Shown here: positions 1 to 64,000 of the stretch, piece after piece
Layout of the letters: each line of letters starts with the position of its first letter
Numbering within the stretch: the stretch's first letter is position 1
Source: Woeseiaceae bacterium
Lineage (GTDB): Bacteria > Pseudomonadota > Gammaproteobacteria > Steroidobacterales > Woeseiaceae
Direction: 5' to 3'
DNA: 64,000 nt
Assembly (NCBI GenBank): GCA_041555515.1
Contig: JBFFKF010000003.1
Location: 1,404 to 65,403, forward strand
Translations under genes and position numbers: made by a program
The notes under the pieces: generated by a model
Databases searched by the model: none
Seen by the model: only the letters and a program-made list of their open reading frames with translations
Told to the model about the DNA's origin: nothing

Positions 1-627
1 ATCTCGACCGACCGCGGCCTCTGCGGCGGACTGAATGTCAACATGTTCAAGACCGTCATCGGCGAGTTGCAGCGCTGGCAGGAACAGAACGTCGAGGTCG
101 ATCTTGCGCTGGTCGGCGCCAAAGCCGTGCAGTTTTTCCGGCGCCTCGGCGGCAACGTCGTCGGCACGGCAACCCACCTCGGGGATCGGCCGCAAGTCAA
201 TGACCTGATCGGTGCGATCAAGATCATGCTGGACTCGTACAGCGAAGGAAATATCGATCGCGTGTTCCTCGTGCACAACGAATTCGTCAGCACCATGAGC
301 CAGCGGCCGGAGGTCAAGACCTTGTTGCCGGTCAGCGCCATCGACCTCGGCGACGAAAAGCTGCAGGCACACTGGGACTACATTTACGAGCCCGACGCCA
401 TCGATCTGCTCGACGATGTGCTGTCGCGTTATATCGAGTCACAGGTCTACAGGGGCGCGGTCGAAAACTTTGCCTGCGAAATGGCGGCAAAAATGATTGC
501 CATGAAATCGGCGACCGATAACGCGGGTGAAATCATTGACAAGCTGCAGCTCGACTACAACAAGGCCCGTCAGGCTGCGATCACACAGGAAATTTCAGAA
601 ATTGTCGGTGGCGCGGCTGCCGTTTGA
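1..627 (+). CDS. atpG: ATP synthase F1 gamma subunit, 5'-truncated by window edge
   Basis: Frame 1 is open from base 1 ([17 protein letters not shown]...), matching the conserved gamma-subunit TSDRGLCGG segment. It is followed directly by atpD and atpC. Confidence 0.9.
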
Positions 628-633
628 GATTAG

Positions 634-2022
<1,389 letters not shown>

Positions 2023-2043
2023 TAAGCAAGCGGGACGAAGCAC

Positions 2044-2460
2044 ATGGCTACCATTCACGTCGACATCGTATCCGCCGAAGGCGAGATCCACTCGGGCGAG
2101 GCCAGGATGGTGTATGCACCGGCCCGCATGGGCGAGGTCGGCATCGCGCCGCGTCACGCACCGTTGTTGACGGCACTGAAACCGGGCGAGGTCCGCGTCG
2201 AAGATACGGATGGCAACGAGCACTTCTTCTATATCACCGGCGGCATGCTCGAAATCCAGCCGCACCTCGTCACCGTACTTGCCGATACGGCGCTGCGTGG
2301 CGATCAATTAGACGAGGCCGCGGCGCTGAAAGCGCAGCAGGAAGCCGAGGAAGCACTCAAGGGCGTGTCTGCAGAAACGGATCTCATCCGTGCACAGCAG
2401 GAACTCGCCGAAGCACGTGCCCGCTACCAGGCAGCGCAGAAACTCAAGGGTAAGAGTTAG
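2044..2460 (+). CDS. atpC: ATP synthase F1 epsilon subunit
   Basis: 138 aa with a typical epsilon N-terminus (IHVDIVSAEGEIHSGE) and a C-terminal helical hairpin. Last gene of the atp operon. Confidence 0.93.
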   Translation: MATIHVDIVSAEGEIHSGEARMVYAPARMGEVGIAPRHAPLLTALKPGEVRVEDTDGNEHFFYITGGMLEIQPHLVTVLADTALRGDQLDEAAALKAQQEAEEALKGVSAETDLIRAQQELAEARARYQAAQKLKGKS

Positions 2461-3344
2461 TCTGCTGTCGCCTTGCGCATCGCGCGCACGGTGATGTCCG
2501 CGCGATACTCGACGAGTTTGCGACCGACATCCTGCATCGTTTCGATCGAATCGAACTCGACGCCGTGCACGGACAAATCGCCATTTTTCAATCGCGTGTG
2601 CGCGCGTATCGAATCCGGGTCGATGAGCGCCATGATGGCTTCATAGTGCAGATCCGTGTGAATCCCGTTGCGAAACGCAGAGTTTTCATCCGGTTGTTGC
2701 ACGAACCCGAGTTCCTTTAAATAGTTGTAACTCCAGGCGTCTTCTTCGTAATACTCCGGGAGGTAGAGGACACGTGTGGCTTTCCACTCTCGATTCAGGA
2801 CGTCTGCAACGTTGCGCATTCCGTCCTGGTTGCCGCCGCTGTCAGCTAGCAAAAAGATTTTTCTGAAGCCGTTTTGCCGAAGGCTGCGGCAGATATCCGT
2901 CAATAAAGCTTCGTAGGTCGCCTCGGTCAGGCTGATCGTGCCCGGCATCTGCATATGACCGGTCGGCGGATCGATCTGGCCTTCGGGAACGAATTGCACG
3001 ATCGACGAGACCAGCGCATTGCCGTATTTCCTGGCGATCGCTTCTGTTGTCGCGCGCAAGGTGTAGTTATGCTTGCCGGTCACGACATTCGGTCCGTTCT
3101 GCTCCAGCCCGCCGGTCGCAACGATGGCCGAAGTACTTCCCGAACGAATGGCAGCGGCAATTTCACCCGCAGTCATTTCTTCCATGAACACGGTATCGAC
3201 ACCGCCCACCGCGACATCCCAGATCGCATCCGGCGGGTACTGGCCATGAGACACGGCCGGGATTGCGGAAAAAGCAAGAAACCCATAGAGGAAAAACTGA
3301 ATGCTGTGCTTTCGACTTGGCACCATTGGCTGATCTCCGTTCAT
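2457..3344 (-). CDS. creatininase-family protein, exported, with a divergent metal site
   Basis: 295 aa. Family-like segments GGLEQNGPN and LLADSGGN sit where I recall EQHGPH and HGGN. N-terminal signal-like segment FFLYGFLAFSAIPAVSHG. Start could be Met1 or Met7. Confidence 0.6.
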   Translation of the reverse strand: MNGDQPMVPSRKHSIQFFLYGFLAFSAIPAVSHGQYPPDAIWDVAVGGVDTVFMEEMTAGEIAAAIRSGSTSAIVATGGLEQNGPNVVTGKHNYTLRATTEAIARKYGNALVSSIVQFVPEGQIDPPTGHMQMPGTISLTEATYEALLTDICRSLRQNGFRKIFLLADSGGNQDGMRNVADVLNREWKATRVLYLPEYYEEDAWSYNYLKELGFVQQPDENSAFRNGIHTDLHYEAIMALIDPDSIRAHTRLKNGDLSVHGVEFDSIETMQDVGRKLVEYRADITVRAMRKATAD

Positions 3345-3451
3345 GCAGGCGTGCTCGGCGAAACCCGAAGTCTAGCAAGTCGGTTTTGACCTCGCCGAAT
3401 CGGCCACCTATGCTTGATCGAAAACATTGGAACAGTTCCCGGGGAAATCAC

Positions 3452-5344
3452 ATGATGCATACAAAGGGCGGCCGCCCGCACGCTGCGACCTTTCTGTCAT
3501 TGCTGGTCGTGGGCGCACTGCATGCCGCGGCAGTGGCGCAGGACTACAAGGATCCGGAAGTCGCCAAATTCGAAGCGATCTCCGAAGCCGAGACGATGAT
3601 CATGGTGTCAATGCGGGACGGCGTGCGCCTGGCGACGGATGTCTATCTGCCCAAAGGCGACGGGCCTTTCCCCACCGTCTTCGTCAAGACGCCCTATGAC
3701 TTCAACACGATCGAGGGGCCAAGCCTGCAATGGGCGAACGAGACGCTCGAACGCGGCTATGCCTACGTCGTACAGAACGAGCGCGGGCGCTATTACTCCG
3801 AAGGCGATTGGGAGATTCTCGGTCGCCCGCAGACGGACGGCTATGACTCGTTGAGCTGGATCGCGGAGCAGGAGTGGTCGAACGGCAAGGTGGCGACCCT
3901 CGGCTGTTCGTCGACCGCCGAGTGGCAGATGGCCCTCGCCGCCCAGAACCATCCGGCGCATACGGCGATGATCCCGATGGCCTCGGGCGCCGGCATCGGG
4001 CGGGTCGGCGAATTCTACGAACAGGGCAACTGGTACAAGGGCGGCGTGCACCAGACGCTGTTCACCGTATGGCTCTATGGCGTGCAGCAGAACCTGCGTC
4101 CGCAGTTTCCGCAAGGACTGAGCCAGGAACAGCTGCAGCGGCTGCGCAAGGCCTATGCTCTCGCAGCAGACATGCCCGAGATGGACTGGAAGAAGCACAT
4201 GAACAAGTTGCCGGCGATCGACTGGCTCAAGGATGCCGACGGCAACGAAGGTCCGGGCGCCGACCTGATGGCGAGGAAACCAAACGATCCGAAATGGTAC
4301 GCGGGCGGCCTGTATCACGATAACCAGGACTTCGGCGTTCCCGCATTCTGGTTCAACAGCTGGTTCGATGTGAGCCAGGGACCGAATCTCGCGCTTTACA
4401 ATCACGTCCGCGAAAACGCCAGCGACAGGGAAGTGCGCGACGGCCAGTACATGGTCATCGCACCGACCCTGCATTGCGGTTTCTATCGCACGCCGGAGCA
4501 CGAAGCCTATATCGCCGGCGAACTGAACGTCGGCAATGCATGGTTTCCGTATTACGACACGATCTTCGCCTTCCTCGATCATTACCTCAAAGGAGAGAAC
4601 AACGACTTTCACGAGAACACGCCGCGCGTGCAGTTCTATACGATGGGCAGGAATGCATGGGAGTCGGCCGATACCTGGCCACCGGAGGATGTACAGCCGT
4701 TGACGCTGTACCTGGCAAGCGGCGGGCACGCAAACAGCGTGTTCGGCGACGGTTCGCTGTCTTTCGATGCAGCAAGCGGCGACTCGGATTCTTTCACTTA
4801 CGATCCGATGAACCCGGTGCCGGCATTGGGCGGCGGCGTGTGTTGCAACCGTGGCGCGGCATTAGGCGGCAGTTTCGACCAGCGCGGCATAGAAGCACGG
4901 GCGGACGTGCTCGTGTATACGAGTGAGCCGCTCGAGGAAAGTCTCGACGTCACGGGCTTCGTGCGCGCCAAATTGTTCGTGTCATCGGATGCGAAAGACA
5001 CGGACTTCACTGTCAAGCTGGTCGATGTCCATCCCGACGGTACAGCCTACAACGTGGACGACACGATATTGCGTGCACGTTACCGCGAGGGCTATGAAAA
5101 GGAAGTGTTCATGCGGGAAGGCGAAATTTACGAACTCGACCCGACGCCAATGTCGACGAGCTACGAGTTCAAGAAAGGGCACAGGATCCGGGTCGAGGTG
5201 TCGTCGAGCAAGTTCCCGCAATACATGCGCAACCTGAATACCGGCGGCAACAACTACGATGAAACCGAGAGCGTCGTTGCCCGTAATACCGTGCACCACT
5301 CGGCCGAGCATCCGTCGCAGATCACTTTGCCGGTGAGACCTTAG
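3452..5344 (+). CDS. CocE/NonD family hydrolase (X-Pro dipeptidyl-peptidase S15-like), exported
   Basis: The ORF track starts at 3263, but the plausible start is the ATG at 3452 (MMHTKGG...FLSLLVVGALHAAAVAQ signal peptide). C-terminal HRIRVEVSSSKFP is typical of the CocE/NonD C-terminal domain. Confidence 0.8.
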   Translation: MMHTKGGRPHAATFLSLLVVGALHAAAVAQDYKDPEVAKFEAISEAETMIMVSMRDGVRLATDVYLPKGDGPFPTVFVKTPYDFNTIEGPSLQWANETLERGYAYVVQNERGRYYSEGDWEILGRPQTDGYDSLSWIAEQEWSNGKVATLGCSSTAEWQMALAAQNHPAHTAMIPMASGAGIGRVGEFYEQGNWYKGGVHQTLFTVWLYGVQQNLRPQFPQGLSQEQLQRLRKAYALAADMPEMDWKKHMNKLPAIDWLKDADGNEGPGADLMARKPNDPKWYAGGLYHDNQDFGVPAFWFNSWFDVSQGPNLALYNHVRENASDREVRDGQYMVIAPTLHCGFYRTPEHEAYIAGELNVGNAWFPYYDTIFAFLDHYLKGENNDFHENTPRVQFYTMGRNAWESADTWPPEDVQPLTLYLASGGHANSVFGDGSLSFDAASGDSDSFTYDPMNPVPALGGGVCCNRGAALGGSFDQRGIEARADVLVYTSEPLEESLDVTGFVRAKLFVSSDAKDTDFTVKLVDVHPDGTAYNVDDTILRARYREGYEKEVFMREGEIYELDPTPMSTSYEFKKGHRIRVEVSSSKFPQYMRNLNTGGNNYDETESVVARNTVHHSAEHPSQITLPVRP

Positions 5345-5357
5345 AGAGGAAGACGAA

Positions 5358-6254
5358 ATGAAATTCAAAGTGACGCTTTGTCTTTTTGCGCTGACGGCGA
5401 TAGCCAGCGGGGCGCGGGCACAGGAGGGGCTGAAGATCTACATTTCCGCCGACATGGAAGGCGTGGTCGGTGCCGTGACCGGCGAGCAATTGGGCCCTGA
5501 CGGATTCGAGTACGAGCGCTTCCGGCAGTTCATGACCAACGAAGTCAACGCCGTGATCGACGCCGCACGCGCGGCCGGCGCGACGGAATTCCTCGTCAGT
5601 GATTCACACGGCAACGGGCAGAACCTGCTGATCGAGCAGCTGCCGGACGATGTGACCATAATCCGTTCCTGGCCGCGCGAGCACGGCATGATGGCAGGGA
5701 TCGACGACACCTTCGACGGCGTCATCTTCACCGGTTATCACGCGAGCACCGACAATACGCGTGGCGTGCGCGCCCACACGATGTCGAGCAGCAATATCAC
5801 GAGTCTGCGCCTGAACGGCATGACCATGACCGAGGGCAGCATCAATGCAGCGATAGCAGGCCATTTCGGTGTGCCGGTCATCATGGTTTCGGGCGACGAC
5901 ATCGCGGTGGCGGAAAACCAGGTGATCATCGGCGATATCGAGGGCGCTGTCGTCAAATGGGCGAGCGGCTTTCATTCGGCGCGCACTTTGACGCCCGAGG
6001 CGGCCTACGAGGTCATCCGGACGCGGACGAAATCCGCCATTGATCGGATCGATGGTTTCGAGCCGTACGTGCTCGATACGCCGATAACCCTGGAGCTCAG
6101 TCTCAAGCATTACCGGCCGGTCGAGTTGCTGGCTTATCTGTCGAACGTCGAGAAGGTGAACTCCCACACGATCAGGTTCGTCGGCAAAGACATTACCGAA
6201 GTAAGCAATTTTCTGCAGTTCGTCACGAGTTTCCGCGTTGATTTGCAGCCATAG
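5358..6254 (+). CDS. M55 family metallopeptidase (DppA-like D-aminopeptidase), exported
   Basis: 298 aa with motifs YISADMEGV and SDSHGNG typical of peptidase M55. N-terminal signal peptide LCLFALTAIASGARAQ. Confidence 0.75.
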   Translation: MKFKVTLCLFALTAIASGARAQEGLKIYISADMEGVVGAVTGEQLGPDGFEYERFRQFMTNEVNAVIDAARAAGATEFLVSDSHGNGQNLLIEQLPDDVTIIRSWPREHGMMAGIDDTFDGVIFTGYHASTDNTRGVRAHTMSSSNITSLRLNGMTMTEGSINAAIAGHFGVPVIMVSGDDIAVAENQVIIGDIEGAVVKWASGFHSARTLTPEAAYEVIRTRTKSAIDRIDGFEPYVLDTPITLELSLKHYRPVELLAYLSNVEKVNSHTIRFVGKDITEVSNFLQFVTSFRVDLQP

Positions 6255-6258
6255 TCAA

Positions 6259-7674
6259 ATGAATCGGAAATATTCTCTCTGCTTGATATTCATCGCAACG
6301 CTCGTTGGCTGCGCAAAACCGGAGCCCACCGGTACCGCGATAACAAATGTCACCGTCATCGATGCCGTGAATGGCGTTCGCGAAAAGCAGACTGTTGTAT
6401 TCGACGGCGATCAAATCACCGCTGTCGATTCGACAAACGCGGCAGCGCAGTATGCAGACACGATAGACGGCAGCGGCAAGTACCTGATTCCGGGGCTTTG
6501 GGATGCACACGTGCACCTGAGCTACGACGACCGGTTTAGCGACGTCATGCCGGCGCTGTTCCTGTCCTATGGCATCACGAGCGTGCGCGACACCGGTGGG
6601 CTGATGCACAAGATGCTGCCGGTCGTCGAGAAAATGCGTGCCGAGGGAGTCGTTGCGCCGCGGGTATTTTTCGCCGGGCCGCTGCTCGACGGCAACTTCG
6701 TCGTCTACGACGGCGTATCGAGACCGGAGATCGGCGTGCGCAACGCAATGCCGGACGACGCCCGGCAAACGATCCGCGACATGCAGGAGCAGGGTGTCGA
6801 TTTCATCAAGATCTACGAGATGGTCGGGCCGGACACCTTCGAGGCGATGGTAGAGACAGCGCGCGAACTCGGCCTGCCGATCGACTCGCACGTACCCTTG
6901 TCGATGCGCGCCGGCACCGCCGGACCGCCGGTCGATTCCATCGAGCATCTGCGCAACATCGAGCTTGATTGCGCAAGTAACGCTCCGGAACTACATGAGA
7001 CGCGGCTGGAGTTACTGAAGAACCCGGAGGGACTATCCGGCTACGAGCTCCGCTCTTCTCTACATTCGCTGCAACGCCTGCCGGCGATCGCGAACTATGA
7101 CGAAGAACGCTGCGACGAGGTGATCGCATCCCTGACGTCGACGCTGCAGGTACCGACCCTACGCCTCGGTGCGCTCAACCTGGATCCGCCGTTCCTGAAG
7201 GACGACTGGGAGGAGGCGCTGTCGCGCATACCGGCGGAGGTCCGCGAGGAATGGAGTAATGAAGCCGCCGAGATGGCGGATAGTCCTGTCGAGGATTTCA
7301 CATCCTTCGGCGAGTGGGCGGTGTTCCTGGTCGAGCGCATGCACGCCCATGGCGTGCCGATCGGTGCTGGCACCGATACGCCGATATTCATATCCGTCCC
7401 CGGGTTCAGCCTGCACTCGGAACTGGAGTACCTGGTAAGCGCAGGATTGTCGCCGCTAGAAGCAATCCGCTCCGCGACCGTCAGGCCGGCGGAATTCTTC
7501 TCACTGGAGGACCAGATGGGAACGATCGATGTCGGCAAGAAAGCGGACCTCGTGCTGCTCGATGCGAATCCGTTGGAGAACATCTCGAACACGCGGCGAA
7601 TCGCGGCCGTGGTGACAAAAGGTAATTATTACGACGTCGAATCGTTGCTGACCCTGGCGAAGGAATCCCACTAG
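6259..7674 (+). CDS. amidohydrolase family lipoprotein
   Basis: Start moved to MNRKYSLCLIFIATLVGC (lipobox LVGC). Metal-binding GLWDAHVHL and GAGTD motifs of the amidohydrolase superfamily. Confidence 0.8.
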   Translation: MNRKYSLCLIFIATLVGCAKPEPTGTAITNVTVIDAVNGVREKQTVVFDGDQITAVDSTNAAAQYADTIDGSGKYLIPGLWDAHVHLSYDDRFSDVMPALFLSYGITSVRDTGGLMHKMLPVVEKMRAEGVVAPRVFFAGPLLDGNFVVYDGVSRPEIGVRNAMPDDARQTIRDMQEQGVDFIKIYEMVGPDTFEAMVETARELGLPIDSHVPLSMRAGTAGPPVDSIEHLRNIELDCASNAPELHETRLELLKNPEGLSGYELRSSLHSLQRLPAIANYDEERCDEVIASLTSTLQVPTLRLGALNLDPPFLKDDWEEALSRIPAEVREEWSNEAAEMADSPVEDFTSFGEWAVFLVERMHAHGVPIGAGTDTPIFISVPGFSLHSELEYLVSAGLSPLEAIRSATVRPAEFFSLEDQMGTIDVGKKADLVLLDANPLENISNTRRIAAVVTKGNYYDVESLLTLAKESH

Positions 7675-7684
7675 GAATCCGGAC

Positions 7685-8542
7685 TTACTGCCTGCCGACG
7701 AACCTGCGGCCTTCGCCCGGCTGCATGAACAGGTCTTCCCCGAGCAATTCTTCAGGGATCGCCGATCTGTCGGTGGCGTAATTCGCAGGCACGTGAATGC
7801 CGATCGAATGCCTGGAGTAGATGCGGTCTTCGAGGATTTCACGACCGCTGTCCGATAGCAGGAACCAATATGGCGGTAACGCGAGGTCGACTTCGCGTTC
7901 GTCCCAGAATGCCCGGTCATTTTCGAAATGCACCAGCCTGGCGTCCGCATCGCCGAGATGTACCACGGTACTCGTCTCCTCGAGCGTTACGCGGAACACG
8001 ATGTTTTGCACCTCGGTACGTGCCGTAGGCCAACCACTGTGCGGCACATGCACCGCTTCGATCAACAGGCCGCCTTTACGCACGAACACCGCGGCGTCAC
8101 CGTACTCGAGATCGAAATTCGTCACTCGCTCGAAAATTGACTCGTCTTCCGCGGATGCTTGTCGGCGCATCTCGGCAACCGCTTGTGCCGGCGCATACAG
8201 GTGAATCCCGGGACGTTCGCGAAGCAATCTGGTGAGCCCCGGGGCGGAAAAATGATCGGCGTGATTATGGCTGACAAAAACCGCATCCACGCCCTCATAC
8301 GGCGGTTGCCCGGCGTATATCGCCTCCTGCATTGCCGGTGGAAGCTTCTGATAGGTATCGTGCGGATAATTGTGGATCGGATCGAAGAGAATCTTGGTCT
8401 CGCCATGCGTAATCATCACGCCTTCGTTGCCGAGGTACTGCACGCTCGAGGTTTCCTGGCCGGTGGCGAAGGTACACGCCGCGATGAGAATAAGGCACGA
8501 ACAAAACCTGGCCGTACCTCTGTGCCAATTATGCTGCTGCAT
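7685..8542 (-). CDS. MBL-fold metallo-hydrolase, exported
   Basis: 285 aa with the HxHxDH motif (VSHNHADH) and an N-terminal signal-like segment CSCLILIAACTFATGQ. Confidence 0.75.
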   Translation of the reverse strand: MQQHNWHRGTARFCSCLILIAACTFATGQETSSVQYLGNEGVMITHGETKILFDPIHNYPHDTYQKLPPAMQEAIYAGQPPYEGVDAVFVSHNHADHFSAPGLTRLLRERPGIHLYAPAQAVAEMRRQASAEDESIFERVTNFDLEYGDAAVFVRKGGLLIEAVHVPHSGWPTARTEVQNIVFRVTLEETSTVVHLGDADARLVHFENDRAFWDEREVDLALPPYWFLLSDSGREILEDRIYSRHSIGIHVPANYATDRSAIPEELLGEDLFMQPGEGRRFVGRQ

Positions 8543-8575
8543 GGTGCATATCTTAATTCGAATGCTAATCGTCAG

Positions 8576-9724
8576 TTACTCGCGTGTGCCCACCCGCCGT
8601 CGCGCGGTCTCGAGGGCTTCCTCCAGGGACGGGTGATATTCCCTGTAATGGTGTTCGAGCCAGTCCTCACCGTAGTCGTTTACCGGATCGCGCATGACGG
8701 AGTGATCATGGGTCGGGTTTTGCCGGTTGTATTCGATAAGTAGTCGCGGACCGTGCACGCGAAAATAAAACTCGCCGTTTAAATCGACCGGGCCGCGCCA
8801 GGAAAACCACAGTTCGTCCCAGCCGGTCTCGTCGATCAGCGCGAGTTGCGCCGTGGCGCTGTCGTAATCGACGTTGCCGACGTATTCATCGATAAGCGCA
8901 CGCAACAACGACATCTGGGCGACGGATAACTCGCCGGACTTCAAGCCTTCGTATTTCGCAAGGCTCGCGCGTCGCCCTGGCCCTTCGAACACATCATCCG
9001 CGACCTCGTCGGCGATCGTAGCAGCCTTTTGCTGTGCGTCCGTGAGCGACATCATCAAATCGATGCCGCGGCGCGCCTCGTGCGGCATCGCCATCCAGCC
9101 GGCATAGGGCCCGGCTTCGATGATCGTCGGGTTGCTGCCGACAAACATCGGCGTAAAACTCACGCGGCCGCCGCTCACCGTGAAGTTGGCCGCGAAGTGA
9201 TGCCCTGCAAGCTTCCAGCCCCAGTCCCCGTTCGCGGGCTCGCCGAATATAGCGAAAGCATAGTTGCCTGAACTGCGCGTTGCGACGAATGCCCGCCGGA
9301 ACGGATCATCGCCACCCTCCTCGTCGCTTTCGAGCCCTGCACTTTCGATTGCGTAAAGAAGGTCATCGAGGCGCATGATGCCCGCTGCCTTGGCATAACC
9401 CTGGCTCGACATCGAGGCGCGCAACAGATCATGCAGGGCCAGCCGCTGGTCGTCCTGCATGTCGCCGACGAGGATCCCTTCGGGATGCACCATGATGATC
9501 GGCAGGTTCGACCAGGTGGTGCGCGCGGCGCCTTTCAGCGGCAGGAGCGTGGCCTTGCGTTGCTCCGCATCGAGGGTATCGACAAATGCTGTCGCCGCGG
9601 CGGTCATCCTGCTGGCACTCTGCGCGTGGGATGGCAGTGAATCGGCGGCCAGCGACGACGTCGCAATCGGACAGGCCAACAGGGTAGTAGATACCAGGAT
9701 TACCGTTCGTTTCAGGCTCTTCAC
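8576..9724 (-). CDS. DUF3500 domain-containing protein, exported
   Basis: Resembles the DUF3500 family ([19 protein letters not shown]). The preferred start is GTG at 9724 ([18 protein letters not shown]...), preceded by GGGAGA about 6 nt upstream. The ORF-track ATG at 9823 would overlap the glmU remnant. Confidence 0.6.
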
Positions 9725-9849
9725 GTCGCTCTCCCTTCTCTTGCCATTGTAGGAGGAAATCGCACGGTTCGCCGATGATACCAACGAGCGCAACACAGTT
9801 TTCGCCCATGCATGCGGTATCATTCGGCCAAGCAGGACAGGTACAGGAA

Positions 9850-10551
9850 ATGGCTAAGCAAGACAAGAAACAGGAAGCTGCAGCGGAAAGGGCGCGCCAG
9901 CTGCAACTCGTCGAAAAGCTGATGGAGCAGGGCGTGAGTTTTGCCGATCCGGCGCGTGTCGACATTCGTGGCAAGCTGAGCTGCGGCAAGAATGTATTCA
10001 TCGACGTCAATGCGGTATTCGAGGGCGACGTCAGCTTGGGCGACAATGCGCGCATAGAGCCGAACAACCTTATTCGCGACAGCATTATCGGTAGCGGCAC
10101 CGTCATTCATCCGAATTGCCACATCGAAAGTTCGAAGACCGGCAGCGACTGCGAAATTGGCCCGTTTTCGAGACTGCGGCCGGGCGCCCAGCTGGCGGAC
10201 AGGGTGAAGATCGGCAATTTCGTGGAGGTCAAGAAGAGCACGATTGCCGACGGCAGCAAGGTCAATCACCTGACTTACATCGGCGATACGATCATCGGCA
10301 CGGGCGTTAACATCGGCGCCGGGACGATTACCTGCAATTACGACGGCGCCAACAAATACCAGACCGTCATCGGCGACAATGCATTCATCGGCTCCGGGGT
10401 GGAACTGGTCGCGCCGCTCGAAATCGGTGCCGGCGCAACCATCGGCGCGGGCTCGACGATCAGCAAATCGGCTCCGGCCAACAAACTCACGCTCGAACGC
10501 GCCCAGCAAAAGACCGTCGAGAACTGGACGCCGCCCACCAAGAAGAAATAA
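9850..10551 (+). CDS. glmU: GlmU C-terminal left-handed beta-helix acetyltransferase domain only (truncated glmU)
   Basis: Aligns by eye with the E. coli GlmU C-terminal half ([35 protein letters not shown], terminal PPTKKK). No uridyltransferase domain lies upstream. ATG at 9850. Sits immediately 5' of glmS as in the canonical atp-glmUS arrangement. Confidence 0.8.
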
Positions 10552-10721
10552 AGTCCAATAAAAACAGAGCATTACGGCGTCACGATTCAAGGTGTGACCG
10601 GTTCCTTGCTCGCGAACGCAAACTCATGCAATCTCACCGGCCGCGAAAGCTGCGACAATAAAGGGTTCGCGATAATCGGTCGCCGTTTTAAGCTGCCGGA
10701 TCATCCACGGAGTTACTACCA

Positions 10722-12554
10722 ATGTGCGGAATCGTCGGCGCCATTGCCGAAAGAAATGTCGTCCCGATACTGATGGAGGGCCTGCGCAGGCTCGAGTATC
10801 GCGGCTACGACTCGGCCGGCATCGCGGTCCGCAATGGCGAGACGATTAAACGCATTCGCCGGGTCGGCAAGGTCCAGGAACTACAGAACGCGCTGGACGA
10901 AAATCCGGTTCGCGGCGAGAGCGGCATCTCGCACACGCGGTGGGCGACCCACGGCGTGCCCAATGAGATCAACGCGCACCCGCACATGTCGCAGGAAGAC
11001 ATCGCGATCGTGCACAACGGCATCATCGAGAATTACGAGGAATTGCGCGACGATCTGTTAAGTAACGGGTTCGAGTTCGAGTCGGAAACCGACACGGAAG
11101 TCGTCGCACACAGGATCAAGCAGCATTTAGCGAAAACGGGTGATTTGGCGGCGGCAGTCAAGGCGACGGTTGCGGAACTCGAGGGCGCTTATGCGCTTGC
11201 CGTCATGAGCGCGAGCGATCCCGACAAACTGATCCTCGCAAGAGCCGGTTGCCCGGTCGTCGTCGGCCTGGGCATCGGCGAGAATTTTGTTGCCAGTGAT
11301 GTCGCGGCACTGCTTCCGGTAACGCGCAAATTCATGTTCCTCGACGAGGGCGACATCGCCGTGGTCGAGAAAGAGAACGTGTCGGTTTACGACGCGGACG
11401 GAAGGGAAGTCGCGCGGCCGATCAAGGAAAGTGAATTGTCGGCAGATGCCGCGGAGCGCGGCAATTTCCGGCACTACATGCAGAAGGAAATCCACGAGCA
11501 GGGGCGGGCCGTTGCCCGCACCATCGAGGAGCGCATCGCAAACGGCAAGGTGCTGGATGCCGCTTTCGGGCCGGAAGCGAACCAGGTGCTGGACCATACC
11601 AGGGGAATACATATCGTCGCCTGCGGTACGAGTTTCCACGCGGGGCTGATTGCCAGGTACTGGATCGAGCAGCTGTGCAGGCTGCCGTGTTCGGTCGAGA
11701 TCGCCAGCGAATACCGCTACCGATCCCCGGTGGTTCCCGACGGCACCCTGTTTGTAACGATCAGCCAGTCCGGGGAGACCGCGGACACGCTCGCCGCGTT
11801 GCGTGCCGCAAAAGAGCTGAATTACCTGTCTTCACTCACGATCTGCAACTCACCCGAAAGCTCGATGGTCAGGGAATCGGCGCTGTCGCTGCTGACACAC
11901 GCGGGCCCGGAAATCGGTGTTGCGTCGACCAAGGCGTTTACGACGCAACTCGCGGCGCTTGCGCTGCTGACGATTTCGCTGGCCCGGCGCAACGGGCTCG
12001 AAGAGAAGCAGGAACGCATCCTGGTTGCGCAACTCGCCGAGCTGCCCGGCCTGATCGAAGAAGTGCTGGCACTCGATTCGGCGATCGAGACGCTGGCCGA
12101 GCATTTCGTCGACAAGGACCATGCACTGTTCCTCGGCCGCGGCGTGCAGAATCCTGTGGCCATGGAAGGCGCGCTCAAGTTGAAGGAGATTTCCTATATT
12201 CATGCCGAAGCGTACGCGGCCGGGGAGTTGAAACACGGGCCGCTGGCGCTGGTGGACGAGAACATGCCGGTCATCGCCGTGGCGCCCGACGATGACTTAC
12301 TGGAGAAACTGAAGAGTAACCTGCAGGAAGTTCGCGCGCGTGGCGGGGAACTGTACGTGTTTGCGGATCCGCGCGTGCAGTTCGGCGACCGGGTCGGCAT
12401 TCATACGATGCGCCTGCCGGCGCTGATCCAGGATTTCCAGGCGCCGATTATCTACACGATTCCACTGCAGCTGCTTGCCTATCATGTCGCCGTGCTGAAG
12501 GGCACCGACGTCGACCAGCCGCGAAACCTGGCCAAGTCCGTGACCGTAGAGTAA
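10722..12554 (+). CDS. glmS: glutamine--fructose-6-phosphate aminotransferase
   Basis: 610 aa with the N-terminal MCGIVG nucleophile and a C-terminal ...AKSVTVE. Two SIS domains. Confidence 0.97.
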   Translation: MCGIVGAIAERNVVPILMEGLRRLEYRGYDSAGIAVRNGETIKRIRRVGKVQELQNALDENPVRGESGISHTRWATHGVPNEINAHPHMSQEDIAIVHNGIIENYEELRDDLLSNGFEFESETDTEVVAHRIKQHLAKTGDLAAAVKATVAELEGAYALAVMSASDPDKLILARAGCPVVVGLGIGENFVASDVAALLPVTRKFMFLDEGDIAVVEKENVSVYDADGREVARPIKESELSADAAERGNFRHYMQKEIHEQGRAVARTIEERIANGKVLDAAFGPEANQVLDHTRGIHIVACGTSFHAGLIARYWIEQLCRLPCSVEIASEYRYRSPVVPDGTLFVTISQSGETADTLAALRAAKELNYLSSLTICNSPESSMVRESALSLLTHAGPEIGVASTKAFTTQLAALALLTISLARRNGLEEKQERILVAQLAELPGLIEEVLALDSAIETLAEHFVDKDHALFLGRGVQNPVAMEGALKLKEISYIHAEAYAAGELKHGPLALVDENMPVIAVAPDDDLLEKLKSNLQEVRARGGELYVFADPRVQFGDRVGIHTMRLPALIQDFQAPIIYTIPLQLLAYHVAVLKGTDVDQPRNLAKSVTVE

Positions 12555-12581
12555 GCGGGAGCTTTCGCAGGCCGAACGCCG

Positions 12582-13043
12582 CTAATAATTCTCAAGCAAC
12601 TTTTCGATAGCGCCGGGATCCTTGCCGACCATCTCTTTGTCGATGGTCACGGCCGGTGCGACATTGCCGGCTTTCGCGAGTGCGTCTCGCAGTATGCCGA
12701 GGAAACGCGGCGCCGCGATCAGCGCTATCTCCTCGCAGGATCCTTTATGCACGGCGTGGGCAATCCGCTGCGCCAATAGCTTTGCAAAAGCCTGAGCAGC
12801 ATGTTTTTTGGGGCCGGACTTTTCCTTCGTCATCGTATGGCGTCCCTGCCCGTGACTGTCAAAACTGCGGCCGCCACGATCGGAAATCAGCTCACCGGTT
12901 TTTTTCCGCTCGGCTTCATTCTTCATTTGAAACAGCTCGGTCAGCGCGCCACGCCTGGATTGTCGTTCATAAACGGTAGCCGCAGACTCATCGGCGACTA
13001 TGATCCAGGTTTTCCTCGTGTTGAGCAGAAGCTTAGATGCCAC
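12582..13043 (-). CDS. host attachment protein family (Pfam Host_attach-like)
   Basis: 153 aa. The pattern WIIVADESAATVYE ... SDRGGRSFDS ... FAKLLAQRI matches my recollection of the Host_attach family. Confidence 0.6.
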   Translation of the reverse strand: MASKLLLNTRKTWIIVADESAATVYERQSRRGALTELFQMKNEAERKKTGELISDRGGRSFDSHGQGRHTMTKEKSGPKKHAAQAFAKLLAQRIAHAVHKGSCEEIALIAAPRFLGILRDALAKAGNVAPAVTIDKEMVGKDPGAIEKLLENY

Positions 13044-13161
13044 GACCGGTCCGCTTCTTCGTCAGCTGTCCGAGCCTAATTATGGTTCAAGCGCATCGCC
13101 GACGCAGCAAGTAGATATACGCATTGCATACGCCGGCTGGCTGCCGCATTAAACTGGTGGC

Positions 13162-15885
13162 ATGACTATGGGTTCGACCATGGGCAAGGAAGGCAAGCGC
13201 GCCACTGCCTGGAACCAGAGTACCGCCGGAGTGCTGGCAGATCTCGAGGTCGATGCCCTCCTCGGTCTTACCAACGGCGCCGTGCAGATACGCCGGCGCC
13301 GCTTCGGTCCGAACCTGCTGCAAGCCGCCAAACGCCGCAGCATCCTGTCGATCATGGCGGATCAGTTCAAAAGCGTGGTCATCCTGCTGCTCTTCATGGC
13401 AGGCGTACTCGCATTCCTTTTTGCAGATTTTGCCGAGGGACTGGCGATATTCGCGGTCATTGCAATAAACAGTTCGATCGGCTTCCTGACGGAATGGCGG
13501 GCGATTCGATCGATGGAAGCGCTGCGGCGCCTGGGCTCGGTGCAGACTGTCGTAATGCGCGACGGCAATATCCAGGAAATTCCGGCCGGCCAGCTCGTGC
13601 CCGGCGATATCGTTGTCCTCGAGGGAGGCGACATCGTCACCGCGGATATTCGGCTGATCGAAGCCGCGAAGTTGCAGGCCGACGAGTCAACACTGACCGG
13701 GGAATCCCTGCCGGTCGACAAGCAGACAGAAGCCTTGCCCGAGGCAACGCCGGTCATGGAGCGGAGCAATTCCGTGTTCAAGGGCACGGCGATTACGCGC
13801 GGTTCGGGAAAAGGCGTCGTGGTCGAAACAGGAATGTCGACCGAACTGGGGCGCATTTCCCGCCTGGTCACCGAGGCAGAGGCTCATCAGACGCCCCTCG
13901 AAAAGCGCCTCGACGCGCTCGGCAGACGGCTTGCATGGGCAGTGCTGGCCATTGGTCTGTTCATTGCGGTGATCAGTATATTGCTCGGGCGCGACGCGCT
14001 GCTCTCGATCGAAGTCGGGATTGCTCTGGCTGTTGCCGCGGTACCGGAAGGACTGCCAATCGTCGCAACGATCGCCCTGGCCCGCGGCATGTGGCGCATG
14101 GCAAAGCGCAATGCGCTGGTCGCGCGCTTGTCGGCCGTTGAAACGCTCGGTGCGACGAGCGTCATTCTTACGGACAAGACCGGGACGCTGACAGAAAACC
14201 GCATGACGGTGACAACGATTCGGCTGCCCGACGATCTCGAGATCGCGCTCGAAGGCCATGGCGATGCAGCTCACAGCAGGTTTGTGCTTCGGGACGGAAG
14301 CCTCGATCGAGATTCGGCCCAGTTGCTCGACCAACTCTTGCAGACGGTCGCGCTGTGCAGCAATGCAAGCCTGCGTGTCGGACCGGGCGGAGACGAAATA
14401 ACCATCGGCGACCCCACCGAGGTTGCGCTGCTGGTCGCCGCAAACCGGCGCGGCTTGAATCGCGACAAGCTTTTGACGCGCTGGCCCGAAATTCACGAGA
14501 TCGCATTCGATCCTGCCAGCAAGAGAATGGCGACCATACATACGGGTAACTCCCGGTTTCATGTAGCAGTCAAGGGCGCGCCAGAAACGGTCATTCCATT
14601 ATGTGCCTCGATGCAGACGCGGGCAGGTGAGGTGACACTCGGTGATCGCGATCGACAGCGCTGGCTGGATCACGCCCACGAACTTGCTCACAGGGGATTG
14701 AGAACACTCGCCGTGGCAAAAAAATCTACCGACGATCAAACGGGAAACCCTTACAAAAATCTCGTATTACTCGGTGTCGCAGGGCTCGAAGATCCTGCAC
14801 GTGAGGGCGTAAGTGAAGCGATCGATCGATGTCGCAATGCGGGTGTATCGGTCGTGATGGTGACCGGCGATCACCAGGCAACCGCGCGCAACATCGGCAT
14901 CGAACTCGGCATGGTGGACAGCGATGCCCATTCCCGCCAGTTCGTTAACGGCACCGAGCTCGATGAAATTCTCGCCAGGCCGGCCAGCGAGGAGCTGCTC
15001 GCGGCCAGGGTCTTCTCCCGCGTATCGCCGGAACAGAAACTCAATCTGATCGATTTCTACCAGCAACAGGGATCTGTCGTTGCCATGACGGGAGACGGCG
15101 TCAATGACGCGCCGGCACTCAAGAAAGCAGACATCGGTATCGCGATGGGTGTCCGGGGGACCGCGGTTGCAAAGGAAGCGGCGGCAATGATTCTGGAGGA
15201 CGACGAATTCCGCACCATCGTCGAAGCGATTGCATATGGCCGGGCAATCTTTCAGAACATACGCAAGTTCGTTGTCTATTTGCTGTCCTGCAACATCAGC
15301 GAAGTGTTGATCGTGACACTCGCAACCGTGGCTGGCGCGCCGCTACCATTACTGCCGTTGCAAATTCTGTTTCTCAATCTGGTTACCGACGTCTTTCCCG
15401 CGCTGGCGCTCGGCGTAGGACCCGGCTCGAGTAAACTCATGGAGAGGCGGCCGAGGCCCGGCGATGAGCCGGTCCTTACCCGGTCGCACTGGCTACGCAT
15501 CGCGGTACACGGAGTAGTCATATCGGCGGCAGTCCTCGTGGCAATGAGCATCGCCATACTGCATTTGCAGTTCGACGCAGCCAACGCGGTGACGGTGTCA
15601 TTCTGCACGCTTGCGATGGCACAGCTCTGGCACGTATTCAATATGCGGGAGGATCCGCGGCAATTCGTATTCAACGAGATCACGAGAAATGTCTGGATAT
15701 GGATAGCGATCGGCATTTGCCTGGCATTGATCCTGATGGCGGTATACACGCCGCTTTTGCGGGTTTTGCTGGAACTGACCGATCCGGGCGCCCGGGGCTG
15801 GCTGCTGATTGTCCTTGCCAGCTTCATTCCGCTGTTGCTCGGCCCTGCCGTGCAACACCTGGCGTTAAAGTCCGGCAAGAATTAA
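13162..15885 (+). CDS. cation-transporting P-type ATPase (P2/Ca2+- or Mg2+-type)
   Basis: 907 aa with phosphorylation motif DKTGTLT, hinge motif TGDGVNDAPALKKADIG and about 10 TM segments. Several alternative Met starts lie between 13162 and 13180. Confidence 0.9.
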   Translation: MTMGSTMGKEGKRATAWNQSTAGVLADLEVDALLGLTNGAVQIRRRRFGPNLLQAAKRRSILSIMADQFKSVVILLLFMAGVLAFLFADFAEGLAIFAVIAINSSIGFLTEWRAIRSMEALRRLGSVQTVVMRDGNIQEIPAGQLVPGDIVVLEGGDIVTADIRLIEAAKLQADESTLTGESLPVDKQTEALPEATPVMERSNSVFKGTAITRGSGKGVVVETGMSTELGRISRLVTEAEAHQTPLEKRLDALGRRLAWAVLAIGLFIAVISILLGRDALLSIEVGIALAVAAVPEGLPIVATIALARGMWRMAKRNALVARLSAVETLGATSVILTDKTGTLTENRMTVTTIRLPDDLEIALEGHGDAAHSRFVLRDGSLDRDSAQLLDQLLQTVALCSNASLRVGPGGDEITIGDPTEVALLVAANRRGLNRDKLLTRWPEIHEIAFDPASKRMATIHTGNSRFHVAVKGAPETVIPLCASMQTRAGEVTLGDRDRQRWLDHAHELAHRGLRTLAVAKKSTDDQTGNPYKNLVLLGVAGLEDPAREGVSEAIDRCRNAGVSVVMVTGDHQATARNIGIELGMVDSDAHSRQFVNGTELDEILARPASEELLAARVFSRVSPEQKLNLIDFYQQQGSVVAMTGDGVNDAPALKKADIGIAMGVRGTAVAKEAAAMILEDDEFRTIVEAIAYGRAIFQNIRKFVVYLLSCNISEVLIVTLATVAGAPLPLLPLQILFLNLVTDVFPALALGVGPGSSKLMERRPRPGDEPVLTRSHWLRIAVHGVVISAAVLVAMSIAILHLQFDAANAVTVSFCTLAMAQLWHVFNMREDPRQFVFNEITRNVWIWIAIGICLALILMAVYTPLLRVLLELTDPGARGWLLIVLASFIPLLLGPAVQHLALKSGKN

Positions 15886-15956
15886 TCACGGTCTGGATCG
15901 CTTCCTGGAAGTGCTATGCTCGGCGATGATGCCGTCGCGAGGCGGCGGCTGTACCC

Positions 15957-16916
15957 ATGGAAGTCGAATCGCCCTTGCTAAGCCTTGATGCCAAAACCGT
16001 TGCCGAGGCGTTGCCGTACGACCAGTTGATCGAAACGCTGCAAATCGCTTTCGGCAGTGACTACGAAGTGCCGCAGCGCGCGCATCACCAGGTAGCGCTT
16101 CCGGATGGCAATCCCGGCACTTTATTGTTGATGCCCGCCTGGCGGCCGGGCGGCAGCATGGGCGTCAAGATCGCCACGGTGTTCCCGGATAATGCGGCGC
16201 GGGGACATCCGGCCGTCCATGCCAGCTACATACTGATGAGCGCGGAGACCGGTATGCCGCTCGCAATACTGGATGGCACGGAGATTACGCTTCGCAGGAC
16301 TGCGGCCGCTTCCGCGTTGGCGTCGACTTACCTGTCCAGGCGCGATGCCACAAGACTGCTGATGATCGGCACCGGCAATCTCGCGCCGCACCTGATTGCC
16401 GCGCACGCGACGACGAGGCCGATCACCGAGGTATGCATCTGGGGACGGCGCGGCGATGCGGCACGGATGCTCAAAGACACACTGGCCACGTCTTCCTTTT
16501 CGATAACGGTGTCTGATGACCTCGAGAATGCCGTCGGTCGCGCAGATATCATCAGCTGCGCAACGCTCGCGAACGAGCCACTGGTGCGCGGTGCATGGCT
16601 CGAGCCCGGACAGCATCTCGACCTGGTCGGCGCCTTCAAACCGGAAATGCGGGAAGCGGACAGCGAAGCCGTGGCGCGCGCGGATGTCTACGTGGATACG
16701 AGAAGCGGCGCGTTGTCGGAGGGCGGTGACATTATCCAGGCCATCAGCGACGGCTCTATTCGCGAGTCAGACATTTGCGGGGAGCTTCGCGATCTCGTCA
16801 ACGGCAAAGACCCCGGGCGAGCATCCGGGGATTCGATTACCTTGTTCAAATCTGTTGGCACCGCGATCGAAGACCTGGCGGCGGCCGAGCTCGCCCTAAG
16901 AAATAGCGGCGTGTAA
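15957..16916 (+). CDS. ornithine cyclodeaminase/mu-crystallin family protein
   Basis: 319 aa with the Rossmann segment LLMIGTGNLAPHL and a typical OCD/mu-crystallin C-terminus (LFKSVGTAIEDLAAA). Confidence 0.8.
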   Translation: MEVESPLLSLDAKTVAEALPYDQLIETLQIAFGSDYEVPQRAHHQVALPDGNPGTLLLMPAWRPGGSMGVKIATVFPDNAARGHPAVHASYILMSAETGMPLAILDGTEITLRRTAAASALASTYLSRRDATRLLMIGTGNLAPHLIAAHATTRPITEVCIWGRRGDAARMLKDTLATSSFSITVSDDLENAVGRADIISCATLANEPLVRGAWLEPGQHLDLVGAFKPEMREADSEAVARADVYVDTRSGALSEGGDIIQAISDGSIRESDICGELRDLVNGKDPGRASGDSITLFKSVGTAIEDLAAAELALRNSGV

Positions 16917-16952
16917 GCGCGGCTGCGAGGCTGGCGCTTCAGCCCCGATTCC

Positions 16953-17564
16953 TTAAATCCCGATTAAACCGTCCTCGATGAGCTCCGCCGTAATCGCCGC
17001 CACCTGATCCGATATGACTGTTTCGACTGTCGCGGTATCGAACAGCAACGATTCGATTGCCCAGACTTTTTTCTTCGCGCGGGCGTCATAGACCTCGACC
17101 ACGAATGAAACGGTCGATCCGACAGTTATCGGTGCAGGAATATTCAGCTCTTCGTAATCGTACAGGTACAGTTCGAAACCGTGGCCGGTCGGACGATTCG
17201 GCGCCAGGTCTGCCTGGTCCTGGCCTTTCACGCGCGTCAGAATGATCGCATCAAATTCCCTGGCCCTGACGGCTTCGTTAAGCACCTTGCGGGTCAGTTG
17301 AGCCTGGCGGCCGACGATCGTGTAAAAAGGCGTAGCGATAGGCTCGTCGGCGGAAAATTCAGCGACGAGTTGTTGCTCGAAGCGAACGCGAGTCGGAAAC
17401 TCGCCGGCGACACTGATAACAAGCACATTGCGGAACGGCGACTCTGGATCGAACTCGTCCAGTGTCTTGATGATGGTACCGGACGACTGTGTCGTGGCGC
17501 AGCCGCCGAATGCGGCAGGCACGACAAAAAGTACGAGCAGCGCTACGTGACGTAGTCTCTGCAT
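16953..17564 (-). CDS. hypothetical lipoprotein
   Basis: Internal ATG at 17564 gives MQRLRHVALLVLFVVPAAFGGC (lipobox FGGC). No recognised family. Confidence 0.5.
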   Translation of the reverse strand: MQRLRHVALLVLFVVPAAFGGCATTQSSGTIIKTLDEFDPESPFRNVLVISVAGEFPTRVRFEQQLVAEFSADEPIATPFYTIVGRQAQLTRKVLNEAVRAREFDAIILTRVKGQDQADLAPNRPTGHGFELYLYDYEELNIPAPITVGSTVSFVVEVYDARAKKKVWAIESLLFDTATVETVISDQVAAITAELIEDGLIGI

Positions 17565-17721
17565 TCCAGCCTCCCGATGTAACAAACAGACCCGCGCCGG
17601 ACTTCCTTGCGAGGCTTTATACCATCCGGCGGAACACGTTGCCGTGACGCCGGTAACACGTACCGACCGTGTAATATACTGGCTGATTCGCTCGGCAGAA
17701 CGGTCTGGCCGCAATTCTTAC

Positions 17722-18252
17722 ATGCTGCGTCTACAGAAAAAACACTCAGGAATACAGGCACATACAGGACCAAAACCGGACGCCGCCCGCATACTGGCGC
17801 AGCAATCCCTGGGGCGGGCGATCGCGGCGGGCATCCTCGTCGTGCTGCTCTGCGGCTGGATGTGGGCGATCCTGTCCGTGCAAACCGGGCGGGTATTTCC
17901 CTGGTTCACCATACTGATCGGTGCGATCGTCGGACTCGCCATACGCAGGTATGGCCGTGGTTTCGAGTGGCGCTTTGCCGCGGTAGCTGCATTTATCGCA
18001 TGGGTCGGCGCCTACGCAGAAAACCTGATGATCGGCATAGTGGAGACCGGGCGGTATATCGAGGCTGCCCCGTATCGTGTATTTGCCGGACTTTCCATGG
18101 ATACGATCGAAAACTTTTTCGCAAATACGGTCAGCCCGGTCGATCATATTTACGCTGTCTGTGCCGCGGGCGTCGCGGCATTCTTTGCACAGCGCAAGCT
18201 TAACAGGCGCGAAGTTCTCGCGATAAGAACGATGAACAAAGCTAAGGAATGA
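17722..18252 (+). CDS. hypothetical membrane protein
   Basis: Three to four predicted TM segments (AAGILVVLLCGWMWAIL, WFTILIGAIVGLAI and others). Start uncertain (17644 or 17722). Confidence 0.4.
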   Translation: MLRLQKKHSGIQAHTGPKPDAARILAQQSLGRAIAAGILVVLLCGWMWAILSVQTGRVFPWFTILIGAIVGLAIRRYGRGFEWRFAAVAAFIAWVGAYAENLMIGIVETGRYIEAAPYRVFAGLSMDTIENFFANTVSPVDHIYAVCAAGVAAFFAQRKLNRREVLAIRTMNKAKE

Positions 18253-18437
18253 AGCCGGGCGAACTCTGGATATACGGCGATTCGTGATCGGCTAACTGCT
18301 GCAAGTTGCAGTTACTTTGCACGGAACCGGGCATCGACTGGGACTGGTAAGCTGTCGATATCCTGGCGGGCGATACGCATACGCCACAATTCCGGGCAAT
18401 GAACGCGACCAGCAAAATACCAATCAATGCCGGAGAA

Positions 18438-19001
18438 ATGAGCATGAAAGTCGAGTTCTTCTATGATTACGTCAGTATCTATTCCTACCTGGCAAACAGC
18501 CAGTTGCCGGGACTGGAAGGTGCTGAAATCGTGTATCGGCCGATGTTACTGGGGGCCGTCATGCAGGCTACGGGCAACCGGCCGCCGGGAACGGTCGAGG
18601 CGAAGAGAAAATTCCTGCTGGCGGACGCCGAGCGCTGGGCCAGGCGTTACGCATTGCCGTGGAAGATGAATCCGGTTTTTCCGCAAAACACCGTGAAAGC
18701 ATTGCGGCTGGCGCTGGTGGCCAGCAAACATGGCGTATTCGAAGCCGTTCACCAGGCCTTATTTGCCGCCATCTGGGAACAGCAAAAGGACCTGAGCGAT
18801 GAGCACGTGCTTGCAGAGATTGCGAAAGAACACGGCCTCGCGCTCGAGGAAATCGAAGCACAGGCAATAAAGGATGAACTCAAGGCGAACACCGGGGAAG
18901 CGGTTGACCGTGGGGCTTTCGGCGCACCGACTTTCTTCATCGGCGAAGAGATGTTCTTCGGCAATGACCGCTTCGAATTTATAAGAGAGACGATTGCTTA
19001 A
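18438..19001 (+). CDS. 2-hydroxychromene-2-carboxylate isomerase (DsbA-like thioredoxin fold)
   Basis: Family pattern EFFYDYVSIYSY ... GAPTFFIGEEMFFGNDR. Start at Met14 or Met16 of the ORF. Confidence 0.8.
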   Translation: MSMKVEFFYDYVSIYSYLANSQLPGLEGAEIVYRPMLLGAVMQATGNRPPGTVEAKRKFLLADAERWARRYALPWKMNPVFPQNTVKALRLALVASKHGVFEAVHQALFAAIWEQQKDLSDEHVLAEIAKEHGLALEEIEAQAIKDELKANTGEAVDRGAFGAPTFFIGEEMFFGNDRFEFIRETIA

Positions 19002-20105
19002 TTACGCGGAAACGTAACCCTGTGCGGCGGCGTGCTCAGGCGGCACCATGGAAAGTTGCTCGTGCACCAGGCTGTCGACATTCTGAATAGCATCGTTCAT
19101 GCCGAGAAAATAAGGTGGGCTGCGCCGCAGTAGTCGCCACTCGCCGGTCTTGAGGATCCGTACGAGGTGCATGAGATTCATCTTGATGGCTTCGACGTAA
19201 GGATTCGCACCATCATAGAGAACCTCGATGTAGCGGTACGCGCGATTGAATTTCTTTTCCAGCCGGTCCTTGGAAACCTGGCGGTAGAAGCCAGGCGTTT
19301 TTCGCAGCAGATCCTCACCGGACTCGTAACGGACGACGTACTCGCCGGGTCCCGCACTCTCGACAGCGATACCGCCCAGCACGAATTCCTTGTAAAGCCG
19401 GTCACGGCATTTTTCGAGGTAACAACGGTCTGCCATTTGAGCGATCAGATCCGCAGTTCCGAGTAAATGACCGCAGATTGCATCGCGCGGATCGTCGAGT
19501 TCTATCTTGTCCAGGTCCAGTTCATATCCGGTGAAATGCACGATCATGCTGGCCACACCGGCATCGCGTGCCAGGCCGAGTTCCGGCAGATAGCGGCGCA
19601 GGAAATCGGCGCTCCTGGAAACGTGATAAAGCGTGAATTCGGCGCCGTTCTGGAATTTGCTGTCGCGTTCCTCATGCCGTATGTAGCCCGAATCGTGAAA
19701 CAGCGAGGTGATGATCACCATTTGCGCGCGATGCGCGCCGAGGCGTTCGGCGGGATCGACACTGCGTTCATAGCCGGCCACCAGCCGGGCCAGGGCCAGC
19801 GTCATGTCGAGCGTGTGTTGCACGTCGTGATAGGTCGTATCGCAGCCCAGGTAGCCGGGATAATTACCGCTGAAAAGACGCTCGAAATCGTGGAAGGCGA
19901 GCCATAGCTTGTCGAACGAGGCGCCGGGGTAAGTTTCGGCGAATAATTCGTGCACGGCATCGCGGACCGCTGCAGGATCGCTTACCTGCACGGAATTGGT
20001 GACATCGAAGTCGTTACGCCGATCCTGGGACACTATTCTTCTCTGTTTTCTGCCAGGGGCCAGAACACCCGTATGACTGTAGCCGGGTTTCTCGTAAGTA
20101 TTCAT
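19002..20105 (-). CDS. HD domain-containing hypothetical protein
   Basis: 367 aa with H...HD-like motifs (YHDVQH, LFHDSGY, GTADL). Function unknown. Confidence 0.55.
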   Translation of the reverse strand: MNTYEKPGYSHTGVLAPGRKQRRIVSQDRRNDFDVTNSVQVSDPAAVRDAVHELFAETYPGASFDKLWLAFHDFERLFSGNYPGYLGCDTTYHDVQHTLDMTLALARLVAGYERSVDPAERLGAHRAQMVIITSLFHDSGYIRHEERDSKFQNGAEFTLYHVSRSADFLRRYLPELGLARDAGVASMIVHFTGYELDLDKIELDDPRDAICGHLLGTADLIAQMADRCYLEKCRDRLYKEFVLGGIAVESAGPGEYVVRYESGEDLLRKTPGFYRQVSKDRLEKKFNRAYRYIEVLYDGANPYVEAIKMNLMHLVRILKTGEWRLLRRSPPYFLGMNDAIQNVDSLVHEQLSMVPPEHAAAQGYVSA

Positions 20106-20236
20106 GCCTGGACCGTTGCCTAGCTTAACGGAAAGCTGCCCCTGGTTAGGCCAAAATCTGGCTCAATGGCGAGAAATGATACACCTTGCACGGCAAGCAT
20201 AGAGACCCCGTTCCGTTAATATGTCAAATTGCTTCC

Positions 20237-21004
20237 CTACAGATCGAACTCGGCAATCACCGGCGTATGGTCTGACGGGCGTTCCCAGGTTCGCGGTTCG
20301 CGGTCGATATAGCTCGACTGGCAAGCCCGGGTCATGGCGTCACTGGTGAGAATCAGGTCGATTCGCAGACCGGCGTTTCGCTGGAACCCGGCGCGACGGT
20401 AGTCCCACCAGCTGAACGCTTTCTCCGGCTGCTCGAACAAACGGAACACGTCGGTGAGGCCCAGTTCCAGGAGCCTGCCCAGCGCTTCGCGTTCCAGCGG
20501 GCTGCACAGAATGTCGTCGCCCCATTTCTCGGGGTCGTACACATCACGATCATCGGGCGCGATATTGAAATCGCCAAGCACGACGAGCTTGTCGTATTTC
20601 TTCAGTTCCTCCTCGAGGTAGGCCCTCAAGGCAGCAAGCCAGCTGAGCTTGTATTCATATTTCTCCGAGCCGACGCTCTGGCCGTTGGGCACGTACAGGT
20701 TGATGATGCGAACGCCGTCGATGGTCGAGGCGAGCACGCGGCGCTGCGGGTCCTCGAAGCCGGGAATTTCCAGGACGTGCTCGCCCGCAGGACTGCGGCT
20801 CAGGACGGCAACGCCGTTGTAGGTCTTTTGACCGTTGACCACCGACTGGTAACCGGCCTCCGTAAACGACTCCTCCGGGAACGCCTCGGAGACCTGCTTG
20901 ATCTCCTGCACGACGAGAATATCCGGGCTGGCGCTGGCCAGCCACTCCAGTACCTGCGGCAGCCGGACTTTCATGGAATTCACATTCCAGGTTGCGATCT
21001 TCAT
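20237..21004 (-). CDS. xthA: exodeoxyribonuclease III
   Basis: 255 aa with WNVNS, VVQE.K and SDHTPV motifs of the ExoIII/AP endonuclease family. The ATG overlaps the prlC stop. Confidence 0.92.
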   Translation of the reverse strand: MKIATWNVNSMKVRLPQVLEWLASASPDILVVQEIKQVSEAFPEESFTEAGYQSVVNGQKTYNGVAVLSRSPAGEHVLEIPGFEDPQRRVLASTIDGVRIINLYVPNGQSVGSEKYEYKLSWLAALRAYLEEELKKYDKLVVLGDFNIAPDDRDVYDPEKWGDDILCSPLEREALGRLLELGLTDVFRLFEQPEKAFSWWDYRRAGFQRNAGLRIDLILTSDAMTRACQSSYIDREPRTWERPSDHTPVIAEFDL

Positions 21005-23025
21005 GCCGCTTTATCGATGCCGCTCATGCGTAACAGCGCATCCAGGGTCGGCTTGCGGCCACGGAACGCGACATAGGCTTCCATGATGTCCCGGCTGCCG
21101 CCGACCTCGAGTATTTCCCGGCGAAAGCGCCGTGCCGTTTCCGCATCGAATATTCCCGATTCCTCGAACGCCGAGAACGCGTCTGCCGCCAGGACCTCGG
21201 CCCATTTGTAGCTGTAATAACCGGCTGCGTAGCCGCCGGCAAAGATATGAGAAAAGCTGTGCGGGAGGCGATTGTAGGACGGGTGCTTGACCAGCGCGAC
21301 CTCGTCGCGAACTTCGTCGAGCACCTCGAGGGCCCGGCCGCCGGCGGCAGGGTCGTAATTCGCGTGCAGCCGAAAATCAAAGAGCGCGAATTCGATCTGT
21401 CGCAGCATGGCGAGCGCCTCGCCGAAAAAGCGGCTGCGGTGCAAGCGGTCGTAGATCTCCCTGGGCAATGATGCGCCGGTACGGAAATGCGCCGAGCACG
21501 CCGCGAGAACCTCGTGATGCCAGGCAAAATTTTCCATGAACTGGCTCGGCAGCTCGACCGCGTCCCATGGCACGCCGTTGATTCCCGCAATACTGGGAAA
21601 GTCAACGCGCGTAAGCAGGTGGTGCAGCATGTGCCCAAATTCGTGAAAGAAGGTCAGCACGTCAGTATGCGTCAACAGCGATACCCCATTCGCATCGGGC
21701 GGCGTGAAATTGCAGATGAGGTAGCCAACCGCCGGCGTTGCATCACCTGCGAGTCGCTTGCGGATGATGCACTCGTCCATCCATGCGCCACTGCGTTTGC
21801 CATTCCTTGCGTACAGGTCGGTGTAAAAACTGCCGAGTAATGCATCCTTGCTATCGCGTACCTCGTAGTAACGCACGGATTCGTGCCATGAGCTCACGCC
21901 CGACCGCTCTCTGACGTAAACGCCGTATAGTTTCTCAACGAGGTCGAACATTCCATCCTGCACCGCTGTTGCAGCAAAGTATTGGCGCAGTTCTTCGTCG
22001 GATATGGAAAACTTCTGCTGCTTCAGTTTTTCGACATGATAGGAAATGTCCCAGGCCTCGAGCTCTGCAGCCGCGATCGCCTGGATCGCATCCAGTTCTT
22101 TCTGTGCGGCTTCACGGGTCCTGCCGGCAAGTTCGAGCAGGAAGTCCAGCACCTCGCCAACATCCGATGCCATCTTGGTGGCCAGGGAGTACTCGGCGTA
22201 GTTTTCGAAGCCGACCAGGAGCGCCGCCTCGTGCCGCAAGGCGAGAATAGTCTCAATGGCCGCGCTGTTATCCCATTGCGTGTTGCTTCCCTGGTCCGAA
22301 GCGCGCGTCGACCAGGCTTTGTAAAAGGTTTCGCGGAGGTTGCGATCGTCGGCGTGCGTCAAAACCGCGTGATAGGTTGGCAAGTCGAGATTCAGCCACC
22401 ACCCGTCCTCGTCCCGTTCGGCGGCATCGTTTCGGGCCCGCGCGACGATCTGTGCGGGCAGTCCGGCCATGCGGGCTTCATCCATTGCATGAAAGTGCCA
22501 GGCATCCGCTGCGTCCTGTATGTTCTGATCGAACCTGGCCTGGGTCGTCGCCAGCTGCTGCATCAGTTCCTTGAACCTGGCTTTTTCCTTTTCCGGGAGC
22601 GCCACACCGGCGAGCCTGAAGTCCCTCAATTCCTTTTCGACAAGCATGCGCATGGCGGGCGTCGCATCCTCGGGCATGGTGTTGGCGATGTGCTGATACG
22701 CTTCCTGCAGTTCCTTGTTTTGCGATAATTCGGTTGCATATTCGGTCAGTAGCGGCAGCGAAGCGTTGTAAGCCTCGCGCCACTCTGGATCTTCGAGCAC
22801 GCTCTGCAAATGTCCAACCGGAGACCAGACACGACTGAGTTCGTGACTCATCTCTTCGAGCGGCGCGATCACAGATGCGAAATCCTTTGCCGAGCGGTCC
22901 GAGAGCAGGTCCGCGAGCTTTCGCCGCTGTGCTGCGATAAGCTCTTGCAGCGCCGGTTTTACCTGTTCGGGCTTTAGGTCGTCGAAGCGCGGTAGCGCTT
23001 TGGTATCCAGCAATGGGTTGGACAT
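21001..23025 (-). CDS. prlC: oligopeptidase A (M3 family)
   Basis: 674 aa with the HEFGH zinc motif. Full-length M3A pattern. Confidence 0.92.
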   Translation of the reverse strand: MSNPLLDTKALPRFDDLKPEQVKPALQELIAAQRRKLADLLSDRSAKDFASVIAPLEEMSHELSRVWSPVGHLQSVLEDPEWREAYNASLPLLTEYATELSQNKELQEAYQHIANTMPEDATPAMRMLVEKELRDFRLAGVALPEKEKARFKELMQQLATTQARFDQNIQDAADAWHFHAMDEARMAGLPAQIVARARNDAAERDEDGWWLNLDLPTYHAVLTHADDRNLRETFYKAWSTRASDQGSNTQWDNSAAIETILALRHEAALLVGFENYAEYSLATKMASDVGEVLDFLLELAGRTREAAQKELDAIQAIAAAELEAWDISYHVEKLKQQKFSISDEELRQYFAATAVQDGMFDLVEKLYGVYVRERSGVSSWHESVRYYEVRDSKDALLGSFYTDLYARNGKRSGAWMDECIIRKRLAGDATPAVGYLICNFTPPDANGVSLLTHTDVLTFFHEFGHMLHHLLTRVDFPSIAGINGVPWDAVELPSQFMENFAWHHEVLAACSAHFRTGASLPREIYDRLHRSRFFGEALAMLRQIEFALFDFRLHANYDPAAGGRALEVLDEVRDEVALVKHPSYNRLPHSFSHIFAGGYAAGYYSYKWAEVLAADAFSAFEESGIFDAETARRFRREILEVGGSRDIMEAYVAFRGRKPTLDALLRMSGIDKAA

Positions 23026-23112
23026 ACAGGTTCGGCTCTCTGATAAGGCGGCAGGATGGTATCACACGTCCGGGATGGTCATGGCGTGACAAGCAATACG
23101 AAGGGATGAGAA

Positions 23113-24459
23113 ATGGCAGCGAGTTTTGACCTCATAGTCATCGGCGGTGGCAGTGGTGGCCTGGCGCATGCGCAGCGTGCGGCGGAATATGGTGCGAAAG
23201 CAGCGGTCATCGAATCCGGTCCGCTCGGCGGCACCTGTGTCAATGTAGGCTGCGTGCCGAAGAAACTCACGTGGTATGCGGCGCACCACGCGAATTTGGC
23301 CGCGCACGCCAGGGATTTCGGTTTCGATTTGTCCGTCAAGGGACACGACTGGTCGGCACTGAAGAGAAAACGCGATGCTTACGTTGCCCGCCTGAACGAT
23401 ATCTACGAGGGAAACCTCGAGAAACGCAACGTGGACTACGTCAGAGGTCACGCCACATTCGTAGACTCAACAACTCTCGACGTTGATGGTACGCAGTACT
23501 CTGCAGAAAGGATCGTCATCGCGACCGGCGGTTTCCCAATCGTTCCCGGTATACCCGGCGCCGAACTCGGCATAACCTCCGACGGCTTTTTCGAATTGTC
23601 GGAACGGCCGCAACGGGTCGCGCTGGTCGGCAGCGGCTACATTTCTGTGGAATTCGCCGGGATGTTCAATGAACTCGGATCGGAAACATCGGTGCTGGTT
23701 CGCTATGACGGCGTGCTGCGCAGCTTCGATTCGATGCTGCGCACGGAACTCGAAGCGGCGATGAGCCAAAGCGGACTGCGACTTGAAAAAGGTGTCGTGC
23801 CCCGTGAGCTGGCGAAATCAGGCGACGGTCTTTGCCTGAAAGCAGAGGACGGCCGTGAATTTGCTGACTTCGATGCCGTGATCTGGGCTGTCGGGCGCGC
23901 GCCCAACACCGGGTCATTGAACCTCGAGGCCGCCGGCGTCGTCAGCGACAGCAAAGGATTCATTGCGACGGACGAATGGCAGAAAACCAATGTCGATAAC
24001 ATCTTCGCGCTCGGCGACGTAACGGGCCGCGCCGCGCTGACACCGGTCGCGATCGCGGCCGGCCGCAGGCTCGCGGACCGGCTCTACGGTGGCATGACAG
24101 ACCGGCGCCTCGAATACGAGTGTATTCCGACCGTTGTCTTCTCGCATCCGCCGATCGCTACGGTCGGCCTGACCGAGGAAGAGGCGCGCGACAGCTTCGG
24201 TGATGACCTCAAGGTATACACTTCGCGGTTCAATCCGATGGCCTATGCATTCAGCGAAACAAAGACCCCTACAGCGATGAAGCTCGTGACGACGGGTAGC
24301 GAAGAACGCATCGTCGGCTGCCACATCATCGGCGACAGCGCCGACGAGATGTTGCAGGGATTTGCGGTTGCCGTTCGCATGGGCGCGACCAAGCAACAAT
24401 TCGACGATACCGTCGCTATACACCCGACGAGCGCGGAAGAACTGGTAACTATGCGTTGA
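23113..24459 (+). CDS. gor: glutathione-disulfide reductase
   Basis: 448 aa with FAD motif GGGSGG, redox-active [13 protein letters not shown] and a C-terminal HPTSAEE dimer-interface motif. Confidence 0.9.
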
Positions 24460-25288
24460 CGGAGAGCTGCTTGAGTACGGCGGCCGTGTCCGGGCGCACA
24501 CCACGCCACAGGTAAAACGATTCCGCTGCCTGCTCGACCAGCATGCCCCAGCCCATATACGACTGGGCTGCTCCTTGCTCCTTGGCCCAGCTGGCAAACG
24601 GCGTTGTTCTCATCGAATAGGAAAGGTCGTAGCAGACCGTCTTTTCGCTGACTGCGTGCTCGGGATACGGCGGCGTCTCGCCCTTTACGCCCGCCGACGT
24701 CGCATTGATGATGAGATCGAACTCCGGCGGCGTGCGCACGTTCTTGAAGCTGACTGCGGTTACCGGTCCTTGCGCTGAAAAAATCTGCGCCAGCGCGGTC
24801 GCCTTGTCCATGGTGCGATTCGCGATCACGACGGATTCGGGCTTCTCTTCGAGGAGCGGGGAGAGGATGCCGCGCGTCGAACCGCCTGCACCGAGGATAA
24901 GAATGTTTGCGCCTTCGAGCTCGATTTCCAGGTTTTCCTTGAGGTCGCGAATGAGGCCGACACCGTCGGTGTTGTCGCCGTAGATTTCCTTGTCCTTGAA
25001 AACCAGCGTGTTGATGGCGCCGGCAGTGCTGGCACGTTCACTCATGTCGTCGACGAACCGCGTGACCTCGCTCTTGTACGGCAAGGTAATGTTCAGACCC
25101 CTGCCGCCGGTCCGCGCGAACTGCGTGATTGCCGACTCGAGCCTGTCGGGTGCGACCTCCAGGAGCTCGTATTGCAGGTTCTGCCCGGTCTGCACTGCAA
25201 ACAGCCGGTGAATAACCGGTGACCGGCTGTGGGCGACCGGATACCCCATGACGGCGTAGCGGTCGATGACAGCAGTTGCTTCGCTCAT
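24449..25288 (-). CDS. aroE: shikimate dehydrogenase
   Basis: 279 aa with N-terminal [21 protein letters not shown] and GAGG motifs. Confidence 0.9.
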
Positions 25289-25295
25289 AAGCTCG

Positions 25296-26312
<1,017 letters not shown>

Positions 26313-26421
26313 TTACGCCCAGATGCTTGGATTTTCCCTGTATTTCGGTAGGGTTTCCACGCCTGAATCACAAAAACTTTAACGTCCAGTAATATTTGCT
26401 GGATGGGACGGGTCACCTCGT

Positions 26422-26937
26422 ATGAACAGCGATAGTGCGGACTTAAAGCGCAGGGAACGCTTTGACCGGGTCGTCAGCGTGCTGCACAAGGACCTGTACC
26501 GGTATGCAGCATGGCTGAGCCGCGACCCGGGAGTAGCCGAGGAAGTCGTCCAGGAGGCCCTTTTAAGGGCCTGGAAGTCACTGGACGCGCTGCGCGAGGA
26601 CAGCGCGGCGAAGTCCTGGCTGCTGACGATCGTGCGCCGGGAGAACGCGAGGTACTTCGAGAGGAAACGGCTGGAGACGGTAGATATCGACAGCCTGACC
26701 CCTGGCCAGGAAGCGATGCTGGCCGAGACCGAGGATGCCAACCTGGCCACGATGCGCGAAGCGATCTTCAGACTCGATGACGACTATCGCGAACCGCTGG
26801 TGTTGCAGGTCCTGATGGGGCACAGCACCAGGGAGATTGCAGAGCTGATGGGCATCAAACCGGGCGCGGTACTGACGAGACTGCACCGGGCGCGCCTGAA
26901 GCTGAAGGATGAAGTGGAAAAGGAGGCAGCGGCATGA
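26422..26937 (+). CDS. ECF-type RNA polymerase sigma-70 family factor
   Basis: 171 aa with region 2 (DPGVAEEVVQEALLRAW) and region 4 (EIAELMGIKPGAVLTRLHRARLKL). The stop overlaps the next ATG (ATGA at 26934-26937). Confidence 0.88.
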   Translation: MNSDSADLKRRERFDRVVSVLHKDLYRYAAWLSRDPGVAEEVVQEALLRAWKSLDALREDSAAKSWLLTIVRRENARYFERKRLETVDIDSLTPGQEAMLAETEDANLATMREAIFRLDDDYREPLVLQVLMGHSTREIAELMGIKPGAVLTRLHRARLKLKDEVEKEAAA

Positions 26938-27686
26938 GCGCCTCCGGAAATAGCATGAATTGTGAGAATTACAGAGAAGCGATAGCAGCAGATCCCTCGG
27001 AGTCGTTCGAAGGCGGCGCCGAGCATGCTGCAACCTGCGGTCTTTGCAGCGCATACAAGGCAGAGATGCGCGCACTCGATGCCACGATCCGTAACGCCCT
27101 CGCAATCGATGTGCCCGAATTGAAAATCCCGGACCTGCCGCCGATCGGTGAAGACGACCAGGTCGTCAACCTGCCGTTCAGGCGGGGACCGAGACTCACG
27201 ACACCGGCCTGGATCGGCATCGCAGCCAGTTTCGCGCTTGCCGCCGTCATCGGCGTGCAGTTCTTCGGCGCCCCCAGCTCGCCGGACGATCAATTGCTCG
27301 CGGAGCAGGTGCTGGCGCACCTCGACCACGAACCCTGGGCTTTGCAGCTAAGCAACGTGGCGGTTCCGGATGAACGCTTCAACCGCGTCGTCAATCCGTC
27401 GATCGGCACCATGGACCGCAATGTCGGCCTGGTTTCCTATGCGCAGACCTGCATCATCAACGGCCGTGCCATTCCGCACCTCGTCATCCAGGGCGAGAAA
27501 GGCCCGGTGACGCTGTTGCTGATGCCCGACGAGATGGTGAGCGGCGCCGTAACAGTCACCGGCGAAAGCGTCGCTGGCGTGATCCTGCCGCACGGCGACG
27601 GCAGCATCGCGATTATCGGCGAGCGCGAGGAAAGAATTGAAGAACTCGGAAAACGAGTAGTGGATTCAGTGGAGTGGAGCATCTGA
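26934..27686 (+). CDS. anti-sigma factor, DUF3379-like (N-terminal zf-HC2-like, single TM, periplasmic domain)
   Basis: 250 aa with N-terminal C-x3-Y...H-x3-C-x2-C and TM segment WIGIAASFALAAVIGV. Translationally coupled to the ECF sigma gene. Confidence 0.7.
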   Translation: MSASGNSMNCENYREAIAADPSESFEGGAEHAATCGLCSAYKAEMRALDATIRNALAIDVPELKIPDLPPIGEDDQVVNLPFRRGPRLTTPAWIGIAASFALAAVIGVQFFGAPSSPDDQLLAEQVLAHLDHEPWALQLSNVAVPDERFNRVVNPSIGTMDRNVGLVSYAQTCIINGRAIPHLVIQGEKGPVTLLLMPDEMVSGAVTVTGESVAGVILPHGDGSIAIIGEREERIEELGKRVVDSVEWSI

Positions 27687-27702
27687 CCGCGAAGCTGACT
27701 GA

Positions 27703-27751
27703 ACATGCCCGGGGGAACGGGCAATAACCCAAGTGCCCGTTTCGGGCATGT
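27703..27751 (+). promoter_or_regulatory. long imperfect inverted repeat / RNA hairpin in the leader of the Cys-repeat gene
   Basis: ACATGCCCG (27703-27711) pairs with CGGGCATGT (27743-27751). The inner pair is AACGGGC (27716-27722) with GCCCGTT (27735-27741), around a 12-nt loop. No T-tract follows, and RBS AGGAG at 27762-27766 lies just downstream. Confidence 0.5.
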
Positions 27752-27772
27752 GACCAGAGGTAGGAGATAGAA

Positions 27773-28231
27773 ATGGCTGAAAAGCAAGTAGCAAAACCTG
27801 TTGCGTTGGCAATAGGCGCAGCTTTGGCAGGCTCGTTTGCCGTCACCGGCACGGCCAGCGCCGACACGGGCGTGAGCCCGTTCCAGATGACCACGCTGAG
27901 CGCTGGCTATCTGCTCGGCGGTGCTGCCGGTGGCGACAAGCAGGCTAAGGAAGCCGAAGGTAGCTGTGGCGAAGGCAAATGTGGCGGCGACAAGGAAGCC
28001 GAAGGTTCCTGCGGCGGCGACAAGGAAGCCGAAGGTTCCTGCGGCGGCGACAAGGAAGCCGAAGGCTCCTGCGGCGGCGACAAGGAAGCCGAAGGCTCCT
28101 GCGGCGGCGATAAGGAAGCCGAAGGCTCCTGCGGCGGCGATAAGGACGCCGAAGGTTCTTGCGGCGGCGATAAGGAAGAAGCCGAAGGCAAGTGCGGCGA
28201 AGGCAAATGCGGTGGCGAAAAGACCAGCTAA
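27773..28231 (+). CDS. secreted low-complexity Cys-repeat protein, HvfA-like (EGKCG-type) putative RiPP metallophore precursor
   Basis: RBS AGGAG lies 6 nt upstream. Signal peptide ends ...AVTGTASA|D. The rest carries ten EG[S/K]CG motifs: EGSCG, EGKCG, 6x GGDK(E/D)AEGSC, then EGKCGEGKCG. These are the only cysteines. A strong terminator follows. Confidence 0.75.
   Translation: MAEKQVAKPVALAIGAALAGSFAVTGTASADTGVSPFQMTTLSAGYLLGGAAGGDKQAKEAEGSCGEGKCGGDKEAEGSCGGDKEAEGSCGGDKEAEGSCGGDKEAEGSCGGDKEAEGSCGGDKDAEGSCGGDKEEAEGKCGEGKCGGEKTS
27983..28162. repeat. six head-to-tail 30-bp tandem repeats (GGCGGCGACAAGGAAGCCGAAGGTTCCTGC)
   Basis: Units 1=2 and 3=4 are identical. Units 1->3 and 4->5 differ by one synonymous base. 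Unit 6 differs from unit 5 at 3 positions (one Glu->Asp). More degenerate motif copies flank the array on both sides. Confidence 0.95.
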
Positions 28232-28259
28232 GCTCCTGTCTTTGTCAGAAGAAACAAGA

Positions 28260-28289
28260 GGGCCCACGTGAGTGGGCCCTTTTTATTTT
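28260..28289 (+). terminator. rho-independent terminator
   Basis: GGGCCCAC-GTGA-GTGGGCCC stem-loop followed by TTTTTATTTT, 29 nt after the stop codon. Confidence 0.85.
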
Positions 28290-28321
28290 ATGCTCCGAAC
28301 TAATTTGATGTCATTGTCGAT

Positions 28322-28822
28322 CTAACTCGCTTTCTCTGCTTGTCTAAGTTTTAGCCGTTCCACGTGTTCGATCAGGGAATCTGTGGTGTTTTTCAACATT
28401 TCCAACTCTTCGATAGTCAGATCATCGAGTTGCTCCAGGTTGTACTCGATGGTGTCGATAATCTGTTTTGACGGACGGTGCAGCGGGCGCATGAAATACG
28501 CCGTGATCGTTGCCACGATGGTCCCGAAGAACAGCATTGAACCAACGACAATCCACGCACCGCCGATCACCTGGGAGATCCCGTTGACAGGCGTATCGGC
28601 AATGCCAGCAGTGGAAAAAGCGGCTATCCCCCAATACAGTGCGCGGCCATAGCTCGTGATTGAGGTTCCCTCGGCGCCCTGTTCGGTGAAATACAGTCCG
28701 GCGGAAAAAAGCATCCAGCAGCTCAACAACAAGAAAGCTATCTTGAGTACCGGCGTGTGTGCCAGCACATCACTGATGAATCTGCGGCCGCGATACTTCC
28801 TGCTGCGCTTTGCTTTTTTCAT
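28322..28822 (-). CDS. two-TM pore-loop ion channel family protein with a non-canonical filter and C-terminal coiled coil
   Basis: TM1, pore helix (YGRALYWGIAAFS), filter-like TAGIAD and TM2 (GGAWIVVGSMLFFGTIVATI), then a heptad-like tail. Start at 28822 (MKKAKRSRKY) or 28840. Confidence 0.6.
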   Translation of the reverse strand: MKKAKRSRKYRGRRFISDVLAHTPVLKIAFLLLSCWMLFSAGLYFTEQGAEGTSITSYGRALYWGIAAFSTAGIADTPVNGISQVIGGAWIVVGSMLFFGTIVATITAYFMRPLHRPSKQIIDTIEYNLEQLDDLTIEELEMLKNTTDSLIEHVERLKLRQAEKAS

Positions 28823-29065
28823 ATAGACACCGATATGCATCGATCATCGTTGCACCATCAATTGTATAGAGTAGCCATGCCATGCACCCGACTATGGCAG
28901 CTTCGACTCATCAGCACCCCTGCACCATAATATCAGCTGAATGTCCGCTATCGGGTGGAAGGATCAGATTCGATTCTCGTATCAGGCTTGAAAGACAAGA
29001 TTCTGTCGGTGTGCAATTCCTTGCACATTGCTAATATTTTAATCCTGTTCGTATTTGGATAAACG

Positions 29066-29656
29066 ATGGCAAAAAAAATAAAGCGTTGCGACTGGGCCGG
29101 TGAAACCAGCCTTCCCTATATCGAATATCACGACAAGGAGTGGGGCGTGCCAGCCTGGGACGACGAAACCCAATTCGAGTTCCTGGTACTCGAAGGTGCT
29201 CAGGCGGGCCTGAGCTGGTCAACGATTCTCAATAAACGAGAAGGTTATCGGAAGAATTTCGCCGATTTCGACGTTGAGAAGGTCGCCCGGTTTAGCAAGA
29301 AACGTATCGACAGAATCCTGCAGGATCCCGGCATCGTGAGGAATCGGCAAAAAGTCAACGCAGCAGTGACAAATGCAAAAGCATTTATCAAGGTGCAGAA
29401 CGAGTTCGGAAGCTTTGCCGATTATATCTGGCAATTCGTCGACGGTAGTCCGATACAGAACAAGTGGCGCGATGATTCCGATATCCCCGCAACCTCACCG
29501 GAGTCGGACGCACTGAGTAAAGATCTAAAAGAAAGGGGGTTCAAATTCGTCGGCAGCACCATTATGTATGCACACATGCAGGCAACCGGGCTCGTAAACG
29601 ATCACCTGGTGAGCTGCTTTCGCTACAAGGAATGCAGAGCGCTGGCAAATAAATGA
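29066..29656 (+). CDS. tag: DNA-3-methyladenine glycosylase I
   Basis: 196 aa with N-terminal RCDWAG....YIEYHDKEWGVP and a C-terminal H...C zinc-snap pattern. Confidence 0.9.
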   Translation: MAKKIKRCDWAGETSLPYIEYHDKEWGVPAWDDETQFEFLVLEGAQAGLSWSTILNKREGYRKNFADFDVEKVARFSKKRIDRILQDPGIVRNRQKVNAAVTNAKAFIKVQNEFGSFADYIWQFVDGSPIQNKWRDDSDIPATSPESDALSKDLKERGFKFVGSTIMYAHMQATGLVNDHLVSCFRYKECRALANK

Positions 29657-29811
29657 GCCGCAGGAGAGAGCTTGAGGCGCGAATGGCGCGGCGCCCCAGC
29701 GCAGAGCGATATGCTCGCGCTGCCGTGGTTTTGCCTTGAATCGGGGCGATCTTCGGCACATGATGTGTTCCCCATAACTCACGCATACATAAAAGACGAG
29801 AGGGGGATCAC

Positions 29812-30285
29812 ATGTCTGAGGAAACCAGCAGCCCCGAAACAATGAGCAGTTTCGCGGCATCGAGCGTTGGACCACCCCGCTCGTTTTATGTGATCAGCGG
29901 ACTCGCGCTGGCCTGGAATCTCGTGGGCGTGGCGCAATATATCATCCAGGTGACGATGACCGAAGAAGCGAAGGCGGCGCTGGAACCCGCACAACGTGCG
30001 CTGATGGAGTCGACGCCGACATGGCTGGTTGCCGTTTATGCCCTAGCCGTGCATACCGGTGCGCTGGGTTGCTTGCTGCTGATCCTGAGAAAGGCTTGGG
30101 CCGTGCCGGTCTTGCTCGTGTCACTTCTGTGCATCGTCGTGCAGATGGGCTATTCGCTAAGCATGACCGAAGCCATGAATGTGTACGGTGGCGGGGTGGT
30201 AGTGCAGGCCGCGTTGATCACGGTGGTCGGCATCTACCTGGTCTGGTATTCGCGACGAGTCAAGGACAACGGCTGGATCGCTTAG
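29812..30285 (+). CDS. hypothetical membrane protein (4 TM)
   Basis: 157 aa with four hydrophobic segments. No recognised family. Confidence 0.45.
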   Translation: MSEETSSPETMSSFAASSVGPPRSFYVISGLALAWNLVGVAQYIIQVTMTEEAKAALEPAQRALMESTPTWLVAVYALAVHTGALGCLLLILRKAWAVPVLLVSLLCIVVQMGYSLSMTEAMNVYGGGVVVQAALITVVGIYLVWYSRRVKDNGWIA

Positions 30286-31211
30286 CGCGCGCTCAAGCCC
30301 GGCATAGCGAAGCCTTTTTGTAACAGCGATTCGATCAGGGATTTGCACTGATCTTGTTCGAGCGCGACCAGTGGCGGTCGCACGGTGCGCCACTGTGCGT
30401 CATCCGTGAAATGCGCAACCGTTGCTTTCAGCGCGGGAATCATCGGAAATGCCATCGCGATTTCGCGTATTTCATCGAGGCTTGCCTGCAAGGATTCTGC
30501 GTTGGGTGATTGCCATTCCCGGTACAGCTGATCGATCGCCGCAGGATTGATGTTCGCCGTGGCGGAGATGCAACCGGCGCCGCCGCCGCGCATGTTCCGC
30601 AACAGGAAACTCTCAGCGCCGGCAAAAATCCGAAAATCGTCCCAGCCGCGCTGCAGCATGGCGCTGGTGTTGTTCCAGTCACCGGAGCTGTCCTTGATGC
30701 CGACGACCGTATCCGGGTATGTCTTGATCAGTCGCTCTACCAGGTCGAGAGATATCGCCACCTTGGAAACGGGCGGAATGTGGTACAGATAGACGCGCAG
30801 CGCAGAACTCCCAACTCGCTGAATAACCTCGGAAAAACTGGCAAAAAGACCATCGTCGCTGAGGTCCTTGTAATAGAAGGGAGGCAGCATCAGCGTGCCG
30901 GCGCAGCCGAGATCGACCGCGTGTTCGGTCAGCGTCACGGTGTCCGGCAACGCGCAGCAACCGGTTCCCGGCATCATGCGACTGGTATCGACGCCGGCAT
31001 CGACCAGGCGGTCGAGCAGCATTATTTTTTCGTCTACGGAGAGCGAATTGGCTTCGCTGTTGGTGCCGAAGACCGCGAGCCCGACGTTCTGCGAAAGCAA
31101 CCACTGGCACTGCCGTATGAGGCGGTCCGGGTCGGGGCTGAGGTCCTCGTGGAAAGGCGTGATGACCGGGCACAGCACGCCGCCTAACCTGTCCGCCGCG
31201 TGCTCAGCCAT
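30282..31211 (-). CDS. dihydrodipicolinate synthase/N-acetylneuraminate lyase family aldolase
   Basis: Start moved to MAEHAADRLGGVLCPVITPF. Motifs GTNSEANSLS and VGIKDSSG (Schiff-base lysine) are present. The ATG overlaps the stop of the upstream membrane-protein gene. Confidence 0.8.
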   Translation of the reverse strand: MAEHAADRLGGVLCPVITPFHEDLSPDPDRLIRQCQWLLSQNVGLAVFGTNSEANSLSVDEKIMLLDRLVDAGVDTSRMMPGTGCCALPDTVTLTEHAVDLGCAGTLMLPPFYYKDLSDDGLFASFSEVIQRVGSSALRVYLYHIPPVSKVAISLDLVERLIKTYPDTVVGIKDSSGDWNNTSAMLQRGWDDFRIFAGAESFLLRNMRGGGAGCISATANINPAAIDQLYREWQSPNAESLQASLDEIREIAMAFPMIPALKATVAHFTDDAQWRTVRPPLVALEQDQCKSLIESLLQKGFAMPGLSAR

Positions 31212-31713
31212 GCTCGGGGTCCCTGGGCAGAATGAACAGCATGCGCACGAACTGCTGTGCCGCATGCATCAGGTACCAGACCAGGCCGAGACTGAACGCG
31301 CCCGGAGCCCGTTCGGCAATAAAACCGCTAATGACCGCGAACTGCAATAGCAAAACGACAATGTGACCGGCGCTCAGCGACCAGAATCTGAGCCAGTCAA
31401 ATATTTCCGGAACGATTTTCGCCAGACGCCGCGCGCCCGTGATCATCCAGCTGACGAAAATCAGCGAATAAGCGAACATGGCCGACGACGAGTGCATCCA
31501 GATCCGTTGCTCCGCTATACCGAAATTCGACAGCAAATCGGGTAGCAGCGATAAAAACATTGCACCGAAGGTCAGCGCGAAAAGAATGCGCAAACGATAT
31601 TTTTGAACATCGGTTAATGGTCCGGGGGTTTTTCGCAGGGCGACTATCAGGCCGCTGAACCCGGCAAGACCGATGCTGATCTCGGCGATAGTTTGCAGGA
31701 AATCGGGGATCAT
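31204..31713 (-). CDS. hypothetical membrane protein (about 5 TM)
   Basis: 169 aa and hydrophobic. It lies 26 nt downstream of the S8 protease stop and overlaps the DapA-like start by 8 nt. Confidence 0.5.
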   Translation of the reverse strand: MIPDFLQTIAEISIGLAGFSGLIVALRKTPGPLTDVQKYRLRILFALTFGAMFLSLLPDLLSNFGIAEQRIWMHSSSAMFAYSLIFVSWMITGARRLAKIVPEIFDWLRFWSLSAGHIVVLLLQFAVISGFIAERAPGAFSLGLVWYLMHAAQQFVRMLFILPRDPEHG

Positions 31714-31739
31714 AAGTGAAGGGACGTCAATATTCTCGT

Positions 31740-34700
31740 CTAGTTCTCGACGCTGATCACGGTAAGCGACACCAGGCCATCCGGCGTATTGTGGGAGATG
31801 CCACCCAGGTAAATCGTGTCCGGCGCGAGCCCGCTCCAGCTGACGGTGACGTCTTCTGTCGTGCCGGCATTGACGAACGGCGGGCCGCTTGCCGTCATGT
31901 TGCCCTGGTCGTCGACGATGCCGAAGGACCAGCCGAGCAATGTGTAGAAGGCGCCCGGCCCGCCTGCCGCGTTGTCGGTTTCGAAACCGTGAATGAAGAC
32001 GGCGTAGGTACCCTGACCGGGCAGCAGGACATCAACCTGTTCCTCTGACGTTGCGCCGCCACTCTGACCGATCTTCGAACAATTGATGCCGTCCGGACAG
32101 TAATAAACAAACATGTCGAGATCGTCTTCGCCGTCCGTCAGCGCATCGAAGGTTGCGAAACGCAGGAACAACTGGTCTGCCGGCACATCGATCAGGTGTG
32201 CCGTGACGCCGTTGGTCGTCCGGAACGTGAATGTCTTGTCGCGATCCTCGTCAACAAAACCATCGATGACGAGCGGCAGGTTGAGGCCGTGGACACCCGG
32301 TGAATAGGTGCCGGTGTAGCCGAAGTCGACCGGGAAGGTGACGCTGCCGCTGCCGCCGAAGGCAATAACGTCGCCCGGTGCGGATACCGATAATGGCTGC
32401 ACCGATAGCACGCTGCGAACCGAATGGTCGCCGCTGACCCAGGCCAGGCTGCCGAAGCGATAGAAATCGAGCGGACCACTTTGGTAATTGAAGGTCACAT
32501 CGTAAGTTGCAGACGCACCGGCACCGACGACCAGGCTGGCTGGCGTGACCTGCACGTCGATGCCGAATGGCGCGACGATTTCGGCGTTATACGTTTCGCT
32601 CGAGTCGCTGACGTTCGTGACTCTGCGCGTAACGGTGCGCGTGCTGGTCAGCCCGGAGACGGAGATCGACGGCTGGTTGAGATCGGCCGGTTCCAGGGAG
32701 AAACCGGCTGTTTCGAGTTCGTCGCATCGCGCCTGAGAAATGTCCGGGGAGCCGACGCCGCAAGAGAAAGCGTCATATTCGTCCGCCGCAATATCGTAGA
32801 CGAGGCCCGGATCGTTCGCCCGGTTCGGCGCGATATGACCGCTGCCGAAATCGAAGGGAATCGCCTGCGTCTCACCGTCAGAGAGCGTCACTTCCTGGTA
32901 AGCCGTGGTCATCATCGCGGATTTGATCGCGGCAGGGCTCCACTCGGGATGAGCTTCCTTGATGAGTGCCGCCACGCCGGCGACATGCGGCGTGGACATG
33001 GAGGTGCCGGACAGGAACGCAAAAAACTCTCCCGACACCGAGTTAACGGCGTCAGGCGTGCTCCCGGCCAGAATATTGATGCCCGGTGCCGTCAGGTCCG
33101 GCTTCAGGATATCCGGCACCGGCCCGGGACCACGCGAGGAAAACGATGCCATGTTGTTCCCGGTATCGGATTCGGTCAGGAAAAAACTCTTGTCGAGGAC
33201 CACCTCGATAACCTGATCGCTGTTAAGTTCATCGAGGAAAAGCTTGCCGTCGGCGGCTCCTACCATCACTGCCGGAATGTCTATGCCGACCGGGTCGCCG
33301 ATCATGACGATCGGCCCGCCCGACAAATTGAAGACGACAACGGCGATCGCGCCTGCGCTTTCCGCGTTCGCGACTTTGACGTCGAAGTCGCAACCGCCGC
33401 GCTGGATGAAAGCGATGTTTCCGGATACTTCGCTGCTGTTGGTCAGCGACTGACAGGCGTCGAAAGTCGTCCCGGTCGAGCCGTCGACTGTTGCGGTGCT
33501 GTCATCATCGACCAGCACGAGCTGGCCCTCTAGCGAACCGAGATCGATCAAGGGAGGCGTGAAACCGGCCTCCTTGACTGCGTATTTGCCAGCGATCGAC
33601 GGTGGTGTTTTGACCTGCATCGCCTCGAGTGAGTGTTGCCCCTCGCGGCTGGAGGCGCCTGTCGTAATGACTGCCGGATTGCCGGCTGGCGATGTAATCG
33701 TGTCGAAGTTCGGGCCCTCGTTACCGGCCGCGACCACCGTCAGGATGCCCGCTTTGGCAGCTGCCAGGAGCGCGATATCGTCGGGCGCGGTGACCGTGAA
33801 CAGCGAACTGCCGACAGAGTAGCTGATGACGTCGACGCCATCGGCGACGGCCATGTCGATTGCGTTTGCGAGATCTGAGGTATTGCAGCTCGCCCGCGTT
33901 GCACCGGGCCGCAGCCAGCATGCCTTGTACACAGAGAGTCGGGCGCCGGGCGCCATTCCCTCGACCCTGCCGAAAGATGTGCCGAATATCGATGCCTTGA
34001 CCCTGTTGCCCGCTGCGGTCGTCGCCGTGTGCGTCCCATGGCCGTCCACGTCCCGCGGCGAAAATATTTCGCCCGGGTCGATCGGGCCCGTTGCCTGTGC
34101 GCCGTCGAGGAAAAATCGCGCACCGATCAATTTGTTGTTGCAATCGGTCTCGGTAAACTCCGGTCCGGTCTGGCAAATGCCGTTCCAGTTCTCCGGAGGA
34201 TCGAAAACCTGGACGTCTTCCATGCGGTCGTAGCGCCCACAAAGCCACCTGCCCAGCAGCGATACTTCTCCCCAGGTGCTCTCGCAAAGTCTTGGACGAT
34301 CTGCCTCGCGCGTATCCTGTAAAGCCGGGTGCTGCGGCGCGATGCCGCTGTCGATGACCCCGATGACGACGCCGTCACCACTAAGCGCCAAAGGACCTCG
34401 CAGACCGGAAGATGCGTCGAACAGTTCGAGGAAATCGGCACTGAAGTTTGTGGTCAGAGGGCGAATCTCGTCTTCCCAGACGCGCAGCACTTCCTGCATA
34501 TGCTCGACCTTGACAGCCTGTGCCGGTGTCATGCGAACAGCAAAACCGTTCAGAGCGTAGCGATAACTGTAGATCGCTTCGATGTTCGGTCCGATCTTTG
34601 CAATCACCTTCGCCTGTTCCGTCGCCAGTCGCTGTGCATGCGACTCGACGGCAGCGGCGGTCTTGTCGAAACGGGGAACCGACAGCAGTCTGCCTGGCGC

Positions 34701-34958
34701 CGGTTTGCCGGCAACCCTGCTCAGGGAGGAAACGTGATACTGACTGGCGGAGGGCGTGCGCAGCTGGACGATGTAAACCTTCGAATCGCTCGGCGCGGCC
34801 TCGCTGCCGGCAAGACGAATGTAGGTGGCAGGGCCAGCTTCGCGCAAGCGCGACTCATATTCTGCGCTCGCAGCTCCGGCAACAAGCAGCGCGAGCAGAA
34901 TTATGCTTCTGAAAAGCGTCACGAAGACCCCATCGCTCTTATCCGGAATCCCGCCCAA
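31740..34958 (-). CDS. S8 family (subtilisin-like) serine peptidase, large multidomain, secreted
   Basis: 1072 aa with catalytic triad motifs VIGVIDSGI, HGTHTATTAAG and GTSMSTPHVAG. A long insertion between His and Ser is PA-domain-like. There is a signal peptide (IILLALLVAGAASA) and a C-terminal beta-rich extension. Confidence 0.9.
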   Translation of the reverse strand: MGGIPDKSDGVFVTLFRSIILLALLVAGAASAEYESRLREAGPATYIRLAGSEAAPSDSKVYIVQLRTPSASQYHVSSLSRVAGKPAPGRLLSVPRFDKTAAAVESHAQRLATEQAKVIAKIGPNIEAIYSYRYALNGFAVRMTPAQAVKVEHMQEVLRVWEDEIRPLTTNFSADFLELFDASSGLRGPLALSGDGVVIGVIDSGIAPQHPALQDTREADRPRLCESTWGEVSLLGRWLCGRYDRMEDVQVFDPPENWNGICQTGPEFTETDCNNKLIGARFFLDGAQATGPIDPGEIFSPRDVDGHGTHTATTAAGNRVKASIFGTSFGRVEGMAPGARLSVYKACWLRPGATRASCNTSDLANAIDMAVADGVDVISYSVGSSLFTVTAPDDIALLAAAKAGILTVVAAGNEGPNFDTITSPAGNPAVITTGASSREGQHSLEAMQVKTPPSIAGKYAVKEAGFTPPLIDLGSLEGQLVLVDDDSTATVDGSTGTTFDACQSLTNSSEVSGNIAFIQRGGCDFDVKVANAESAGAIAVVVFNLSGGPIVMIGDPVGIDIPAVMVGAADGKLFLDELNSDQVIEVVLDKSFFLTESDTGNNMASFSSRGPGPVPDILKPDLTAPGINILAGSTPDAVNSVSGEFFAFLSGTSMSTPHVAGVAALIKEAHPEWSPAAIKSAMMTTAYQEVTLSDGETQAIPFDFGSGHIAPNRANDPGLVYDIAADEYDAFSCGVGSPDISQARCDELETAGFSLEPADLNQPSISVSGLTSTRTVTRRVTNVSDSSETYNAEIVAPFGIDVQVTPASLVVGAGASATYDVTFNYQSGPLDFYRFGSLAWVSGDHSVRSVLSVQPLSVSAPGDVIAFGGSGSVTFPVDFGYTGTYSPGVHGLNLPLVIDGFVDEDRDKTFTFRTTNGVTAHLIDVPADQLFLRFATFDALTDGEDDLDMFVYYCPDGINCSKIGQSGGATSEEQVDVLLPGQGTYAVFIHGFETDNAAGGPGAFYTLLGWSFGIVDDQGNMTASGPPFVNAGTTEDVTVSWSGLAPDTIYLGGISHNTPDGLVSLTVISVEN

Positions 34959-35126
34959 ACCGATGCATTGTAGCGATTTTAAATAAGAAACCGGGTGTAA
35001 ATCCCGGTTTTACAAAGAACTTACCACAGCAGTCAATCGCCGCGCCAGCGGTAAATGTCATCACTGTCAGGATCGCTTGATCTTGCCCTGGTTGTCCCAT
35101 GTTGTCGGCTGTCGTCCCAAAAATTC

Positions 35127-36755
35127 TTACAGTGACGCGGCCTTCTCGCGTAAAACGAATTTCTGGATCTTGCCTGTCGAAGTTTTCGGCAACTCGGTAA
35201 ATACGACGGTCCTGGGGCATTTGAAGTGCGCCATGTTATCCCTGCAAAACTCGATCAATTCGGCTTCACTCGTGGTTGCGCCCGGCTTGATTGTCACGAA
35301 TGCGCATGGCGTTTCTCCCCATTTGTCATCCGGCTTCGCGACGACGGCGGCTTCAAGTACGGCTGGGTGCCTGTAAAGCACACCTTCTACCTCGATCGAG
35401 GAAATATTTTCGCCGCCAGAGATAATGATGTCCTTGGAGCGGTCGCGGATCTCTATGTATCCATCGGGGTGAGTTACGCCCAGGTCCCCGGTATGAAAAT
35501 ACCCGCCCTCGAATGCCGCCCGCGTGGCCTCGGGGTTCTTGAGGTAGCCTTTCATCACAACGTTGCCGCGGTACAGCAGCTCGCCCACGGTCTCACCGTC
35601 CGCGGCAACAGGTTCGAGCGTCTCCGGGTCGCAGACGAGGAAATCTTCCTGCACCTGGTATTTCACATCCTGGCGGGCCTTCAGAGCTGCCCTCTCCGCA
35701 TCGGGCCGCTCGTTCCATTGCGGGTGCCACGCGCACAGCGTCGCCGGACCGTAGACTTCGGTCAGGCCATAGGCATGGGTCACGTCGAAACCGATTCTTT
35801 CCATGCCTTCGAGAATGGCCGCCGGTGGCGCGGACGCGGCGGTCATGAATTGAACACGCCGGGCAAACTTGGCCGTAGCAGCGCGTGGCGAGTTCAACAA
35901 CATGTTCATGACGATCGGAGCGCCGCACAGATGCGTGACGCCGTGATCCCGGATGGCATCGTAAATAGCATCCGGATCGACTCGTCGCAGGCACACGTGT
36001 GTCCCCGCCATGGCGGTCACTGACCAGGGAAAACACCAGCCATTGCAATGGAACATCGGCAAAGTCCACAAATACACCGGCTGTTGCGGCATCGCCCAGG
36101 CGAGAATGTTACCAATGGCATTGAGGTAAGCGCCGCGATGGTGACAGACGACGCCTTTGGCGTTTCCGGTGGTGCCGGATGTGTAATTCAGCGAGATCGA
36201 ATCCCATTCATCATCGGGCAAGCGCCAGGGATACTCCGCGTCGCCTTCGCTCAGCAGCTGTTCGTAAGTAAGTTCTCCCAGAAGTTCGCCGGAAGGCGCG
36301 AGTGGATCATCGATATCTACGACCAGCGGCCTGTTTTCAACTTTCTCCAGCACCGCGCTGATTACGGGCGACAATTCCCGATCGGTAATCAGCACCCTGG
36401 CGTCACCATGGTCGAGAATGAACGCGATGGCGGATGCATCCAGCCGGATGTTGAGGGCATTCAATACACCGCCACACAATGGAACGCCGAAGTGCGCCTC
36501 TAGTGCCGCCGGTACGTTGGGTGCCATGACAGCGACCGTGTCGCCACGCCCGATTCCACGTTTCGACAACGCACTGGCAAGTTGCCGGCACCTTATGTAC
36601 GTCTCGCCCCAGCTGCGGCGCTGTTCACCATGAATGACGGCCACATGATCGGGAAACACTTCCGCCGTCCGTCTGCAAAAGCTCAGCGGTGAAAGTGGCA
36701 CGTGATTAGCCGGGTTCTTTCCCAGGTCTTTTTCGTATTTGTTGGATGCATTCAT
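35127..36755 (-). CDS. AMP-dependent acyl-CoA synthetase/ligase
   Basis: 542 aa with AMP-binding motif YTSGTTGNAKG and C-terminal ...GKIQKF. It lies 6 nt downstream of hemF. Confidence 0.88.
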   Translation of the reverse strand: MNASNKYEKDLGKNPANHVPLSPLSFCRRTAEVFPDHVAVIHGEQRRSWGETYIRCRQLASALSKRGIGRGDTVAVMAPNVPAALEAHFGVPLCGGVLNALNIRLDASAIAFILDHGDARVLITDRELSPVISAVLEKVENRPLVVDIDDPLAPSGELLGELTYEQLLSEGDAEYPWRLPDDEWDSISLNYTSGTTGNAKGVVCHHRGAYLNAIGNILAWAMPQQPVYLWTLPMFHCNGWCFPWSVTAMAGTHVCLRRVDPDAIYDAIRDHGVTHLCGAPIVMNMLLNSPRAATAKFARRVQFMTAASAPPAAILEGMERIGFDVTHAYGLTEVYGPATLCAWHPQWNERPDAERAALKARQDVKYQVQEDFLVCDPETLEPVAADGETVGELLYRGNVVMKGYLKNPEATRAAFEGGYFHTGDLGVTHPDGYIEIRDRSKDIIISGGENISSIEVEGVLYRHPAVLEAAVVAKPDDKWGETPCAFVTIKPGATTSEAELIEFCRDNMAHFKCPRTVVFTELPKTSTGKIQKFVLREKAASL

Positions 36756-36761
36756 GATCGC

Positions 36762-37682
36762 TTATGCCCGTTCCCCGAGCCAGTCACGCGGGCGCAGGTA
36801 GTTCTCGTAGAGATCGGCCTCGGGGGAACCGGGTTCGGGTTGCCAGTTGTATTCCCAGCGTACCCGCGGCGGTAGCGACATCAGGATAGATTCAGTACGG
36901 CCGCCGGATTGCAGGCCGAACAAGGTGCCGCGATCGTATATGAGGTTGAATTCGACGTAGCGACCGCGCCGATACAGTTGGAATTCCCGCTGCCGTTCGC
37001 CGTACTTGTGTCCCATGCGAGATTTTACGATTGGCAGGTACGCGGGCAGGAACTGATCACCGATCGATTGCGTCAGTTCAAACGACTTATCGAAACCTAA
37101 CTCATTCAGGTCGTCAAAAAACAGACCACCGACACCGCGTGTCTCGCCCCTGTGCTTGAGATAAAAATATTCGTCGCACCACTGCTTATACTTTTCATAA
37201 ATGTGCTTGCCGAAAGGATCGCAGGCTTCCTTTGCCTTGCGGTGCCAGTGCAACACATCGTCATAAAACGGATAGTAGGGCGTCAAATCGAAACCGCCGC
37301 CGAACCACCACACCGGCTCCCCGTGGTCGGTCTTTGTCGAAAAGAACCTGAAATTGGCATGCGTAGTCGGCACATACGGATTCAACGGGTGCAATACCAG
37401 TGACACGCCCATCGCCTGGAAACTCTGGCCGGCGAGCTCTGGCCTGGACTTGGTCGCGGACGGCGGCATCTCGCTGCCGAAGACGAGGGAAAATCCTACG
37501 CCAGCCTGTTCGAATACATCACCACCGACCAGCACGCGGCTGTCGCCTCCGCCACCGCCGGGCCTGTCCCAGGGGTCGCGGCTGAACTTTTGCTTACCGT
37601 CGACATCTTCGAGCGACGCAATGATTCTGGCTTGCAACGATCGCAAGTATTCTTCGACAGCCGCGAGGTTGATCTCAGTCAT
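36762..37682 (-). CDS. hemF: oxygen-dependent coproporphyrinogen III oxidase
   Basis: 306 aa with the [21 protein letters not shown] signature. Confidence 0.95.
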
Positions 37683-38239
37683 CCACTTCTCAGGACTTTG
37701 CCGCTGGACAAATCACGAATTTCCGACGGGCCGGTCGCCGGTCCGCATTCTCCGGGAACAATGAAATCTACAAGAGCTCTGAAGCGACGGCGAAGAACGA
37801 AGCGATTTCGCGCCGGCGGCCTGCCGTGTAAATTGGCGCTGGTCGACACCAGCGCCGAGTCCGCTGCATCACACAAGGCGGCCGCAACCGGGTGCGTGGT
37901 GATGCGAACGGCCAGGCCAGTGTGTTCCCCGCGAATCCAGTAAGGCACTTCGTCAGACGCCGGCACAACCCAGGTAACCGGTCTGTCAATACTGGATTCG
38001 AGGGCGGGCGCCTTCGCGGGCAAATCGATCCAGTCTTCGAGTTGCGCGATGTCCGTGGCGATGAGCACCAGCCCCAGTGCGGGGTCGCGTCTCTTGATCG
38101 CAAGCACACGGCTGACCGCCTCAAAATCATCGGGCAGGCAGCCGAGCCCGAAAACGCCCTCGGTCGGATAGGCTATAACGCCGCCACTGCGCAGGATGCG
38201 CGCTGCTTTTTCGATTACCTGGGAATAGGCCACATGCAA
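37679..38239 (-). CDS. tsaC: L-threonylcarbamoyladenylate synthase type 1 (YrdC domain)
   Basis: 186 aa with [12 protein letters not shown] and SANLHG motifs. Has a 4-nt overlap with hemF. Confidence 0.85.
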
Positions 38240-38254
38240 ATCCGGCCCGGAATA

Positions 38255-40696
38255 TTAGGAATCGCCGACTTCGGCCTGGCTGTCGCCGTCGGTTTTCTTC
38301 TTGCTGGCCTTTGTTTTCTTCTTTTTCGCCGTCTTTTTCTTGGCCGCTTTTTTCTTTGCGGTTTTCTTCTTGCCGCGCCGTCCCCGTGCCGGTGCCGCGG
38401 CAAGCAGCTCCTTGCATTCCTCGAGTGTCAGTGACTTGGGATCACGGTCCTTGGGGACCCGCGCATTCTTGGCTTTGTCGGTAACATAAGGACCGTAACG
38501 ACCATTGAGAACCTGGATGCCTTCGTCCTCGAAATCCTGAATGATGCGATTGGCATCCGCGATCTTCTTTTCCTCGATCAGCTCGAGTGCACGCGGCAAT
38601 TCGATGGTGTATGGATCATCGTCGCCGCGAATCGAAACGTACTTGTCGCCGTAACGAACATACGGCCCGAACCGGCCGACGCTGGCCGAAACCTCGAGGC
38701 CGTCCGGAGTTTTTCCGAGCTTGCGCGGTAACTTGAACAGTTCAAGAGCCTCGTTGATCGTGAGCTCGTTCATTTTTTGCCCTGGCCGCAAACCGGCGAA
38801 CTTCGGTTTTTCCTCGTCGTCCTTGGTGCCAATTTGCACAAACGGTCCGTAGCGGCCCATGCGGACGGTCACCGGTTTACCGCTCTTCGGGTCGGTGCCC
38901 AGTTCGCGTGCCTGCGCGACCTGTTCGCGCGTCACGCTCTGTTCCTTGTCGGTCACAAGATCAGAAAACGGCTTCCAGAAACGCTCGAGTAGCGGCACCA
39001 GATCTTCTTCACCGAGAGAGATCGCATCGAGATCATCTTCGAGACGAGCCGTGAAGTCGTAATCGACATATTGCTTAAAATGTTCCGTAAGAAATCCGTT
39101 GACGATCCTGCCGACGTCGGTAGGAATGAACCGTTTGCCATCCATCTCCACGTATTCGCGATTTTTCAAGGTGGAAATGATGCTGGCGTAAGTTGACGGC
39201 CTGCCGATACCGTACTCCTCGAGCGTCTTGACGAGGCTCGCCTCCGTGTAACGCGGCGGCGGCTCCGTGAAGTGTTGTTCCGGCCGCAACTGGTCGAGTT
39301 CAATGACATCGCCTTCGGCGATCTCCGGCAACAGGCGATCACGATCATCATCGTTCGTGTCATCCTGTCCTTCCTGGTAAACGGCCATGAAGCCGGGCTC
39401 TACCAGTACCGAGCCGTTGGCTCTAAAGCGATGATCACCGCCGGATTCCCCGGTGCCGGAAGACGCCTCGCCCGGTTCGAACTCGAGCGTGACCGTGTCA
39501 AATACGGCCGGCACCATCTGGCATGCCATCGTGCGTTGCCAGATCAGCGTATAGAGCTTGAGTTGGTCGTCATCCAGTTTGTCCTCCAGCGAGTCCGGGG
39601 TTCGCGCCACGGATGTCGGGCGAATCGCCTCGTGCGCTTCCTGTGCATTTTTCGATTTGGTCTTGAACACTCGCGGCTCCGCGGGCACGTTCTCGGCGCC
39701 GTAGCGCTCCTTGATGACCTCACGAATTTCGGCAATGGCGACATCCGCAAGCGTGACGGAATCGGTGCGCATGTAGCTAATCAGGCCCACGTTGCCTTCG
39801 CCGGGCAATTCGATACCTTCATAAAGCCTTTGCGCGACGCGCATGGTCCATTGCGTGTTGAAGCCGAGTTTGCGCGAGGATTCCTGCTGCAAGGTCGATG
39901 TCGTAAAAGGTGCTGCCGGATTTCGGCGCCGCTGCTTTTTCTCGACACTGACAGTAGCCAGTTTGCCGTCCGCTGCCCCGAGTATCGTTTTCTCGACCTC
40001 GCGTGCTGCATCCTCGTTCTCGAAGCTGAATTGCTCGACTTTCTCGCCTTTGTAGCGAACGAGTCGGGCGACAAAAGGCTGCTTCTCCTTACTGACGTCG
40101 GCCTCGATCGTCCAGTATTCACGCGGCTCGAAGGCTTCGATTTCGAGTTCGCGTTCGACGATCATGCGCAGCGCCGGGCTCTGTACCCGCCCGGCGGACA
40201 ATCCACGCTGCACCTTCTTCCAGAGCAAAGGCGAAAGATTAAAGCCGACGAGGTAGTCGAGCGCTCTACGTGCCTGCTGGGCGCTCACAAGCTCGCCCGA
40301 TATTTCCCGCGGATGTTCGATCGCATCCTGGATGGCGTTCTTGGTTATCTCGTGAAATATGACGCGATGCACCGGTTTGTTATTGAGCGCATTTTTCTCT
40401 TTCAGCAATTCGGTCAGATGCCAGGAAATTGCCTCGCCTTCGCGATCCGGGTCAGTCGCGAGATAAAGCGCCTTGGCCTGCTTGAGCGCCTTGATAATGG
40501 CGTTTACGTGTTTTTGATTCTTCTCGATAACCTGGTACTTCATCGAGAAGCCGTGCTCGGGATCGACCGCACCCTCTTTGGGCACCAGGTCGCGCACGTG
40601 CCCGTAAGAGGCCATGACATCGAAGTCCTTGCCCAGGTATTTGCTGATCGTCTTCGCTTTCGCAGGCGACTCGACAATTACAAGATTTCGTGACAT
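38255..40696 (-). CDS. topA: DNA topoisomerase I (type IA), zinc-less C-terminal repeats plus Lys-rich tail
   Basis: 813 aa with a TOPRIM N-terminus (LVIVESPAKAKTI) and active-site Tyr region ISYMRTDS. C-terminal repeats are GRYGPFVQIG, GRFGPYVRYG and GRYGPYVTD. The tail reads KKKTAKKKAAKKKTAKKKKTKASKKK. Confidence 0.95.
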   Translation of the reverse strand: MSRNLVIVESPAKAKTISKYLGKDFDVMASYGHVRDLVPKEGAVDPEHGFSMKYQVIEKNQKHVNAIIKALKQAKALYLATDPDREGEAISWHLTELLKEKNALNNKPVHRVIFHEITKNAIQDAIEHPREISGELVSAQQARRALDYLVGFNLSPLLWKKVQRGLSAGRVQSPALRMIVERELEIEAFEPREYWTIEADVSKEKQPFVARLVRYKGEKVEQFSFENEDAAREVEKTILGAADGKLATVSVEKKQRRRNPAAPFTTSTLQQESSRKLGFNTQWTMRVAQRLYEGIELPGEGNVGLISYMRTDSVTLADVAIAEIREVIKERYGAENVPAEPRVFKTKSKNAQEAHEAIRPTSVARTPDSLEDKLDDDQLKLYTLIWQRTMACQMVPAVFDTVTLEFEPGEASSGTGESGGDHRFRANGSVLVEPGFMAVYQEGQDDTNDDDRDRLLPEIAEGDVIELDQLRPEQHFTEPPPRYTEASLVKTLEEYGIGRPSTYASIISTLKNREYVEMDGKRFIPTDVGRIVNGFLTEHFKQYVDYDFTARLEDDLDAISLGEEDLVPLLERFWKPFSDLVTDKEQSVTREQVAQARELGTDPKSGKPVTVRMGRYGPFVQIGTKDDEEKPKFAGLRPGQKMNELTINEALELFKLPRKLGKTPDGLEVSASVGRFGPYVRYGDKYVSIRGDDDPYTIELPRALELIEEKKIADANRIIQDFEDEGIQVLNGRYGPYVTDKAKNARVPKDRDPKSLTLEECKELLAAAPARGRRGKKKTAKKKAAKKKTAKKKKTKASKKKTDGDSQAEVGDS

Positions 40697-40722
40697 TCCA
40701 GCTGAAGTTCCAGTTGTCTGAC

Positions 40723-40758
40723 CGCAAAAAAAGGAAAACCGCGGACAATGCCGCGGTT
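40723..40758 (-). terminator. rho-independent terminator-like hairpin between smg and topA
   Basis: The minus strand reads AACCGCGG-CATTGT-CCGCGGTT followed by TTCCTTTTTTTG. It ends about 26 nt before the topA ATG. Confidence 0.7.
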
Positions 40759-40827
40759 GAATTACATGCTTCGGCGCGATGTGTCAAGGAAAACGCCCTC
40801 ATGGCCGCACACCCTGGCCGAAAATAC

Positions 40828-41304
40828 TTAGTGCACGGCAGTTTCTCCTTCGTCAAATACAAGGTCTTCCATGCGAGCGTAAGCCAGTTCCTGACCCGGC
40901 TGGCTGAACAAAACCATCAAAACGACCCACTTGATCTGCTCTACATCGATATCCGGAGTTTCGAGCGCGAGCAGGCGATCGATGAGAATCTCGCGCTGCG
41001 GCGGAGAAAGTATGCCGATTTGCTCCAGGTAGGTAATAAATCCACGGCATGCGGAATTCAAACGATCGTTTTCGATCTCGTTATAGATGCGCGTACCGTC
41101 AGCCGTTTGCGGATTGTAGTTGCGGCCTTCGTGATTGTCGGCGAGACCGTCGAGCCAATCGAGCGCGCGATCGATTTCACTGTCGCCGAATCCCGCCCGG
41201 GAGAGTTCGTCGCGTAATTCGTTTTGATCTGGTTCCGGCTCTTCTTCGGCGTCGATGTATGTCTCAAACAGGTACATCAATACCTCGAGTACGTTTTCTT
41301 TCAT
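40828..41304 (-). CDS. smg: DUF494 family protein Smg
   Basis: 158 aa with N-terminal MKENVLEVLMYLFE. Sits in the conserved position between dprA and topA. Confidence 0.88.
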   Translation of the reverse strand: MKENVLEVLMYLFETYIDAEEEPEPDQNELRDELSRAGFGDSEIDRALDWLDGLADNHEGRNYNPQTADGTRIYNEIENDRLNSACRGFITYLEQIGILSPPQREILIDRLLALETPDIDVEQIKWVVLMVLFSQPGQELAYARMEDLVFDEGETAVH

Positions 41305-41342
41305 GCCTGGAGCGTCTCCCTGTTGACGTTATTCCAGTTTTA

Positions 41343-42278
41343 TTAAATTTCTGGTGCTTGCGGTCTTGAATATCGGCCGCCAGCCTGCACCTGAACTTTC
41401 CCCTCAAGCTCCAGGATTAGAAGCATGGATGAAACCTGGTCGATCGTCAATCCGCAGTGCTGGGCGAGCTGATCAGCGCTCGCGGGATCATAACTTAATG
41501 TGGCCAGCAGGCTTTCGTAATCGGCATCCCGTTCCACAGTATCGGCAGCGGAGGGTGCCGACATTTCAGCGTTCAGCACCAGATGTTCGACGAGCGGGCT
41601 CAGCTCGCTCACGATGTCGTCGGCCTTCTCGACCAGCTTGGCCCCCTGTTTTATGAGCTGGTGACAACCGCGTGACAGCGGATTATGTATCGAACCGGGT
41701 ATGGCAAATATTTCCCGGCCCTGTTCGGCAGCGTGGCGTGCACTGATCAAAGAGCCGCTGCGCCTTGCGGCCTCGACGACCAGGGTACCGAGAGTCAGGC
41801 CGCTGATCAGGCGGTTTCGTGCCGGAAAGTGATTGCGCCGCGGCGGGCTGCCGAGCGGATATTCCGAACACAAGGCGCCGTCAACCGCAATTCGATGCGC
41901 CAGTTCGCGGTTCTCGGCGGGATATACCCTGTCGATGCCGTGTCCCAGGAAAGCAACGGTCTTGCCGCCGGCATCCAGCGCGCCCCTGTGTGCAGCCGTG
42001 TCGATGCCTTGCGCCAGGCCGCTGGCGATACAAAAACCGGATCGGGCGAGGTGATAAGAGAATTCGTAGGCGTTCTGTATGCCGCCGCGGGTCGGATTGC
42101 GGCTACCGACGATCGCGAGAGCCGGGAGATGCAACGCATCCTTGTTACCGACCACATATAAAAGAGTCGGTGGGCCCGGAATCTGCCGCAACAATTCCGG
42201 CATGTCGGCCGAATCTGCTTCCACGATGTGATGATCGGGCGCGTCAAGCCATTCGGAAGTTTGTGAATCTGCCGTCAT
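41343..42278 (-). CDS. dprA: DNA-processing protein DprA
   Basis: 311 aa with the Rossmann-like core GLAQGIDTAAHRGAL and a C-terminal winged-helix-like region. Conserved synteny next to smg. Confidence 0.85.
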   Translation of the reverse strand: MTADSQTSEWLDAPDHHIVEADSADMPELLRQIPGPPTLLYVVGNKDALHLPALAIVGSRNPTRGGIQNAYEFSYHLARSGFCIASGLAQGIDTAAHRGALDAGGKTVAFLGHGIDRVYPAENRELAHRIAVDGALCSEYPLGSPPRRNHFPARNRLISGLTLGTLVVEAARRSGSLISARHAAEQGREIFAIPGSIHNPLSRGCHQLIKQGAKLVEKADDIVSELSPLVEHLVLNAEMSAPSAADTVERDADYESLLATLSYDPASADQLAQHCGLTIDQVSSMLLILELEGKVQVQAGGRYSRPQAPEI

Positions 42279-42363
42279 TGAGATTAACCGTCACGAGTGC
42301 GACGATATTAATCCCTCTTGTCCGGCCCTGCCCGCCTAAATATGCGCGCAGTCAGCAAGAAAG

Positions 42364-42421
42364 AAAAACAGGCTCGAACCGCAGTTTCAGCTACCTGAAA
42401 CTGCGGTTCGACCCTGTTTTT
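42364..42421 (-). terminator. long symmetric rho-independent terminator downstream of the LysM gene
   Basis: TCGAACCGCAGTTTCAG-CTAC-CTGAAACTGCGGTTCGA forms a 17-bp stem, extended by AAAAACAGG/CCTGTTTTT. T-tracts lie on both strands. Confidence 0.85.
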
Positions 42422-42427
42422 TCTGTG

Positions 42428-43675
42428 TCAGATGGGGTTGCGAACTGCGTCGAGTACGTGAATGTCGCTAGTCGCTTCCATCACCAGGGCGTAACCAATC
42501 CTGTCATAGACTTTGAATATCATGACAGTGCCTGCCGCTTCGTCCGGCAGGGTGACGGTCTCGCCGCCCATGAACCCGCTGGTGCCGAGGAACGAGCCGC
42601 CCGCAAAGCGATCGCGAATCTTTTCACCAGCCTGGAATACGGTCAGTACATCACCGGGCGCAAGGCCGTTGCGCGCACCGCGGTTCAGAACAACGACCTG
42701 GTACTGGCCGATGAGCGAGACGCCGTCAACGACGGAAATGATCCGGCCCTCAACCTGCATGTCCGGCGCTTTCGGGAAGAAATTCAGCGGAATCTCCACC
42801 GTTTCCGGAATCAGGCGATCGCCCGCCAGGGCTTCGCGATTGGTGTCGGTCAATGCGACAGTCGCAGGATCGCCGCCCCGCGACTGCGAGCCTTCGCCGA
42901 CGTAAATACCCTGGTAACCGATGAGGTCATTGTTGTCCGGGTCGCGGAGTTCATCGCCGACGTGCACGACGCTGAATCGCGTTCCGTTTGGCGATGGCTG
43001 ACCACCACGAATGTAAATCTCGTTACCGGCGGAGGCCATCAAGTGATCGCCACGGGTGGTGAGTATGTATGGCAGCTGATCGGCCTGGCCCTTTTCGAGA
43101 ACCAGCCCTTTCGACAGGAATGCGGCGATTTGCTCGTAGGGGATGCTGGTAATGGCCTCGGTCAGCGGCGTTACCCGCGCCGTCGGAGACACCCGGTAGG
43201 TCGAGCCGCGCACGGTCGTGATTCGCGGCTGACCGTCAATCGTAACGAGGGCGAGAACGTCACCCGGGTAGATCAGGTGCGGGTTCTCGACCTGCGGATT
43301 TACATACCAGACCTCCGGCCAGTACCACGGATCCCTGAGGAAGGTGGCGGCAATGTCCCACAGCGTATCGCCTACCTGAACGACGTATTCATCCGGAGCG
43401 CCGGCGGCCAGCGGCACGGGTTCACCGACCAGCACCATGTTTGACTGCTGCTGCGCAGGCTGGGCCGCGGAACCCGAGGCCATCGACGCGGTTTGAGCCG
43501 CCGGCCTTGAGCTACTCGAAACCGGCCTCATTTCGCTTTCATCCGAGCCGAACGGGTTCAGTTTGCTCATGGTTTCGCAGCCCGCCAGCGTGGCGCCGAG
43601 CGCGAGGATGGTTAGTTTGAGACAGGTATTCACGCGGTTCTTGTCAGGAGACATGATAGAGAGGTGCTCCAGCAT
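42428..43675 (-). CDS. LysM peptidoglycan-binding domain lipoprotein (position equivalent to TsaP-like proteins next to dprA)
   Basis: LysM segment [17 protein letters not shown] and lipobox LAGC after LTILALGAT. Start uncertain (43753, 43675 or 43654). Confidence 0.75.
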
Positions 43676-43876
43676 CGTTGTCCGTGCCTGCCCTGTGGCA
43701 AGCGTTGCTATAATATGTCGTGTCGACGCCGTTCCGGCTGCCAAACGCGTCACAATTCACGCTCCAAACGAGGTTTGGCGGCGCTTGTTCCCGTCGCATT
43801 GTCCGTTATCTTATTCAATAAAGTCAACAATTTACACGTATTTACTGGTAAATTACACGAGTATTGGGCCCAGCAC

Positions 43877-44398
43877 ATGACAAAACTCCGAATTCTTGAA
43901 TTTCCCGATCCCCGGCTGCGGAAAAAGGCCGCCCCGGTGGAGCTCGTTGACGATGAGTTGAGGCAGCTCATCGACGACATGTTCGAGACCATGTACGAAG
44001 CGCCGGGCATCGGCCTGGCCGCTACCCAGGTGGACGTGCACAAGCGCCTGCTGGTGGCCGACGTGTCCCCGGAGAAGAACGAGCCACATGTACTGATCAA
44101 TCCCGAGATTCTGGAGAAGGACGGCACGACGGTCACCGAGGAAGGCTGTCTGTCGGTGCCCGGTTACTATGAGGAAATCGAACGCGCCGAACACATCAAG
44201 GTGCGTTACCTGGATCGTGACGGCAATGAGCAGGAAAGTGAATTCGAGGGACTGCTGGCCGTTTGCGTGCAGCACGAAATGGATCATCTCCTGGGCAGGT
44301 TGTTTGTCGACTACCTGTCGGAAGCGAAGCGCCAGCGCCTTCGCAAGCGCATCCAAAAAGACCGCCGCCAGCAACCGGAGGCGGCGGCGGTTCTCTGA
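43877..44398 (+). CDS. def: peptide deformylase
   Basis: True start [15 protein letters not shown] at 43877. Motifs [13 protein letters not shown] and HEMDH are present. Confidence 0.95.
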
Positions 44399-44423
44399 GC
44401 GGCTGAAAATCTCATAATCGCAA

Positions 44424-45356
44424 ATGGCTGCCGCAAAACTCCTGTTTGCCGGTACACCGGATTTCGCGCTGCAATCGTTGCGGGCGCTCTGCGAATCAGG
44501 CTACGTTCCCGCCGCGGTGCTGACACAGCCGGATCGGCGCGCAGGCCGTGGCCGCAAGATGCGCGAGAGTCCGGTCAAGCAATTCGCGCGTGAGCACGCC
44601 ATTACGGTGTGGCAACCGGAAACGCTCAAGGATCCCGGCATCGTCGCGGACATCGCCGCACTGGAAGCCGACCTCATGATAGTGGCGGCGTACGGATTGT
44701 TGCTGCCGCAGGCAGTGCTCGACCTGCCGAAGCGCGGATGTGTGAATGTCCACGCATCACTCCTGCCGCGCTGGCGCGGGGCAGCGCCGGTGCAGGCTGC
44801 AATACTCGAAGGCGACCCGGTTACCGGGATAAGCCTGATGCAAATGGAAGCCGGTCTTGATACCGGCCCGGTCCTGGCGCACGCTTCCGTCGAAATTGGC
44901 GCCGACGAGACCGCCGGAGAATTGCAGGATCGCCTCGCGGCACTCGGCGGCGAACTGCTGGTGCAGAAACTGCCGGAGATCCTCGAAGGCAAACTGGAGC
45001 CGCTTGCCCAGGATGATGAACTCGCGACGTATGCGGGAAAGATACGCAAGCAGAACGCGGCGATCGACTGGGGGCAGACTGCAGAGCAGATCTCGAGGAT
45101 GATCAGGGCCTATAACCCGGCACCTGGCGCCAGTTTTGAGCTCGATGGCGAAATCGTGAAGTGCTGGCAGGCCGAGCCGATAGAGGAAGTCGAGGGACCG
45201 CCCGGCGCGATCGTGGCGGCAGGCAAGGAAGGCGTAATTGTTACCTGTGGGGAAGGGGCATTGCGGCTCACCGAAATGCAGCGGCCCGGCAAGCGGCGCA
45301 TCACGGCGGCGGAACTCGCCGGGCAAAAGAACCTGAGTGGCAAACGCCTGGATTGA
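44424..45356 (+). CDS. fmt: methionyl-tRNA formyltransferase
   Basis: 310 aa with the HASLLPRWRGAAP motif. Follows def. Confidence 0.95.
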   Translation: MAAAKLLFAGTPDFALQSLRALCESGYVPAAVLTQPDRRAGRGRKMRESPVKQFAREHAITVWQPETLKDPGIVADIAALEADLMIVAAYGLLLPQAVLDLPKRGCVNVHASLLPRWRGAAPVQAAILEGDPVTGISLMQMEAGLDTGPVLAHASVEIGADETAGELQDRLAALGGELLVQKLPEILEGKLEPLAQDDELATYAGKIRKQNAAIDWGQTAEQISRMIRAYNPAPGASFELDGEIVKCWQAEPIEEVEGPPGAIVAAGKEGVIVTCGEGALRLTEMQRPGKRRITAAELAGQKNLSGKRLD

Positions 45357-45362
45357 GAGTCT

Positions 45363-46694
45363 ATGTTGAAGCCCAGGTCAGCCGCACGCCTGCGCGCGGC
45401 AGCAGCAAAGGTCGTGGACGCCGTTGCCGTGCACGGCCGTTCACTCGATAGCGCCCTCGAAGAGCAGGAAAGCGAAGTAGATCCTGCTGACCAACCGATG
45501 CTGCGGATGCTGTGTTACGGGACTTTGCGCAACCACTTTCGGCTACGCGCCGATGTCACAAAACTGCTGGATCGGCCGCTGAAAGCGCGTGACAGCGTCA
45601 TCGAGTCCCTGCTGGCCGTCGGCCTGTTTCAACTAAGAGATACACGCGTGCCGGATCATGCGGCGGTGTCGATAACCGTCGACGCGGCGAGAATGCTGCG
45701 CCGCCCAAAATACTCGGGGCTGATCAACGCGGTGTTGCGTAATTACCTGCGGCAGGACCTCGCAAATGCCGAACCCGAGGACGACGAGTCGCGCTTCAAC
45801 CATCCGGCATGGTTCATCGATGCCCTGCGCGAGGACTGGCCCGAGGACTGGCAGCGAATCCTCGAAGCAAACAACGAGAAAGCACCGATGTGGTTGCGGG
45901 TCAATCGCAAGCGCCTGACCGCCACCGACTACCTGAAGCGCTACGCCGAAGCCGAAGATGGTCACGCGCTGGTGTCCGGGTTCGTGCACGCGGTGCGGCT
46001 GGCCTCGCCCTTACCCGTCGCCAGGCTGCCGGGCTTCGCCGACGGCGACGTCTCGGTGCAGGACGCAGCCGCGCAGATCGCGGCGCCCTGGTTGCTGATG
46101 CACGGCGGCATGCGAATTCTCGATGCCTGCGCCGCGCCGGGCGGCAAGACGGGCCATTTGCTGGAACTGGCGAGCCCGGACAGCACGCTGACTGCCATAG
46201 ACGTGGACGAGGAACGGCTCGAGGGCGTCCGCGAGAACCTCGAGCGGCTGGGCCTGAAGGCGAAATTAATAGCGGGTGATGCCAGCAAGCCGCGGGAGTG
46301 GTGGGACCGGCAGCGTTTCGACCGCATCCTTCTCGATGCGCCCTGCTCCGGAACCGGGGTCATCCGGCGGCACCCGGACATCAAGTTGCTGCGCAGAGCA
46401 TCCGACGTCGACGCCCTGGCCGGCCGTCAGGCTGCATTGCTCGAGGCGCTGTGGCCGCTCCTCGAGCCCTCAGGAAGGCTGCTTTACGTGACCTGTTCCG
46501 TACTGGCGGCCGAGAATGAGGCCGTAATTGGCGATTTTCTGGCGCGCCACGGCAACGCCAGCGAAGACCGAGTGTTGCCAAATTACAACATCCGCGATTT
46601 AATGGTCGAGAAGACATGCGGGTTCCAGGTTTTACCCGGCAGCCAGGCGCTTGACGGCTTCTATTACGCGTGTCTGGTGAAAACGTCCAAATAA
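45363..46694 (+). CDS. rsmB: 16S rRNA (cytosine967-C5)-methyltransferase
   Basis: 443 aa with SAM motif DACAAPGGKT and catalytic LDAPCSGTGVIRRHPD. Confidence 0.93.
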   Translation: MLKPRSAARLRAAAAKVVDAVAVHGRSLDSALEEQESEVDPADQPMLRMLCYGTLRNHFRLRADVTKLLDRPLKARDSVIESLLAVGLFQLRDTRVPDHAAVSITVDAARMLRRPKYSGLINAVLRNYLRQDLANAEPEDDESRFNHPAWFIDALREDWPEDWQRILEANNEKAPMWLRVNRKRLTATDYLKRYAEAEDGHALVSGFVHAVRLASPLPVARLPGFADGDVSVQDAAAQIAAPWLLMHGGMRILDACAAPGGKTGHLLELASPDSTLTAIDVDEERLEGVRENLERLGLKAKLIAGDASKPREWWDRQRFDRILLDAPCSGTGVIRRHPDIKLLRRASDVDALAGRQAALLEALWPLLEPSGRLLYVTCSVLAAENEAVIGDFLARHGNASEDRVLPNYNIRDLMVEKTCGFQVLPGSQALDGFYYACLVKTSK

Positions 46695-46717
46695 CAGAAA
46701 AAGATACAGATTAAGCC

Positions 46718-47308
46718 GTGCGGCAAAGACCGACATTGTTGTTGCTCCCACTGCTGGCGTTGCTGTCGTCAGCAATGCTGCTGTCGACTGCGCGCGCGCA
46801 GCTAGAACCGCCGCATGAAGGGTTCTTCGACGTGCGATCGGCGAGCACGACCATGGTCGCGGGCGTGCACGAGCTCGAAGCCCGGCTGCAACTCATCTTG
46901 AGCGCTGAGGCGCTGGATGCGCTGGGCAGCGGCGTCCCCCTGACGATAGAACTGAATATCGAGGTGATACGGGTGCGCCGCTTCATGCCGGACGATCTCG
47001 AGGCAGAACTCACGGTTACTTACGAGCTCGAATACCGGCCGTTGAGCCAGCGTTACATCGTCCGCAATCTCAACAGTGGCGATCAGGATTCATTCGCGAC
47101 CCTGTATTCCGCGCTAAACAACCTCGGGCGCATTCAGAACCTGCCGGTCATCGATGACGCGCTGCTCGAGCCCGGCAGCGACTATCGCATGCGGCTGCGC
47201 GCACTGTTGAGCACGCGCCAGTATCCGGCGCCGCTCAGGATCCTGTTTTTCTGGCGCAGCGAATGGCAATTGCAGAGCGACTGGTACCAGTGGAATCTAA
47301 AACGATAA
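46718..47308 (+). CDS. DUF4390 domain-containing protein
   Basis: 196 aa with a GTG start and a signal peptide. Occupies the typical position between rsmB and an NtrY-like kinase. Confidence 0.7.
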
Positions 47309-49521
47309 AAAGAGCTGCAATTGGCGTAGTCGGCGCGATCGGCGTCGGGCTGGCACTCGTTGCGCTGTTTATGCTCGGTCAAACTGCAGAGAACTCCGCC
47401 GAGTTCGACCGCCAGCATATCGTCATCCTGCTGATAAACGTCGCCGGTGTCGTGGTGTTGTTCGCCTTGATGGTCGGCAATCTCGCGCGGCTGTTACGCG
47501 ATTACCGTCAAAACGTCCCCGGCTCGAAACTGAAAGCGCGCATGGTCGGAATGTTCGTCGGGCTTGCCGTGCTGCCATTGCTGATCGTGTTTTATTTCTC
47601 GATGCAGTTCATCAACCGTGGCATCGACACCTGGTTCAATGTCGAGGTTGAGGCGGGACTTGATGACGCACTCGAACTCAGTCGCGCTGCCCTGGAAATG
47701 CAAAAACGCGAGCGCCTCGAAACAACGCTGCAAATTGCGAGTCAACTGCAGAAAGTCAGCTCGCGGCAACTGATTTTCGAACTGAGCCTGTTGCGCAGGG
47801 AAGCCGGTGCCGGCGAGGTTTCGCTTTATGGTCGTAACAACCGCATCATCGCGACGAGTTCCGATCAATCTGCCGGCAGCCTGCCGAGACCGCTGTCCGA
47901 CGACGTGTTAATGCAGATTCGGCAGAACCGTCCATACGTGAGCCTCGATCCGACGCTCAGGGGCGGCTACGAAATTCGTGCCGCAGTGCCCTTCGGTAAT
48001 GTCAACCGGCCGGACCTTCTTGGCGTAATACTGGCGCACTACCCGGTGCCGGAACGCCTCGGGGCCATGGCGAACAATGTCGACTCGTCATACAGCGACT
48101 ACAAACGGATGGTTTATCTCCGTGAACCGCTGAAACGCGCGTTTTCTCTCACGCTCACTGTCGTGCTCATGCTCTCATTGCTCGCAAGTATCTATGGCGC
48201 CTTCGTGCTGTCGCGGCGGCTTGTCGCCCCGATCCAGGACCTGGTTGCCGGGACGCGCGCGGTCGCCAAAGGCGATTTCGATACGCGCTTGCCTGCGCCA
48301 TCGCGCGACGAGATCGGCTTTCTGATCAATTCCTTCAATGACATGACGCAGCGACTTTCATCGGCACGGCGCGAGGCCAGCTTGAGCCAGGCCTTGGTCG
48401 AAGCGGAACGCGCCAACCTCGAGGTCATTCTCGCGAGGTTGTCAACCGGTGTCGTCGCGCTCGAATCCGACCTGCGTATCCGTACCGCGAACCAGGCATC
48501 GGGTGCGATTCTTAACGTCGACCTGGAAAACCGGGTAGGCGAGTACCTGCCCGACGTCGCCAAAGGACAACCGCTCCTGGAACAGTTCGTCGATGTCGCA
48601 CAAGTGCACCTGAAAGCCAATGAAACCGAATGGCGGGAACAGATCGTCCTGCGTGGCGAAGTCGGGCGGCGTGTCCTGACCTGTGCATGCACGACATTGC
48701 CTGGCGATGATGATCAAGCCGCGGGATTCGTCGTGGTATTCGACGACATAACCGCACTGTTGCAGGCACAGCGCGACGCGGCCTGGGGTGAAGTCGCACG
48801 GCGCCTCGCGCACGAAATCAAGAACCCGTTAACGCCGATTCAGCTTTCCGCGGAGAGAATGCGCCGCAAATACCTGAATACGCTCGGCGACGAAGACGCG
48901 CAGGTGCTCGATCGTGCAACGCATACGATCGTGCAGCAGGTCGAGGCCATGAAGGAAATGGTGAACGCGTTCAGTGATTATGCACGTGCGCCGGATATCG
49001 ATATCAACCTGTTTAGTATGGAAAAGCTCGCGCATGAAGTCGTCGACCTTTACCGCGCCCAGGAAAGCGATATCGAGATTGCTCTCAAAACGAGTTCCGA
49101 CCTGCCCGATGTCGAAGCCGACGTCGGTCGCATCAGACAGATTCTGCACAACCTGATCCGCAACGCGATCGAAGCGCTCGAAAACACGACCGACGGGCGC
49201 ATCGAGGTTTCGGTAAGCGCGGGCGAAGTGCACGATGTCGACGTCGTGGAGATCGTCGTAGCGGACAACGGTCCGGGTTTCCACACCGGGCAAATCAGCC
49301 AGGTGTTCGACCCATACGTGACGACAAAGCCGAAAGGCACGGGGCTCGGACTGGCGATCGTCAAGAAGCTCGTGGAGGAACATGCAGGAACGATACGGGC
49401 GGAAAACCGCGAACAAGGCGGAGCGGAGATCCGAATTGAATTGCCGGTCGACGAGGCGGCTAGAGAAAAGATGATGACGAAGCTGCCTGGTCGCGCCGAA
49501 ATACGGAGGGAAAGAGCATGA
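47263..49521 (+). CDS. ntrY: NtrY-like sensor histidine kinase (TM-HAMP-PAS-HisKA-HATPase)
   Basis: 752 aa with H-box [22 protein letters not shown] and G-boxes DNGPGF and GTGLGLAIV. The start is uncertain: ATG at 47263 overlaps DUF4390 by 46 nt, and GTG at 47290 is possible. Confidence 0.85.
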
Positions 49522-50888
49522 GCACATCACATGTGCTGGTCGTCGATGACGAAGGCGATATTCGCGCGCTAATCGACGAGATCCTGTCAGAAGAAGGGTA
49601 CGAGGTGACGGTCGCGGCGGATGCTGCGGAGGCGCGCAGTGCCCGCGACAAGGAGAAGTTCGATCTTGTGCTGCTCGACATCTGGATGCCGGATACCGAC
49701 GGCATCAGCCTGCTTCGCGAATGGTCGGAGCCGGGGGACCTCGATTGTCCCGTCGTGATCATGTCCGGTCATGGCACCGTCGACACGGCCGTCGAGGCGA
49801 CGCGCCTAGGCGCATTCGACTACGTCGAAAAGCCGCTGTCGCTGGCGAAACTCCTGCGCACGGTGGAACGAGCACTCGACGAATCCCGCAAGCAGAGCGT
49901 GCCCGCGCGCAGCCTGTTTCCCTCGTTGTTGACGCCGGTCGGCCGCAGCCCGCTCATCAAGAACCTGCGCGAAAAAATTCAGCAAATCGCGAAGCACGAT
50001 GCGCCGGTGCTGCTGATCGGCGAACCGGGAACAGGCCGCGGGGCCTTTGCGCGGTATATCCATGCCATGAGTAATCGCTCGGAGGCGCCGCTCGTCAGCC
50101 TGCTTGCCGCGTCACTGACTGACAGTAACGCCGAGGAGCAGTTACTGGGCCGTGAGAACGGTGACGACGTGCAGAGCGGATATTTCGAGCGCGCCAGGAA
50201 CGGCACGCTGGTCATCGACGACCTGTCGGAACTCTGCGACCTGGCACAGAAACTCGTGTTGAGCGTTCTGGAGCAGGGAGAATTCCTGAGGTCGGGCGGC
50301 CATGAGCCGGTCAAGTATCAGGCGAGGGTCTTGGCAACCATTAAAGCCGATTATGAAAACGCGATTAACAGCGGCACGCTGCGCCGCGAACTCGTCTCCA
50401 GCCTGAATACATTGACGCTGCAGGTACCGCCGCTCAGGGATTACGCGGAAGACGTACCGGAGCTTCTCAGTTATTACGTCGACAGGCTGATCGACAGCGA
50501 AGATGTGGCCTTCCGGCGTTTCAGCGTGGCGGCGCAGAACCGACTGCGCAACTACCCCTGGCCGGACAACGTCAGGGAACTGAAGAATCTCGTGCGGCGC
50601 CTGTTGCTGACGGGCTCTGGCGAAGAAATCTCGCTCGACGAGGTCGAGAAGGAACTGAGCGGCGCCGCGGAAACCGGCGAGCCGCTCGTCAAACAGGACC
50701 TGTTGTCACTGCCGTTACGCGAGGCGCGCGAACAATTCGAGCGCGCCTATCTGCAACAACAGCTGCAGCTCTGCGACGGCAAGGTCGGCAAGCTGGCGCA
50801 GCGTGTCGGCATGGAGCGCACACACCTGTATCGCAAGCTGCGGTCACTCGGCGTGGATTTTCGCTCGGTCTCCGGAGGCGAAGAATAA
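49518..50888 (+). CDS. ntrX: NtrX-like response regulator (REC, degenerate AAA+, HTH)
   Basis: 456 aa with receiver segment [13 protein letters not shown]. The AAA+ region has GEPGTGRG in place of GxxGxGK and no GAFTGA. C-terminal Fis-type HTH. ATGA overlap with ntrY. Confidence 0.8.
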
Positions 50889-50904
50889 GGTCGACTCCTG
50901 GCTG

Positions 50905-51867
50905 TCAAAAATCGGAAGCGGCTAATGCCTCGTCGAGCATAGCGATCAAGGTCTCGCGATCGTAGCTGTATTCGTGACCTTCATTTAACTGCACGAGTTC
51001 CTCGATCGCCTTTTTGATCGTCCTCTCGGCTTCACCCTCGTTCGGTACCACCATGTACCGACGTTTCGGGGTGTCGGCCGAAAAGAAATGCATGGCTGCC
51101 GCCGACACCTCGTCCGGTTCCTTGAATTGCGAACGGTCGCCCGTGCCGTCCAGGATGCCGCGCCATTCCTCCGCGAACAACGATCCTTCGGCGGTGTAAT
51201 CGCGCTGTTGCAACCAACGTAGCAACGAAGTACCGATCGCTGAATTGTAATTGCCCGGTTCGATTACGCTCACGCGGACCCCGAACTTCTCCATCTCGGT
51301 AGCGAGTGCATCTGTATACGCTTCGACGGCGTGTTTGCTCATGCTGTAAGAGCCCAAAAATCCGGACGACAGGATTCCGGAGATAGAACCGGTCGTCGTG
51401 ATGCGCCCCCGGCTTTCGATGATCAGCGGCGCAAATGCTTTGGTCACCCGGTACGGGCCGAACAGGTTGACGTCCATCTGGAACTGCATGTCCCCCTCGT
51501 CGACTTCGATCATCGGCCCGACTATAGCGACACCGGCGTTGTTGACCAGGCCGTACAGGCCCCTGCCGGCGTCGCGAACGGTCTCGACAGCGGCATCGAT
51601 ATCTGCCTGGACGGTCACGTCCAGGCGGATACCCTGGACGTTGTCCATGGCACTCAGTGCTTGCAAGTCAGCCGGTTTGCGGGCGCCGGCGTAGACGAAG
51701 TAGCCGTTCGCCGCCAGCATCTCGGCCATATTGCGGCCAATGCCCGTGCTGGCACCGGTCACCAATATCGCTTTTTGTTCGGCCGCCTCAGCCGCGAACG
51801 CCGCGTATTGCGGCAGCCACGGGAAGACACACAGAAATATTGCGCACAGGTATCGACGCATGATCAT
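50905..51867 (-). CDS. SDR family oxidoreductase, exported
   Basis: TGASTGIGR and YSMSKHAVE (YxxxK) motifs. Start moved to MIMRRYLCAIFLCVFPWL..., which removes the overlap with the symporter gene. Confidence 0.8.
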   Translation of the reverse strand: MIMRRYLCAIFLCVFPWLPQYAAFAAEAAEQKAILVTGASTGIGRNMAEMLAANGYFVYAGARKPADLQALSAMDNVQGIRLDVTVQADIDAAVETVRDAGRGLYGLVNNAGVAIVGPMIEVDEGDMQFQMDVNLFGPYRVTKAFAPLIIESRGRITTTGSISGILSSGFLGSYSMSKHAVEAYTDALATEMEKFGVRVSVIEPGNYNSAIGTSLLRWLQQRDYTAEGSLFAEEWRGILDGTGDRSQFKEPDEVSAAAMHFFSADTPKRRYMVVPNEGEAERTIKKAIEELVQLNEGHEYSYDRETLIAMLDEALAASDF

Positions 51868-51893
51868 TCCCCCTTGCGTATTAATAAGAGTTT

Positions 51894-53372
51894 TTAGGTC
51901 TTTCGTCCGCTCCAAAAGTCGGCGTTCTTGATGCCGAGTGCTTCCGGATCGAAGCTATAGGTTTCGACGCCGGCGTCTTTCTGCCGTTCATAGTCGGCGA
52001 GCGCCTTGAGCGCCGGCTTGCCCATGAAAAACAGGATCAGGATGGCGACGATGTTCAGCCAGGCCATGAGCCCGACGCCGATATCGCCGAGACCCCAGGC
52101 GAGGGTCGCCGTCCTGACCGCGCCGTAGAAGACAGATGCCATCAGCATGAGCTTGAGGAACACCATTTCGCCGGGAAAGCGGAAGAAGCGCCTCAGGTAC
52201 GCGATGTTGGTTTCGGCGATGTAGTAGTAAGCAAGCACGGTCGTAAACGCAAAGAAGAACAGCGCAAACGCGACGAAAGGTTTGCCGACTCCTGTTAGCA
52301 CACTGTCGACGGCCAGTTGCGTGAACGCAGAACTGTTTGCGTCCGTGGTTGCCGGCAGGTTCTGCACGATGAAACCACCGTCGCCGCCATGCACGTTATA
52401 TGCGCCTGTGATCAGGATCATGAACGCGGTCGCCGAGCAGACGAAAAGCGTATCGATGTATACCGAAAACGCCTGCACCAGACCCTGCTGCGCCGGGTGC
52501 TGTACCTCTGCGGCCGCGGCGGCGTGTGGCCCCGTGCCCTGGCCGGCTTCATTGGAGTAAACGCCGCGTTTCACGCCCCAGCCGATAGCCGCACCGACGC
52601 CGGCCATGGGCGTGAATGCATCATTGATGATCAGACCGATGACTCTCGGCAATTCCGTAATGTTAAGAATAACGATACCGACCGCGGTCAGGATGTAGGC
52701 AAGTGCCATGAATGGCACGACGACTTGCGTAAAATGCGCGATTCGCTTGACGCCGCCGAAGATGATGATGCCGAGAATGGTCACGACCACGATCGCCGCG
52801 GTCAGCTTGGTGACACTGATCGTTCCGAGAACAGTATCGAATGATCCGTTCATGCCGAACGCGATCTCGGCGGATGTGCTGATCGCGTTAGCCTGTACGG
52901 TCGGCAGCAGCAATCCGACCGCAATGATCGTCGTCACCGCAAACAGCCAGCCGTACCATTTCTGTCCCATCGCCTTCTCGATATAGAAGGCAGGTCCACC
53001 GCGATACTGGCCTTCATCCACTTCCTTGTAGATCTGCCCCAATGCAGCCTCTACATAAGCCGTCGAGGCGCCGAGAAATGCAACGACCCACATCCAGAAG
53101 ACAGCGCCCGGCCCGCCAAAACCGATGGCCGCGGCTACGCCGGCGATATTGCCGGTGCCTACGCGACCCGAAAGCGAGACCGCCAGTGCCTGGAATGACG
53201 AGATGCCCTTGTCAGACTCCTTGCTGGAAAAAAGCAGGCGGATCATCTCGCGAAAATGCCGGACTTGCAGAAAACGGGTGAGAATCGAGAACATCAGGCC
53301 CGCGCCGAGACAAAGCCCAACAAGCCAATAACTCCAGACCCAGCTGTTTATGGTGTCAACAATTGCTTGCAT
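51894..53372 (-). CDS. alanine/glycine:cation symporter (AGCS) family transporter
   Basis: 492 aa and polytopic. The N-terminal LGAGLMFSILTRFLQVRHF pattern is typical of sodium:alanine symporters. Confidence 0.88.
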   Translation of the reverse strand: MQAIVDTINSWVWSYWLVGLCLGAGLMFSILTRFLQVRHFREMIRLLFSSKESDKGISSFQALAVSLSGRVGTGNIAGVAAAIGFGGPGAVFWMWVVAFLGASTAYVEAALGQIYKEVDEGQYRGGPAFYIEKAMGQKWYGWLFAVTTIIAVGLLLPTVQANAISTSAEIAFGMNGSFDTVLGTISVTKLTAAIVVVTILGIIIFGGVKRIAHFTQVVVPFMALAYILTAVGIVILNITELPRVIGLIINDAFTPMAGVGAAIGWGVKRGVYSNEAGQGTGPHAAAAAEVQHPAQQGLVQAFSVYIDTLFVCSATAFMILITGAYNVHGGDGGFIVQNLPATTDANSSAFTQLAVDSVLTGVGKPFVAFALFFFAFTTVLAYYYIAETNIAYLRRFFRFPGEMVFLKLMLMASVFYGAVRTATLAWGLGDIGVGLMAWLNIVAILILFFMGKPALKALADYERQKDAGVETYSFDPEALGIKNADFWSGRKT

Positions 53373-53529
53373 CGAGCCGCCTCGTCGGTAACTTGCCCGT
53401 ATTCGTGAATTCCGGGGATACTACAGGAATCTATTCAAGCTGGCCTGTCGCGCCCGCACCGAACCAAGCATACGGTGCGCAGAAGCCGCAGCCCGAAGCG
53501 GAGAACGGGTCAATCGGGGTATCGATATC

Positions 53530-54576
53530 GTGAGAAAGCTCGGCACACTCTTCGCATGGACTTTTGCGCTGCTTGTGGCGATCGTCGCTTATAACGTCGT
53601 TCAATACCTCATGTTCTGGTCGCCGACCGAAGAGATCACGTTTCGGAACGGCGAAATCGTGCTGTCGGGGCTGCTGATCAAGCCGGCCGAAGAGGGCAGC
53701 TTTCCCGCGGCGATCGTGCTGCACGGCTCGGGGCCGGAGTCTCTCGACGGCCCGTCATACAAGGTCACAGCGAACACGCTGGTACGCAGCGGCTTTGCCG
53801 TGCTTCTTTATGACAAGCGCGGTGTCGGTGACAGCAGCGGGGACTTCGATTCGGCGCTATACGGTGATTTCATCAGCGATGCCATTGCCGCGGTTCAATA
53901 CCTGAGATCCCGTTACGATATCGACGCGAGTCGCATCGGACTTTTCGGAAACAGTGAGAGCGGCTGGTTCACACCCGAGATCGCGTTTCGTGCCGGCAAT
54001 ATCGCATTCATCTTCAACCGCGTCGGCCCACCGTTGCCATGGATCGATACCGTTCTCTGGGAAGCGCGCAACGAATATCTGGAAGCGGGAATCGCCGAGT
54101 CCGACCTGGAAAAGCTGATCGATGCCACGGAAAGAAGGTGGCGCTATTACCAGGCAGCAGGATTCGATGCATCGCTTGCGCATAGCCCGGAACGCGATGT
54201 GCTCAATGCGGATCTGCAAATGCTTCGGCAAACGATTCCACATGCAAAAGAGGTATTGCCCGAAGAGCTGCGACCATATGACCGCGACTTCTACACTGGT
54301 TTTGCGATTGATTCTTCTTACGATCCCGGACCCTTCCTGAAGGAAATCGAAGTGCCGATGTATTACGTGTTCGGCGAGATCGACGTTAACGTTCCAACGG
54401 CCGATTGCGTCGAATTTCTCGATGAATTGCGCGATGAATACGACAAGGACATCAGCTACATCGTGTTCGAGGGCCTTGGACACTCACTGGCGCACTGGAG
54501 CGGAGCCCTGACTGGCGGTTATTTTCCCAAGTACCTGGAAATCTTAGAGACCTGGACTACCGAGCAGGTGCAGTAG
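53530..54576 (+). CDS. alpha/beta hydrolase, N-terminally membrane-anchored
   Basis: GTG start and TM anchor FAWTFALLVAIVAY. Nucleophile elbow GNSESGW and a C-terminal GLGHS His region. Confidence 0.75.
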   Translation: MRKLGTLFAWTFALLVAIVAYNVVQYLMFWSPTEEITFRNGEIVLSGLLIKPAEEGSFPAAIVLHGSGPESLDGPSYKVTANTLVRSGFAVLLYDKRGVGDSSGDFDSALYGDFISDAIAAVQYLRSRYDIDASRIGLFGNSESGWFTPEIAFRAGNIAFIFNRVGPPLPWIDTVLWEARNEYLEAGIAESDLEKLIDATERRWRYYQAAGFDASLAHSPERDVLNADLQMLRQTIPHAKEVLPEELRPYDRDFYTGFAIDSSYDPGPFLKEIEVPMYYVFGEIDVNVPTADCVEFLDELRDEYDKDISYIVFEGLGHSLAHWSGALTGGYFPKYLEILETWTTEQVQ

Positions 54577-54620
54577 TGCGGCAAATAACAATGCCAGGGA
54601 GACCGAACGGGCGCCTTGCC

Positions 54621-54634
54621 CCGAAAGCGGACAT
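54621..54634. repeat. GCGGACAT short repeat copy
   Basis: CCGAAAGCGGACAT in the intergenic gap upstream of the TerB-like gene. Confidence 0.6.
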
Positions 54635-54663
54635 CATGCCTTGCTACTGATATCATCCCCGCT

Positions 54664-55122
54664 ATGTCGCTGCTAGATCTTATCATTGAGAAAACTGGCG
54701 TCAGGATCGCGAGCGATACTGTTGTGAGCGATTATGAAACGCAGATATTGATCGCGTCGCTACTGGCGCTGGTTGCCAGTAGCGATGGCGGTATTTCGCC
54801 CGAAGAAAATATACGCATAGTGAATTTGCTGTGTAAACGCTTCGGACTCAAGTCGGATGAGGCGCTGGAGCTTGTTACCCGTGCGGCGGGCGAGCTTCCA
54901 AGCCGTGATCAACTCGATGAGGTTGTGGATTCCGTCAACGAAGCGCTGACGCGCAGCCAGAAAGAAGATCTAATGTTCATGGTTCTGTGCGTAATTGCAG
55001 CGGACAATCAGAAAGACGCGGAAGAAATGAAGCTGCTTGCCAAGTTGGTTGATGACCTGCAGTTGCCCGAACAATTTATGCAAAAAATCTACGAGCGAGA
55101 ATTCGACGGCCTGTTTTATTAA
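54664..55122 (+). CDS. TerB family tellurite-resistance-like protein
   Basis: Start moved to MSLLDLIIEK (ATG at 54664). Acidic helical TerB-like pattern (SDGGISPEE ... IAADNQKDAEEMKLL). Confidence 0.6.
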   Translation: MSLLDLIIEKTGVRIASDTVVSDYETQILIASLLALVASSDGGISPEENIRIVNLLCKRFGLKSDEALELVTRAAGELPSRDQLDEVVDSVNEALTRSQKEDLMFMVLCVIAADNQKDAEEMKLLAKLVDDLQLPEQFMQKIYEREFDGLFY

Positions 55123-55305
55123 CATGGCTGCGCTGCCCTCAGAAATTTCCTGACTTTTACTGCGAGCCAGCCGTTCGTCGGCAAAACCGTTAATTTCCCA
55201 CATCTGAACGTACGCTCTTATCCCCGAAGCGGATATTCGGCTAGACTTACTGCAAATGGCCGCTAACGAGGGTAAGCGGCCAGTCATACAACCGGGAGAA
55301 TAGGA

Positions 55306-57420
55306 ATGAAAATACCGGTAGTCCTGGGGCTAATTCTAGTTATCTTGTTCGCATCGGGTTGTTCTGGAGAGCCCGCGCCTGAAGAAGCGCCATCGGTCAC
55401 ACGCACCTCAGACGGGACTGTAGTCGACGATGCGGCCATGAGCGACGAATCGGCTGGCGAGAACTGGCTCGCATTCGGACGAACCTATTCCGAGCAACGA
55501 TTCAGTCCGCTCGACCAGGTGAATGACAGCAATGTCGGTAGTCTCGGCGTTGACTGGTATATGGAGCTGCCGGATGCGCGTGGCCTCGTGTCCACACCAC
55601 TGGTTGTCGACGGTGTCATGTATTTCGTCGAGAGCATGAACCGAATCCGCGCGGTAGATGCCGGCTCGGGCGAAGAGATCTGGATGTGGGATCCGAAGGT
55701 ATACGAGCACTCCGATATGCGCATCGGCTGGGAGCACAATCGCGGCATCGGTATCTGGAAGGACAAGGTATACCAGGCGACATGGGACGGCCGCCTGATC
55801 GCCGTCGATCGTGCCAGCGGTAAACAGGTCTGGAGCCAGCGCATCTATGACCAGGGCATGCCGCTCTATAACACGGGTGCACCGAAGATCTTCAAAGGCA
55901 AGGTCATGATTGGTTCTGGCGGCACGGAGGCAGGGCCGAACCGCGGTTATGTAGTGACGCACGATGCAGAGACCGGCGAGTTTCTCTGGAAGTTTTACAT
56001 CGTGCCCGGCAATCCGGCAAAAGGCTTCGAGAACGAGACCATGGAAATGGCGGCCAAGACCTGGACCGGCGAGTGGTGGGAGTATGGTGGTGGCGGTAAC
56101 GCCTGGCACGGGTTTACCTACGATGCCGATCTCGACGTCGTCTACATCGGTACGGGCAACGGTGCACCCTGGAATCAAAAGGTCCGTAGTCCCGGCGGCG
56201 GCGATAACCTGTTCCTCGACTCCATCGTCGCGCTCGATCCCGACACTGGTGCATACCTTTGGCATTACCAGAATACGCCCGGCGAGACCTGGGACTACAA
56301 CTCCAACATGGACATCGTACTGGCCGATCTGGAGATCGATGGCAAAACGGTCAAGGCCATGATGCAGGCGCCAAAGAACGGTTTTTTCTACGTGCACGAC
56401 CGCGAACAGCGCAAGCTGTTGTCTGCCGAAACCTATGTGGAGATCAACTGGGCCACCCATGTCGACCTGGAGACCGGCCGGCCTGTCGAGCGACCGGGTG
56501 CGCGCTACGAGGATGGCGAAGAACGCATTTCGCCGTCGCCGATCGGCGGCCATAGCTGGAATGCGATGTCGTACAACCCGATGACCGGACTCGTTTACAT
56601 CCCGACCATCCAGATGTCGGCCATCTATAACGACGAAGGCGTCGATTCCGACTCCTGGCAATCGGCGGTGTTCGAAGGCGACACGACGGCCGTCGCCTGG
56701 TCATGGGCAGAGGATCGCTCGCACGTCGCAGGATCACTGCAGGCGCGCGACCCGGTGACGAATACGGTGGCGTGGGAAGTCCCGATTTACGGTATGGGGA
56801 ATCCCGGCACCATGACCACGGCCGGCAACCTCGTGTTCCAGGGCCGGGTAGACGGCACCTTGCGCGCCTACGATGCGACGACGGGTGAGGAGCTCTGGTC
56901 ATATAACCTGGGTCTTGGTATTTCAGCGCCGCCGGTCACCTATTCCGTCGACGGCAAACAGTACCTCGCGGTACTCGTCGGCTATGGCGGTGGGCCGGCC
57001 GGCCTGGGCGGGGATATATCCGTCGCCAATGGCTGGGCATATGGCGTTCACGACCGGCGCCTGGTCGCGTTCTCGCTGGACGGCGATACGGCTCTGCCGG
57101 AGCAGCCGCCGCCCGCAGCCGCGCAGCCGATCGAGATGCCGCAGTTTGAAATGGATGCTGCGATGGCCGAGCAGGGCGTTTACGAATACGGCGTGCGCTG
57201 CGCAGTGTGTCACGGTTTCGATGCCATCTCACCGGGCATGGCGCCTGATCTGAGGGCGTCACCGGTTCTCGCCTCTACAGAAGCGTTCGCCGACGTGGTT
57301 CGTGCGGGTAACCGGCAGCACAACGGCATGCCGATCTACGAGCACCTCAGCGACGAACAGTTGCTGCAGATTCGACACTATGTGCGTCGTGAGGCGGAAG
57401 CGGTGTTGGGCGCACAATAG
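55306..57420 (+). CDS. PQQ-dependent dehydrogenase (methanol/ethanol family) with C-terminal cytochrome c domain; lipoprotein
   Basis: 704 aa with lipobox LFASGC and beta-propeller W-motif repeats (GRLIAVDRASGKQVW, DTGAYLWHY, GTLRAYDATTGEELW). The C-terminal haem site is CAVCH. Confidence 0.88.
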   Translation: MKIPVVLGLILVILFASGCSGEPAPEEAPSVTRTSDGTVVDDAAMSDESAGENWLAFGRTYSEQRFSPLDQVNDSNVGSLGVDWYMELPDARGLVSTPLVVDGVMYFVESMNRIRAVDAGSGEEIWMWDPKVYEHSDMRIGWEHNRGIGIWKDKVYQATWDGRLIAVDRASGKQVWSQRIYDQGMPLYNTGAPKIFKGKVMIGSGGTEAGPNRGYVVTHDAETGEFLWKFYIVPGNPAKGFENETMEMAAKTWTGEWWEYGGGGNAWHGFTYDADLDVVYIGTGNGAPWNQKVRSPGGGDNLFLDSIVALDPDTGAYLWHYQNTPGETWDYNSNMDIVLADLEIDGKTVKAMMQAPKNGFFYVHDREQRKLLSAETYVEINWATHVDLETGRPVERPGARYEDGEERISPSPIGGHSWNAMSYNPMTGLVYIPTIQMSAIYNDEGVDSDSWQSAVFEGDTTAVAWSWAEDRSHVAGSLQARDPVTNTVAWEVPIYGMGNPGTMTTAGNLVFQGRVDGTLRAYDATTGEELWSYNLGLGISAPPVTYSVDGKQYLAVLVGYGGGPAGLGGDISVANGWAYGVHDRRLVAFSLDGDTALPEQPPPAAAQPIEMPQFEMDAAMAEQGVYEYGVRCAVCHGFDAISPGMAPDLRASPVLASTEAFADVVRAGNRQHNGMPIYEHLSDEQLLQIRHYVRREAEAVLGAQ

Positions 57421-57478
57421 GCTTAGGCTCGCGGGTCAGCAAGTGCCGACGGTCGATAAGCTGATGTCGTGGAAACGG

Positions 57479-57502
57479 CCGCTTCTTGCGGAAAGCGGAC
57501 AT
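57479..57502. repeat. GCGGACAT short palindromic repeat copy
   Basis: CCGCTTCTTGCGGAAAGCGGACAT, with CCGCTT/AAGCGG arms, in the gap after the PQQ dehydrogenase gene. Confidence 0.6.
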
Positions 57503-57588
57503 TGTCATTCGGCCAGCCGAGGGAAATTTGCGGCTAATGTTCTAAACTACCTGGCAACGGCACGATCGTGCCGGTTTAGGAGAAAAGA

Positions 57589-57987
57589 ATGAGAACAATA
57601 AAGATGCTGAGTTTAGCGACAGTCCTGCTGTTTTCTGCGGGACTCGCTGTCGCTGACGATACCGACACACTTATCCAGCTTGATAAGAAATGGGGTGAAT
57701 CTGAAGGAGCCGATGCCCTGGCGCCGATGTTGCTGGACGACATTATTGCGGTTAGTGCTGATGGTCCTGGCGACAAAGGGGCGATGCTCGAGCAGGCTGA
57801 CAGCGCCGAACCGGCGACTGGGCCCTATGCGGCGGGTGACTATAAAGTGCAATTCTTGACCGACGATATCGCGGTGATGGTTCATAGCATGCCGGCGCCC
57901 GATGCACATTGGAGCATGCATGTATGGCAAAAAGTTGATGGCGAATGGCGCGTTGCCGCGACCGCGGCGGTACCTGTAGCTGACTGA
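57589..57987 (+). CDS. NTF2-like (DUF4440/SnoaL-like) protein, exported
   Basis: 132 aa with signal peptide LSLATVLLFSAGLAVA and C-terminal W.KVDGEWRV, typical of DUF4440-like proteins. Confidence 0.55.
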   Translation: MRTIKMLSLATVLLFSAGLAVADDTDTLIQLDKKWGESEGADALAPMLLDDIIAVSADGPGDKGAMLEQADSAEPATGPYAAGDYKVQFLTDDIAVMVHSMPAPDAHWSMHVWQKVDGEWRVAATAAVPVAD

Positions 57988-58034
57988 TCTGCGCATTACA
58001 TTTGCGCTGGGTCAGGCATATTTTGACCTCGATG

Positions 58035-58069
58035 AAAAAAAGACCCCGCTTCGGCGGGGTTCCCTTTTG
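58035..58069. terminator. bidirectional rho-independent terminator
   Basis: AAAAAAAG-ACCCCGC-TTCG-GCGGGGT-TCCCTTTTG lies between convergent genes (57987 + and 58119 -). Confidence 0.8.
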
Positions 58070-58074
58070 CTGCA

Positions 58075-58102
58075 ATGTCCGCTTCTGGCCGAAAGCGGAC
58101 AT
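58075..58102. repeat. GCGGACAT palindromic repeat, complete copy
   Basis: ATGTCCGCTT-CTGGCCGA-AAGCGGACAT, with perfect 10-bp arms. Confidence 0.7.
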
Positions 58103-58118
58103 ACGCCTGATTACTCGG

Positions 58119-59261
58119 CTAGCGCAACCATTCGGTGACTGAAACGCCGATAAAACTGCCGACGGCATATCCTAAAGAACCAAGCAGCAGCCCCGGGATC
58201 AACAGGTCACGCCAACCTTTCGCTGACGCGAGTGCCGGTGCACTCGCCGGTCCGCCGATGAGAACAGCAGATGCCATCGCCAGTTCTGCGAGATCCAGTT
58301 TCAGGAATTTTCCGATGCCGAACAAAATCACCAGGTGCACGGCAATGATCACACACGCGAAAAGAAACAGGATTGGTGCAATTTCGATGAGCTGCCAGAC
58401 ATCGGCACCGGCGCCGATGCTGGCAAGGAAAATAAACATCATCACGTTACCGGCTTCCCGGTGACCGGAAAGTTTTTCGACCTGCTTCGGAAAAACCGTT
58501 GCGACGATCAGTGCCAGCACCGTAATGACCAGGATCGAGTAATCGGACATGCCGGCAAGGTCGGCGATGACTTTGCCGATCGCCGCCAGGGCGAAAGCGA
58601 GTGCCAGTCCGGTTACCAGGCCGGCAAGATCGAGATCGGGAATTCGATGCACGGACTCCGATTCGGCATCGAAAAGGATGGCATTGTCCATATGGTGCGT
58701 CGGGTAGTGTTTGGCGATCCAGGCGATTCCCGGGATCAGGATGATCAACAGAAAATGCAGGTTGGTGATGACCTGGTCCGCTGCGACAGCAGCAGTCAGC
58801 ATGTTGTCATCCTGCATCGCGGTGGCCTCAGCCACCGCCGCAAAATTCAATCCGCCGCCGATGTAAGTGCCGGTGAAGATGCCGGCGAGTTTTGCTTCTT
58901 CCGGGCCGAGATCAAACAATGAAATGCCGATCAGCACACCGGCAACCACGGCCGCGCCGCCAATAATGAACGCGATGAGCGTCGGGCCGGATTCCTTGAA
59001 TATTCGCTTGAGATCGGCATGAAACAACAGTAAGGGAATGGCGATCGGTACGAGGTAATCCCACACGACGTCATACACGGGCGCCGAGGTGGGAATGATG
59101 CGCAGGTTGGCGAGCACGATGGCGGCGGTGATCAGTAACATCACGCCTGAATATTTTCTGCCCCATGAATATCGCTCGCACCAGAAGCCGAAACCCGCGA
59201 GTGCGATCAGGACCGCCCAGATCGCGAAATCCTGCTCAGGGCCGATAAGAGGCAACGACAT
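58119..59261 (-). CDS. DUF819 family membrane protein
   Basis: 380 aa with about 11 TM segments. The overall pattern resembles DUF819 proteins. Confidence 0.55.
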   Translation of the reverse strand: MSLPLIGPEQDFAIWAVLIALAGFGFWCERYSWGRKYSGVMLLITAAIVLANLRIIPTSAPVYDVVWDYLVPIAIPLLLFHADLKRIFKESGPTLIAFIIGGAAVVAGVLIGISLFDLGPEEAKLAGIFTGTYIGGGLNFAAVAEATAMQDDNMLTAAVAADQVITNLHFLLIILIPGIAWIAKHYPTHHMDNAILFDAESESVHRIPDLDLAGLVTGLALAFALAAIGKVIADLAGMSDYSILVITVLALIVATVFPKQVEKLSGHREAGNVMMFIFLASIGAGADVWQLIEIAPILFLFACVIIAVHLVILFGIGKFLKLDLAELAMASAVLIGGPASAPALASAKGWRDLLIPGLLLGSLGYAVGSFIGVSVTEWLR

Positions 59262-59281
59262 TACCGGGATTTCCGAATGTG

Positions 59282-60535
59282 TTATTCGATGACCGCGGCG
59301 CGCACGAGGCGATGCAGCAGTTCGTTATAGAAAGTGCCGCGATAAGGCATGTACTGCGTCAGCATGATCGCGATCAGTTCCTGCTCCGGATCGATCCAGA
59401 AGATCGTGCTCGCGAGACCGGTCCATGAAAACTCGCCGTTGCTCGCTGGGTAGGCGAGTCGCGTGTTATCGGTAATAACGTCGAAATTAAAACCGAACCC
59501 CCTGCCGTCCGGCATGCGTGCCGGCTGCCGCAAGCGATCCTGCGACATCATTTCAACTGTCAAAGGTGAAAGAAAGCGCTCGCCATTGAAGGCGCCGCCG
59601 TTCAAAAGCATCTGGCAGAATCGCCAATAGTCATCGCTGGTCGAAATCAGTTGGGCGCCGCCGCTGAAGGCGCTCGGCGGACTGAAGAAGTCCAGGTGCG
59701 AGTCGCCGGCGTACGGTTCCCTGACGCCGCTCCCGTTGTGGGTGTAAATGCCGGCGAGCAAAGCGGTCTTATCCGGCGGCACCCAGCCCATCGTCTGGTC
59801 CATGCCGAGCGGATCGAAGAGACGCTCTTTCAGAAAATCGCCGAGCCTCATGTCGCTCCATTTTTCGATCAGGTATCCCTGTATATCGACCGCGACGCTG
59901 TAGTGCCATCGCGTACCAGGCTGGTATAGCAACGGGATAGTCGCCAGTTTGTCGATAAAATCCTGCAGTGACTGGCCGTTGCTGACCATGTCGGCGTCGA
60001 GATACTGCCTGTCGACCGGGGTGTCGCTGAAGATGCCATAGGTAAAACCGGCGGTATGTTGCAGGAGATCCTGAATAGTCGGTTGCCGCTCCATCGGCTC
60101 CAGCTGCAGATTTCCGTGTTCGTCTTCGCCAGCGTATACCTGCAAGTCGGCAAACTCGGGGATGTGCTTGGATAGCGGGTCGGTAAGCGAATACAGTCCG
60201 TCCTCATAAAGCATCATCATGGCGACGCCGATGACCGGCTTGGTCATCGAGTAAATGCGGAACAGGGTTGCGTCGGAGACCGGGACGTTTTCTTCGACCT
60301 TGGCTAAACCGAGGTTTTCGTACAGCACTACCTTGCCGCGCCGCGACACCAGGACCTGGAATCCACCGGTTTCTTCCTCGTCCAGCAAACGCTGTAGTTG
60401 CCGTTTCAAATTCACCAGGCGCTCGGAGGACATGCCGACGTCCTCGGCGCGCGAGATCTCGAGCGGCGCCGCGAATGCCGTAATGTGGAAAAGGAGAACA
60501 GTCACCAGCGCGGTGATCAGGAGGATTTTTCTCAT
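59282..60535 (-). CDS. serine hydrolase (class C beta-lactamase/esterase family), exported
   Basis: 417 aa with a signal peptide and the SxxK motif in IYSMTKPV. Confidence 0.8.
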   Translation of the reverse strand: MRKILLITALVTVLLFHITAFAAPLEISRAEDVGMSSERLVNLKRQLQRLLDEEETGGFQVLVSRRGKVVLYENLGLAKVEENVPVSDATLFRIYSMTKPVIGVAMMMLYEDGLYSLTDPLSKHIPEFADLQVYAGEDEHGNLQLEPMERQPTIQDLLQHTAGFTYGIFSDTPVDRQYLDADMVSNGQSLQDFIDKLATIPLLYQPGTRWHYSVAVDIQGYLIEKWSDMRLGDFLKERLFDPLGMDQTMGWVPPDKTALLAGIYTHNGSGVREPYAGDSHLDFFSPPSAFSGGAQLISTSDDYWRFCQMLLNGGAFNGERFLSPLTVEMMSQDRLRQPARMPDGRGFGFNFDVITDNTRLAYPASNGEFSWTGLASTIFWIDPEQELIAIMLTQYMPYRGTFYNELLHRLVRAAVIE

Positions 60536-60602
60536 TGCGTCTACCGGGAGGGGTTTGTCAGTTTTTATCGTAATTCAGTCGTTCGTTTAATTCTAATGCC
60601 GC

Positions 60603-61742
60603 TCAAGGCAATCCGAAAATCCGTGGCGCCGGCGCAAGGCTGCCATCGGGATTGAACACCAGTCCGGGCGTGGTGAAATCGAGCAAACTCAGGCTTCGCA
60701 TCAGGTTGAGCGCCCGGTCTCGCCGGTCGATCGACGGCCCGTCGGGTCGCAGCTGTATCGTCGAGTGGATCCTTCCCGCGACGAAATTCCCCTCGCCGTC
60801 CAGCGTTGCCACAAGAATCGGCGCGATCCCCTTGATGCCGGCCACGCTGATGCCGTAATAGGTCGCGAAATTTCCGAGGCTGTATGCAATGAGGCGATTA
60901 CGGTATCGCTCGACGGCCCTGACGACGTGCGGTCCGTGACCGATGACGAGGTCCGCACCGGCATCCACCATCAGTCTGGAAAATCTGACGACGTCGCCGC
61001 GCGGTTCGCCGAAGTATTCCTCTTCTGCGAACGGCAGCCTGGTGACGTCTTGCCCTTCCGCGCCGCCATGAAAGGAAACGATGACGATGTCGTGACGAGT
61101 GGCATGATCGGCAACCGTTTCGGCAGCAATGTCGTAGTCGAGCATCATGTTGGAATTCTTCGTCACCGCGAATGCGAGCACGGCCACGTCGAGTTCGTTG
61201 ACGTTGAGCGAGGCGAAGTCGCCTTCGAGCCCGGAATGAGCAATGCCGGCTGCCGCGAGCGTCTGCATGCTCGCGAGGCGTCCTTCTTCTCCGAAATCTC
61301 TTGCGTGGTTGTTTGCGAGGCTCAGCACATCGAAGCCTGCGTTGACGAAATGCTGCACGTAACGGGACGGCGAACGAAACAGGTAACAGGCATCCGGGTT
61401 ACTGCATTTCTTTCCTGGTTCGCCACCGTCGAGCAGTACGCCTTCGAGATTGCCGAAGGCGATGTCGGCGTCGGCAAGAACCGGCGTGACGTGCCTCAGG
61501 AATCCGACGCCATCGTCGTCGGGCAGATGATTCTCCGGATAGTCCGTTCCCAGCATCATGTCGCCGACGGCCGCTATGCGCAGTCGCATGGCAGCCAGGT
61601 CTCGCGCAGGCTTTGCGAGTGCCTCGGGTGCCGGCGTTTCTGCAGAAGGTGGTTGCGGCTCCGGGGTTGGCGCCTGCGGCACAGTTTGCATGGCGCAACC
61701 GCCGGCGCACAGCACGATACAGACGAGGGCTTTCCTAGTCAC
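60603..61742 (-). CDS. CapA family metallophosphatase-like lipoprotein
   Basis: 379 aa with lipobox CAGGC. CapA/PGA_cap-like pattern (AAVGDMMLG, LSLANNHARDFG, FHGGAE, GHGPHV). Confidence 0.75.
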   Translation of the reverse strand: MTRKALVCIVLCAGGCAMQTVPQAPTPEPQPPSAETPAPEALAKPARDLAAMRLRIAAVGDMMLGTDYPENHLPDDDGVGFLRHVTPVLADADIAFGNLEGVLLDGGEPGKKCSNPDACYLFRSPSRYVQHFVNAGFDVLSLANNHARDFGEEGRLASMQTLAAAGIAHSGLEGDFASLNVNELDVAVLAFAVTKNSNMMLDYDIAAETVADHATRHDIVIVSFHGGAEGQDVTRLPFAEEEYFGEPRGDVVRFSRLMVDAGADLVIGHGPHVVRAVERYRNRLIAYSLGNFATYYGISVAGIKGIAPILVATLDGEGNFVAGRIHSTIQLRPDGPSIDRRDRALNLMRSLSLLDFTTPGLVFNPDGSLAPAPRIFGLP

Positions 61743-62307
61743 CGAGGCGAATGCGCAGCACGTCGATGTCTGCTTCGCGCAGGCGGGCCCGCATCAAGTT
61801 CAGTTCGTCGAGGTCGCGCGTCGGACCGATGCGCACGCGATGATAGGTCGTGTCGTCGATGGTCACGCGCTGGATGCGTGATTCGATACCCTGCAGCGCC
61901 AGTTGCGCCCTGCGGCGATCCGCGTCGCCATACTCCGTAAACGAGCCGGCCTGCAGCACGTATGTACCGGGTTGCTCGATGAGCTTCGGACCCATGTCCT
62001 GGCGGACGTCGGGCTCCTGCTCGGGAATAATGACCTCGAAGTTGGGCAGCATGTCGTAGAAGTCGAAGCGTCGGTCGGGCTCTTCCGCCGGGGCTTCTGC
62101 GCCGGCTTCGCTGCTTTCGTCGATTGCGCCTGCCATGCTCGCGGGCGCTGCCGCAACCGGCTGCGCCTGTCCGCTCACCTCGCGGTCTTTCATGTAAATC
62201 GCAAAAGCCACGGACAAGCCAATGCACAGGCCGAACAACATCCATACCCAGCCGGGGTACTCCTGCTGTTTTCGTCTCCTGCTGCGTTTTCGCTTGCGTT
62301 TTGCCAT
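61735..62307 (-). CDS. SPOR domain-containing membrane protein
   Basis: 190 aa with a basic N-terminus plus TM segment and a C-terminal SPOR domain (YVLQAGSF...YHRVRIGP). Directly downstream of argS. Confidence 0.8.
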   Translation of the reverse strand: MAKRKRKRSRRRKQQEYPGWVWMLFGLCIGLSVAFAIYMKDREVSGQAQPVAAAPASMAGAIDESSEAGAEAPAEEPDRRFDFYDMLPNFEVIIPEQEPDVRQDMGPKLIEQPGTYVLQAGSFTEYGDADRRRAQLALQGIESRIQRVTIDDTTYHRVRIGPTRDLDELNLMRARLREADIDVLRIRLGD

Positions 62308-62313
62308 GCGAAG

Positions 62314-64000
62314 CTACATCGAGTCCGGCGCCGACACGCCGATAATCTTCAGGCCGCTTGCTATGACGATGCGGGTTGCCGTTATCAACGCGAGCCTGGC
62401 ATTCCGCAGCGCATCGTTGTCGACGATGAATGTATGCGCGTTGTAGTAAGTGTGAAACTCGTTGGCGAGCTCTCGCAGGTAATGCACCAGGTGTTGTGGC
62501 GCGCGGTTGTTGGCGGCGAGTTCTATCACCTCGGGGAAACGGCTCAGGCTCGTCATCAGTGATTTTTCATGCATCTCCTCCAGCAGATCGAGATTCTCCA
62601 GGCCGGCAGACTCGTCGTATTGCAACGATTTTTCATTGAGTTGCCGGAATACGCTGGCGACCCGCGCATGTGCGTACTGGATGTAATAAACAGGATTGTC
62701 CGCCGAATGGCTCTTCGCGAGCTCGAGATCGAAATCGAGGTGCTGGTCGTTCGAGCGGGTCACATAAAAGAATCTCGCGGCATCGTTACCGACTTCCTCG
62801 CGCAACTGGCGCAAGGTCACGAACTCGCCGGATCGCGTCGACATCGACTGCTTCTCGCCCGCACGATACAGGCTGACGAACTGCATAAGGCGGACTTCCA
62901 GGCAATCGCCGTCATATCCCATCGCCTCGAGGCCGGCCCGCACCCTTGCCTGGTAGCCGTGATGATCCGATCCGAGCACGTCCAGAAGATAGTCGTAGCC
63001 ACGTTTCCGCTTGTCGTTGTGATACGCGATGTCGGATGCAAAGTAGGTCGTCTTGCCGTTCTCGCGGACAACGACGCGATCTTTCTCGTCGCCGAATTCG
63101 CTCGCCTTGAACCAGGTTGCGCCGTCTTTCTCATACAGCATGCCGCGCTCCTCGAGAATGAGTAGCGCATCGCGAATGAGATGATCGTCGGTCAGGCTTT
63201 GCTCGAAAAACCAGCGGTCGAAAGTCACGCCGAAATCGGCCAGATCGGCTTCGATGTCAGAGAGAATCGAATCCAGCGCCTGCTTTCGAATCCTTTGGAA
63301 ATGATGAATACCAAGCAGTTCATGTCCCTTGGCAATCAATGCCTCGATGTACGCTTCCTTGTCACCGTCCGGCGTGTCGGCCGGAAGACCGTCAGCCAGG
63401 CTGGCGGCACTTACCTCGGGTATGCCGCTCGTATCCAGCCCGGCCGCGATCTGCCGTATGTAATCGCCCTTATAAGCAGCTTCCGGAAACCCGATTGTCA
63501 CGCCTTGCTGCTCCAGGAGACGGAGCCACACGCTGACGCCGAGTATGTCCATTTGCCGGCCCGCATCATTGACGTAATACTCGCGGTCGACGTCGAAGCC
63601 CGCAGCCTCGAGCAGGTTTCCGAGCGTCGCACCGTACGATGCGTGACGTCCGTGTCCGACGTGTAACGGGCCGGTCGGATTCGCGGAAACAAACTCGAGG
63701 AGTATTTTGGGGCTCGGCCTCGTCTCCTGGTGTCCGTAACATTTGCCTTCCTGGTGGATCCTCGCCAGCTCGCGATGCAGGCCAATTTTGCTTACGTGAA
63801 AATTGATGAAACCCGGCCCGGCCAGCTCGACTTTGTCGACGAGTTCGCTATCGGGAATCTTTTCGATAATCTGAGTTGCGATATCCCGCGGGTTCTTGCC
63901 CTCTGATTTCGCAAGACGCATCGCGATGTTGGTCGTGAAATCCCCGTGTCGTGCATCGCGCGTACGCTCCACCGTTGCCGTGACCGATGAAACCTCCGGC
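62314..64000 (-). CDS. argS: arginine--tRNA ligase, N-terminus beyond window edge
   Basis: HIGH-type motif SANPTGPLHVGH and a C-terminal anticodon-binding domain. The frame stays open upstream of the GTG at 63972 to base 64000 (...PEVSSVTATVERTRD). Confidence 0.93.
   Translation of the reverse strand, partial: PEVSSVTATVERTRDARHGDFTTNIAMRLAKSEGKNPRDIATQIIEKIPDSELVDKVELAGPGFINFHVSKIGLHRELARIHQEGKCYGHQETRPSPKILLEFVSANPTGPLHVGHGRHASYGATLGNLLEAAGFDVDREYYVNDAGRQMDILGVSVWLRLLEQQGVTIGFPEAAYKGDYIRQIAAGLDTSGIPEVSAASLADGLPADTPDGDKEAYIEALIAKGHELLGIHHFQRIRKQALDSILSDIEADLADFGVTFDRWFFEQSLTDDHLIRDALLILEERGMLYEKDGATWFKASEFGDEKDRVVVRENGKTTYFASDIAYHNDKRKRGYDYLLDVLGSDHHGYQARVRAGLEAMGYDGDCLEVRLMQFVSLYRAGEKQSMSTRSGEFVTLRQLREEVGNDAARFFYVTRSNDQHLDFDLELAKSHSADNPVYYIQYAHARVASVFRQLNEKSLQYDESAGLENLDLLEEMHEKSLMTSLSRFPEVIELAANNRAPQHLVHYLRELANEFHTYYNAHTFIVDNDALRNARLALITATRIVIASGLKIIGVSAPDSM

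Follow-up and report, generated by a model that had tools for sequence, protein, structure and literature searches.

Captophorins, including oxazolin, fontiphorin and the bufferins, are a large and recently recognized class of copper-handling peptides that has so far been defined through the MNIO maturase. Fontiphorin (FonA) of Fontimonas thermophila is encoded in a Nevskiales cluster with the order DoxX-precursor-MNIO-PME1 and no sigma gene (Gadgil et al., 2025; PMC12668002). FonA has a Sec signal peptide, a (V/P)FxxxxLxxGY leader and a Gly/Glu/Lys-rich composition. Its E-G-x-C-G repeats are paired as EGKCGEGKCG. In vitro, FonBC accepts Ala, Arg and Thr at position 3 of the repeat and only small residues at position 5.

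The oxazolin operon of H. influenzae, hvfX-A-B-C, belongs to the EGKCG chemistry family (Manley et al., 2024; PMC11252979). HvfA has a signal peptide but no PFxxxxLxxGY leader, and the maturase is encoded adjacent to its gene. The product binds Cu(I). Its expression requires the ECF sigma factor RpoE2 and responds to HOCl and oxidative stress. RpoE2 is encoded elsewhere, together with a 67-aa cytoplasmic anti-sigma factor. Hvf-type operons in Neisseria are controlled by SigE, whose gene is also located elsewhere. Unmodified HvfA keeps 2-3 Cu(I); its hold on Cu(I) is weaker than that of BCA, and disulfides form if it is produced on its own.

The bufferins Buf1 and Buf2 (DUF2282, 6/12-Cys; Leprevost et al., 2024; MNIO landscape, 2025, PMC12452194) are Sec-exported, Cys-based periplasmic copper buffers with another precursor fold. 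Some of their operons carry a sigma gene and an NrsF anti-sigma gene. Of the more than 24,000 MNIO-PME1 loci described in the literature, nearly every one has a precursor gene of its own next to it. A 2025 MNIO survey (PMC12452194) found sizeable proportions of precursors unlinked to MNIO in two bufferin families, and one of its figure legends mentions stand-alone precursor genes for all three families. Surveys thus mention precursors with no maturase nearby, but have not examined them.

Layout of the locus

We analyzed a 64-kb stretch of Woeseiaceae DNA, referred to as the window. At 26422-28231 it encodes an ECF sigma factor, an overlapping DUF3379 protein and a 152-aa secreted EG(S/K)CG protein. 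The features of this trio are as follows.

26389..26414, + strand: promoter-like bipartite motif GTAATAT-N13-CGGGTC, spacing fixed across loci, function predicted
26422-26937, + strand: ECF sigma factor of PRK12517 type, 171 aa (Pfam Sigma70_r2 and r4_2, NCBIfam NF009170)
26934-27686, + strand: DUF3379 membrane protein, putative anti-sigma factor, 250 aa (PF11859)
27704..27750, + strand: GC-rich stem-loop region between the anti-sigma stop and the precursor ribosome-binding site (RNA fold)
27762..27767, + strand: strong Shine-Dalgarno sequence AGGAGA, 5 nt before the precursor ATG (sequence reading)
27773-28231, + strand: HvfA/FonA (captophorin) precursor, 152 aa (NF050137)
27773-27862, + strand: precursor signal peptide, residues 1-30 (inspection)
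27875-27919, + strand: precursor leader motif SPFQMTTLSAGYLLG, residues 35-49, common to FonA
Precursor residues 62-147, + strand: ten EGxCG motifs (sequence reading)
27983-28178, + strand: 30-bp tandem DNA repeat (TRF), 6.5 copies with 96% matches, units encoding GGDKEAEGSC
28256-28283, + strand: intrinsic terminator with a 12-bp GC-rich stem (7 GC pairs), a loop of 4 and then the T-run TTTTTATTTT
28322-28840, - strand: convergent Ion_trans-type gene, 3' of the terminator (Pfam)

An earlier sequence-only reading had described this trio, the strong terminator and the convergent ion-channel gene behind it, and all of these elements are present. It had also proposed translational coupling between the sigma and anti-sigma genes. 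The two ORFs indeed overlap by ATGA at the sigma stop, which identifies them as a coupled pair. This overlap, the single promoter-like motif, the strong Shine-Dalgarno sequence and the terminator are signs of an operon.

In this locus, a known system is arranged in an unusual way. A captophorin-family protein is accompanied by its own sigma/anti-sigma pair and stands apart from the usual iron enzyme. Unlike in the FonA cluster, the sigma and DUF3379 genes lie upstream and no MNIO, PME1 or DoxX gene is present. Unlike in H. influenzae, the sigma pair adjoins the precursor. The locus next to oprP in P. aeruginosa (L089) has the order sigma / zf-HC2 / precursor / DUF692 / DUF2063 / DoxX. As in the window, an ECF sigma and an anti-sigma gene are directly upstream of a homologous EGSCG precursor with the same leader. 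However, its sigma factor is of another ECF type (best matches PRK11922 and TIGR02943, both below cut-off), its anti-sigma factor is a 79-aa soluble zf-HC2 protein instead of a DUF3379 membrane protein, and maturase and DoxX genes follow the precursor. Several metagenome loci also have a sigma gene adjacent to the precursor operon. ECF control of such operons is already known; what is new here is the pair type, a PRK12517 sigma factor with DUF3379.

The precursor belongs to the captophorin family

The precursor starts with MAEKQVAKPVALAIGAALAGSFAVTGTASA followed by D, in which n, h and c regions and an AxA signal-peptide site are recognized by inspection. The n-region contains Lys and is followed by the hydrophobic PVALAIGAALAGSFAV and by ASA before the D, an arrangement kept in all orthologues. 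After the signal peptide come SPFQMTTLSAGYLL and then exactly ten E-G-x-C-G motifs, seven with Ser and three with Lys at the variable position. Most Cys residues occur once per 10-aa unit and follow Ser, whereas those in FonA are paired. The Gly/Glu/Lys-rich composition is shared with FonA.

The protein matches the NF050137 model (KCGExKCG_twice domain) with 33.1 bits (E 3.1e-8, cut-off 19.5), a score that arises from its terminal EGKCGEGKCG pair. FonA passes this HvfA-family domain model as well, and the MNIO-linked P. aeruginosa homologue scores a comparable 32.1 bits. A direct phmmer comparison of that homologue with the window protein gave an E value of 2.7e-13. The precursor fails the HvfA equivalog model NF050188 (15.6 bits vs 95 needed), a model that gives 128 bits for HvfA itself and 49 bits for FonA. 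No Pfam family matched at E up to 1, including DUF2282 (PF10048, bufferin Buf1). An exact look-up of the precursor sequence returned no record, and look-ups with the anti-sigma factor retrieved only short contigs that end within the repeat. We conclude that the protein is a genuine member of the FonA/HvfA captophorin family, whose precursors are also known as Buf_EGKCG or the Lys-Cys group. The likeness to H. influenzae HvfA proposed in the sequence-only reading holds at the level of the family; HvfA proper it is not, as it is closer to FonA and has the PFxxxxLxxGY leader. That reading would have been given up if no HvfA-type model were matched and homologues never accompanied MNIO. Instead, NF050137 is passed and the homologues in P. 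aeruginosa and at the metagenome locus L106 adjoin MNIO genes.

The leader reads PFQMTTLSAGY in the window protein, VFQASDLGAGY in FonA and PFAVQELSSGY in the P. aeruginosa homologue. The consensus (S/N)PFxxxxLxxGY falls in the segment that the in vitro work on FonBC named the leader region. Its P, F, L, G and Y are 96-100% conserved in 79 trio-linked orthologues, and the same residues are conserved in 19 MNIO-linked relatives. One position differs systematically between the two groups. An acidic residue precedes the conserved Leu in 79% of the MNIO-linked precursors and in none of the trio-linked ones.

The core follows a strict rule. Over 709 Cys in 80 orthologues, the motif is E (99%), G or A (100%), a variable residue, C, and G (99%). 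This pattern is indistinguishable from that of MNIO-linked precursors and agrees with the FonBC substrate tolerance. The MNIO-linked L106 precursor consists of EGSCGEGKCG, six GGDK..EGSCG units and EGKCGEGKCG, with MNIO-PME1-DoxX genes directly after it. The EGSCG-GGDK layout is also found in the MNIO-linked precursors at L152, L142 and L160. Ser in place of Lys, pointed out in the sequence-only reading, therefore does not set the window protein apart: it is found in all four of these precursors, and FonBC tolerates Ala, Arg and Thr at this position. The chemistry assumed in the sequence-only reading is likewise superseded. Work published in 2025-2026 revised the Cys product of captophorin maturation from an oxazolone/thioamide to a 5-thiooxazole.

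Repeat copy number is variable, with 3-16 Cys per orthologue, and one relative that is 98% identical (P0001) is two repeat units shorter. Short-read contigs of near-identical strains break in the repeat, so the exact copy number in the assembled window is uncertain.

The trio is conserved and lacks neighboring maturase genes

Profile HMMs for MNIO (DUF692, PF05114) and PME1 (DUF2063, PF09836) were searched against all six-frame ORFs, with hmmsearch --max where possible. In the window and 88 related loci, MNIO gave no match below E 1 (control E 2.6e-162) and PME1 gave no match (control 2e-143). A phmmer search of the window and related loci with the P. aeruginosa DoxX gave no match either, and Pfam scans of the window ORFs found no maturase genes. 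MNIO, PME1 and DoxX are thus absent from -27.7 to +35.8 kb around the locus, in agreement with the original observation that no DUF692- or DUF2063-like ORF is recognizable in the 64 kb. A 157-aa membrane protein at 29812-30285 was considered as a DoxX analogue and rejected; it has no Pfam match at E up to 1.

The databases contain 2,663 homologues of the precursor, and synteny is conserved in more than 80 species-level genomes. The ORF is therefore not a chance occurrence. Tabulation of the neighborhoods, as the sequence-only reading had proposed, showed the trio in 82 of the 83 informative loci of a first set and in 45 further metagenome loci. These about 127 loci, essentially all from Woeseiaceae, contain no MNIO, PME1 or DoxX gene within 10 kb. 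Among 80 metagenome loci, DUF3379 is present in 45, MNIO in 20 and both in none.

A search for FonB homologues was uninformative on Woeseiaceae, as its best 120 matches are all Nevskiales-like with at least 67% identity. Woeseiales are absent from the table of orders with MNIO-PME1 clusters (Table S3 of Gadgil et al., 2025; PMC12668002). We considered this gap as evidence that Woeseiales have no MNIO-PME1 and gave it less weight, because only clusters with a local precursor were counted there and a split arrangement would be missed. In those parts of the literature supplements that were searched, neither Woeseia nor DUF3379 was found.

The sigma factor and the DUF3379 protein

The sigma factor contains Sigma70_r2 (E 1.5e-13) and r4_2 (E 3e-13) and passes NF009170/PRK12517 marginally, with 197.7 bits vs a cut-off of 197. 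On this model, the sigma factors that accompany DUF3379 in Pseudoalteromonas and Aeromonas reach 280-312 bits. Of 57 distinct Woeseiaceae loci, 46 carry the promoter-like motif at constant spacing, as GTAATAA-N13-CGGGTC-N7-ATG. It is found once in the window when up to two mismatches are allowed, and 7 nt separate its end from the start codon of the sigma gene. No Shine-Dalgarno sequence precedes this gene, which hints at a leaderless transcript and at autoregulation of the promoter. A pattern search for a second sigma-dependent promoter before the precursor found no further site in the window. A weak resemblance, GCAATAA...CGGGCA, is present upstream of the precursor in a minority of loci. 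As the third gene has no copy of the motif before it, co-transcription of the three genes appears preferable.

The DUF3379 protein matches PF11859 with E 8e-29 and 101 bits (threshold 33.2) over residues 8-243, covering profile positions 1-229 of 232. Its cytoplasmic N-terminal helical domain contains a zinc-finger-like motif, C10/H31-x3-C35-x2-C38. One transmembrane helix (about residues 92-110) is followed by a periplasmic C-terminal domain with conserved H129, C173 and H182. All seven residues are invariant in 34 orthologues. Gene order and the zinc-finger-like motif suggest that the protein is an anti-sigma factor. Pfam zf-HC2 did not match it at E up to 1, and a PDB sequence search found no relative. 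AlphaFold2 gave a mean pLDDT of 55 with a shallow alignment of 34 sequences.

In Pseudoalteromonas and Aeromonas, a PRK12517-type sigma gene is also coupled translationally to a DUF3379 gene. H129, C173 and H182 are kept in these DUF3379 proteins, whereas the H-x3-C-x2-C motif is missing. No EGxCG gene or MNIO is located within 8 kb of these pairs, and the gene that follows the pair in Pseudoalteromonas codes for a Tim44-like protein. SbrI/SbrR of P. aeruginosa, in which SbrR would be a DUF3379 protein, is possibly a related pair. SbrIR has been described as an envelope-stress system.

The intergenic region between the DUF3379 and precursor genes

The stem-loop region contains two GCCCG...CGGGC hairpins, which could also nest. 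It folds with -34 kcal/mol (z = -3.85), and none of 200 shuffled sequences was as stable. It has no T-run and matched no Rfam family. A hairpin is present at the equivalent position in most orthologous loci, with varying loop length and some compensatory changes. Its conservation was judged from folds of individual sequences; RNAalifold on a MAFFT alignment gave only 5 pairs because loop lengths differ. The sequence (T)AGGAGA ahead of the precursor is conserved across loci.

Modification in trans and alternative functions

The three genes may constitute an envelope or metal-stress operon. In the membrane, the DUF3379 protein would restrain the ECF sigma factor as long as no signal is perceived; its sensor would be the periplasmic domain with the His-Cys-His set, the zinc-finger-like motif on the cytoplasmic side, or the two together. 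Released sigma factor would then transcribe its own operon from the GTAATAA-N13-CGGGTC promoter. The third gene, co-transcribed and provided with a strong ribosome-binding site, would yield a Sec-exported, Gly- and acid-rich protein with ten EGxCG sites. An MNIO-PME1 (DUF692-DUF2063) pair with genes at another site in the genome may turn its Cys residues into 5-thiooxazoles while the protein is still in the cytoplasm. Once exported and freed of its signal peptide, the product could act as a periplasmic buffer for Cu(I) or another soft metal.

Modification in trans, by a maturase pair encoded outside the locus, would make this a split gene cluster. We favor this explanation because of the family membership, the leader, the core motif that matches FonBC tolerance, the layout shared with L106, the ECF precedent, the operon anatomy and the conservation. 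The preference is tentative, and we put its chances at a little short of even. The window and the about 127 trio loci are maturase-free, and DUF3379 and MNIO never occur in one locus. The systematic difference at the leader residue before Leu also speaks against it, as do the adjacent precursors of nearly all MNIO-PME1 loci in the literature and the missing entry for Woeseiales in the order table.

The same absences suit an explanation in which Woeseiaceae lack MNIO-PME1 and the exported protein works unmodified, as a periplasmic Cys/Glu-rich sponge for Cu, Zn, Cd or oxidants such as HOCl. Such a protein would either have outlasted the loss of its maturase or belong to a branch of the family that works independently of one. 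The trio looks self-contained, having a promoter-like motif and a terminator of its own. The residual Cu(I) retained by unmodified HvfA and the MNIO-unlinked and stand-alone precursors acknowledged in the 2025 survey are consistent with this function. However, unmodified HvfA is a weak binder prone to disulfides, and exported free thiols would oxidize in the periplasm. In addition, the leader is almost invariant and the E-G-x-C-G rule fits the substrate rules of the maturase; neither is easily accounted for in its absence, unless the leader has another partner. We regard an unmodified sponge as quite possible, though on balance doubtful. It is rather unlikely, in our estimate, that Woeseiaceae have no MNIO-PME1 at all and the trio is a complete, maturase-independent system, whose protein either is an unmodified buffer or docks through its leader on the DUF3379 His-Cys-His residues for feedback.

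A role mainly in signaling, in which the leader or the metal-loaded repeats bind the DUF3379 periplasmic domain and feed back on the sigma factor, is improbable. The precursor is fixed beside the DUF3379 gene in more than 120 loci and the periplasmic His-Cys-His set is invariant. The leader, the best-conserved segment of the mature protein, would remain on this product, since no leader peptidase is known for the captophorin family. Feedback of this kind is nevertheless conjectural. The Pseudoalteromonas and Aeromonas pairs work with no such neighbor, MNIO-linked relatives have the same leader residues and no DUF3379, and the range of 3-16 Cys suits capacity better than a specific ligand. Finally, homologues carry the JGI name 'uncharacterized low-complexity protein' and an antisense ORF of 276 aa overlaps the precursor ORF, but a low-complexity artefact or a decaying, functionless remnant is effectively refuted by the conservation of the signal peptide, leader, strong Shine-Dalgarno sequence and terminator, by a reading frame left undamaged by repeat turnover in about 80 species-level genomes, and by 99% conservation of Cys, Glu and Gly positions.

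Implications

Annotation pipelines will call this precursor a 'modified RiPP metallophore' despite the lack of any maturase in sight. The Woeseiaceae trio places an orphan precursor in a fixed, clade-wide operon together with a pair of regulators of its own, in a family abundant in marine sediments. It offers a clean system for two questions: whether such precursors are modified in trans or function unmodified, and which signal the DUF3379 anti-sigma factor senses. If the protein proves to be maturase-independent, a family of RiPP precursors would have taken on a new role, that of an ordinary secreted stress protein.

Gene organization

Three genes, all on the plus strand, occupy 26422-28231 of the window (64 kb, GC 58.8%).

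Features of the three-gene unit
26422-26937, +, ECF sigma factor; Pfam regions 2 and 4; NCBIfam PRK12517, 197.7 bits (cut-off 197)
26934-27686, +, DUF3379 protein, 250 aa; PF11859, E 8e-29
27773-28231, +, precursor, 152 aa; signal-peptide-like N-terminus, SPFQMTTLSAGYLL segment, ten E-G-x-C-G motifs
27983-28178, +, 30-bp tandem DNA repeat in the centre of the precursor gene; 6.5 copies, 96% identity
28256-28283, +, terminator-like GC-rich stem (12-bp) and T-run, closing the unit

The DUF3379 ORF and the end of the sigma ORF overlap at ATGA, and 86 nt separate the DUF3379 ORF from the precursor ORF. The signal-peptide-like N-terminus of the precursor ends in ASA, followed by D. Its motifs carry Ser in seven cases and Lys in three. 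The next gene after the terminator is convergent and ion-channel-like. The sequence-only reading had described this locus accurately: the features it named are all in the sequence.

The repeat copy number is polymorphic. The window protein (152 aa, 10 Cys) and its homologue P0001 (132 aa, 8 Cys) are 98% identical, and orthologues contain 3 to 16 Cys; short-read contigs (L001-L004) stop within the repeat, so assembled copy numbers may be unreliable.

The precursor is a FonA-type captophorin

The precursor had been called HvfA-like. With 33.1 bits it passes NF050137, the domain model of NCBIfam for the HvfA family (cut-off 19.5), which upholds the family assignment, but it reaches 15.6 bits against the HvfA equivalog model, below the cut-off of 95. 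A tblastn search reached a P. aeruginosa locus annotated as sigma factor, zf-HC2, hypothetical protein, DUF692 (MNIO), DUF2063 (PME1) and DoxX. The hypothetical protein matches the window precursor (E 2.7e-13), scores 32.1 bits against NF050137 and shares with it EGSCG motifs and a post-signal PFxxxxLxxGY motif. FonA from Fontimonas thermophila has the latter as VFQASDLGAGY, within what the authors term the leader region of the minimal in-vitro substrate (PMC12668002); it is absent from H. influenzae HvfA. These features place the window precursor in the captophorin family, as a member of the FonA type. The oxazolone/thioamide chemistry cited earlier is superseded, as the captophorin modification has been re-assigned to 5-thiooxazole.

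We compared 79 precursors linked to the sigma-DUF3379 pair (trio-linked) with 19 linked to MNIO.

Residues around the motif Cys
Position -3: trio-linked E 99%; MNIO-linked E 98%
Position -2: trio-linked G 94%, A 6%; MNIO-linked G 93%, A 7%
Position -1: trio-linked S 66%, K 21%; MNIO-linked K 58%, S 35%
Position +1: trio-linked G 99%; MNIO-linked G 96%

The two sets hardly differ. This pattern mirrors the in-vitro tolerance of FonBC: Ala, Arg or Thr is tolerated at position 3 and only small residues at position 5, and conserved arginines engage the Glu at position 1. Leader residues P, F, L, G and Y are 96-100% conserved in the trio set, and the same positions are conserved in the MNIO-linked set. 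One systematic leader difference concerns the position preceding the conserved Leu, where 79% of MNIO-linked precursors but none of the trio-linked ones have an acidic residue. The precursor of related locus L106 has the layout of the window precursor (EGSCGEGKCG, six GGDK..EGSCG units, EGKCGEGKCG) and is directly followed by MNIO-PME1-DoxX. Ser in place of Lys, singled out earlier as a special feature, is thus not distinctive, because MNIO-linked precursors share it.

Two mutually exclusive contexts

Databases contain 2,663 homologues of the window precursor, and the top-ranking ones carry the names Woeseia, Woeseiaceae or unclassified Gammaproteobacteria. A one-genome-per-species scan returned 80 loci, essentially all from Woeseiaceae MAGs. 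Together with the window and contigs retrieved earlier, 85 precursor-bearing loci were counted. Both the sigma and DUF3379 genes lie directly upstream in 80 of the 85; two more retain DUF3379, with the sigma gene lost to the contig end, two have the precursor at a contig edge, and one (L034) lacks the pair. Synteny around the trio is conserved: hemB, aroE and gor lie on the upstream side and tag on the downstream side.

As the sequence-only reading had proposed, neighbourhoods of homologues were tabulated, in a broader metagenome sample of 80 loci found with the L034 protein as query. The trio without MNIO was found in 45, and precursor-MNIO(-PME1-DoxX) without DUF3379 in 20, some with an upstream sigma/zf-HC2 pair; the other 15 either offered too little sequence or belonged to a third type. 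Because none of the 80 loci holds both DUF3379 and MNIO, the family is found in two mutually exclusive contexts.

In a third context (L094, 9971-10687; L034, 9186-9572), a homologous precursor has neither sigma/DUF3379 nor MNIO in the sequence examined. The L094 precursor adjoins a divergent gene whose 740-aa product resembles an outer-membrane receptor (by eye, of the TonB-dependent type) and itself ends in a hydrophobic stretch and RRNKRS, similar to a GlyGly-CTERM or PEP-CTERM sorting tail; the L034 precursor adjoins an RND pump. Metagenome locus L157 (3194-7390) contains sigma/zf-HC2, a divergent DoxX and two tandem precursors without the PFxxxxLxxGY leader, then MNIO-PME1; leaderless-type and FonA-type precursors therefore each occur with similar maturases.

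Regulation

ECF control of captophorin operons is known from other bacteria: the hvf (doxX) operon needs RpoE2 in H. influenzae, and its counterpart needs SigE in Neisseria, each sigma factor being paired with a small cytoplasmic zinc anti-sigma factor. In the P. aeruginosa MNIO cluster, as in the window, a sigma/anti-sigma pair adjoins the precursor, but that sigma factor best fits models other than PRK12517, whose cut-off the window sigma passes narrowly (197.7 vs 197). DUF3379-adjacent sigma factors of Pseudoalteromonas and Aeromonas score 280-312 bits, which places them clearly in PRK12517, and no EGxCG gene or MNIO was found within 8 kb of these pairs. Sigma/DUF3379 is thus a general module that Woeseiaceae coupled to the precursor. 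Two PLSDB 'plasmid' records, L089 (CP075839.1) and L091 (NZ_AP026896.1), look chromosomal: a 160-kb P. aeruginosa record with gltX, oprP and the MNIO cluster, and a 4.9-Mb Aeromonas caviae record.

The DUF3379 protein has a single transmembrane helix and a periplasmic domain. Its N-terminal C10/H31-x3-C35-x2-C38 is invariant in Woeseiaceae and absent from the Pseudoalteromonas and Aeromonas proteins, whereas periplasmic H129, C173 and H182 are shared by all three (including L090, 8001-8720, and L091, 8001-8744). This conservation suggests a possible role in metal or redox sensing. The AlphaFold2 model was poor (pLDDT 55), and a sequence search found no PDB relative.

GTAATAA-N13-CGGGTC-N7-ATG lies at fixed spacing upstream of the sigma gene in 46 of 57 distinct loci (window 26389-26421), and no Shine-Dalgarno sequence precedes this gene. 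The promoter-like motif and its spacing fit an autoregulated promoter with a possibly leaderless transcript. Such a transcript is unusual in Gammaproteobacteria. Since the motif occurs once in the whole window, the precursor would most simply be co-transcribed with the sigma and DUF3379 genes.

The stretch between the DUF3379 gene and the precursor contains a GC-rich hairpin at 27704-27750 (-34 kcal/mol, z = -3.85). Its form, GCCCG-loop-CGGGC, is doubled in the window, and it sits some 20-25 nt ahead of the precursor ATG. The position is conserved across loci (L005-L088), with a loop of 3 to 6 nt and compensatory variants GCCTG/CAGGC (L032, L041, L042), GTACCTT/AAGGTAC (L015) and GTTCC/GGAAC (L076). 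It lacks a T-run and matches no Rfam family; it may act in the processing or stability of the mRNA, or as an attenuator.

Maturation of the precursor

Profile HMMs for MNIO (three sequences: FonB, HvfB and the P. aeruginosa protein) and for PME1 (two sequences) were run with speed filters off on all six-frame ORFs of the window and 88 related loci (2.1 million residues). The P. aeruginosa control gave the only hits (E 2.6e-162 and 2e-143), with no other ORF below E 1, in agreement with the earlier statement that the 64 kb hold no DUF692- or DUF2063-like ORF. A P. aeruginosa DoxX query found no match, and a Pfam scan of the window ORFs gave ordinary housekeeping genes. Around the precursor in this genome, the stretch free of a maturase extends 27.7 kb on the upstream side and 35.8 kb on the downstream side. 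Four other genes in the window have no syntenic link with the trio.

Other genes in the window
12582-13043, -, Host_attach/baeRF-family-12 protein
13162-15885, +, P-type cation ATPase, recognised by eye via DKTGTLT
54616-55122, +, TerB-domain protein
55306-57420, +, PQQ dehydrogenase with cytochrome c domain

Our analysis supports a stress-inducible operon whose product, a Cys-repeat protein of the FonA type, reaches the periplasm. We tentatively favor maturation in trans, because conservation of the leader and core positions important in maturase-linked relatives is undiminished; Cys conversion would then depend on an MNIO-PME1 pair encoded elsewhere in the genome. The same conservation counts against a precursor that works unmodified, a somewhat less likely alternative. 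An unmodified role agrees with the complete, clade-wide separation of the trio from maturase genes and with the rarity of precursor-less MNIO-PME1 loci. HvfA without the modification also retains some Cu(I), but binds it weakly and forms disulfides. Published cluster tables include a cluster only where its precursor is local, and the FonB homologues listed are saturated by Nevskiales. Feedback of the precursor protein on its own anti-sigma factor is speculative and improbable.

Published work already covers the protein family and its chemistry, ECF control, and stand-alone precursors, which a 2025 MNIO survey acknowledges (PMC12452194). In the literature searched, DUF3379 comes up in a single paper, on an unrelated subject. 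What is new is that sigma(PRK12517), DUF3379 and precursor genes form a conserved operon, that this operon is confined to Woeseiaceae-like bacteria, and that the trio and MNIO contexts exclude each other. The interest of these findings would rise if complete genomes prove to have no MNIO at all.
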